The notes beneath the pieces were generated by a model. The model was not told the origin of the DNA. It was given only the letters and a program-made list of their open reading frames with translations, and did not search any database. A stretch of 42,571 bases of DNA from Klebsormidium nitens (lineage: Eukaryota; Plantae; Klebsormidiophyceae), in assembly GCA_000708835.1 (NCBI GenBank), contig DF237647.1, positions 1-42,571 on the forward strand, written 5' to 3'. The position numbers and the translations under genes are program-made. Positions within the stretch are counted from its first letter, which is position 1. Every line of letters begins with the position of its first letter. This document shows, piece by piece, positions 1 to 42,571 of the stretch.

Positions 1-648
1 CCACACTGTGCCAGTGAAGTGCGCAGTGTGCAATGTGCGCAGCTTGTGCGCAGTTCGCACTGCGGTGCCAGCACGTCTGGGCTAGTGGAGATGCTGGAAC
101 CTTCTAAAAGCGGTTGCCGAATTAGTGCGCAGTGCACAATGCGGATTAATGTGTCTCGAGCAGTGCTCTGCCAACCACGATTCACAGTGCTGTGCAAGCG
201 CGGGGAGTCAGAATCCAAATACCGGGTACCGTAGCCGGGTAATCACAATGTAATCTTAGGTGAGGTGGGGTGAGGGTGGTCACATTTGCGTCCTTGGAAA
301 TCTGAAAACCGGCGCACCGACCTCAAGGCCCGTCAAGGGTGCGCACCGACCCGAGAAAGCCACTTCGGTCATTATCATAGGTATTTGCAGCTTGCTTTTG
401 CGGCAACTCGACCGGACTGCTAGAACTTCCCCGTGTTTTGCGGTCTCGAGTCGCGACGGTGAACTGTGCGCACCCAGCCTATTACTTTACAAACATTTTC
501 GGAGGTCCGGGATCGGTCGCCCCCACCCTGGAAATGGTGCGACCCCGAATAACCTTTAATAATAGGGTAAAAATGCGGCCCCGAGGATGGAACGTCGCAC
601 CCCGAGGGTCGAAAAATTCGGGCCCGACGGGTCGTCGTGACCTCAAAT

Positions 649-874
649 CAGGGTTTCCCACAGCCGGCAAGAGAACCTGGACCTGGCCGGCCGAAAAAGG
701 TCCCCGGCCGGTACCGAAGGCACCCCGCCGGCTGCTCAGCCGGCAGGAAATGCAGGCTCTTGCTGGGCTCAGCCGACCGGTACGGCCATTTACCGACTGT
801 CCAGCCGGCCGAACCGGGGGGGTGCCGGCAGCTGGCCGGCCGGGACAAAAGTCCGTGGGCACTGGGAAACCCTG
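649..874. mobile_element. 226-bp MITE-like element, hAT-like termini
   Basis: Perfect 12-bp terminal inverted repeats CAGGGTTTCCCA (649-660) and TGGGAAACCCTG (863-874). The interior is GC-rich, non-coding and rich in GCCGGC. No clean 8-bp TSD (CCTCAAAT vs CAGGCTCA), although CTCAAAT occurs at 642-648 and 879-885. Confidence 0.6.
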
Positions 875-1339
875 CAGGCTCAAATACCTAGGTATGACCC
901 ACCACCTATTATAGTACGGTAGGTATGATCATCGTCCCAACTCCGGCCCGACCTCGGAGTCGGACTCGACGACCAACCTTGAACCGACCAAATCTAAACC
1001 GCTGGCCACCGCGACCCGGGTGATCATTGGTTTACAATCTTGAGTGCCGTGAACTTAACTCTACAAATCATTGAAATCGTATTTGGCCCCTGCGTCCGAC
1101 ACTGTTACGTTACCGAGCGCCATTCTCCGGAATCTGATTGGCTCGCAAAACACGAATCCAAACTGTTGGAAGCAGCCGTACGATACGTATCTGGATTTTG
1201 CATGTCATGAGTAATTGACGTCTTTGTTACGTACGGCTCTTGGGACCGGCGAAGTTGTACCTATCGTAGGACGGTACCTACCAGCGTGAACCGTCGCAGT
1301 TCTGAACCGTTGGATAGCCTTTGAACGGTCAGCCTCGAG

Positions 1340-1565
1340 CAGGGACTCGCAGTGCTTGCTACGAACCGGTGTTTAAGCTGGACCTGGCCGGCAGAAATGA
1401 TGGATGCACCGGTGCCGAAGGCACCCCACCGGCTGGACAGCCGGCAGAAAATGCTGGGCGCCTAGGCAGAACCGGCGTCCGGTGCTTTAGCCCGTGTGGC
1501 CAGCCGGTAGAAGTGTAGGTGGCCGGTAGACTGCCGGCACCGGTGAAAGTTGGTGGCAAGCCCTG
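1340..1565. mobile_element. Second, more decayed copy of the 649-874 MITE family
   Basis: Starts CAGGG (1340), ends CCCTG (1565), also 226 bp. Shares CTGGACCTGGCCGGC (1378-1392 vs 677-691), CCGAAGGCACCCC and CAGCCGGCAG with the first copy. Flanks GCCTCGAG / GCAGGGAG match at 5 of 8 positions. Confidence 0.5.
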
Positions 1566-1730
1566 GCAGGGAGGCAGATTCGGAAAATGATGATGATCAT
1601 TAGAGTGCACACTGCAGTCTGCACTGTACATACCTAGCTAGCAGTAGGTACCCGCAGTGCGCACTTGTAGGTAGTCGTGGGTGCTCACTACAGTACTCGG
1701 AAGGTAGGTAGGTATCTAGGTACTTCCATA

Positions 1731-2180
1731 GGGCCTGTTCGCATGCCGCGCCAAGATCGACACGTTTCCGACAGAATGTAGTGGGTTGACTTTGGTTTGG
1801 GCTGTACGATTTCGGTACGGACGGATCGCTTGAAAACAGTGTTTTCGACGAGGCGTTCGATAGAGTGTTGGCAAGCCCAATGATTGAGCCCCCAAAAATG
1901 CATTTAAATCGCAAGAGAAAAAGATGGAAAATACAAAGCCCCTACCGGGTCTTGGCAGTCGGCACATTCAGACCACACAAGTGCTCGGTATGGAATGTTG
2001 GGACCGACAGATTCTGATAGGTGCCCCCGACCAGCAGGCAGATTCTGTTGGTTTTGATGGTACGATCGCGCGATCGAATTGTACTTTTCCAACTTCTGGC
2101 AAAGTGTTGGTCACACGCGGTGATGGGTTGCGGCCAAAACCGCCAGGATCTGTCGATTTTGGCTGCATGCGAACAGGCCC
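1731..2180. mobile_element. 450-bp Tourist-like (PIF/Harbinger) MITE
   Basis: Perfect 16-bp TIR GGGCCTGTTCGCATGC (1731-1746) / GCATGCGAACAGGCCC (2165-2180), extending imperfectly to about 30 bp (ATCGACA / TGTCGAT). Flanks ATA and TTA are one mismatch from a TTA target duplication. No transposase-like ORF inside. Confidence 0.7.
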
Positions 2181-2780
2181 TTAATGCATGTGTGTGATCC
2201 TGGACGTTTACAAGAAAATGTTCAGTGTTAATGACCGCCGAGGTAAGTCCGGCGCCCGGGGGGCTTCGTCACATCAGGGAGAGGGTTAGGAACTTGATAA
2301 GAGCGACTTTGGTGCACAACATCTATAGCACAGCTGGTTTCAGGTTAGATTTTACAGGCTTCTGAGTGCTCGGTAGATGCACTCACCGAGCAGTAACGCA
2401 CTGTTTTCTTGAGATTCAGGAGAAAGGCGTCGGAGGCTGCTACTGGGCCGATTATCATCTTCCGGGCTCAGTAGGCTGTCACCTGAGATATCCCGCAGAC
2501 TCAGCCCCCAAGTTGCGCCGTCTGTCCAAGGAGATTGGAGCTCCATCCGCCGATACGAACGCGAACGTGATTCCGTTTCAGTCTGATTCCCGATCGGAGC
2601 GGGATTCTGTGGCCTGCCGCGCATTCGTTCGCTTAAATGATATGAGAGACTGAGCTAGCTCAACCGTTACATAGTGGGACGCATGATTTGCAAAGCTAGG
2701 AAGCTGAGCGGGACGCTCATTTCCCTCAGTGACCTTTTCAAAATGCGAGTTGGCGCCTGACTGCCGGCGCCCTCGGCTGC

Positions 2781-4275
2781 ATGGCTGAGGAAGGCATCAA
2801 TGCGTTCGGGGGGCGCAGCAGCGCTCCCTGGAGCCCGGACCTGCTGCTGGCTGGCGCGACGCTCCCCCCGCTGGTGTCGACTTCTCACCCGTCCTTCTCG
2901 ACATTCAGCTCGGCCAGCGTTCAAACACTCTCAACAGAGACTGATGGAGGGTACCCGGACGCAGAGGACCTGGGCCGCGAGAGCCCAACTGCGCTCAGAC
3001 TAACAGGGAAGCCTTGGCGGCGAATGTGGAATTCGGTGAGTTCCTGATTCATCTCTGCATTGCCTGACAGAACATTTATCATACCGATTACCTTTCACCG
3101 AAGCCCGGGGATCTCCAACACTGTGCTGCATTGATTGTTTGCAAGCATTGAATCCTGTCCAAATCAGATTTTGCATGGACACTCTTCCAAAGTCACTGCC
3201 TTCCTATAACGTGTCTGGCCGTTTCTATCAGCAGAGCTGTGAAGACACAATTAAGCAGTCTGAAAGGCCTTCCATTGCAAGCATCAAGGTCGTATCCTTC
3301 TGTAAAGGTTTTGAGCTTGCAAGTAATCTCACAGTTGCCTAACGATCAAGTTACCTACCGATACGTGGGCTCTCCATATGTTCAAAACCGAATAACATTC
3401 AATGAACTCACAAACAAGCAGCCTTACTTCTACCACTGCCGTTCCTGGCAGTCACTGTCCTGAACTTCATTGGCTGCATTCACTGACAATCACATACTCC
3501 ATTGCAGACGGAGGACTCCATTCTGGTGAAGCTGGTCCAGGAGTTTGGCCCCACAAGGTGGAAGGAAAAGGCTGAAAGGATTCCTGGGAGGACCGCGCGC
3601 CAGTGCCGTGAGCGGTGGCACAATCACCTGGAGCATAATCTCAACAAGGTCAGCGGGCTTCCCAGTTCCTTTCCAGTGTGCTGAGTTTGGGCAACTTTTG
3701 TGGTACCACTGTGATTTTCTGGGGTGTGCCCTGGCTGCTCTCAAGGAACTACTGCTGCAAGTCAGCTGAAGCCGGCGTCATCTAGCACATGTGGGAATGT
3801 GCTTTGAACATACGGAACAGGGACGCAGTTGAGTATTCCCATTTGTGTCTTTGGAAAGGGATTCAGAGTGGAACCTTTCACATGCAGGGGCCATGGTCTG
3901 AGGAAGAGAAAGTGACTCTCGCAGTTTTGTACTCACAATTGGGGCCAAAATGGAGTTTAATTGCCAAGTACTTGCCTGGTCGAAGTGACAACTGCGTTAA
4001 GAACCACTGGTATGCTGCTGTTAAAAGGAAAACCGGTAAGAAGCACCGCTGGATTTGTGTTCACGTTGAGCAAAGCGAAGCTGCTGCCAACCTCTACTGT
4101 TGCTTAAAATGTGCGTCCCAATGCTAGTGCATTTCGGAAGGAACTTTCAGAATGTGAGCTCGACACTTCCACTTCTACATCCTTCAAAGTCATTGATATC
4201 AGTATTATGCGAACAACCCAGACTGCTGAGAGTATGCAGTCATCAGCATGTTTGGCTCAGCCAGAAAAGAGCTGA
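2781..4275 (+). CDS. Two-repeat (R2R3-type) MYB transcription factor, ~222 aa
   Basis: Exons 2781-3035, 3508-3648, 3888-4035 and a tentative last exon 4151-4275, all GT-AG and in phase. Repeats: WNSTEDSILVKLVQEFGPTRW...GRTARQCRERWHNHL and GPWSEEEKVTLAVLYSQLGPKWSLIAKYLPGRSDNCVKNHW. The C-terminal exon is uncertain; another open stretch lies at 4434-4578. Confidence 0.8.
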
Positions 4276-5880
4276 ATAACAACAGCTTTGAGCTCAGCAT
4301 TCATCTAAGATGAGCCCTCGAGGATGCAGAAACGTTCCTGCTCTGTTAGTTGCTACCTCACTGCAGCTTTTGACTCTATGTGAATGGGCAGCCATGTTGA
4401 GAAAGTCCTGATTCCGAAGCTGATGTTCTGCAGGAGGGGGGCTGTGCCAGCAAAGCCTGTGAGCAGGAGCTTGAGGACCATCATCTTCAGCTGGTTCAAC
4501 GCTGGAGGTCCATGCTGCGAATCGACGAGTGGTTTGAGAACTTGGGGTCTTCGGTCCTAACGAATGTTGAACCTTAGCTAGACCGGAAGATGCTGCAGGT
4601 ATTCAGTCCAGCAATGCAAAGCGGCAAGCGCAGGAGGTACTGAAGCAGGTTGTCAGGTGACTCAAGCGAGCACGTTTACAGTAGTCAGCTTTTCAGAACA
4701 GTTGGAGCAATAACGATCGTATCACGACCACGGGTCCAGAAGATGTTCAAATCCTAAATGGTCTGACGGAACTTGAGTCAGCGGACATAGAGCAGATTGT
4801 GAAGCCTGCCTAGCATCAAGCATAGCCGCAGAACATGTAGAGCTGCTGAATGAAGTTTCCAGAGCTAGACGATGAGATCCAACGAAACACTATGGCGAAA
4901 CACAAACTGGATAGCTGGCACGCAGCTGCTGATCGAGCTTAGGACTTCCAGGAATCACCGACCTAGATTAAACTAGTCATTGTTACTTTGTACATGCACT
5001 GTTAGTCAGGCTCGCTTAATCGAGTTAGGATAGCTGTCGACCTTCCAACTTTAGATTGCAGCTCCGTGGAGACGTTTTAATTTGCATAACCATTGCATTT
5101 TAACTTCAACAGACGTTTGGCTGTTCTTGCTAGATGATCAGCTCTTTCCAATCTGGTATACCTTACATGCTCGTTCCGGCCGGCAGGCTGGTGTCAATCT
5201 ACATCCGTTTCCAAACAATACTCCGGCAAGCAGACGCGTCCAAGGTCAGCCTGGTACACCCTGGAGATGCATGTGCAATTTGCAGGTATGTCTTCGTGGG
5301 GGTCCGCTGTTCAAAGACTGAATACACTTCCACTTTGAAAGGCTGCAATGTCGGAACCTGACCGCTGCTTCTGCTGTTCTGTTATCGTTGTCACAGGTCA
5401 GGATATCTTTGGTAATTATCGGAATCGGCCCATCATTCACAATCATTCATGACGTGATCCACTTGTGGCCGGTGCTCAAACGGTACTTGCGTGACCTGAT
5501 TTGCGATGCAGACACAAAACAAAGCTTGCCCCGGTATAGCTGCGACGTGTGACTTCAATCCAGATCAGATTGACCCAGGAACATCATCGCTTGCATCTTG
5601 AAGCCATCGGTCATACTGACTTGGAAGTACCTGAATCCTGCGAGTCAACTCCCTGAGACCTACGATCCCAAGCCCTAACGTTGTTACTAAACTTTTAGTC
5701 TTCGGCACGGCCTACAGCACTGGCTATGGATCTCAATGGAGCAGGCTATTTGAGTTGGAAGTCGACATTTTGGGGGGTTTGCTATACTGTGTTGATGGCC
5801 AAATGCTCTGAACTAGCAATTCTTGAGGGAGATTGCGTCATATAGAACGTCCCTTCCGTTATCATCCGAAAGTTCTGGTG

Positions 5881-5926
5881 TTGACGTCATCCTGGCTTTG
5901 ACGTCATCCTGGCTTTGACGTCATCC
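5881..5926. repeat. 17-bp tandem repeat (2.7 copies), each copy containing TGACGTCA
   Basis: Unit TTGACGTCATCCTGGCT at 5881-5897 and 5898-5914, partial copy at 5915-5926. Confidence 0.9.
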
Positions 5927-6383
5927 AATTTGTGTTGGAGACATCCAAATTAAAGTGCCTTAGTGTGTGAACGCAAGCCTACTTTCAGCAGTATCCTCGC
6001 AAGTATTTACAATGCCGTAAGTTGATGTGAATCTCCTAATACAGTGTCCCAGTCATCTGATTACAATTTCGCTCGATTCGTAAATTATGGCTGCTTACAC
6101 AATTCGAACAAAACTGGGCCTTGTCCCCCTTCCCGATGCAAACAACTTGACGCGGTCCTCACCGTCCTTCTAAGAGCCGCAGGCAATCCGCCGTTACAAC
6201 CCTGAAACCCGAGCGCAACCTTTCGGTAAATCTTTAGAAAAAAAACTCACAACGACACCTTCACAAAACCTCTGCTCCTCTGCATTCCCCGTCATCGTTT
6301 CTCTTCTGATCTCGCTTCAGTCCAAGACTCGTCGCCGTTTTTCTTCTGATCCTAAGTTCAGTTCCAGCGGCGTCCCCGTCTTC

Positions 6384-9300
6384 TCACGCCACCCCGAGCG
6401 CTTTCATCCCCTGCTCCGCCTTCTCCATCAGCCCGTGCCCCGCCTTCTGCATCAGCCCGGTGGCAGTCCCCCGGGGCGCCACCTGGGGGAGGAATTTTCA
6501 CATTTGCAATAGTAAGCTTTAGCAATAGTCAGCTAACCAGCCTGGGACGGGTAGGGTTACTTTGGGGGTTAGGATGGGCTCGGATGCGGAGCAGGGAATT
6601 TTGTGGGTTAGGTTTTCAGTATTAGGGTGGTGCTTACTATTGCTAGAGCTTACTACCTATTGCTAAAGAAGGGACATACCTGGCTGCACACCGGTATGGT
6701 ATGCCACGAGTTGCAGTTAAGTCCCCGGTAGTTCCAAATCTCGGCGGTGGTGCGCGGCTGGGTGTTCCACGCGTCGTCAAAGGCCTTGCACGTAAGCGTC
6801 ATCTTGCCGCCCACAGCCTTTTTCTCGGACGGGATGGGCACCGAGAGCTCCCACAGGGCCCATGCCCAGGCGCGGCCCTCAGGCTGCGAGCGCCCCTCGG
6901 TGATCCTGCCGAAGAGAAGCTGGTAAGAATACTCCTCTACAGATTTACATAAAAAGATCGACTTTTGGAAGGAAAGAGAAAACAACGAGCAACTTGATTA
7001 ACAAAGAACCGTTGGAGCTGTAATTTTCAGTTGCAGCCCAAGATTTGGGTTTGTAACAGCGTTCAAGATTTGGGTTTGGAAAAGCGAAGGATGAATGGAG
7101 GGCCAGCAGAAGATTCGAAAGGACGCCAGAGACTGGAATGGAATCGAATCAGCGCCGGAATAAGCTGGATAAACTGGACGCTTGTGAACAGAACGCGTTA
7201 GCGCTTACTTGGCCTGGGTCCAGCTCTGCCCTTCATCCGAAGACACGTCCACCCGCACAATGGCGTGGCCGTCGCCCGACCACGCATAACCCTTCACTGC
7301 AGCCAGGTGATGGAAGAAGCTCGATGAGTGAGTTCCTCAAAACAGAATTGATTTCTATTGAATGTTGAAAGAGCCGGCCACACTCCGAAGAATGGCAGTT
7401 TGCATCGAAGCCGAATGCCTGCACAGTACTAGGTAGAAAATCCTTTCCAGATGTTATTGCATTCGGAACATAGACTAGCTCCAGCGGCGTAACTTCGAAA
7501 GAAACATAGCTTCTCTCAAGGACTCGTCAATAGATTCTGTTGTAAGGAGGGAGATCATCATGTAACGGGGTAAACTCTCGACTCTTTCGAACGGGATTCC
7601 AAAGCGGATGGACTTGACAGTTCAATCCTACTGATCAACCGAAGCCGGAATAACCGACCGGTCACACTAGATCTAGATAGTAACTCAGAGATTCGATAGG
7701 CTCGCCTTTGATGCTGGTCTGGTCGGGTGCTATGATTGACCCGGCAGTCGGCATGAGGATCGCGGACTGCACGGGCAGCGCCATAAGCGGCGCGCACTCC
7801 TGCGGCTTTGCCTGCTCGTGCACTTTGACGCTCGGCGGCGCGGGGCGGTAGTCGATCTGCTGCCAGGGGCTCTGCGAGTCCGTTGCGGAGAATAGAATCC
7901 GCTGGAGCCATTTGACGGAACGGGTGCCCACGTAACCCGGGACGATCAGGCGCACCTGGAGCAAAGGTAACACAAGTGAGTCAAATCTTGCACGGTTGGG
8001 GCCTGGAATAGCTCCAGAATGCTACTTCGCTGAATCCTGGTAAAGAAGTCTGAAGCAGTCTCAACACTCAAAGAAGAGCGCATGGAACTTTTTGGAGCTT
8101 GGCCGCTGTATCCTCAAAAGATGCTCAATGGTTGCTCAATGTTTGCATCTCAGCTGCCTTCACACGCCCTCTTGGCAGCTTTCGACTTCTACTCTGGGCT
8201 GTACCTGGCTCTGTTTAGGACAGCACAAGGTTCTCAAGCAGACGGAGACCAGAAAGCGCGAGAACCTGACCACCCCCCGCCACCCACCGGGTACCCGTGG
8301 TCGGGCGGCAGCTCCTTGCCGTTCATCGCGTATGCCACGATGACGTCGCCCTTGACGTCAAGCGCCTTCTGGGTCGAGATAGACGCCTCGAAGTGCTGCT
8401 GCGTAACGCGGTGCCAGTCCAGCCCGGTGGCGGTCAGCCACTTGGCGCCCAGCTGGCGCGCGCGGTCGGGGTCCAGCCCGATGTGGCGCGCGAGGTCGCG
8501 CACGCGCACGCCCGTCCACTCGGCGGTGCTGATCGAACCTGCTCGGGGGCGGCGGGGCGTCAGCGCGGAATGAAAGAAGATAAGATACGCAAGAAAAGAC
8601 GTAGGGCGTATTGCCCGGGAACGAACCACAAAATGCGTTATGAATCGAGACTACCCAATTCGGTCAAGTCTCCGCCAAGCAAAATTTCTGCTTCAAGCAA
8701 AATCTCAACAGGTTGCAGCTAGAAGAGGGCTCCCTGAGGTAACAGCACTTACAAGATCCCGGGCCGTCTAAAATTTACGAAACGTCTTTGTAGACCCTAA
8801 AGTGTCATCAAAGCTCTTCAGGAGTTCCTTAAAGAAACAACCGTTTCCAAAACGCCAGAGAGCTTAAGGGAAAAGGCAAGAACGTGAAATAAGCAGCCAG
8901 CCCACCCGCGTTCCACGGCGCGCGGCCCGACACTGTCTCCACCGCGCACATGTCGTTCCGCCGGTTCCCCGCGCACTGCAGCGTCACGGTGAGCGTCACC
9001 GCCTCAAACTTGTCCTTCAAATCTTGCACCGTCAGCTCCGCGCAAAACAGCTTCAAGTCGGGGTCGCCCTCGACTACGATCTTGTGCGTGTTGATCGTTC
9101 CTGCGTTGGCGGGAACTGGCAAGTGGTTCCGCACGTAGTGAATCTCGTTCGGTGTGATGAAACGGCTCAGCAGGACGCCGTGAGGGGGCTCGCCTGCAGG
9201 CCGGACGTTTTGGGGTGGTTAGATCCAAGAACGTTTCAGAGAGGAGGCTCAGGCCTTGAGAAGGATCTGAATCCACGGGAACGAGCTGTCTAATCAAAAA

Positions 9301-12300
9301 GCTTGCCGTAAAGAGGAAGCGCCTGGTGCGGTTATACGGTTTTCTTTTCAGTCCTTAACATGTTGAGTGTATGTTTCCGTTTTTGAGGGCAATTACCATA
9401 CGAAGATGCTATTTGCGTTGGTTCCGCTCGCAAGCGGGCCCTTACGAAGCGGGCATGCGCCCCGCTCTCGCTCAACAAAAGCTGCGACGGCACGTGATGC
9501 TGCCTTTCCCGGGTGACTCTTTTGCTTGCACTTCTATCTCATTTTCTCCTCGTTATTTGCTTCGCTTTTCAGGCCGCCTTCCCTGCTGCCCTCCTCCCTT
9601 TTGACTCGATCACGACACACCGTTTCCTCTCTTGTTGCTCACCGTTGAATGGCTTGTAGCACTGCACCACGATGTCGGGCGTCCGCTGCGGCTCGTCCTT
9701 GTACTCGTGCTCCTGCTCCGGCTCCAGATTATTGGGGTCCACCGGCTGCATCACCGCGCCGCAGTAGTCTGACACCGCCTTGTTCAGCTCGCCCGGGGCA
9801 GTCTCGCGCTGGAGCAGGCCTGGGTGCAGATAACCGGAATGGGTTACGACGGGTTTGATATGTTTGCCGACAGAAAAGTAGGGTGGAATCCAGAGGCACT
9901 AGCTTGAGAGCGTATGCAGTTAAGCGGGACGCGATAACGAAGCTTCTGAGGTCGGGCGACGGTTTAGTAGACACCTCTTTGGGCGTGCTCTCATGCTCAC
10001 CGAGGCGACTCACTTATCTTTGTCTGAGCAGGGCGGCGACACACTCCACTTGCACTTCTCAACAAGCTGCTGGTTAGAAACGTGATGACCTTGACTTCCC
10101 GTGAAACGGGGCAAGAATCCTACTGCATGCGAATGGCAAACTCCACGTTTGGAGCGCAGCTCGTGAATTTTTCCGAGTTCGCACAACAACAAGATTCGTT
10201 GTGTGGGACCGGTGCAGATACGACCGTCTCCCAAAGATCGACGAGATAAGGAGGACAACGAGCGGCCGCATGCCGAAGAGAGAAATGTCAGCGCACCGTT
10301 GTTGTTCCTTGCGCCGGTCGCTTCGACGATCCCGCCGATCGGCTCGTGAATCGGAGCATCGCCTGTAACAACCGGGGCGTCGACCGGGAGAAGCCTGCCC
10401 AGGCCAAGCCGCTCCTTGAGGACCTTCCTGGGGAATCAAAGGAATGGAGTACGTAGTAGTGAGTGAACGAAACGAAGGCTAAAACATACAAAGGCATTCA
10501 CAGGTTTGGTGCATGATTCGGGGGGAATATAATGAGCGGGGGCCGAGGATAGTGACCGCTTTTAGCAAGGCGCGACTCCGACGTTGAGTAGACAGATGGA
10601 TGTGTCGGGTAAGAGGAGAAGAGCTGGAGGAAGGCCATGGTCACACGCGAACCGACACGTTAAGTGTTTGGATCCGATGCAAAGTGTTAAATCACACATT
10701 CTACCTGGTCAAGGCATGCCGTATCTCAGTTGGAATGAGGCGCAATTCCTAACCGGAACAAACCATCTCAGACCTCGGCGCGGAGTCCCACTTCCGGGTC
10801 AACAAAAAACCGAAGTTAACGACGAAATTAACGACGATTTTGGCTGTGGTCGTGAGCGAGCCTTCTGGGTGCCCTTCGCCACTCGCGAGCAACTGTGGTT
10901 TATGACACAACGACTGGGTGCAGCGCTCGTTACCTGATCTTGTCCGGCGAGTCGAACTCGGCCTTCTTCACCTGGACCACCGTCAGATTCTCGTACTTGG
11001 CCAACTTCTGCACGAGGAAACGGGTCTTGAATCATCAAGCTATTTCTCTCGAAAAACAAATCTCCACGACCGGAGTACACTTCAGCCTCCCGACAGCTCT
11101 TCTGCGTCTCGTTCAAAATTCAGAGGTCACTCCAAGTAAGCCGCTGGCGTTATTCTGGTCAAGTGCGCAGATCCTTTCCGCTCGTCCAGTCAATCATCTG
11201 GACGAGCGGAAAGGTCGACCGAAGCGGATTAGCCGATCGCAAACGTTTCCATGTTTTGAGACCGTGGGAACTCTTGCAATTGGAAAACTCGACCTTCTCG
11301 ACCCCTTCAAGACCCTTGGCAGATGTTTTCCGTCCCAACCTTTTCGACCTCCTCCGGTTCGTGGTGCTCCAGATTGATCAGCGTCACGCCCCGGCCTTTC
11401 TCGCCCATCACCGAGGCAAAGTGCCCCACTAGATTGAGCAAAATCTCGGTGTCCCAGGTTCCGGGGTTGCCCTCCGGGTTGTTAACTAGTATGTCGAGCG
11501 CGCCATGCCGCGAGAGCACGTTGAAGCACAGCTGGTCGACCGTCTCTTTGTTGTGCAGCTGAACCGGGTGGATGTCAACCGTTGACGGCGCGCCGATGCT
11601 GCCGCACCGTTTCGCGATCTGCAGAGCATCGAATGAAAGGACCCATTCTATTTGTGATCGGCCAAATAAATACATGTATCGACTCCATGTCGTCAAAAGT
11701 AAGATTTCAGCTATTGGGTTCTTTCGAAGGCACCTGATCATCAATGCTATGAGCCTCCCGGGTTTGAGTTTCTAGTGCCAATCGCCCTTCCACGTATATT
11801 CGTGGTTTTGGGGCTTGAACGCCGATATCACAATGGCCAGCAACGAGTGAAAGCAGTCTAGGTTGATGAATTCAGGTTTCGTGATAAAACTCTGTGCTTA
11901 CAAGACTTCACTGACCTTGTGAGCACCTTTTCCATTTTAGGGGGACTCCCCTTGCACAGGTGTCATCCTAAAGCAAGTAGAAACTTGAGCTGAACCAAAA
12001 CATCCCGCCATTAAAAATCTTCAGAGAAGTGATGTTTTGAACCTCTGGCCTTGGACTGTATGGGCTCAGACCCCATCCGAGCGATTTGCCAGAAGTTCTT
12101 TAGAATCGAGTGCGAAAAGGCACTACTGAAGAAGGTCGGTCAGTCTGACTAGCAGTTGAATTAGCTGCCAACTTCCGAAATTGATCCTGTAATTTTTCAG
12201 TATGGGGCCAGATGAAAGCTGCATTCTTCAATCTGACCTTATACGTAAGAACTCCTCCATGGCCTATAACCATCGCAGAACCGGAGTTGACTAAGGAGTC

Positions 12301-12881
12301 GGCCACCTTGGATTTGATCAATGGGGCTCTGACCCATGCATCGACTTCCAATCAAAGTACATGACCCCTCCTATTCTGACTTCAACTCTGCCCATTGACC
12401 ATCAGAAAACTGCTGTTTAGAATCCAGACCAGAAAAGCTACCAGCTTACAACAGGATACAACCTTGCCATCCAGACCTGCATTTCACTGAGCGTTTTGCA
12501 AGCCCACACACTGATTAACCTGCACATAAGTGCACTGAGACAAAGGCCCGGGCCATTGGCACTCAAGGAGTAGGCTGCAGTGCTTCTGTAAAATGAGCCA
12601 CTGAACCCTGTTGCTTGGAGATCGAGGGCCACTTCTGAGCAGCAATGTTAAAGTTCGTCAGCTTGGCCTTGACGCAGAAACGGCATTTCGTTTTCGCTGC
12701 TGAAACAGCACTTTGAGTTGTCTCTCCTCACCTTGCCCAGCTCGTCCCGCTGGCCCGTCTCGCCTACCAGGATCGGGCGCCCACCCTCTTCCGCAAAAGT
12801 GTAGGAGATGGTTCTGCCCAGCTCGGTGATCACCCCCGAGATGAGGCACACCAAAGGGGCCCGTGCCTGGTGGCCCGCCAT
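6384..12881 (-). CDS. Sulfite oxidase (Moco + dimerisation domains) with an N-terminal degenerate SDR/Rossmann-like domain, 670 aa
   Basis: Eleven exons: 12881-12732, 11618-11340, 11007-10934, 10427-10297, 9819-9643, 9193-8906, 8538-8288, 7955-7706, 7296-7209, 6905-6680, 6482-6384 (2013 nt, all phases match). SO motifs: [65 protein letters not shown]. The SO identity is firm. Inclusion of exons 1-4 in the same transcript is inferred from splice-phase continuity. Confidence 0.85.
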
Positions 12882-12926
12882 GTCCCAGATCTATCCACCG
12901 ATCCCAGGACCAGCCAAGCTTGTTCA

Positions 12927-13043
12927 GAGAACGCTAGGCGCGTTGTGCGTAGCTCTCCTGCAACTTATCTAGCCGCTTCGGAATCCAGCCAACACTTACT
13001 CGGAGAACGCCAGGCTCGTTGAACAAAGCTCTCCAAACTTATC
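12927..13043. repeat. Imperfect ~43-bp direct repeat just upstream of the SDR-SO start codon
   Basis: GAGAACGCTAGGCGCGTTGTGCGTAGCTCTCCTGCAACTTATC (12927-12969) vs GAGAACGCCAGGCTCGTTGAACAAAGCTCTCCAAACTTATC (13003-13043), 34 of 43 aligned positions identical. Confidence 0.75.
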
Positions 13044-13424
13044 GCTGCTGAATGGTGCGTACGCCAGCTGGCGAGAAACAAGGACATTCTCTGTTTGGCA
13101 GGCTGTCAAAAGTCACTGAATGCCTAGTCCTACAAGCAAGGTGGACTGCTTCTGGCGCTCTGAGATACTCGGAATCCTTACGTACAGCTTTCAGTAGCAA
13201 CTTCGCATGCAAGTACAGGACTTATTAGCTGAGCGCGGCACTCACGCCGGTGGTCTGGCAGCCTTTCAGGTCAGTCAAAGGGCGCTTGCATTCCAGACTA
13301 GCCCTTACGATACCGGTACTGAACTTTGAAGCATCACCAGGCACAGAACATTTGCCCTCAGAATCCGGGACGAGCATTTATGATCTGCAGCTAGTGAGCT
13401 AGGGCGATTTGCATTCAATGCGCC

Positions 13425-13541
13425 TGCATGCTGCATGCCGCATGCATGCCACCGGCCGGCCACACGTGCGAGCTTGGCGACCGCGAACGCGGCCGCCCGG
13501 CGCGGCCCGCGCTTCAAAGGGGTTGGCAGCCAGTATATATA
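13425..13541. promoter_or_regulatory. Cluster of RY motifs, a G-box and a TATA-like box
   Basis: TGCATG at 13425 and 13432, CATGCATG at 13441-13448, CACGTG at 13463-13468, a GC-rich tract, then TATATATA at 13534-13541. Function and orientation are not shown by sequence alone. Confidence 0.45.
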
Positions 13542-14078
13542 CAAAGTTGCGATATGAGCCTATAGATATTAGTGTAGCTCTCGAGGGCGCAGCAGAAGCA
13601 ACGGCCGCCACAGCGGCTTCTAATACGTGACCCACGTCGTTCTTGCAGGCTATTGTGTAGGCATATGAGGGGCATGGCCAAAAATGGTCAGTATCCGTTA
13701 ATGCAGGTTTAGTCTTGCATTAGCAAACAAAGTCTGCAACCAGGTATATTCCTGTCTGCAACACTGAAATGAGGAACCTCAAACCTCCATGTGTTGTAGA
13801 AAGTCACGTCAGCTGCAGGTGAGACCCTTATCATCAAGTTGAGCTCCTCGCAAAAACCTGTGAGGGATTAGTATATCGATTCCACAAAGCTCAGTCCGAC
13901 AATGTGAAGTACGAACGATTTCAACAGAGAAATTAGCGAGGTAGCAGAAACATAGTTCTGTTTGCAACGTCTTATGTGCAATGTCCCCTCGCCCCTCAGG
14001 AATTGTCGACATCTGTAAGAGTACAATACAAGACCCCTCGTTATGTACAAGCGTGCAACGCAGAGCTTCCAAAGTTAC

Positions 14079-17000
14079 TTAGTCATCCAAGCCCACGACG
14101 GGCCGTTTCTGCCCGTCCTCTTCTTCGCCGCTCTCTTCCCCACTTTCCTCCTTCTCCCCCCCCACCTCGGCAGCCGGACCAGCACCCCCCTGAACCGAGA
14201 CTTTCTGGTCCTTCCCGTTCGCCAGACCCACATCGAGCTTGCGGGTCTGTCGGTGGAAGAGTTCCGCGATGTAGGAAGGGGGCGTGGAGTCTTCCGGCTT
14301 CTTGTCCGGCCGCGTCTGCGCAAGATGGCCACGTGGCTGTGAGCAGACGTGTTGCTGACGTGTTGCTGAGCAGCTGCGTAATTGACAATCACCGCTTCCG
14401 ACAGACACTTATACCCCGGTCATAACGGCCGAGCAAGAACAACTCACTGTAAATCCAAAGGTCGTTCCTCAACACTTTCAAAGCAGAACCAGTAACAAAA
14501 CCAATCCGCGGGTTTCGGTTGCGGCCGCCATTATCACAAACCAACGTTAAGCCCTATGGGGGAGTCAGAGGCAAATCTCCCAACGACAATATAAAGATGA
14601 TCACAAAAACACCTCTATCAAAAGTGCGCGACGTTGAATAAGTAAATTAAGGACGCGGCTCCCCACCTTGATCATACGCGGGAAGCGCATGGAGATGCCA
14701 CGTGTCGGGTGCACCAGCCCGGCCGCGGCCGCGTGCACGGGCGACACGGTGAGGTCCGCCCCGCGGATCTCCCACACGTCGTGCGGACGGAACCACACGT
14801 CCGGCTGCTCCAGCGTCCGGTAGTACGGCGGCTTCTGGTCCAGCTGCCGCTGCTCGCGGTACAGCTGCGTCGTCTGCGGGGAAAAGGGGCGTAACTAGGG
14901 ATGGGCTATTTTGAGGCGACTGCTGGTTTAGGATAATAGCTGGGTTGTCTGCAATGTTGCCGGGTAAGACAGGCCAGCTCAAGCCAGGCTAGACCCTGCT
15001 GACAACCCCTGAGTAGTCCTGGCGCCTTGCAGAGGTGAGAGGAACTTGGTTATTCTAACGGAAGAACCCCGCATCAACCAATTGCTTGGGTGGTAGTAGA
15101 TGGTCTTGAATCATGATCTAGCACCACAGAGAGCGGAAGAGTGTACCCGAGCAACTATATTACGGGAGCGATAGAAGTCTGATGCCGTGCCCAAGAGAAG
15201 GTCTCAATTCCTTTATAGGCGGCGTCCGCGCAACCGGCCATAATAACAGAAAACCTATTGGCGCATCAAGAACGATGACGGTAGCATTGCGCGATTGAAC
15301 AGTGCTTGGGGGAAGCTCCCGACCTCTTTGAAGAGATCGTCCGTGAAGCCGGACATGCTACCAGACTGGTCTTCGCGGCACATCAAGACATTTACGGTAG
15401 CGTTTGGGGCGTGCTCGGGGACTTCTACCGCCTTCTTTTCAAAAGACGTCCGTGAAGCCGGACATGCCACAGCAACAAACAAAACTTCGCGGTCGATCAA
15501 GAACGAACACAATAATGTTGCGCATTTGAAGCAGTGCTCGGGGTGAAGTCCCGACCTCTTTGTAGAAGACGTCCGTGAAGCCGGACATGCAGCGGCAGAC
15601 GCTCTGGTACTCCTCCCGGTCGGGGTCGTAGCAGCCCAACAGGAACGGACTGAACCAGCCCACCTGCGGACACACCGGACGCGAGCTTGAGCATACGAAT
15701 GACCGTCCGCACACGTGACGCGGCAATGCAAGGCCATTCCGACGCCAAGGGACAGTCAGACAATCCAAGTGGACGAACGATGGCAGCATTTAGTATAGAC
15801 CCTTACTGGAGTTGATGTTTCCCTGTATTTTTTTGCATTCCTGCGTTCTAACCTATTACTTTCCTGGCGGCCTCCTATGCAGCAACTCAACCGACTGGAG
15901 ACAACGGCGGCCTCAAAAGTTTACTTACGGGTTGCTCTTTTCATCAACGGACTCTGGCCGGTAAATTGCCGAATCCAACGATGTGCCGAGCAACATCTTC
16001 ACCTTGCAGATTGCCGTGATGGCGGAAACAACGCCACAGGACGTGGAAGTACAGCAGACCATCATGCCCTCTGCGATCCTGGACAGCGACACTATTGAAA
16101 CCATTGGTCATCCGAAAAAGCGCCTTACCTTTCGGCCCTGGCCGTACCAGGCACCAATGGGCACCAAGTCCAAGGAGTCGTTCAAACCCTCGATGTAGTC
16201 CTTCTTCACCTGCAAAAGGGTAACCGGTACTTGAGCCGACACTCGTACCTTTGCAAACGAAGTCGATTGCGGAGCCAATTGGCCATGGAGCAATCACAAC
16301 TTGGGAGACAAACAGCACTAAGAAACCTTCTGAAGTCTCGAAGTCCCGAAATGCTCGTAGAAAGCTCAGACACCTAACTTAAGCCGCGTCTTTCCGAAAG
16401 AGGGACAGAAAGCCATGTGAATCTATCATCAAACCCGAACTCTCAATTCCCGAAAGCTCCACGTGTCAGAGCGCGCAGAAAAGGCGCACCTTGAGCCAAG
16501 AGTCGCTGCGCTTGCTGGCGGCGTACCCCGCGTCTTTGTCGAGCGCTTTCACCATGATGCCCTCGCACGACGCCGCGAAGGCGTCCTGCAAAAAGGTCTG
16601 CAGCAGGGACGAGGTCGCCTCCAACTCGGGGTCCGACTCTGGCTCCTCCACCTGCAACAAAAAATCCTCGCCGCTCTAATTTCCCGCAATTGATGCTGGC
16701 TGGCGTTTGTGACGTGAGCATCTAGAAAATCCGGTCGTTTTAGAGGAAGTTCTGCGGTGATACTAATCGATCGGCATGGCGCCTGGATGAGGCCTGCCCA
16801 ACGGAATTGCGCTCACTTCAGGGGCATCGCGAGCAACTGCCAGAGTTGAATCTCTATCCGGCGGCATACGTCACCCCGCCAACCTCAAAGTCAAATTTTG
16901 AAAATTGGGTACCAAACTGCCAAGCCGACTTTTCGAGACCGTCAGACTTCAAGAATCCGCTCTCAAATCCTGAATGACAAGAATCAGCAGGGTAACCCAC

Positions 17001-20000
17001 CGTCGCTTCCCGCGCAAACTCGAAGTGCCCCGCCGAGTGTTTCGGAAACGCGGCGTGCATACGTCGGCGCCGCTCGCGGAACGACTCCTTCACCAGCGCC
17101 TGTCCGTCGACGAACATGAGGTCGAACGCGAAGACGCACACCGCGATCTTGACGTCAGCCAGCTCGATCTTGGTCTTCTCACCGCCGCGCGCGCGCGTGC
17201 TGAGCGTCTGGAAGGCCATCAGCTTGTTGCCCGCGCTGCGATCCACCGCGACCAACTGCGAAGCAGATTGGCATTTGCAAGTCAGCCGCTTGCGAAAGAC
17301 TCAGCCGGGCCCTCGATGACGCTCCTTGATTCAGTCATTGCGAGCTGGAGCGCTCCAAAACCTCTCGCCAGGGCGGAAGAACATTGCTGCTTGCCAGTTC
17401 ATGATGATGAATTTTGTGATCCGGGAGAGCCAGAGAACCGTTGTTCAGGGGCCGTTCACAAGGAGAAGTAAATTTGCTGGTTCGACCTCACCTTGACTAC
17501 TCATAGCGCTATCGGCAAGCTTCTGATTAGACGCAAAAAATCTTCAACATTCGACACCGCCGAAACGTCCGTACAAGAGACCGTACCTCAGCGTCGATGA
17601 TGAAGGACGAGCAGCCGCCACGTGCAGCCTGCTTGACGGTCGCGATGACGTCAGGGAACTTGGCCGTGTTGTCATCGCAATTGCGGGAAAAGATGCGCAC
17701 CGTCCCGTCCGGCAGCAAGTGGATCTGCGCGCGCTGTCCGTCGTACCTGCGGACAAGCAGACGAGATGACGTCCGGTGTTTGAATATCCTCCCGGAGAGG
17801 CTAGACGACGGGAAGACTGCGGACGCACCTAGGGCCAAAAGCTTTTGCGAGACGATACTTCATTCTGTCGGCCAATGCTAAGTCCCAAACGATGAAAGGA
17901 TGTTACAAAAACTGTTGGCGCTTCTTGAGTTCGTGAGTACCAAAACAAGACAGGACTGCATACACCGACAGGAAAGGCGACAAATTTTTCAACGGCTGAC
18001 AGATTGTTTTCTCTATGGCCGTTTGAGTGGGAGATTTCCTGAGCATGTTTCCAATGCCTGTACGTAATACAATCACATCATCTGGGACCTCTAAAAGTTC
18101 TCACTTGAACTCGGCGGTGAAGGCCTGGCTTTGGAACCTTTTGAGGACCTCCGGGATGCCGTTGGTGATCTTGGCGAGCATGGGCTTGATGGGCGTCCCA
18201 AGGGCGACCGCGCCCTGAGCGATCACTGCCTCGATGCCGCCCTCCACCAAAGTCGGCACTAGCACGTCCTGCGAATAGATACGCGACGTATAACTTTCTG
18301 AGGACGTACAATGTCCGCTGAAAATAAGAGCATACGGTAAGAGATACGTCTCACCCGCCTTACGCGCTTGCAGCGCTGAGCTTCCGGAAACGAACGTTGG
18401 TCTTCAAAATGTCTTACTTGTGTGATTGACCTCATCGGCACATTGCGGCTATGGGTACAAGTCGTAAAGGAAGGGCCCAAATTGACGTACTCTAAGGCGT
18501 TGGGGTTAACGAACGGGTGTTGACAAATGAGTCGAAGGCAAAACGGATTTAGAAACTGATCAGGAAAAAATCAGCTCAAAAGTCCGGACTCAAAATCAGC
18601 ACAAACCACCATCCGGCACGCACCAGGTTCGGACAAAAGTTGTACGCCTCAACGACGGCCGCGGACGCTTCCTGCAGCTTCGATTTCAGGCCGTTGATGG
18701 CAGGCCCGGCGGGGGCATCGGACGGCAGGGATTTGTGGATGACCACAGCTTGGGCCAGGGCGGGGAGCACGGTCTTCATCATGGCGCCGATGCGCATGTT
18801 GAGGATAAGCGTGCGGACCACAAACTGCGTCTCTTTCTCGCGGCACGCGCGCAAAAGTCCTAGCACAATGTTTTTCTTCCGGTTATTGCACCCCGGGCCG
18901 GTCTCCTTGCTGCACGGGATAAAACGGGGATCAGATTAATAGCATCTTCGAAGTTCACAGTGTCCTTCCAGATTTCAGGCTTTTCTGCGTGCTTGACGCG
19001 AAGGGTCTCACCTACGAACGAAACCTTTGAAGGCAGAGTTCTAGGGGGCTTTACGAAAATTTTGAAGTGGGACATTATGCACGGTGAAAAGACTGCTTGC
19101 GGCCTGTCAATCCCCTGGCTCTGCTTAACGTCGATAAAAGCTTGAGACCCGTTGGCTACATGATACTTGCACGGACAGGTTCTGGACAGGTTCTCTTCCA
19201 GCCCCATCTCAACTGGAGGCCGACGACTTTCGTTAAACCAGTTAGCTCCAAAATCGCCTACAGAAGAAACTTTCTTTACCGGGCTTGACAGCCTCCTTAC
19301 GGCCGACGAGCTGGTTCCCACCATTCTATCCCGAACGTTGCTCACAAGCCCACCTGATCTTACGCAGCGCCCGGTAGACCTGCGCCACCCGCAAGGGGGG
19401 CGGCGCCATGAGCGTCGCCTGGCGCTGCTTGCACGCGAGCGCCACGTCACCCAGATCCCCCAGAGAGTTGTACAGCTCGCGCATTTGCGCTTTCGACGTG
19501 CCGGTAGCTTCGGCGATGGCTGCCCCGACTGTGCTGCCCCCTATGCTCATGTCGACGTTCTCGAAGTCGGGGGCGACCCGGTTGGTGGACAGGTACACGG
19601 CGGGCAGAATGTCGTCCGGAGAAAGCGCGAGCAGGCTGCGGGTTGATTGAGAGGGCAAGGGGATTAGCAAGAATGGCACGCTGAGTATGTACTGATTTCT
19701 AGAGGTTGAAGATAAAAGTCGGTCGTAAGGGAAATCAGCAGACAGTGGCACCCTGATCAAGGACTGCTTTCCTAGAGATTGACGATAAGATGCAACAACC
19801 GTAGTCTTACCTGCTGAGCTTGTGGAGAAACCAACCGGATCCCAGGCCCAGCAAACAAAGCACTGAATGGCTACTTTGGTTAGAATGAGCTCTGCGAAGT
19901 TGTAATTCCGGCTACAAAAACTTGGATCCCTTCCGGAGATCCTCCTCCGGAAATGCTTGGAGGCTCATAACAAAACTCGTAGCTGCATGCTCAAAAACAA

Positions 20001-23000
20001 TTTCGGACTCTCACGCACCTCCTGAACATGTTGCACAGGATGTCCGCCATCTTGAGGCGGCCCCGCTCGCGCTCCAGGATCTCAAAGGTGCGCGCCAGGT
20101 GCAAATACGGCGCGGCCTCCCCGCGCGTCCAACACGCTGCACAGAAGGCAGAGTCCAGTTCGGTATCAGACCGTGGTGTGGTTGAGGTAAAGTTCCACTT
20201 AGGTCCCACATTGTCCCGGACTTCGTCGGAAAACAAGCAGCCATGGAACGCTTTAGCGATTTGGCAGACCCATAATCCATTGCTCGTCACCGCATGTCCA
20301 TACTTAAGTGGATCGGAATTGACAGGCTAAACAGTGACTCTACTTTCGGCGCACTCAAGGAGCGGTGTACTTCTCCCGCTATTTCGTCGATGCAAAGAGG
20401 GAGGTTTGCAACACCACTGATGGCTAGAAGTTGTGGCAGTCCACTATGGGGGCCTTGGCACAGTCAATCAGCAGACTGATTCACGGTAGGCCGTGGTTTT
20501 ACGAGGAGCCACTTACCGTGTCCAATCGGGTCGTACTTCGCCAATGAGAGCGTGACAGCTGTCCTCTCGCTCTCACTCGCGCCCAACTTCCCGGTCGCCA
20601 CCACGCCCCCCAGCTGCCTTTCGGAAGGAAGAACCTTGTTCCCCTTCTCGACTTCCTTGGCCCCATTTGCACCCCCCTTTTCTTCGGCAACCTCTTCCTT
20701 TTCTCCCCCCTCTTTAGAGTGCTCGCTATTTTGCGTCTGGCGCGCCTCTTGAGACTGTCGCACCTCTTGAGACTGCTGTTTGCCGTTCAGTTGCGACCCA
20801 AGGTCCCCGTCCCGCGGCGTCTCTGCGCGTGCGACGTGTTTGGATACACCATCCTCCTCTTTCTCTTTCGGCGGATCAACCTCTTCCGGAGACTTTTCCG
20901 CAAGAGCTCCCTCCTCCGTCGAACATGCCCCACCCTTCGCTTCTTGAGGCCCTGTAGCGACCCCATCCCGCTCCCCAGAAGCATGCGCCTTGCTGTCCCC
21001 TCCCCCCGTAACAGGCCCCTCCCGACTGTAAAACAGATCCAGCGCACGATTGACGTCACCCTCTGCTTCTTTCAGCAGAGCTTCCGCTTCCTCCTTCCCC
21101 AGACCGCCATCTAGCAGCCCAAGCAACTGACCCACGTTGGCTTCCAGGGACGCTGCCCCTTCTCCATCCGACTCTGTCCGCTCCCCCGCTTCTCTTGCTT
21201 CTGGATGCTTCCCTCCAAACTTATCGCCACCTTCTTTTGTATGTCCGCTCTCCATCCCATTGGTTTTCGCCCCACTGAGCCCCTTCGCCCCCATCGACGG
21301 CTGCTCTTTCTTCCCCCCGCCAAAGAAGCTCAAGATCGACGGCTGCTGCCGGTCCGTTTTCCCTTTCTTGGCGGCCCCGCCACCGGCCTTCGAAGCCGAC
21401 GCCCGTTTTCCAGCAACCTGACTCGCCACTCTTTTTCTTGCAGATACGGGCGTTCTGGGGGGGGTCCTCGTCTTCCCTGCTGCAGGCTGCGGAGCGCCCC
21501 CCCCTTTCGGACTCGGACTCGCTTCGGACGTCCGGTCCCTCCTGTCCGCCGTCTGCAGAACGCTGGGACCTTCGTCAGCCTCGTCCCCCGTAGCCCCTTG
21601 GATGACGTCAACACCAGCGTCGGCAACCGCGTCAGCAGCCACGTCAGCACCCGCATCCTGCCGCTCACCCTCCTCCTCATGTTCTCTTCGCAACTCTGCT
21701 TGTTTGACATTACGATCCTCTTCCCCGCCGTTTCTCTCTGCATCCGTTCGCCCCTCCTTCAAATCTTCAGCTGGTCCCCCTTCCGCATGATTAGCCGTGA
21801 CTTCCTCTGCGCACCCCCCATCGTAGAACCAGGTCACCGCCCCTGCAACGTCCCCCCCGGCGCGTGCCAGAAGCAACTCCGCCTTTGCGGCGGTCATTCC
21901 GGGCAGGATTGCGCGCAGTTGTTCTACCTTTTCAAGACTCCCATTCCCTTCCCCCTCAGACTCTCTCTGGCTCTCTTGGGCATGCTCGAGCGTTTCTTCC
22001 TTTACCCCCTTTTCCTCTACCTTCCTTTCTGCACCTGCGTTTGGACCAACAGTGTTGACCGGCGGGTCAACCCCCTGCAGCGCCTGCTTGTGAGCCTGTA
22101 TCCAGCTCAAGCCCTCCCCGGAACCCTTACCTAAATCTCCGTTTGCCACGTCCTCCTTTCTCTCGGGTTCGTCTTCCGCTGCCTCAATTTTCACTTCTGC
22201 CTTGACAGCCTCCTTCACTTTCGGCTTGATCTCAAGCGTCGTTCGCTTCGGAGCATTTCCCTTGCTCTTCTCCCCGTCAAACTTACGTTTGCCACGTCTG
22301 TTCAGCACAGGCGTCAGACGCCCCGGGAGGGGATCCTTTTTCTCAGCAACTAGAAGCGGATCCTTTTCCGCTTTCTCCCCGCCCTTCAACTTCGAACCCC
22401 GCTTTGGTCGACCCCGCCCCTTCCCGGTCTCCCCTTCTTCGCCGCTGACGTCACCTTCCGACCTGCTGACGTCAGCTTCCGAATCCACGTAATCCGGATC
22501 GTCTTTCGCCTGCACCTCTTCTTCCGCCTCGTCACTCTCGTCAAGCCCGTCCTCGTCTTTGACCGTGAGGTCCTGACACGTGTCATCCCGCTCAACAGGA
22601 TTCTGGCACGTGTCCTCATCCACCACATCAACGGCCAGCTCTGCTGCCAGCTCAAGCGCCGGCGGCTTGCTTCCCGAGCCGCTCCTCTGGAAGCTCCGCA
22701 GGAATCGCCGCTTGCCCTCGGTCTCATCGACCAAATTCCTGTATGAATCAGATTGGAATCCAGATCGAAACTGGTTCCGAAGAGAAGTTGCTTGGGTACT
22801 GTGCGTCAGAGACTGGAATCACTGGTGAAAGTAAACGCGCAGATGAAGTGGAAAATGAAGAATACGAAAAGAAGGCTTTCCACGGATCGTTTGCTGGTTA
22901 TTTTCGCACTGCGTGATCTGAAAATCGATTTCGCCCACAGTGACAACATGAACGGCTCTTCTGGGTCTTTTGCTTTGCGAGCTATGCAAAGCCTTTATAT

Positions 23001-26000
23001 CCTGAACAACCAGCCAACTCAGCCATACAAAGCCGGCCCACCTTGCAGATTCTCCATACATTGAACAAACTCAGGCAACTTCGAAAGAACTAGAGCGAGC
23101 TCAGTCCCGCCCACCTGAAGTGCTTCCGCATGGCGGCGACCGCCTTGCCGTCCATTCCCTTTTCGTCGACGCCCACCGTCGGGATGATCTGCTTCGGCTT
23201 CAAAAAGCTGACGTACTCCCTGAGCTCAGCATAGTTGCTGTGCTCGCTGTACGGCACCAGATGAATTTTACACCGGCCCTTCTCCCGGGTGGGAAACGCC
23301 TTCTTTTTCAGCTCATACGTCCACCCGGTTGGCACAAAACCGACCGCTTTTTCGTACCCCCGTTCGTCTAACGCCTGCTCCATGTTGGTGAAGTTCGCCC
23401 GGAAGAAGGGCCACGCGTCGCCCAGAAAACCCCACCCCACCACGTGAACGTTCGTCTTGCTCGAATCGTTCGTAAAGATCGAGAGGTCGTTTAGCCCCAA
23501 GCAGCGCAGGATCTTGATCTTGCGCTCGTCCACGTAGATCTTGCACCCGCACCGGTGCGCTACAGCGTACAGAATCTTCTCCTTCCCGATGACGTATGTT
23601 GCGATGATGAACAGGGGCGGCCGCGGGCAGTCAGTGGAATCCACTGGCTGCGCAAGTACCCGCTCGAGAGGCGACGCTTCGCCCTCAGGGGGATCCCCCG
23701 ACCCAACCCCTTCGCCATCCCCTGCCGGGTTGGTCTCTGCCGCTGCTCCGCTATTGGGTTGCTCTTTGATCCAGGCGTCGTATTCGGCCCGCCATTCTTG
23801 CATACGAGCTGCGACCGTTGCGGCTATGTACTCAACGGACGCCTCTTGAAGGGGGAAGACGTAGCGGGGGTTGCAGTACGTGGTGTCCTGAGGAGGAGAC
23901 AATAGGGACCTTTGCAAGCGGACAAGTGAGTGAGAAACACAGAAGTCAGGACATATCTGAAGAACCCAAAACCAAAAAAACTCTCCTTGAGCTAAAGCCC
24001 TGTTTGAGTGTGCCTTAAGCCACAGAACGAAGTGACAAACACAAAATGGCAACTCTGTCAGACGAAACGAGGTTGCAGATTTCAGATTGAAGGATCCGAA
24101 TGCATAGCCATCAGGCGCTTTGCTGGCGTCAGGAAGTCAAGTAATCAGAGAAAACAACTCAGCACGTCCATCTGGCCCCATCGCCTGATCCAAAAGGACT
24201 TTCGTCGGCGGCAAAAATAGGCCCAACCCTCTCCACCAAACAGGGCAGCGCCCTCGTTTGATATACATAGAGCGAGGGATTCTTAAACGTAGACCGAGAC
24301 TTGAAGCGCAAGCGGTCTTACCAGGTAGACGGCATCAGCCCCAACATACGGTGCCAAACAGGGATTTGCGGTCATTTGCGTGCAGAATCGCATGTCCCCA
24401 CAGTGGACGTAGCGCTTCTCCGGAGCACCCGGAATGCGAAACAGGAACTGGATCGCCCCAGGGCAGTGATTCGCATCTGCGTCAAAATCAATAAAATCTC
24501 TGAGGGAGGTGGTCCTAACGACGTTACAGTGGTATTCGTGGAACCTGTCGCGAAGTTGTGGAGGACCGCAATTGTGTGCACAATATCGGCGCGGCCTTGC
24601 CTTGCACGATCAGTGACGTCATAAACGCCAATCGGAAGCCTCAGCTTCGATTCAATCGGGAATCGACGGCTTGAGTTTCAACGTTTTGCTGGTGGCGTCA
24701 TTGATTGTGCACGGGGGTCGCACCAATTTACCCGTGCACCTAAGTGCTCCGCTCATACATTCCATGACAAGTTTCATGCAAACTGCTGTAGCCGGTCAGC
24801 TATGCAAGTGCTGCAAGTGAAGAAGACGAAGAAGGCACCGGAAAGCTACACTTGGTCGGCCAATCGTCCTTTCGACTCTCGAAGGGGCCACTTACAAGGG
24901 GCCTTATCCTTTGTCTCCATAGGTGATTAACATGTTTCACACTAAGTGCCACGTTTCAGCCACAACTTGGACAAGGAGTGCAATCGATCCTCCTCGGTGC
25001 TCAAACCACAACTTGGAAGCCTAACACCCGAGACAAAATTCTTTGCCATTTTCCAACTACATCAACTCACAACCCCAAAACGGGCACAAATCCTGTCTGC
25101 TCGTAAGCAGCCAACAACACACTTCTATCTATTGACCAGACCACCCCTCGTGGCGGACCCCTCCCTTTCCGAAGACCAAACAGTACAAACGACAAGTTTT
25201 TCCACAAGAAACATTACCGACAGTCAGTAGAGTCGCCCACCTATGAGCGTCACCCCGCAGCCGTCGATTTCCACCTCGCGGTCCATCGGCAGCGGGACTA
25301 CGAAGTGTGGGGGCACCTCCAAGACTTGGACGACCATGCGGGCCGTGGTCTCGGAACAGAAGATGACGCCCTTGCGCCAATTGTCGGTGATGCCTTGATA
25401 GTGGTCACTGCAAGGAGGGACTGGCTTGAGTGACTTTTCTCCGCGTTTCAGCGTTTGTGAGTCGGCATTTCAGCTTTGGAGAAGCAACGCGGTGCTAGCT
25501 TGTAGATTTGAGTTCTGCTCACATAGGCTGAGAGGTGGGACGTTTGGAATGATCGAGCGACGAAACAACGTCCATATCCGGTAACACAAGTCCTTTTCAA
25601 TCACCGTATCAAACAATAGGGTCCTACTGCTTTTGCAATCAGACTCTTAGAGTCACAGCTCAAACTGAGACACCAGAATGAGAAAGGACAGCAACAATAA
25701 CGGAGCTAGTCATTGGAAAGATCAGAAATGATCGGTCTGCTCAACATGGGGCAGCAATGTCTTCTTTCCAAACAGGCAATTCTCAACTGCAACTGGCAAT
25801 GTTACTTGCTGGCATCTTTGCTCTCGTATGTACTGACCGGCACTTTGAACTGCAGAAAGAAAGACAAAACACATGCAATATTCCTCACCTGTGAAAGTGC
25901 GTCAAGAAGTAGCTGTGACTCCATGCGCCCGCCACACGGAACCCATCAACCACAAAGCGGGTCCCTGGGAGCCTCTTATGGGACGGAAAGGTGGGCGGAA

Positions 26001-26223
26001 AGCCTGTAAGACTGCCCGGTACATCAATTCCCGGGCTCTGCTCCTCAGCATTGTCCCTGAGGCTGGGCGACCGGTCGAATGCCCTGGGCACTTTTGGCTG
26101 ATCAATTTCAGTTGGGGGGCTAGGCACACCGCTGATAGGTTCTTTCTCTTCAGCAGAAGCAAGGCGCTGTAAATCGGCCCTGGCCTTGTCCAGAGCGGCG
26201 GCATAGAGACTTTCGCTGTCCAT
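14079..26223 (-). CDS. LIG6: DNA ligase 6 (SNM1-type MBL/beta-CASP nuclease + LIG1-like core), 1903 aa
   Basis: Sixteen GT-AG exons: 26223-25889, 25407-25241, 24476-24322, 23887-23115, 22738-20517, 20136-20019, 19635-19354, 18909-18624, 18268-18105, 17746-17587, 17255-17001, 16651-16490, 16209-16129, 15663-15556, 14873-14667, 14315-14079 (5712 nt, phases match). Nuclease motifs: THFHSDHY, ANHCPGA, HCGDMRF, YLDTTY, PYSEHS, IIPTV. Ligase motifs: EFKYDGQRAQ, FDLM, CEGIMVK, WLKVKKDY, SMRFPR. Confidence 0.93.
15262..15590 (-). repeat. Degenerate triplication of the LIG6 exon-14 3' end and donor into intron 14
   Basis: Exact 21-mer CGTCCGTGAAGCCGGACATGC (+ strand) at 15338-15358, 15447-15467 and 15570-15590. 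The outer copies also share CCCGACCTCTTTG and ATCAAGAACGA. Confidence 0.9.
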
Positions 26224-26487
26224 TTGCAGCACGCGGTGAGCAACAAAGTCAAGCTTCTACAGGATGCTGCAAGAAAGGGTGCCTCCGTTCCACGTCCTGC
26301 ATGCCCTCCTCAAATCATAGGTTGATTCGCCCTCCATTTTGCCGCCACCGCAGATTTCAACTCTCCCAATTGCAGAGCGCTCCCCTTCAGACGAAGCCTC
26401 GAAAGAAGATGGCTAGGGAAAGTAAACTGGGCGCCATTCAAGTTCTCTCATGATCAGGTGCCTCCTTGCCTCACTGCAAGGCTACCG

Positions 26488-26495
26488 TGACGTGG
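26488..26495 (+). promoter_or_regulatory. Hex/ABRE-like bZIP motif TGACGTGG upstream of LIG6
   Basis: TGACGTGG(C) about 265 bp upstream of the LIG6 ATG. Single motif match only. Confidence 0.3.
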
Positions 26496-26609
26496 CCGGC
26501 TGTACGAGGTACAGAATCACTTGGAGAAGACGGAACGAGTTGAGCGTTACCGTAGCTTGATCCGAGAACCGGCGGACCCAGGCAAATCTGACCGACGTAA
26601 ATACCTAGG

Positions 26610-26666
26610 CTCCGGATTTTGACGACCGCTTTCGCGCGACGCGAAAGCGGTCGTCAAAATCCGGAG
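26610..26666. repeat. Perfect inverted repeat, 27-bp arms with a 3-nt loop
   Basis: CTCCGGATTTTGACGACCGCTTTCGCG (26610-26636), CGA, then CGCGAAAGCGGTCGTCAAAATCCGGAG (26640-26666), its exact reverse complement. Confidence 0.97.
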
Positions 26667-27297
26667 TGCGGTAACCTTAAACCAGGTAAGGTAGCAGGTC
26701 GGACACGGAGGGATCATCCAGCCACTTGGCATGGCTGAGGGCTCCCGTTACGTCAGCACACTTTGAACAGTTCGCTGCGCTAGGATAGCATTTTAACTTG
26801 CAATTGCCTTCTTGTTCAATGTTCGATTCCATGCAGGTACGTCCATCAGTCCATGGCTGACATGCTGGCTTGCAGTATCAATCTTAGCTGGAGATGAAAG
26901 CTGAGGATATCTCTCGTTGGCCTTAAGGACAAGCTTGCCGCAAGTCAAGGAGGGATTCCCCTCAATCTGACCTACAAGTCGCCCCTCTTATCAGAGACCC
27001 TGAATGACGAACTTTGATAATGTCAAGGTGGCTTCATACAACCGTAAGGTTACAGACCGGAGATAACCCAGCTGGTGTCGAAAGGGGCCAAGACCTTTGT
27101 CCAAGTCACAATCACATCGGCCTATTCCAAGCAATTCCTTTTATATTCTGCAATGCGGAAAAATAGGGTTCAAGCTCCAGTAAGGCACCTAGAGTGACCG
27201 CCCTAATGTTGCAGGGGGTCAATCTATCCTTGAAGCCAGCGAATTCATTGAAGCCGCCTTATAAGTGAATATGGAATGAGAGTGAGCTGACCGCATT

Positions 27298-30200
27298 ATG
27301 GCGCAGGGCCCCTTTGGGCAGCTGCTGAAGGCATTGGGAATCAGGCTGTCATCCCAGGTCAACATAAATGCGCCTGTGGGAGCAGCACATTGGCACAACG
27401 CTAGTAGAGTCCTCTCTAGTACTGCTGCTCTTAAGAATCAAAGCAACACTTCTGCGGAGGCCAGTCTGCATTGTAATCTGCACAATGACAGGTCCTTTCC
27501 TGAGTCTCCCCGCTTCTGGCCTGCTTCTCGCTGCGGTTCAGTACCTTGGTTACAGGATCGTAGTAGACAAGCTCACAGTGCTTCCATTCCACAAAAAGGG
27601 GATGATCAACAAATCCTCTTGTCTCAAAGCCATGTGATAGGTCCCACCAATATCCCTCTCCTGGAAACAACAATTGGCCAAAAGTTCACTGAGACCGCAG
27701 CCAACTTTTCCAACCATGTCGCCCTAATCTCAAAGCAAGAAAACGTTTGCTATACTTACGAAGAGTTGCTCAAAAGGGTCACCGCCTTAGCCAGCGGGCT
27801 CGCCAGACTGGGCTTAACCAGAGGAGACAGACTGGGTCTGTTTTCTCCTAACCACGCGGCATGGGTTGTGACGCAGTTTGCAGCTGCAAAGCTGGGTTTG
27901 ATCCTGGTCAACCTAAACCCGGGGTATCAGAGCTTGGAGCTGCATCAAACAGTCAGAAAAGTGGGTTGCAGAGCGCTTGTGGTGGCTGATAAGTATAAGG
28001 GTAAGAGCATGATAGAGACCTGTGAACGGGCGTTGAAGTGGGACACAAGGGGGGGCACCGGAAGAGTGCGCTCAGAGGAGGTGCCTTCTTTGGAGCACAT
28101 TTTGACACTAGGTGAGGTTCTGAACGTTGCAGAAGCGGTGCCAACTCCTCATGCTTGTCATCAACTGAAAGTCTTGTACAAAGGCATCCAACCTCGCTCC
28201 TACCAGCCAGGTACAGAATGTGGGTATCAGGATTGTTTGTTATGGCAGAACAGTAACCAGCTGACCTTGCTGGAGAGAGTGTATTTCCTTATGGAGGCTC
28301 GAATGTTTAGTCGTGAAACGTGAGGAACGAGTACAAGAGAAACCAAACTTTGCAAACCCCGAGCTCCCTAGCGCTCTGCATCCTTCTCCGCCCACCTCTT
28401 GTTTGGCCAATATCTGGTTTGGAATCGAAGTTCGCGCTTGTCAGCATCTGCAGTCTCGCAAAAAACTGGCACTTTGAGCTGGATCGAAAGCTGCTCAAAT
28501 ATTGCTTCCTGCTTCTTGTTTCAATGACTTGTGAAGCCTGCATCATTGAAATTGAGAGATAGGAGGAGGAGAGAACAGTGTCGGTTCTCACCTAAGCAAG
28601 CCAGGAGGTATATTCTGCTTCGTATGAAGGTGTTAAAGAAGGAGTTTCCGTTACTATTTAGGGAGATAGGACTGAATCAAAATCCTTTTATTTCAGGCGA
28701 ACAGGGGGCGCCCGGCCTGCTGGGACTGAATGACGTTATGGACTTGGCAACGACCGCGGACGAAGAGGCGCTCAAGCGAGTGGAGGCTTCTAACGACCCT
28801 GATGACGTCATCAACATCCAGTTCACGTCAGGCACGACCGGTCGGCCCAAGGTGTGACGCAACTCACTCAAATTTGATGTATCCGTTTGAGATTCAGCCC
28901 ATCCTTACGGAACGCGGTGAGGGCAGGCGCCAAAGTCCGCGATGATTGACTGGCCGCCAAAGTTTTTAGCGAGTATTCGGTACTTTGCATTTTCGTAGGT
29001 GTCTGTCTCAAAGCCTGTCTTCGAAATTTGGTCGGCGTTGCATGCCTGGTTGACCTTCGGTAATAGTCGTAAGGGTGTCTTTCTTCAACAGTACTTGATC
29101 CTAAAAAGTTGCCATAACGCATTCCCGTGGTCAGCCGTTTTATTGACACCAGCCCAAGCTGTAGGCCGAGCCACGTGGACAGCAACCAGATCGGCGCTGC
29201 CCACTTATCACTGCTGACCTCAATCTTGATCTCATCTTCATTCTTCTCATTTTCCAAAACTTACTTTAGAATCTTACCTCCTTGATTCCCGTGTATCCCA
29301 TTTCCGCTGCTACAGTAAGATTGACGTATCCTTGACGTCAATGTCCCGGTTCTTAGGGCGCGTGCCTCACTCACCGGAACATTTTGAACAACGGCTTCCT
29401 GGTCGGGCGCCGCATCCTGCTCTCGGATGCCGACAAGATCTGCATCCCCGTTCCGTTCTACCACTGTTTCGGTGAGCGGAGCGGAACGCCGGAAGATCAC
29501 CCTTCGGCGACCTCCTGGCTGGTTTCGGTCCAATGGACGAACTCGAAACATTGTTGCAAACATCCCCTCCCGAATCAAGTGAAGTGTCAGTTTGACTGGC
29601 CTCCTCTTCGGTAGCGAGTAGGTTGAGTAATACTTGAGTGCGCCAAGCGATTGACTGCCAACCTTCATCTGGGATCCCGTGTCAATGAGGCAAAACAATT
29701 TGGCGTGTGCAGGCATGGTGATGGGTAACTTGGCGGCCATTACTCACGGCGCCACGATGGTCATCCCGTCACCGGAGTTCGATCCACTGGCGACTCTTCA
29801 GGTGACCGATCATTGCCATTTCTTATACATCTACTCATCGCTGCAATCCGGTACAAGGAGTGGAGTTAGTGATATTCGCATAGTCCAAACCCTTGGTTCA
29901 ATACTCGTTGAGACATGCGCCAATTAAATGTGCTGTTAAGAGCAACTTCTACTTATTGACGCCGATTTTTCCTGCTAATAAACGTCGATTTCGCTAATCG
30001 TTTTTGCCAAAAGCTGCCGGTGTTTCTTGGATAGACGACGACTGAACTCTTTCTCGTCGGTTGCCGGTAGTTGTTGACAAAGGTTGCAAAGATACGTGTT
30101 GGAGGCTGTTGTGCACCCGTATTGAGAATGTCAGTCAGCCGCAATGTTGGCGAAGCGCAGGCGCGAAGCAAAAGACTCACTATCACACAAAGTCAGAGGA

Positions 30201-32250
30201 AATCATCCTGTTGCGGAAAGCAAGTTCTATAAAGAAAGAACTCAGTCTCTCCGATCACGCATGCCTTCTCATGCATCAATTGGTGACTCACAAGACCAAA
30301 CCGCGCGCGCGCAGGCCGTCCACCGCGAGCGGTGCACCGCCCTGTACGGCGTCCCGACCATGTTTGTGGCGGAGCTGCACCACCCGGCCTTCCCCCGGTT
30401 CGACTTGTCCAGCCTGCGGACCGGAATCATGGCCGGTTCACCCTGCCCGGTGAACGTCATGCGCCGGGTCATGACCGACATGCACATGCGCCAGGTGGGA
30501 TGCCGCCACGTGTCCACGACTTGAGTGCCGGCTGCCCACATGTAAACGAAAGATTGCGGTCAGAAAGTTGCTAATGTGTTTTGACAATTTGCCCCTGAAG
30601 TCCTGTTCAGATTCTTGTTCGAGATCCTTACTAAGTCTCGCCCCGCACAAGGCAACTGGATTCCTCCGGCAGGTGGAATGTTGCATGCTTTGACTTGAAG
30701 ACAGGACACCAGTGAATAGGAGCCTGGTTACACTTTTGGTGCCACAATCTGAGCTCCCGTCGGTGCGGGCGGCTGATTGAATCCGCCTTTCTCCTGCTCC
30801 CTGCTCAAGTCTCCAAACAGAACGGAACCGCAGCTTTGGATATTTCCAATTCTGAACCAGCTGCTTTTTGCACCTCTGAAACTACGAACCGTCAATAAGC
30901 GTCATTCCTCTCATTAGCCGGCAAACACGAGGATTTTTTTCGAGGCGTCCTTTGAGGTTGATCAGTCCACGCAGGTTACGATCTGCTACGGCATGACCGA
31001 GACAAGCCCGGTCAGTTTCCAGACGACCGTGGACGACCCGGTAGAAAAGCGGCTGGAAACCGTGGGCCGGATCCAGCCTCACACCGAAGCAAAAGTAGTT
31101 GACCCGGAAACCCGGGAGGTTCTTCCGGTGAATACCCCCGGGGAGCTGGTGGTTAGGGGCTACTTAACCATGAAAAGTTACTGGGACGAGCCGGAGAAGA
31201 CGAGGGAGGTTAAGGATGACGAAGGCTGGGTTAGCACCGGGGACCTGGCGGCGTTTGACGAGCGAGGCTACTGCTCGATAACCGGCAGGATCAAGGACAT
31301 GGTTATCCGAGGCGGGCAAAACCTGTTTCCAAAGGAGATTGAAGGTAGGTATGAATATTGCTCGGAGGAGTGCCGTGCTTCGGAAAGGTAGTCGTCTATG
31401 TAAGAACACTCTTCTGCTGCTATTTGGGGACGGATTCCCGCAACCAAACTTCGCTCCAGTTTTGTTAAGATGTGGTATGCTCAACTTTTCGTATGAGAAG
31501 TTCCCCGCCGGCCTTAGCTTTCCCTCTGCTCCCTACTGAGTCCTTTCACATCGTTGGGATCTCCAAGGCTTGTATACAGTTCTCGTGTTTTGAGTAAGGA
31601 GTACGCCAGCGAAAACACGTCAAGGAGGCTTTGGAAAGCGAGCCGAGCGACTCGTCAACTTTGCTGCACGTCGTATCTTTTCAAGTTCTTCGTAGTCAGA
31701 CCCAAGTTCAATCACTTCGTCCACGATGAGCCGATCACCTGTGCACTTCGCTCAAGGACCACCTTTTCTTGGCACGTACTGACCATCTTGAATCGAAGAG
31801 CCCCAAATCATTCAGACTTTGACTCCCGTCTATAGCATTCAGAAGAGGCCGTTCCGTCGTTCTTAATCCCGTTCCTATGTGGTGCTGGGAACGACTACTT
31901 CAGAATTAACCCGAAGCCCTACTGTTCTCTAAACAACAAGCTCACACGTTCCTTGTGCAGATGTAATTCATACACATCCAGGCGTCGAAGACGTCCACAT
32001 AATCGGCGTGCCGGATTCATACTACGGTGAAGAACTTTGCGCTTGGGTCAAGGTAAAAGAGGGCCAAAAGTCAACACCCGACGATATCACGAGCCACTGC
32101 CGGGAGAGGATAGCCCGGTACAAGGTGCCTCGGTACGTGAAGTTCGTCGACGCCTTCCCGATGACTGTAACCGGGAAGGTGCAAAAGTATAAGATGCGGG
32201 AGGTGAGCGCCAGAGAGCTGCGGGCTGAAGCCCTTGGGTCAAAAGACTGA
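27298..32250 (+). CDS. Acyl-CoA synthetase / AMP-binding enzyme, ACSF2-like, 670 aa, probable organellar presequence
   Basis: Seven exons: 27298-28111, 28697-28851, 29357-29471, 29713-29801, 30315-30494, 30975-31344, 31961-32250 (2013 nt, in phase). Motifs: [13 protein letters not shown] (P-loop), [58 protein letters not shown]. The N-terminus is S/R/A-rich. Confidence 0.9.
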
Positions 32251-33498
32251 GCTACGCCGGTTGTCGTGTTAAGTAAAATGAATGAGGGTAGTCAACAAGT
32301 GCAAAAGTGAAACGTGGCCCTCTTATGCCCGGGGTCAGACTGCGTGACGAGCTCACGCGTGATGCTTTTGGTGTGAACCAAAACGGCGGCTTTTCAAAAG
32401 GGGCAAGAACATCAGATGTGCAGTGCGATTGAATTGAGCTCATTTCTCTGCTTCTAATGGAATTACTCATGACGTCTTCGATTGGCACCAACCGTCCGGC
32501 GTCAACGTCTAACGCTTGCTTCAATCGAAGTCGTTTGATGGCGCATTCCTGGTACATCTGATTGCATGAAGATACTCGATGCACCTGGCAAGCAATCCTT
32601 AATCAAGCGCGCGCTAACATCTGATATCGCATATGCCCGGATACAGTCCGGCTTGCACGCGTGTGATGCAATGATGGCCCGCATTCAGATCGATGGGGAT
32701 TCCATATGTGGCAACTATACACAAGCTTCGTAGGCGCATATTGTCATCATCCCTATACATGAGGAGCTTGCATGATATTTGACATGAGTCCGATTCCGCA
32801 GCCAGCACATGCGCGCGCGGTTGCATCTTGCGGGCAGCCGGCTGAGATCTTGAACGATCTAACTCTAGACCTTCGAGGTCCTGACCCATGTGCATGCATG
32901 ATAAATGTGCCAGTCGTTAATCGTGTGCCGCTCCTGAAACCCCTTGGTGGCTATTGATGTCTGCATGGTTGCGCAGCATGTTAAGTGCCCCAACGAGCTC
33001 GCAAATGCTGTCTCTCAACCGGCTTGCTCACATGTGCACACTGGCAATCTGCACCATGTTGCATGTGCATACATATGTCAGTCGCATCATGCTTTAAGGC
33101 GATTCCCTTTGGGAAGAGGCTCTTCGCTCCCCGCAAGGGCAGTCATTGCCAACCTGATCGAAAGAAGTTGCAAAAGCTTTCTTATAGAAGCGTTTTTTAT
33201 CATTTCACCTCAAGTTGCGCCTTAGGGCCAGCCAGCCTCGATACCGTAGTACATCTGAGAATTCGACATTCATCTGAGCAAGCCGCTGCACATCATTTGC
33301 GTGCCTACAGGTCAAAAAGCTAGCTTTTACTGACGCCTCCACTCCACTCCCAGCACTCTTGTATACTAGTAGCACCGAGCCTCAGCTTCGATTCTCACAG
33401 CCCCAACCTAATTGCTTTCGTGTTGACTGCGTGCTATTTGCGATCCCCGCTAGGACGCGTCCTATGTACAATTCGTCAGGCTTTTTTGCCTCAGAGCG

Positions 33499-36363
33499 CT
33501 AATCCTGCTTGGGAGGCCGGTTGCCGCCCACACCTTGGACGTAAAGGTAGAAGAGCGTCATGACTGCGCTGATCAGGCCCACCAGTCCTGCATGGGCAAG
33601 GCCAACGGACGTCAAGAGCCTATACAACGAGATTAGACCAAGAAAGACTGATAGAGTTTCAATAGTTAAACGGAGAAACAGAAAGACTCGAAGACCATGT
33701 CGCCCATGTCTGTCGCATTCTGAACGGAACTTGCACATGACCCAGACAGCTATGACTTAATCCAAACCGGGGAGGTGCGACTTCTTTCCGAGTTTGAAGT
33801 CGGTTTCAACTCGTCAAATAGAATCTTCCAATGCCGGTGAAAGGTTTGACCTTCTCTTGGAGACGAATGTTCGGCGAGACAAAGACCTATTTCTGCATTC
33901 CAGCTGACACGACCCTGAAACGTGCCCACACCCACGACATTGGTGACCACTCAAAACAAGAGCCCTGAAGCAAATTCCAAAAATAATCTCAGCTCTTGAG
34001 ATTATACCAAGGGAGTACCAAGGGAGTACTCCTTGGTACTCCCTTGGCAAGGAGTACCAAGGAGCTTAGGTACTCCTTGCCACAACAGTGTGAACGGGTC
34101 AAGGACCAGACAAGAGCGTAGAGGGATACCAAGCCGTGTGTCACATTCGATATTCTCCGAAAGTTGACCACAGCAGATTAATTTGCCTCTGCCAAATCTC
34201 CAATAATGGTAAGAAAAAAGGACCATAACGACAGTTGTTGCTGTTTCCTAGGTCCTCCCGCAAACCATATCAAGGCAGGCCGCAGGCGAGGCTTCCCAAG
34301 AAGCTCACCGTCCGGGATGCAACCACAGGGCCAGATGACACAGGCAAATTGAGTTGTGCGCAACGAACTCTAGTTGGCAATCTTTTCCAAGAAGTTCTTA
34401 GGTCGAACTCGGACGACAGGTCACATACAACTTACCTGTTGGAATGAAGTCCGCCTCGCCCTTGACATAAGGGTACCCATTGGCAAAGGCCAGGAAGGAC
34501 GAGATGAAGAGCGAGAGCAGGATGTACGGCGTGTTCCTCTGGCCGGCCTTCCAGGTCTGGAAGCTCAGGTAGCTGCACCCCAGAGCAAGACAGTGAGCAC
34601 ACAGACAAAGGTGGGCGGAAGGAGAGTAGAAACGAAGAAAGGAATGCAACCGGAAGGATTCTAGATGTAACACTGTAAGCGATGGTCTGCTCCTGACGAG
34701 AAACCCCATCTGATTGCACCACACCCCCTTAAGCACCTATGATACGAGGAGGCAGTGAACATCAAGACAGGACAACACAACACGGACAAGGAAAGGAGTG
34801 CACTGTAGCGTAACTGCTGTTTGAAGCACATATACACCGAAAAAGAAGGGGCCCACAGGTAAGGCGGTGTAAGGTGGTACCGGGATAACCTTGGAGAAAT
34901 TTGAGCTGTCTACCATGGAATACACGGTGCTGAAGGGCTCAAAGCAGTGCATCTCTTACAAGATATGGAAACAGGCAGACAGGAAAACCAATAGGTGTCG
35001 CAGATTCAGCAGCAGTGTTTCCAACTTGAATGCAAAAGTGTTTCTAAAGTGGGAGTCCCGTGCATCTGACAGAAAGATGGGGCTGCATCAACAGTAGCTC
35101 CCATTGCGTTTTCCAACCTTACCAAGTTTTGAATACGCTTTGTCAGACATCCAAACAAGGCAGCAGGCAGTGACAACTTGTGGTCTGCTTCATAGAACAT
35201 CCATCTATTCTTCAGCACTCCACTTGCTGAAAGTTCTTTCATGTGAACCGACATTTTTAACAAGTCTTTCATTGCTAGTTTGATCATGGGCCGATGTACC
35301 CACCTGAGCGCAGTTTGCAGCACGCCAAGGCCGACACCTGGCAGCAGAGTGGTTGGATCCTTCTCTGCTGCGAACCAGACAAAGCCGCCCAGGAGGAGGA
35401 TGATGCCTGCGAAGGAGAAAGCTAACAAGGTCACCAAGACAGTATCTGACTTTCAACCTGATACTGACTTCCAAGCAGGGGGTTTCCCAGTTTGAAGTAG
35501 GTAAGTGGTGCAATAAATGAGTTGTGGCATTTGTTGGACAGAATTGTCATAAAGCTTCGGTCAGCACTGCTGAGGCCCCTGCCGCAATGGCTGGATGATT
35601 CCACAGCAGCATAGTATTGATAACACTCTCTGCAAGTTGACAAATCATTCAGAGGACAAGCCAACTTGTACCCTACGGATAGCTGATGATGTCGCGCATG
35701 CTCTTGCGACACGGCTTCAAAATGGAGTATCAGCATGCTTTAGCAGCTCCTCCACAAAACATTTGCTTGCCATGTGATTAGTTGTGCTGGCGCTCCAACT
35801 CAAGCTCTGCAGACCATTGAAATGCAAGCAATCTACGGATCTAGTGCTTCTCTCATGCATGCACCTACGTCTTGATTGTACATGCATGTGGATTTGGATG
35901 TGTAAAGAACTTCCTAGACCAATTTTCAATGACTTTGAACCTCGTCCTTCTTCCCCGCCACGTGCTTGCCAGCATTTAAGATGTTCGATGAGAGTCTATC
36001 TACAATGGGGCACGTCATCTCGGAACCAGCGTCAAGCTGCAAATGCCACAAACTTGGAAACATACCATACGGAATGCCGAGGCAGAAGTCGTGAATCACT
36101 GCCCCCTTCTTCGCTGCCGCCCTTGAATGCGCCTTCTTCAGCTCGTCAGCGGCCCCCTTAACCCTCTCCGAAGCTTGCGTCGCAGCTGCTGTTAGCTCCT
36201 CTTTGCCTTTTTGAAGAATCTCCTCTGCCCCTTCCGCAGCATGTGCGACTGTCTCTCCAACCTTCTCCTTGCCCTTCTGGAGAGTGTCTGACACCGCCTT
36301 GGCGGTCTTGTCAAATTCCGTCTCCGCCTCGTGCTTTACATTCTCGCCCTTTGTCGGCGCCAT
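33499..36363 (-). CDS. Fatty-acid export (FAX/TMEM14) family membrane protein, 208 aa, FAX1-like core
   Basis: Exons 36363-36066, 35406-35304, 34572-34436, 33587-33499 (627 nt, in phase). IHDFCLGIPYG, four hydrophobic segments, TW...TPYIL and C-terminal GGNRPPK match the plant FAX1-type TMEM14 pattern. Confidence 0.85.
34007..34082. repeat. Two overlapping palindromes built from an AAGG(G)AGTACC unit, in FAX intron 3
   Basis: CCAAGGGAGTACCAAGGGAGTACTCCTTGGTACTCCCTTGG (34007-34047) is nearly self-complementary. TGGCAAGGAGTACC (34045-34058) and GGTACTCCTTGCCA (34069-34082) form a perfect 14-bp stem. Confidence 0.9.
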
Positions 36364-36582
36364 GATGGAGGTCAATGGAGAACAACCTCACAATTGTTGT
36401 TCGCTTCGAGACAACAAACAAAGATCGGCCGGTTCTCCTATCGCTTCCCTGGCTCCCTTCAGAATCAAACTTCAAAGTGTTGATGGCTAGCTTGACAGCC
36501 CACAGGCACACGCCAAAACCTTGAAGTTCGTCTCAATTGAAGTTGGCCGACCCACTATTGGCTAAGAGCTTTGCCACTTGTA

Positions 36583-36590
36583 CCACGTGG
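36583..36590. promoter_or_regulatory. G-box CCACGTGG upstream of the FAX gene
   Basis: Palindromic CCACGTGG about 220 bp upstream of the FAX ATG, near ATTGG (reverse CCAAT). Motif match only. Confidence 0.35.
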
Positions 36591-37395
36591 CCCTTCCGAG
36601 TTGCATCATTTCCTCGATCGAGGGCAAAGTCATGGTTTGTGCCAGCTGTTTGCGAAATCAAATTGAAGCCTGAGCACTGACAAAGAGCATTGCGATCCGA
36701 GATGGTAACTCTTCATTTATCAACGCCCAGATTTTCCTGAGTCCTGGGTGCTCTCAGACGCCGTCCCTCCCTAATGGACCCTTCGGGCGGACCACCACCC
36801 CGCTCTCTCTCAGACCGATAGAACTTTCGGGAAATTGGATATCTTGTGGGTGAAAGTGTCCAACTGTGGTCCAACTCGTCATCAACGGTCTCGGTGCGGT
36901 CTCGATCGCATCCGATAGCTTCTGAGGAATAAAAGGATTTATTCCTGAGGATGTGTTTTGCGTGTCAGAGAATGTGAATACCGCCAGTATTTTATTTACG
37001 ACTTGGAGCTTTGTTGCGATGGTTACAAATCCCCATGATTCACACTCCGTTCTCCGGACTAATCTTTGCTTCTGAAGTTCCGATAGTCACATTAGAGCCA
37101 TGGAGCACGGTCTCCGGCAGACCCGGGATAGTTTGTTGACTCTACAGCTTGCTACGGCTGTAAGTCATGTCCGGACTCAATCTGACCCTACAAGAGACCT
37201 AACAAAGCTAGAGTCCTTCGATGGACATACCTATGCATTATAGCGACTTGTGGTACCATGCAAGTAAGTTCTATGTCCCACTGAATTCCGACGGCAGATT
37301 AGCTATCCCGAAAATGGCTCTAGGCCTCTTCAGTTACGCGACGAGTGCCTTAAATTTGCCCTTTAATTATGACCAACTACAACAATTTACTACTC

Positions 37396-37960
37396 CTAGC
37401 GGCATTTTTGCCCTTGGTGATGCATTTGTAGAGCAGGTCCCACGCAGGTCCACAATGGTGTCGATTTGGTCACAGGCCCCATCGCTGAACGCATAGTTGC
37501 ACAATTCGCCTTCGCCGTAATGATACGCGTATCACATATCGTGCAACTATGGCTGAACGGCTCTTCCGCGTCCTCGGTAGACGCTAGTGTTGCTGCCGCA
37601 GCTTCCGCAATGGCACGGGTGCGCTGCAGAGCCTTCTCCGTGTGCTCGGTGGTTGTTTCCTCGGTTGTTTTGGTTGCACCCTTGGGGTTTGGGATGCAGT
37701 GCTCGATGACGAGGCCTTTTAAGTTTGTCCATGACGTTCTGCCGGATGGAGAGGTATTCCTCCCAAGCGGCATCGAGGCTCTTACGCGAGCCGAAGCACG
37801 CTCCCCACGTGCGCGCTTTTGCTGGCCGCGCTTGGTGAAGAGGCACCAGGCTGCACTCGGGAGTTGATGGTGTCGCGTTCAAAGCCCGCCGCCAGTAGGG
37901 GTTCCTGGACGTCGATCTTTTATAAACTCGTTGAGGAACCTGTCCGGGGCGCTGGTTTTG
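37396..37960 (-). pseudogene. Possible decayed coding remnant, unidentified
   Basis: GC-rich island with protein-like segments in different minus-strand frames (DVQEPLLAAGFERDTINSRV; SLDAAWEEYLSIRQNVMDKLK; GLVIEHCIPNPK...; HYGEGELCNYAFSDGACDQ), separated by stops or frameshifts. No family recognised. Confidence 0.2.
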
Positions 37961-38898
37961 CTAGATCAGGATGTGAGATCGATGCATCCATTCACTATGA
38001 TAGTGACTAGATCAAATCTGTAGGTAGGTACCTCTTATTGCTTCCACCAGACTTCAGAGGTTTTTGAAAGACGTGTATAAAGACGAATTACAATGTACAG
38101 CTAAGTTTCGGATGAGTTGCTTTGCAATGGGATGTCTGACTGAATTACACAAATGGTCGAGTTCCTTGGCGAGTCGAAAGGGGGTTGCTCACCAATTTGT
38201 CGTTTAGGTAAGACTGCGGTCGAGACTATCATTCAGTCAACTCGATATGTCACATGAAGTCTGCTTGGGATGTCCTAAAATATTGCTTCAGATATACATT
38301 TAATATTGAACACTCATCACAAAGTCTGGGAAGGAGGGTACCTATATTGGAGACATTAACAGCAATCAACAACCTTCACGATCAATCTTCCAGCACACTG
38401 CACCAACAACTCTTGAGGCAAGTTCCGCAAGCCTGGCCGTGAAATTACAAAACTTACAGCGTTAGCCTTATAATTGGAATATCAAAGAGCATCCGGTCCA
38501 AGTTGCACTCCCAATCTCCGACATTCAAAGCCATGCATTACTACATCTATTGTACAAGCTAGGACATTGTTCTATGCAATCTGCACCCCCTAGCCACAAC
38601 AATCTAATGAGTAGTGCTTGAACACATTCCTTATAAAATATCCAGAACTTCTGTAGACTCGCTTGCTTCTCAAAAAGAACTGGCCAACCATTCCTGTTTG
38701 ATGGATTGGCAACAGCCTGCCTACTGTATAGCGGTGACTTCATATCAAACCCACTGTAATTCTCCCTAGACCCAAAACACAGCCTATAGACAGCCCTACA
38801 CGAAACCTCCCGTGTTTGAATTCCAGATTGTCAAACTGCAAAATGTACGCAATCGTGACATACGCGCGAATTACTGGTCATAAGCCAGGACCCAACAA

Positions 38899-41237
38899 CT
38901 ACTCGTGAGGCCGAGCAGACCACAAGGAGCTCAGCGCGCGAAGACGGGAGAAGTAGTCGCCCATGGCAAGTAGTCCTTGGGCAGTTTGCCTTGTGTTGAG
39001 CACCTTAGCCATCTGCTGAAGCATTTGCTGCCTGAGACTGTCAGCCTGCACAAACCACGTAGACCAGGTCAGTGCATACTTGAGGATTACTTCTACCTAC
39101 TTTACAGATTCGAACAATGACCTGTGAACTTCAAACTTGATCACAAGATTGCACATTCTCCGACTGAGGCGCGTTCAACACTGTCACAAAGTGCAAATAG
39201 GATGGGCGAATTCCACAGATGCAGATCTTTTAGAATTCTCCAAACAATTGAGACATTCTCCGCATGAGTTGTCTGTATCAAGTTGTGGCCTCACCTGCCG
39301 GACAAACGTTTCAAGGGCCCCGAGCTTGCCCATCGCGATAGCCATTTGGCCCATGTAGTTGGCCATGTTTGGGACAGTGGAGATGCTGCCAGTGCTGAGG
39401 GTGTCGGCCAGGCTTTGTTGCAAGGCTTCCATGCCCTGGGACAGGGCGTCCTCTGCTTGCTGGCTCTGCTGCTGGAGGTTGCACACGCTCAGGAGTTGGG
39501 ACTCAGTCAGGGGCTCAATCTGGGGGATGAGAATCTGCAAAGAAAAGGGAGAAGGGTAATGCCACAGTTGATGAAGCTTGGTGAAACAACTGCAGGGGAG
39601 CTGTGCGCTGTGTTCAAACTGGGAAGGCATGGGGGCCCTGCTGAAACCACAGGCCTTTCAGAATTTGGCAACCATTTGGGCAGGGGGGAATGTCTGGTGG
39701 GAAGCAAAACCATCACTTCGAATTGGCAACCTGCATGAATGTTAGACGACTTTTAAACTGCTGTAAGGCTGGTAGGATCTGACCAAAGTGCAAGACCGAC
39801 TGTCCTATCAGTACTGAACAGGTGAGAGGCGTCGTTTCGGGGCAAAAGCTCCTGAGGGGCTTAGACTAAGTGCACACAACATCACTTGTCTTCTGACAGA
39901 CGAGTCCGTGCTGAGGGGCATCAAGCCTACTGATGGACAGAGTGAGCGTACCTTGAGCATCTCAGAGGGCCGAAAACCCCCCATCCAAAGGAAGCAGCGC
40001 TCAGCTGGAGTTTTCCAGGTGCCAGACATGAGATGGAAGACATCGGCCTTGGCAGCTTCGCTCTTCAGCCTGAAGATGGTGTCATAGTGCGCCAGACTCT
40101 TGTCCACGAGTTTTTTCAACTCGGCATCTGGGAGATGGTTCTGCAAGTGCAACCAAGTATGGGTTAGAGGAGTGCAACTAGTAAGGATCAGAGGCAGTGA
40201 AGAGATTAGTTCACCAGGAACTAATTCAAAGGCAAATTATATAATTGCAAAGCAGTACCACTCACTGGCTTACATTCAGAGCAGTTCAAGAAGGAAAGGT
40301 GCACTGCAAGATTGAGACAGGACCCAATATAGAATACATGCAGGTTCAACCTGCCCCGACAAAGCACCTAAGAAACAACTCTTCACTGATTCCACACCTG
40401 GTTAGTCAGGAGACAATCCCCTCTACACGGTCCTGTCAAGGAAACAATGGTCAAAGCCCTTGGACAATGAGCGCGGCAAATTACCTGCAGGGCAGTCCGG
40501 GTGTCTGCCAGAGTCCTCTGCTGCTCTTCAACCCATCTGACGTACTCCATGTCAAACGCCGCTACAGCAGGGTTTACTTGGGCCCCATTGACACCTGCTG
40601 CTGCTGTATGTGGCTGGACCCCCTGTCGACGAGCCTGCTGCAGCTCCTCTTCCAACTGCTGCAGCCTGATTCTGCTTGCCTCCAATTGTTGCACGTACGC
40701 CTTCTTGCGCAGCCGAGACTTCCGGGCAGCCTCTCTGTTCTGTGCCAACCGCCGCTCCCGCCCAAAGAAGTCCGAAACTGTCTGAGGCATCTAGAATGAC
40801 AAGGGTCCCAGTCTCAGTTCCCCTTCCCAAACAAGAAGCAAGCTATGCTCAGGCAAGACTTGCTGATCCCCAGGACAGGAGTATTCAAGGCTCTCTTGAC
40901 AAACGAGCATTCATTGTGCAATAAGTTGCAAACCCTTCAATGGCAGTCTGTTTGATGGCAGTCTGTTTGACAGCAACACCCCCACAGAATGCATCATGTC
41001 CTTTGTCTTCAATAAGGTGCTCACCTTATCGCTCTGAGAATCATCTTGCTCATTGTCACTGAGCGTCTCATCCATTGACTGGAGCCTCATATCCGAATCC
41101 ATGACCTTCGACTCCCCAAGGAATGCCCTACTAGCCTCCTGCTGCTGCTGCTGACTTAACAAGCTAATATTACCAAAGATGCTCGAGGAGAACGGGCTGC
41201 TAGCTAACTGCGGCGGCTGTCGCTGAAAGAAGCTCAT
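38899..41237 (-). CDS. TGA: TGA-class (group D) bZIP transcription factor with DOG1 domain, 364 aa
   Basis: Exons 41237-41025, 40790-40485, 40140-39952, 39534-39295, 39045-38899 (1095 nt, all phase 0). Motifs: RRLAQNREAARKSRLRKKAYVQQLE, KADVFHLMSGTWKTPAERCFLWMGGFRPSE, QQAEDALSQGMEALQQSL, RLRALSSLW. Confidence 0.95.
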
Positions 41238-41300
41238 ACTCTCAACCTTGAGTGCTCTTATTGCTTCAATGCTTCGAACAGCTGTCCCTCTGCGGTGCAG

Positions 41301-41948
41301 CTAACCCCAAGCAAGGGAGCATGCGTAGTTGACGACCAACTTCCCCTCCAGGGCAAAGTTGTCAAACAGGTCTGCCACGAGCTCGTCGGGATTGGGCGAG
41401 AATGCACTGTTGATATACACAAACAGAGTGTCCCTGTGAATCTGCTTCCGAAGGAACTCTATAACTTTAGCAAACCTCTCTGCAGCCCCAATCTGCAAGA
41501 CAGGATACAAGAAGCATCAAACATTGTTCACAGATGGGCCCAGAGTATATGAGCTGCCTCGCAATGCCACAATGCCCTCGACTGGAGCTGTCTCAGACCA
41601 CATGATAATAGAACCACTGTAGCCTATGCAGGCATCTTCTGATAAGGGCAACCGACAATGATTGAGAATCTTACCTTAAACTTGCTGACCTTCAAAATAG
41701 GGGCATCCCCAGTTGCTCTAAAGAGGACCACAACTGCAGAATGCAGAAAAGCACATCAACAAACAAACTCCCTGCATCTGAACAAGAGCGCTGATGACAG
41801 ATTTCTCTTGGGCATACACCATTGAAGCCCCAAAAGCTCCAAACTGAGCACGACAAGCCCTCTCCTTCCAAACTAGCCCACCCTGCTCCACTGCCAACGA
41901 ACGTTCAATGCTCTCACCCTTCTTGCTTTGGGCCGCCTCCACCTGCAT
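41301..41948 (-). CDS. ATG12: Autophagy ubiquitin-like protein ATG12, 93 aa
   Basis: Exons 41948-41918, 41733-41675, 41492-41301 give [93 protein letters not shown], ending in the conjugation Gly. The first exon is the least certain. Confidence 0.93.
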
Positions 41949-42571
41949 GGCCAAAGTCCACGAGCGTCCAACTTCCTTGCCCGTCCAGTCAGCGCAACAG
42001 CCCGGGCCCCAGCTCAGCTGTTTTGAAAGGCTAGGAACCAGATTCAGAGGAGGCGGACGCTCTCGCTCGCATGAAACTTGAAAGCTGTCCACCTGGTAGC
42101 TGCGTGAGATCTTGAGATGATGACCGAATCAATTGCGTGCTTGTGTCAGGGGAGTTGCTTCTGACTTCAGTCACGGCCGGGCGCCCCCGTACAGCCAGCG
42201 TCGGTGCTTGTACACGTCCTCCATCTTCGACGTGCGAACCGTCACATACGTACCCTGAGGGGTTAAGGAACCCACCCACGCCTACGTCAGCTTTGACTCC
42301 GCCGACCGCCAGTACTACCTGCCGGGACTTCAAGTTCCAGTGCGCCGCTTCCCTCGATCTGCGTCCTGTGCATGGAGAAGGCACCCGATCGCCGACTTGT
42401 GAAACTAGATGCGGTTATGCCCTAACTAACATCTGAAGCACAAACCGTGTTTACCTGATGGTCACTTCGTATTAATGAACGCGTGCACACCCAGGTGCAT
42501 AGCGCAATGGTACCTACCTACCTCCACTGGAGGTGCCGGGCTTGCCGGGTGCCGTCCGTCGGCCTACCTCA

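Follow-up and report, generated by a model that had tools for sequence, protein, structure and literature searches.

An SDR-like N-terminal head spliced to a heme-less sulfite oxidase in Klebsormidium nitens

Sulfite oxidase architectures and the Klebsormidium gene

Few architectures are known in the eukaryotic sulfite oxidase family, namely b5-Moco-dimer, Moco-dimer, and nitrate reductase, and re-oxidation of the Mo centre in this family depends entirely on the attached domains. Sulfite oxidase of Arabidopsis is a peroxisomal protein of 393 aa which uses O2 as acceptor and has a PTS1 end. The animal enzyme is described as carrying an N-terminal cytochrome b5 domain, whereas the land-plant enzyme is described as heme-less and consisting of the Moco and dimerisation core (PMC10574614). 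A haemoglobin-fused nitrate reductase, NR2-2/2HbN, is described from Chattonella (PMC6128913).

We analyzed a window of 42,571 nt from Klebsormidium nitens (contig DF237647.1), whose minus strand carries a gene of 11 exons (12881 to 6384) with a 670-aa reading frame, rebuilt from the sequence. Similar to animal (chicken/human) sulfite oxidase, the encoded protein has an extra N-terminal domain on a tether that looks flexible, as well as the same pocket residues; unlike the animal enzyme, it lacks a heme domain and any HPGG-type motif, its N-terminal domain appears to be SDR-derived, and its tether is about 80 aa long (vs. about 10–30). It shares the heme-less Moco and dimerisation core with land-plant sulfite oxidase, but has a 234-aa N-terminal extension and ends in LGVA, whereas the plant enzyme has a PTS1 and no N-terminal domain. 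Variants of nitrate reductase such as NR2-2/2HbN also show lineage-specific domain addition within the same Moco family; however, the b5 and FAD/NADH domains of nitrate reductase lie C-terminal to the Moco domain.

No stop interrupts exons 1–4, which continue into exons 2, 3, 4, and 5 in phases 0, 0, 2, and 1, reproducing the exon structure of the original prediction. The reading frame closes with a stop codon ending at 6384. Intron 8 has a GC donor; the splice sites are otherwise all GT-AG. In the stretch from 7209 to 12732, all eight joints are found, exactly at the modelled positions, in spliced contigs from four runs of four independent studies. The joints 12732/11618 and 10297/9819 are carried by contigs of all four runs, as had been asked of a true fusion (the acceptor at 9819 is the fusion joint), and the GC..AG joint 7706/7296 is also present in four runs. 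For a ninth joint, a loose contig end at 7208 agrees with the start of exon 10, and the exon 10/11 splice is probable. A single 3048-nt contig extends from the 5'UTR to exon 9 and past it. The RNA nature of these runs is a guess, backed by their intron-free joints, and rare isoforms could escape assembled contigs. No transcript contig of the four runs lies inside intron 4; thus, the contigs give no hint of upstream transcripts with an end of their own or of a separate oxidase start, as two independent genes would give. Given the RNA evidence for the modelled joints, chance is ruled out as an explanation: the fusion is one gene with one spliced mRNA. No Rfam RNA family was found within the gene.

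The 5'UTR (12882..13149, minus strand) is at least 268 nt long and contiguous in transcripts. An in-frame TAG lies four codons upstream of Met1 inside the contiguous transcript, and Met1 itself is flanked by a purine at -3 and by G at +4. Translation is predicted to start at Met1; uORFs in the 5'UTR, including an out-of-frame one of 40 codons (ATG 13087), count against this.

The SDR-like head and its decayed motifs

Homology, Pfam, and Atlas searches were run on exons one at a time. Exon 1 (12732..12881, aa 1–50) encodes a segment resembling the first beta-alpha-beta unit of SDRs, in which the glycine motif has decayed to SGVITELG; all five of its PDB matches were SDRs, at SDR residues 7–44, and its Atlas feature score to SDR N-terminal clusters was 0.96. 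Exon 2 (11340..11618, aa 51–143) encodes a region resembling beta3 to beta5 of SDRs, with NNPEG replacing NNAG. Almost every PDB match of this exon, including the best one, was an SDR, and its Atlas score to SDRs was 0.90; Pfam adh_short was matched at profile positions 50–113 with 14.8 bits (E 0.02), under the gathering cut-off of 26.6. Comparison of the head with Escherichia coli FabG gave a BLAST E value of 1.6e-4 (z 6.3), and hhalign aligned head residues 11–117 with FabG 7–115 at E 3.2e-5, using a FabG profile that amounts to about one sequence (all its members are FabGs sharing 86% identity or more with the query, most of them from enterobacteria). The SDR similarity is co-linear across the separately searched exons 1 and 2, each of which matches SDRs almost exclusively, and spans approximately residues 10–117. 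Several co-linear lines, each weak, thereby point together to SDR ancestry of the first 117 or so residues of the head.

Beyond this span, no SDR similarity could be detected in residues 118–175 (when they were aligned to the catalytic half of FabG, a score as high was reached by 542 of 2000 shuffles), and exon 3 (10934..11007, aa 144–168), where the N-terminal domain ends, showed no significant similarity to any family. The proposed Rossmann/SDR identity of the head is therefore supported up to about residue 117 but not in the following segment. Our placement of strands 5 and 6 in the C-terminal half of the head was made by eye and is tentative. Fold prediction covered the exon-2 fragment alone and was given no weight; the model was strand-helix-strand-helix-strand with a pLDDT of 61 and had generic alpha/beta matches only (E above 0.2), none of them significant.

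Like classical SDRs such as FabG, the head is co-linear from strand 1 to helix D and has kept an NNAG-like motif and, according to the FabG alignment of exon 2, the Asn of the helix D tetrad. On the other hand, it is truncated to about 170 aa, its glycine motif has decayed, and no Ser-Tyr-Lys is left. The counterpart of TGxxxGxG is SGVITELG here, SGVTTELG in the relative L001, and SGVKTELG in the metagenome relative L003; all three lineages have Glu in place of the second glycine, the one in contact with the pyrophosphate in SDRs. GxxxGxG was not found anywhere in residues 1–247, and YxxxK was absent from the same residues of both the window protein and L003. A Glu, placed by eye, appears to occupy the position of the catalytic Ser in exon 2. 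The motif decay and the missing YxxxK described in the original prediction were thus confirmed over residues 1–247, and all head peptides that it quoted, including the one with the NNAG motif, were found in the translation. Absence of the catalytic and binding motifs also supports its description of the head as non-catalytic.

The oxidase core, the tether, and conservation in relatives

The Moco domain is encoded by exons 6 (8906..9193), 7 (8288..8538, also recognized by PDB search), and 8 (7706..7955, where the domain ends, followed by the GC-AG intron), which matched Oxidored_molyb (PF00174) at 33–71 bits against a cut-off of 24 (E 3e-8 for exon 6 and 1e-19 for exon 7). Exons 9 (7209..7296) and 10 (6680..6905) encode the dimerisation domain and matched Mo-co_dimer (PF03404) at 41–49 bits against a cut-off of 22.7 (E 3e-10 and 1e-12, respectively). 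Chicken sulfite oxidase was matched by exon 6 with E 9e-16 and by exon 10 with E 5e-17. LQCAGNRR of exon 6 aligns with the same residues of the chicken enzyme, which gives the equivalents of Cys185 (the Moco Cys) and Arg190, whereas VRNH (exon 6), DYR (exon 8), and WNYRG (exon 10) provide those of Arg138, Tyr322, and Arg450. Every pocket residue checked is as in sulfite oxidase: Tyr and Arg occupy the positions at which nitrate reductase has Asn and Met. As judged from these alignments, the oxidase pocket is intact, in agreement with what had been claimed for the four motifs, and the Moco and dimerisation core is complete from about aa 248. No Pfam match to Cyt-b5 was detected in exons 1–5 at E values up to 1. 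Exon 11 (6384..6482) encodes a 32-aa C-terminal tail which ends in LGVA before a TGA stop; it is conserved in L003, which likewise ends in LGVA but has no separating intron there, and neither protein has an SKL/SNL-type (PTS1) C-terminus.

In the oxidase exons tested, scores against the chicken enzyme were 61, 44, 55, and 65 bits, compared with 39, 32, 42, and 29 against the Arabidopsis enzyme. The oxidase core thus resembles the animal enzyme more closely than that of land plants, a point on which the original prediction was silent.

Among 1.84 billion representative proteins, the exon-2 search matched, apart from artefacts, only two fragments from close relatives; the fragment P0001 has no contig on record. 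Its two matches that were not fragments (P0003 and P0004) initially resembled a repeat family but were bacterial Big_9/Cadherin/Calx-beta adhesins and thus repeat artefacts. Searches of JGI metagenome contigs with the exon 1/2 junction pattern and the exon-2 pattern detected no spliced cDNA. No publication describing a fusion of an SDR with sulfite oxidase was found, and none is among the new sulfite oxidase family fusions in a survey of about 5,900 genomes (PMC6147048). The domain combination, which had been proposed to be uncatalogued, is without an earlier record in these searches.

Comparison with relatives indicated that the head is under purifying selection. L001 (dS 0.26) has kept exons 1–4 with identical splice sites, although its introns can no longer be aligned; dN/dS of the head exons was 0.16 in this comparison, compared with 0.077 for the adjoining DNA ligase gene. 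L003 (dS about 1.2) has the whole fused frame (651 aa) with the same exon phases, and its comparison with the window gene gave a dN/dS of 0.10 and 79% identity for the head and 0.15 and 79.5% for the Moco domain. Constraint on the head (dN/dS about 0.10–0.16) is hence on par with that on the Moco domain, which supports the reading of the head as a functional module, as originally proposed.

In the oxidase of L003, 14 residues are missing, among them the Arg450 equivalent, and CAGNRR is replaced by CAENRR; thus, selection may not maintain oxidase chemistry in every lineage. Since L003 is nevertheless under purifying selection, it could be argued that the Moco part has ceased to be a genuine sulfite oxidase and either acts on another substrate or is a pseudo-enzyme, with the head as part of the changed function, and the missing PTS1-type C-terminus would fit such a change. 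We regard this as very improbable, because the pocket residues checked in the window gene are all of the sulfite oxidase type and the L003 changes are known from only one contig of a metagenome.

Within the head, conservation is highest (90–93% identity to L003) where the glycine loop used to be and from NNPEG to strand 5. In true SDRs, these segments border the cofactor cleft, and a ligand-binding role of the head is therefore possible. NmrA is a non-catalytic SDR-fold protein, and NmrA-type proteins still bind dinucleotides; NmrA and HSCARG are examples of redox or metabolite sensors. By analogy, the head might still bind NAD(P)(H) or a related nucleotide and serve as such a sensor or as an electron-accepting partner replacing cytochrome b5. 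The retained helix D Asn is consistent with this, as is tethering at the exact place described for b5 in animal sulfite oxidase (PMC10574614). However, the Glu in place of the pyrophosphate-contacting glycine in all three lineages and the loss of Ser-Tyr-Lys make nucleotide binding unlikely. Direct hydride transfer from a Mo(IV) centre to nicotinamide without a flavin is also not known, which counts against the head as an electron partner. A stronger form, in which the decayed head binds a nucleotide or redox ligand and either gates the Mo centre by redox state or acts as an electron outlet, is less likely still.

The tether, about 80 aa and Pro/Gly/Ala-rich, is encoded by exon 4 (10297..10427, aa 168–212; rich in Pro/Gly/Ala/Val), the fastest-evolving part of the gene, and by exon 5 (9643..9819, aa 212–271), which also contains Met235 (ATG 9751) as well as the final residues ahead of EPP, where the Moco alignment starts. 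PDB searches with exon 5 gave no meaningful match; its bromodomain matches were due to chance (E above 1). At the nucleotide level, no part of the coding sequence is better conserved than codons 211–240, with 83% of third positions conserved around Met235, which presumably lies about 14 residues before the stretch where resemblance to Arabidopsis sulfite oxidase begins and would fit an ancestral start codon. Together with the uORFs, which suggest non-standard translation, this conservation would fit a reading in which the fusion is an accident at the transcript level. The working enzyme would then be a conventional oxidase of about 436 aa, made by starting at Met235 or on a rare internal transcript, and the upstream frame would be irrelevant. 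The 436-aa isoform that had been suggested has no RNA support in the contigs of the four runs. In addition, three ATGs lie between Met1 and Met235, one of them in frame (Met121), so that leaky scanning to Met235 is unlikely. The favorable context of Met1, the lack of any contig beginning in intron 4, the low dN/dS of the head, and the preservation of frame and exon phases despite a dS of about 1.2 also argue against such an accident, which we consider improbable.

Proposed role and origin of the fusion

Taken together, the gene quite probably encodes a real fusion protein of three parts and 670 aa, in which a non-catalytic, SDR-derived module maintained by selection is tethered where animals carry cytochrome b5. 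The head (aa about 8–170) would have come from a classical SDR that lost its glycine motif, Ser-Tyr-Lys, and everything past approximately strand 6. The fusion probably goes back to SDR-derived exons upstream of the oxidase gene that became spliced into its former 5' leader, 68 nt before the old start at Met235. Sulfite would be oxidised at the Mo centre of the fusion protein, and, since the protein has no heme, electrons would be passed to O2 or an external acceptor, as in plant sulfite oxidase. The head is most likely not an enzyme and has probably lost NAD(P) binding; it may instead be a tethered structural or regulatory module which docks to the Moco domain, recruits a partner, or changes the oligomeric state.

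The immediate significance is moderate, because the fusion is lineage-restricted and the role of its head is only proposed. A nucleotide-binding head, if true, would be a Rossmann-type replacement of cytochrome b5 and a new route of Mo-centre re-oxidation. As a tethered pseudo-enzyme domain, the head would represent a clear case of selection keeping such a domain, and the fusion would be a datable example of upstream exons captured into a former 5' leader. The fusion may thus serve as a natural experiment on the role of a tethered N-terminal domain in sulfite oxidase.

Gene structure and transcripts of the fusion

Rebuilt from the window sequence, the fusion gene contains 11 exons on the minus strand: 12881-12732 (residues 1-50), 11618-11340 (51-143), 11007-10934 (144-168), 10427-10297 (168-212), 9819-9643 (212-271), 9193-8906 (271-367), 8538-8288 (367-450), 7955-7706 (451-534), 7296-7209 (534-563), 6905-6680 (563-638), and 6482-6384 (639-670 plus the stop codon), which join into a 2013-nt reading frame of 670 amino acids. 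Phases of 0, 0, 2, and 1 into exons 2-5 agree with the original prediction, and all peptides and motifs quoted there were found in the rebuilt frame. Introns are GT-AG throughout, the sole exception being intron 8 (7297-7705, minus strand), whose GC donor (GCGAGC) is spliced exactly in transcript contigs of all four runs described below. The same site in the ortholog on L003, a metagenome contig of a relative, has an ordinary GT donor.

We mapped contigs from four public runs, each belonging to a different study, on window positions 7150-13149; the runs are labeled only "RNA?", and the introns are absent from their contigs. Every run had the joints between 7209 and 12732 at exactly the modeled positions, except that one of the eight (8538/8906) was present in three runs. 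Joints 12732/11618 and 10297/9819 were spliced in all four, confirming the proposal that the head (the N-terminal part encoded by exons 1-4) and the oxidase belong to one gene. The loose transcript end at 7208 continues into the start of exon 10, and a single 3048-nt contig of run X5 extends from 13132 in the 5'UTR to exon 9 and 1.1 kb beyond. Intron-retaining contigs were detected in the deepest run, X1, in introns 2, 3, 7, and 8, at a depth of 4-12 versus 460-680. No run has coverage inside intron 4 (depth 0, 9950-10149), and hence nothing points to an upstream-exon transcript ending or an oxidase transcript starting there. Two separate genes, with exons 1-4 ending before 9819 or the oxidase starting near 9850, thus left no trace in these runs. 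The contigs show a single spliced mRNA and are compatible with rare isoforms.

At least 268 nt of unbroken transcript precede Met1, and with an in-frame TAG four codons before it, Met1 (G at -3 and +4) is the earliest possible start of the frame. The 5'UTR also contains a 40-codon uORF (12965-13087, minus strand) out of frame with the main frame; shorter uORFs lie further upstream, within the UTR only if it extends there.

Ancestry of the N-terminal part

Exons were searched one by one against PDB, Atlas, and Pfam. All five PDB sequence matches of exon 1 were short-chain dehydrogenases/reductases (SDRs), at their residues 7-44; for exon 2, the best and nearly all of the 18 matches were SDRs, at about residues 50-125. 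Atlas language-model neighbors of exon 1 were SDR N-terminal clusters (0.96, about 170 shared features), and the best named neighbors of exon 2 were all SDR clusters (0.85-0.90). Pfam gave no match for exon 1 at E up to 1, and for exon 2 adh_short at E 0.02 (profile positions 50-113), under the gathering score. BLAST of the spliced head with the Escherichia coli SDR FabG aligned residues 11-98 with FabG 7-87 (E 1.6e-4; z 6.3; 1 of 2000 shuffles as high), and hhalign of a three-species head alignment with a FabG alignment paired residues 11-117 with 7-115 (E 3.2e-5, probability 73%). The latter pairs the conserved LNL Asn of the head with the FabG helix-D Asn, which we take to be the tetrad Asn. 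Because two independent exons match one and the same family at positions that are co-linear, no reading other than derivation from an SDR appears reasonable for residues about 10-117, in agreement with the predicted Rossmann-type similarity. For residues 118-175, comparison with the FabG catalytic half gave no significant similarity. Modeled as a fragment, exon 2 has the expected strand-helix-strand-helix-strand order, although at a pLDDT of 61 and with no significant structural match.

The decay of the glycine motif and the missing YxxxK, both noted originally, were recovered in all lineages compared: the second glycine of TGxxxGxG is replaced by Glu, NNAG has become NNPEG, and no YxxxK occurs in the first 247 residues. 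Glu occupies the catalytic Ser position in a by-eye alignment. Since functional motifs are lost in all lineages, the head, judged by its sequence, cannot be a dehydrogenase and would represent an SDR-derived half-domain. The main alternative is that the head has retained binding of a nucleotide-like ligand. Its best-conserved stretches correspond to the lining of the cofactor cleft in true SDRs, which leaves room for this reading, although we regard it as unlikely.

The oxidase part and Met235

Pfam assigned Oxidored_molyb to exons 6-8 and Mo-co_dimer to exons 9-10. Alignment to chicken sulfite oxidase revealed the Moco cysteine and the equivalents of Arg138, Arg190, Tyr322, and Arg450, so the sulfite oxidase-type pocket is intact, as expected. 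The chicken enzyme outscores that of Arabidopsis for every exon (224 vs. 142 bits, four exons summed), whereas nitrate reductase scores far lower against the oxidase exons. No heme-domain signal was found on exons 1-5, in line with the predicted heme-less oxidase. Unlike a plant-type PTS1 end, the protein terminates in LGVA, which is conserved in L003. Exon 11 (6482-6384, minus strand) encodes a 32-aa tail with loose GLMxKA-like repeats and no SKL/SNL-type peroxisomal signal.

Met235 indeed corresponds to the ATG at 9751, from which a shorter oxidase isoform had been proposed to start. This isoform has no RNA support, and three ATGs, one of them in frame, lie between Met1 and Met235. The surrounding codons 211-240 (9730-9819, minus strand) are the best-conserved coding stretch between the window and L003, with an identity of 91% for nucleotides and 83% for third positions, compared with about 50-60% elsewhere. 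Conservation around the exon-5 acceptor fades within about 7 nt upstream. This pattern points to constraint at the level of RNA or DNA, for example through a splicing enhancer or the context of an internal start.

Conservation in relatives and possible role

When 1.84 billion representative proteins were searched exhaustively with exon 2 by HMMER, two fragments (96% and 90% identical) were identified; a word-indexed profile search yielded one more, from a JGI metagenome (81%). Other HMMER matches, two bacterial adhesins, were repeat artefacts. Protein searches detected no head beyond close relatives, the 93-aa single-sequence query being blind, at this library size, to orthologs below about 35% identity.

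L001, a Logan contig syntenic with the window and also carrying a DNA-ligase gene upstream, has exons 1-4 with identical splice sites and introns that are no longer alignable. Over 211 codons, dN/dS is 0.16 (dS 0.26; 33 of 53 differences at third positions); the adjoining ligase exons, used as control, gave 0.077 at the same dS. This DNA ligase I-like gene (window about 14028-21720, minus strand), for which the ORF calls of the relatives give domains DNA_ligase_A_N/M/C, is the immediate upstream neighbor of the fusion gene and is syntenic in L001 and L003.

L003 contains an entire ortholog with ten exons, canonical sites, the same phases, and a 651-aa open frame. At a dS of about 1.2, its SDR-like part is 79% identical to that of the window (dN/dS 0.10) and its Moco domain 79.5% (dN/dS 0.15). 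The low value for the head argues that it is translated and constrained like the catalytic domain; by these comparisons, purifying selection acts on the head, and the fused frame has persisted through a deep divergence. The L003 ortholog lacks intron 10. Its exon 10 (L003:15364-15625) misses 14 codons, among them that for the WNYRG Arg (equivalent to chicken Arg450), and CAENRR replaces CAGNRR beside the Moco cysteine (L003:11948-12235). Overall dN/dS of the gene is about 0.14 despite these pocket changes; this lineage may have a changed or weakened sulfite pocket, unless the assembly is in error.

Resemblance to the N-terminus of Arabidopsis sulfite oxidase presumably starts about 14 residues past Met235, whose ATG follows the exon-5 acceptor by 68 nt. 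Together these fit a capture event, in which upstream exons may have been spliced into what had been the 5' leader of an oxidase gene.

No fusion of SDR and sulfite oxidase domains was found in the literature searched, and none is listed in a survey of molybdoenzyme fusions across about 5,900 genomes (PMC6147048); reviews describe only animal and plant architectures of sulfite oxidase (PMC10574614). The expectation that an SDR-headed sulfite oxidase is uncatalogued thus held for these sources, and the fusion appears so far to be restricted to this alga and its relatives. In this protein, the Mo site would oxidize sulfite and, with no heme, would be re-oxidized by O2 or an external acceptor. 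The head, attached by a tether of about 80 aa, may be a non-catalytic module for docking, recruitment, or oligomerization.

What the first reader, a model, noticed from the sequence alone, without database searches (positions are those of the whole stretch)
38899..41948. ATG12 and the TGA factor share one reading frame, split only by a single TAG
Seen in sequence: the ATG12 stop (41303-41301) and the TGA ATG (41237) are on the same strand and exactly 63 nt apart. The spacer is 21 sense codons in the same frame (LHRRGTAVRSIEAIRALKVES), leaving almost no room for an ATG12 3' UTR or a TGA promoter. The stop context is TAG-C, and C at +4 is a known leaky context. Established: ATG12 conjugates through its terminal Gly, ubiquitin-like fusions can be processed after that Gly, and bicistronic mRNAs with a short upstream ORF are reported in chlorophyte algae. 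Inference: a bicistronic ATG12-TGA mRNA translated by leaky scanning or re-initiation, or readthrough giving a ~480-aa ATG12::TGA fusion. Either would couple autophagy to a TGA stress regulator. Caveats: an in-frame, stop-free 63-nt spacer can arise by chance, and AATAAG in the spacer could be a polyadenylation signal.
Basis: partly seen in the sequence, partly recalled or inferred. Interest (0 to 1): 0.85.

Follow-up and report, generated by a model that had tools for sequence, protein, structure and literature searches.

The report
ATG12–TGA two-gene transcript in Klebsormidium

Summary
The coordinates are exact. ATG12 (93 aa) ends in Gly-TAG at 41303-41301, and a bZIP+DOG1 (TGA) gene (364 aa) starts at 41237 after 63 stop-free, in-frame bases.

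The shared frame is not meaningful. Its chance probability is about 0.12. In five related genomes the spacer is 63, 63, 76, 52 and 52 nt, and it is either out of frame or closed by in-frame stops. The ATG12 stop alternates between TAG and TAA. A readthrough ATG12::TGA fusion is rejected.

What is conserved is the tight co-linear linkage. The spacer stays at 52-76 nt although neutral sites are near saturation.

Spliced RNA contigs from four K. nitens studies run unbroken across the spacer, and one 2,168-nt contig spans both genes with all six introns removed. Two environmental samples of a deeply diverged relative give the same two-ORF spliced contig.

ORF sizes and spacing match the bicistronic loci described in chlorophyte algae. 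A conserved TGACGT element lies in the shared promoter.

Best reading, at about 0.7: a conserved bicistronic ATG12-TGA mRNA, with TGA translated by leaky scanning or reinitiation. Long reads are still needed, because assemblers can merge overlapping transcripts.

The parts
42284..42291 (-). Conserved GCTGACGT element (TGA-factor/bZIP core TGACGT). It lies 343 nt upstream of the ATG12 AUG and about 180 nt upstream of the 5'-most RNA contig end. Candidate promoter element of the unit.
   Evidence: The same 8-mer is present upstream of ATG12 in L008 (-345), L007 and L009 (-251). In shuffles, a shared 8-mer containing TGACG arose with P about 0.001, and two or more shared 8-mers with P about 0.005. 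Function is inferred.
41949..42106 (-). Minimum 5' UTR of the unit (at least 158 nt). It contains one 13-codon uORF starting at 42072.
   Evidence: X11 contig record 7 starts at 42106, and depth is zero at 42132-42437 in all four runs. The true TSS is not mapped.
41918..41948 (-). ATG12 exon 1 (start context GGCC-AUG-C).
   Evidence: Joint 41733/41918 in four runs. The start context is identical in four taxa.
41675..41733 (-). ATG12 exon 2.
   Evidence: Joints on both sides in four runs.
41301..41492 (-). ATG12 exon 3, ending ...SLAWG plus TAG (41303-41301).
   Evidence: Pfam APG12, E = 2.1e-21. 100% match to annotated K. nitens ATG12 P0002.
41238..41300 (-). 63-nt inter-ORF spacer. Non-coding, with no AUG. 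Its open frame 0 is a chance feature.
   Evidence: In relatives the spacer is 63, 63, 76, 52 and 52 nt, has diverged in sequence, and has frame 0 closed or shifted. RNA contigs cover it continuously.
41025..41237 (-). TGA gene exon 1: lineage-specific N-terminal 71 aa, with A at -3 of the start.
   Evidence: Nucleotide conservation resumes exactly at this ATG in all relatives. No Pfam family. Only four database relatives, all beginning at residue 1.
40485..40790 (-). TGA gene exon 2 (basic region and leucine zipper).
   Evidence: Pfam bZIP_1, E = 3.6e-08. Joints.
39952..40140 (-). TGA gene exon 3 (DOG1 domain).
   Evidence: Pfam DOG1, E = 6.6e-30. Joints.
39295..39534 (-). TGA gene exon 4.
   Evidence: Joints.
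38899..39045 (-). TGA gene exon 5 with the TAG stop.
   Evidence: Joint 39044/39294.
38329..38898 (-). 3' UTR of the unit. Contig ends lie at about 38500 (X4, X9) and 38329 (X11).
   Evidence: table 8. Poly(A) sites are not mapped.

Best explanation
ATG12 and the TGA-type bZIP gene of Klebsormidium nitens form one transcription unit. A single promoter upstream of ATG12 produces one spliced mRNA of about 2.1-2.2 kb.

That mRNA carries two separate ORFs. ORF 1 is ATG12 (282 nt). A 63-nt non-coding spacer follows. ORF 2 is the TGA factor (1,095 nt).

The two proteins are made separately. ATG12 terminates at its own stop, which leaves the free C-terminal Gly it needs for conjugation. The TGA factor starts at its own AUG at 41237. 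Ribosomes reach that AUG either by scanning past the ATG12 AUG (leaky scanning, as shown for chlorophyte bicistrons) or by reinitiating after ATG12 or after the tiny out-of-frame ORFs.

The shared reading frame in K. nitens has no role.

Shown here: gene models, splicing, continuous RNA contigs, and conservation of the linkage, the short spacer and both start contexts.

Inferred: that single molecules span both ORFs, how ORF 2 is translated, and regulation through the conserved TGACGT element.
For: 1. RNA in K. nitens. In four runs from four studies, a spliced contig covers 41025-41492 (ATG12 exon 3, spacer, TGA exon 1) without a break and joins to ATG12 exons 1-2. X11 record 7 (2,168 nt) runs from 42106 to 38329 with all six introns removed. 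Only the six canonical joints are reported. No loose ends lie at the spacer. Depth is zero inside ATG12 intron 2, so no TGA start site lies there.

2. RNA in a distant relative. Contigs L013/L014 (1,930 nt) and L015 (1,795 nt) come from two JGI samples. Against genomic L007 they are spliced at all six introns. They carry complete 93-aa ATG12 and 365-aa TGA ORFs 52 nt apart. These are the only contigs on record that encode that TGA protein.

3. Conservation. Six genomes keep ATG12 directly upstream of TGA, with spacers of 63, 63, 63, 76, 52 and 52 nt. Spacer sequence and introns do not align between the deep lineages. ATG12 4-fold sites differ by 0.41-0.68.

4. Architecture. ORF 1 is 282 nt, ORF 2 is 1,095 nt and the inter-ORF distance is 63 nt. 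Published medians for chlorophyte bicistrons are ORF 1 291-357 nt, ORF 2 1,113-1,185 nt and inter-ORF 40-183 nt (PMC11291117).

5. Start contexts. GGCC-AUG-C (ATG12) and A at -3 with A at +4 (TGA) are identical in four taxa. Every upstream out-of-frame AUG opens only a 4-18 codon ORF that ends before the TGA AUG, or 4 nt past it in L008.

6. No embedded promoter signal. Synonymous sites of ATG12 exon 3 show no extra constraint.

7. Fewer AUGs. The Klebsormidium-clade ATG12 proteins modelled here (K. nitens, L001, L007, L008) have no Met after M1, and all six genomes replace the usual SMAWG C-terminus with SLAWG. Their CDSs have 1-3 internal ATGs, against 6 in each of two stand-alone ATG12 transcripts.
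Against: All RNA evidence is assembled short-read contigs, and two overlapping same-strand transcripts would assemble into the same contig. The tool itself warns of this.

No TSS, poly(A), long-read, Ribo-seq or proteomic data were available.

AUG depletion is not significant once the ATG12 protein sequence is fixed: 2 observed against 1.6 expected under synonymous resampling.

The 5' UTR is not short (at least 158 nt, with a uORF), unlike chlorophyte bicistrons.

The ATG12 start has a purine at -3, so it is not obviously weak.

The ATG12 stop lies upstream of four exon junctions. From general knowledge of plant nonsense-mediated decay, that could make such an mRNA a decay target.

Contigs covering TGA exons are 12-35% deeper than the ATG12-containing contig in three runs. 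This could reflect some TGA-only transcripts, or only 5' coverage fall-off.
Confidence: 0.7

Rival explanations
1. There are two independent but overlapping transcripts. ATG12 mRNA ends at a poly(A) site inside the TGA gene. TGA mRNA starts from its own promoter inside ATG12 exon 3 or the spacer. Short-read assemblers merge the two into one contig, so no bicistronic translation is needed.
For: Contigs cannot show molecule ends or prove a single transcript (warning). TGA-exon contigs are somewhat deeper than the ATG12-containing contig (422 vs 348, 520 vs 461, 716 vs 530), as some TGA-only transcripts would produce. The 5' UTR and the ORF 1 start context are not typical of chlorophyte bicistrons.
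Against: A promoter and a terminator would both have to sit inside coding sequence or in a 52-76-nt spacer that is not conserved in sequence. There is no excess synonymous constraint in ATG12 exon 3. There is no RNA in ATG12 intron 2. No contig ends or loose ends lie at the spacer in any of four runs. The only two contigs encoding the relative's TGA protein both include full ATG12. Keeping the spacer this short at near-saturated neutral divergence is hard to explain if the genes were independent.
Confidence: 0.22
2. Programmed readthrough of the ATG12 TAG produces an ATG12-spacer-TGA fusion protein of about 479 aa.
For: In K. nitens alone the two ORFs share a frame, the 21 spacer codons are open, and the stop is followed by C.
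Against: The probability of this by chance is about 0.12. All five relatives close or shift the frame. L012 has two in-frame TGA stops, L001 has two in-frame TAG stops, and L008 (76 nt), L007 and L009 (52 nt) are out of frame. The stop is TAA-G in L001, L007 and L009. The spacer diverges faster than the coding flanks: about 81% against 93.6% overall in the closest relative, and unalignable in the others. The exhaustive protein search found no protein with ATG12 in front of the TGA N-terminus. The codons after the stop (CUG CAC) do not fit the plant-virus UAG-CAR-YYA readthrough motif (own knowledge). A fusion would block the C-terminal Gly that ATG12 needs for conjugation (established knowledge).
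Confidence: 0.02
3. A bicistronic primary transcript is made but is then cut or trans-spliced into two monocistronic mRNAs, as in nematode or kinetoplastid operons.
For: Co-transcription and a short spacer would also be expected in this model.
Against: No loose ends (foreign leader sequence) were reported at the TGA 5' side in any of four runs. The joined two-ORF form is the main, high-depth contig. Spliced-leader trans-splicing is not known in streptophytes (own knowledge).
Confidence: 0.03

Closest known systems
Nuclear bicistronic/polycistronic loci of chlorophyte green algae (Gallaher et al. 2021, PMC7896298; Duenas et al. 2024, PMC11291117)
   Same: Two conserved, non-overlapping ORFs lie on the same strand. 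ORF 1 is small (282 nt here; published medians 291-357). ORF 2 is about 1.1 kb (1,095 nt here). The inter-ORF distance is tens of nucleotides (63 here; medians 40-183). The frame relation between the ORFs is random. The pair is conserved across species.
   Different: The lineage is a streptophyte alga (Klebsormidiophyceae), not a chlorophyte. The 5' UTR is not short (at least 158 nt). The ORF 1 start is not demonstrably weak, and AUG depletion is not significant. There is no long-read or translation evidence yet. Both products have known functions, whereas most chlorophyte bicistron products do not.
CDC26-TTM3 bicistronic transcript of land plants, also found in Chlamydomonas (cited in PMC11291117)
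   Same: It is a streptophyte precedent for a small, functional upstream protein ORF and a larger downstream ORF on one nuclear mRNA, conserved over long evolutionary time.
   Different: The gene pair is different. The ATG12-TGA linkage was found here only in the Klebsormidium clade. Two more distant TGA-type genes (L010, L011) have no ATG12 on their contigs.
Arabidopsis TGA9-autophagy regulon (Wang et al. 2020, as reviewed in PMC10575704)
   Same: A TGA-class bZIP factor binds TGACG motifs in ATG gene promoters, including ATG5 (the conjugation partner of ATG12), and promotes autophagy. Here a TGA factor is physically linked to ATG12, and a conserved TGACGT lies in the unit's promoter.
   Different: In Arabidopsis the link is regulatory, between unlinked genes. 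Here the two genes share a locus and probably an mRNA. No binding or expression test was done here, and orthology to TGA9 specifically was not tested.
Programmed stop-codon readthrough extensions (e.g. the tobamovirus UAG-CAR-YYA type)
   Same: In K. nitens, a UAG stop followed by C and an open in-frame extension.
   Different: Frame, openness, stop identity and downstream context are not conserved in any of five relatives, and the motif is absent. This is not a member.

Membership tests
Green-algal-type nuclear bicistronic locus | Both ORFs lie on one mature mRNA molecule (full-length read evidence). | tested here: inconclusive
   Spliced short-read contigs span both ORFs in four K. nitens studies and in two environmental samples of a relative. 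Contigs cannot prove single molecules, and no long reads were available.
Green-algal-type nuclear bicistronic locus | Short inter-ORF distance (tens to about 200 nt), far below normal spacing of co-linear genes. | tested here: met
   63 nt here and 52-76 nt in five relatives. Published medians are 40-183 nt. The next gene lies about 2.5 kb away.
Green-algal-type nuclear bicistronic locus | Small ORF 1 followed by a larger ORF 2, both protein-coding and conserved. | tested here: met
   ORF 1 is 282 nt (APG12, E = 2e-21). ORF 2 is 1,095 nt (bZIP_1 plus DOG1). 22 of 24 differences in ATG12 exon 3 are at third codon positions. The TGA protein is 92% identical to the relative's at saturated neutral divergence.
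Green-algal-type nuclear bicistronic locus | Weak Kozak-like context at the ORF 1 start. | tested here: inconclusive
   GGCC-AUG-C is strictly conserved in four taxa. It has G at -3 and lacks G at +4. No K. nitens genome-wide consensus could be computed here.
Green-algal-type nuclear bicistronic locus | Depletion of AUG codons before ORF 2. | tested here: inconclusive
   There are 2 internal AUGs against 1.6 expected under synonymous resampling, and the spacer has 0 (P = 0.32). Linked ATG12 CDSs have 1-3 internal ATGs and no internal Met, whereas two stand-alone ATG12s have 6 each. The sample is small.
Green-algal-type nuclear bicistronic locus | Short 5' UTR (medians 54-83 nt). | tested here: not met
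   The contig 5' ends give at least 158 nt in K. nitens and at least 125 nt in L013. Both contain mini-uORFs.
Green-algal-type nuclear bicistronic locus | Both proteins are translated from the one mRNA. | not testable with these tools
   This needs Ribo-seq, proteomics, or in vitro or in vivo reporters.
Programmed stop-codon readthrough fusion | The downstream ORF is in frame and open, and this is conserved among relatives. | tested here: not met
   The frame is open only in K. nitens. Relatives have in-frame stops (L012, L001) or spacers of 76 or 52 nt (L008, L007, L009).
Programmed stop-codon readthrough fusion | Conserved leaky stop and downstream context. | tested here: not met
   The stop is TAG-C in K. 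nitens and L008 but TAA-G in L001, L007 and L009. The downstream codons are not conserved.
ATG12 (ubiquitin-like autophagy protein, Pfam APG12) | APG12 fold signature and a C-terminal Gly directly followed by the stop. | tested here: met
   Pfam PF04110, E = 2.1e-21 on exon 3 and 1e-30 on the relative's full ORF. The protein ends ...AWG followed by a stop in all six genomes.
TGA-class bZIP factor (bZIP plus DOG1 domain) | A basic-leucine-zipper region followed by a DOG1 domain. | tested here: met
   bZIP_1 E = 3.6e-08 and DOG1 E = 6.6e-30. The nearest named relatives are plant TGA factors. DNA-binding specificity was not tested.

The most novel reading that the evidence does not exclude
The ATG12-TGA pair is a conserved, operon-like autophagy module of Klebsormidiophyceae. 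One TGACGT-bearing promoter, possibly bound by the TGA factor it encodes, drives a single mRNA. The strictly conserved GGCC-AUG-C context of ATG12 sets a fixed translational ratio between an autophagy conjugation protein and a transcription factor that in land plants activates ATG genes. This would be the first functionally coherent nuclear bicistron described in a streptophyte alga. Together with the ATG12-CCD transcript seen in a probable zygnematophyte, it would suggest that ATG12 is recurrently recruited as an upstream cistron.
Probability: 0.3. Interest if true: 0.72.

Novelty: new member of a known kind. Interest (0 to 1): 0.55.

Why it matters
Nuclear bicistronic mRNAs are documented by the hundred in chlorophyte algae and in a few land-plant cases. 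No paper in the searched library reports one in a streptophyte alga.

Most published examples pair proteins of unknown function. This pair is different, because both products are known. ATG12 belongs to the autophagy conjugation machinery. In Arabidopsis, a TGA-class factor (TGA9) directly activates ATG genes, including the ATG12 partner ATG5.

If long reads confirm it, the locus gives a tractable case for two questions. Does co-translation from one mRNA serve functional coupling? Does the leaky-scanning mechanism shown in chlorophytes also operate on the lineage leading to land plants?

There is also a practical lesson for annotation: an in-frame, stop-free gap between neighbouring genes is weak evidence on its own.

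Tried and rejected
1. Readthrough fusion: rejected by comparison with five relatives and by the absence of any fused protein in an exhaustive search with TGA exon 1.

2. AATAAG in the spacer as the ATG12 poly(A) signal: not conserved (AATAGG in L012; no AATAA in the spacers of L001, L007 and L008), and RNA contigs run through it.

3. AUG depletion by codon choice: not significant.

4. A known structured RNA or IRES-like family in the locus: Rfam finds nothing at E up to 0.1 in 38000-42571. The spacer sequence is not conserved, so no structure analysis was pursued.

5. An embedded TGA promoter detectable as synonymous constraint in ATG12 exon 3: none seen.

6. Alternative splicing that removes the ATG12 ORF: only the six canonical joints were reported.

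7. Literature on nuclear polycistrons in Klebsormidium or other streptophyte algae: nothing relevant. The supplementary tables of Gallaher et al. are not held, so I could not check whether ATG12 is a listed chlorophyte bicistron.

8. Earlier scan notes on bicistrons in this genome: none.

9. Deeper conservation: two more distant TGA-type genes (L010, L011) have no ATG12 on their contigs. ATG12 transcripts L005 and L006 have no downstream TGA.

10. Full-length K. nitens TGA protein as a query: not used, because a spliced protein has no reference and I did not type long sequences. Exon references and the intron-less L013 ORF were used instead.

Full report
**1. The observation**

The window is the whole 42,571-bp scaffold DF237647.1 of Klebsormidium nitens (GCA_000708835.1). 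All features below are on the minus strand.

- I rebuilt ATG12 as three exons: 41948-41918, 41733-41675 and 41492-41301. The product is 93 aa and ends ...SLAWG. The stop is TAG at 41303-41301, followed by C.
- The downstream gene has five exons: 41237-41025, 40790-40485, 40140-39952, 39534-39295 and 39045-38899. The product is 364 aa.
- Pfam confirms APG12 (2.1e-21), bZIP_1 (3.6e-08) and DOG1 (6.6e-30). The 71-aa first exon of the TGA gene has no family.
- The 63-nt spacer 41300-41238 is open in frame 0 and closed in the other two frames.
- The NCBI annotation has exactly these two genes with the same 63-nt gap.

**2. Is the shared frame meaningful?**

From local base composition, the probability that a 63-nt gap is both in frame and stop-free is about 0.12.

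I recovered the same locus from five other genomes:

| Locus | Source | Relation to K. nitens | Spacer | Frame 0 | ATG12 stop |
|---|---|---|---|---|---|
| L012 | ENA assembly | 93.6% nucleotide identity | 63 nt | two in-frame TGA stops | not read |
| L001 | Logan genomic contig | exons about 82-87% identical | 63 nt | two in-frame TAG stops | TAA-G |
| L008 | Logan, 28-kb contig | exon 1 protein identical, DNA differs | 76 nt | out of frame | TAG-C |
| L007 | JGI, 95.9-kb contig | saturated at neutral sites | 52 nt | out of frame | TAA-G |
| L009 | JGI, 9.4-kb contig | about 90% identical to L007 | 52 nt | out of frame | TAA-G |

Only K. nitens has an open shared frame. The spacer is about 81% identical in the closest relative, against 93.6% overall, and it cannot be aligned between the deeper lineages. 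The coding flanks differ almost only at third codon positions: 22 of 24 differences in ATG12 exon 3.

An exhaustive HMMER search with TGA exon 1 found four relatives. All begin at residue 1, and none has ATG12 fused in front.

The readthrough-fusion reading is rejected. The in-frame TAG is a coincidence. AATAAG is also not conserved: it reads AATAGG in L012.

**3. What is conserved**

ATG12 4-fold sites differ by 0.41-0.47 between K. nitens, L001 and L008 (Jukes-Cantor 0.6-0.75). They differ by about 0.68-0.75 to L007, which is saturated. Introns and spacers do not align.

Despite this, four things hold in every genome:

- ATG12 lies directly upstream of the TGA gene on the same strand, with only 52-76 nt between stop and start.
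- Nucleotide conservation resumes exactly at the TGA ATG, so 41237 is the real start.
- The ATG12 start context GGCC-AUG-C is identical in the four taxa modelled (K. nitens, L001, L007, L008).
- The TGA start has A at -3 and A at +4 in those taxa.

The TGA protein is 92% identical between K. nitens and the L007 lineage.

The linkage is not universal. Two more distant TGA-type genes on metagenome contigs (L010, L011) have no ATG12 on the contig. Two other ATG12 transcripts (L005, L006) have no TGA downstream.

**4. Transcript evidence**

The sequencing-run search returned 20 runs from 7 studies that hold the stretch. I laid contigs of four runs from four studies on 38001-42571.

- All six introns appear as GT..AG joints in all four runs, so these are RNA data.
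- In every run, one contig covers 41025-41492 (ATG12 exon 3, spacer and TGA exon 1) without a break, and it joins upstream to ATG12 exons 2 and 1.
- In X11, one 2,168-nt contig runs from 42106 to 38329 with all six introns removed. It reaches from the ATG12 5' UTR to the TGA 3' UTR.
- No other joints were reported, and there are no loose ends at the spacer.
- Depth is zero in ATG12 intron 2 and in 42132-42437.
- In the other three runs the contig breaks only at TGA intron 1, where a low-depth intron-retaining variant branches off.

A pattern search of JGI metagenome contigs, anchored on the conserved TGA start, returned L013 (1,930 nt). Against genomic L007 it is spliced at all six introns. 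It carries a complete 93-aa ATG12 ORF, the 52-nt spacer, a complete 365-aa TGA ORF and about 370 nt of 3' UTR. An exact-protein look-up showed that the only two contigs encoding that TGA protein come from two different JGI samples, and both have this two-ORF structure.

Two deeply separated lineages therefore give the same picture.

The caveat is real. Short-read assemblers merge overlapping same-strand transcripts, and contigs show neither ends nor molecule continuity.

**5. Mechanism**

The locus matches the published architecture of chlorophyte bicistrons (PMC11291117):

| Feature | This locus | Published medians |
|---|---|---|
| ORF 1 | 282 nt | 291-357 nt |
| ORF 2 | 1,095 nt | 1,113-1,185 nt |
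| Inter-ORF distance | 63 nt | 40-183 nt |

In those algae, about one third of pairs are in frame, as chance predicts (PMC7896298). Mutational work there supports leaky scanning.

Here the mature RNA has the ATG12 AUG plus two out-of-frame AUGs before the TGA AUG. In all taxa such AUGs open only 4-18 codon ORFs. These end before the TGA start, or 4 nt past it in L008.

AUG depletion is not significant once the protein sequence is fixed: 2 observed against 1.6 expected.

At the protein level there is a hint. The Klebsormidium-clade ATG12 proteins modelled here have no internal Met, and all six genomes have SLAWG where 51 of 62 streptophyte ATG12 hits have xMAWG. Linked ATG12 CDSs have 1-3 internal ATGs, against 6 in each of two stand-alone ones. 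The sample is small.

Two features are unlike the chlorophyte set. The 5' UTR is at least 158 nt and contains a mini-uORF. The ORF 1 context has a purine at -3.

I therefore commit to a bicistronic mRNA (about 0.7). Leaky scanning is the more likely route to ORF 2, and reinitiation is the alternative.

The main rival is overlapping independent transcripts (about 0.2). It would need a promoter and a poly(A) site hidden in coding sequence or in an unconserved 52-76-nt spacer. I found no excess synonymous constraint in ATG12 exon 3 that would point to such elements.

**6. Promoter element and functional link**

Upstream of ATG12, the otherwise unalignable sequences of K. nitens, L008, L007 and L009 share GCTGACGT. 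In K. nitens it lies at 42291-42284, which is 343 nt before the AUG and about 180 nt before the 5'-most contig end. A second ACGT-type core follows it, and GGTACGTA lies nearby.

In shuffles, a shared 8-mer containing TGACG arose with P about 0.001.

TGACG is the binding core of TGA factors. Arabidopsis TGA9 binds such motifs in ATG gene promoters, including ATG5, and promotes autophagy (PMC10575704).

Autoregulation of the unit by its own ORF 2 product is an inference only.

**7. Comparison and novelty**

This works like, and is best filed with, the nuclear bicistronic loci of green algae and the CDC26-TTM3 bicistron of land plants. Membership is not complete:

- Not yet shown: single-molecule evidence and translation evidence.
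- Not met: the short 5' UTR criterion.
- Inconclusive: the weak-Kozak and AUG-depletion criteria.

It is not a readthrough gene.

No paper in the searched library describes nuclear bicistrons in Klebsormidium or other streptophyte algae. I rate it a new member of a known kind, of moderate interest. The interest comes mainly from two points: both products have known and plausibly connected functions, and the linkage is conserved at deep divergence.

**8. Limits**

One call each of the look-up of sequencing runs and read laying was allowed, and both are used. No long-read, TSS, poly(A), Ribo-seq or proteomic data were available. The organism names of the relatives are unknown, because they come from Logan, ENA and JGI environmental or coded samples. 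The depth of the linkage outside the Klebsormidium clade was not resolved.

Noticed in passing
L003:471-2115 and L004:419-2093 (Logan ERR12684107 / ERR12684108): These are intron-less RNA contigs from another organism. They carry ATG12 (105 aa, ending NQAWG, stop TGA), a 97-nt AUG-free spacer, and then an ORF of more than 410 aa for a carotenoid cleavage dioxygenase (RPE65, E = 1.8e-63). The CCD's best matches are Mesotaenium (49%) and Closterium (39-42%), so the source is probably a zygnematophyte. This is a second streptophyte-alga case of ATG12 as an upstream ORF, with a different partner.
   Followed up: partly
window 42284-42291 (minus strand); L008, L007 and L009 upstream of ATG12: A conserved GCTGACGT element (TGA-factor core) with nearby ACGT-core motifs lies in otherwise unalignable promoter DNA of four genomes. 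It may mean the ATG12-TGA unit is regulated by its own TGA factor.
   Followed up: partly
window 42457-42506: A 50-nt exon-like block is covered by RNA contigs whose sequence continues on both sides into letters that lie nowhere in 38001-42571. It is probably an exon of a neighbouring gene whose other exons lie off this stretch or off the scaffold end (table 7).
   Followed up: no
window 38001-39044 and beyond: In run X1, the contig holding the last TGA exons continues 839 nt past position 38001. In X4 and X9 the contigs end near 38500, and in X11 at 38329. This suggests alternative 3' ends or read-through towards the downstream Tmemb_14 gene.
   Followed up: no
window 39045-41024 (TGA introns) versus 41493-41674 (ATG12 intron 2): Low-depth intron-retaining contigs (about 2% of exon depth) exist for TGA introns, but none at all for ATG12 intron 2 in four runs. 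This fits 5'-to-3' co-transcriptional splicing of one unit, but it does not decide the question.
   Followed up: no
L010:8001-10957 (JGI 3300060284, 38.8-kb contig): The same metagenome as L007 holds a second TGA-type gene (bZIP plus DOG1, 60-70% identical in DOG1 exons) with no ATG12 on the contig. It could be a paralogue in the same alga or belong to another organism.
   Followed up: partly
P0146 (ENA contig of 4,036 nt): A predicted 620-aa protein carries ubiquitin, ribosomal L40e and RPE65 Pfam hits together. It may be another small ubiquitin-family ORF lying just upstream of a carotenoid oxygenase and merged by gene calling.
   Followed up: no
last 10-12 nt of the spacer in all six genomes (window 41238-41249): A purine-rich tract lies directly before the TGA AUG in every lineage (GAGAGU, GGGAGUAUC or GGAAGGAGC), although the rest of the spacer is not conserved. 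Its meaning is unknown.
   Followed up: no
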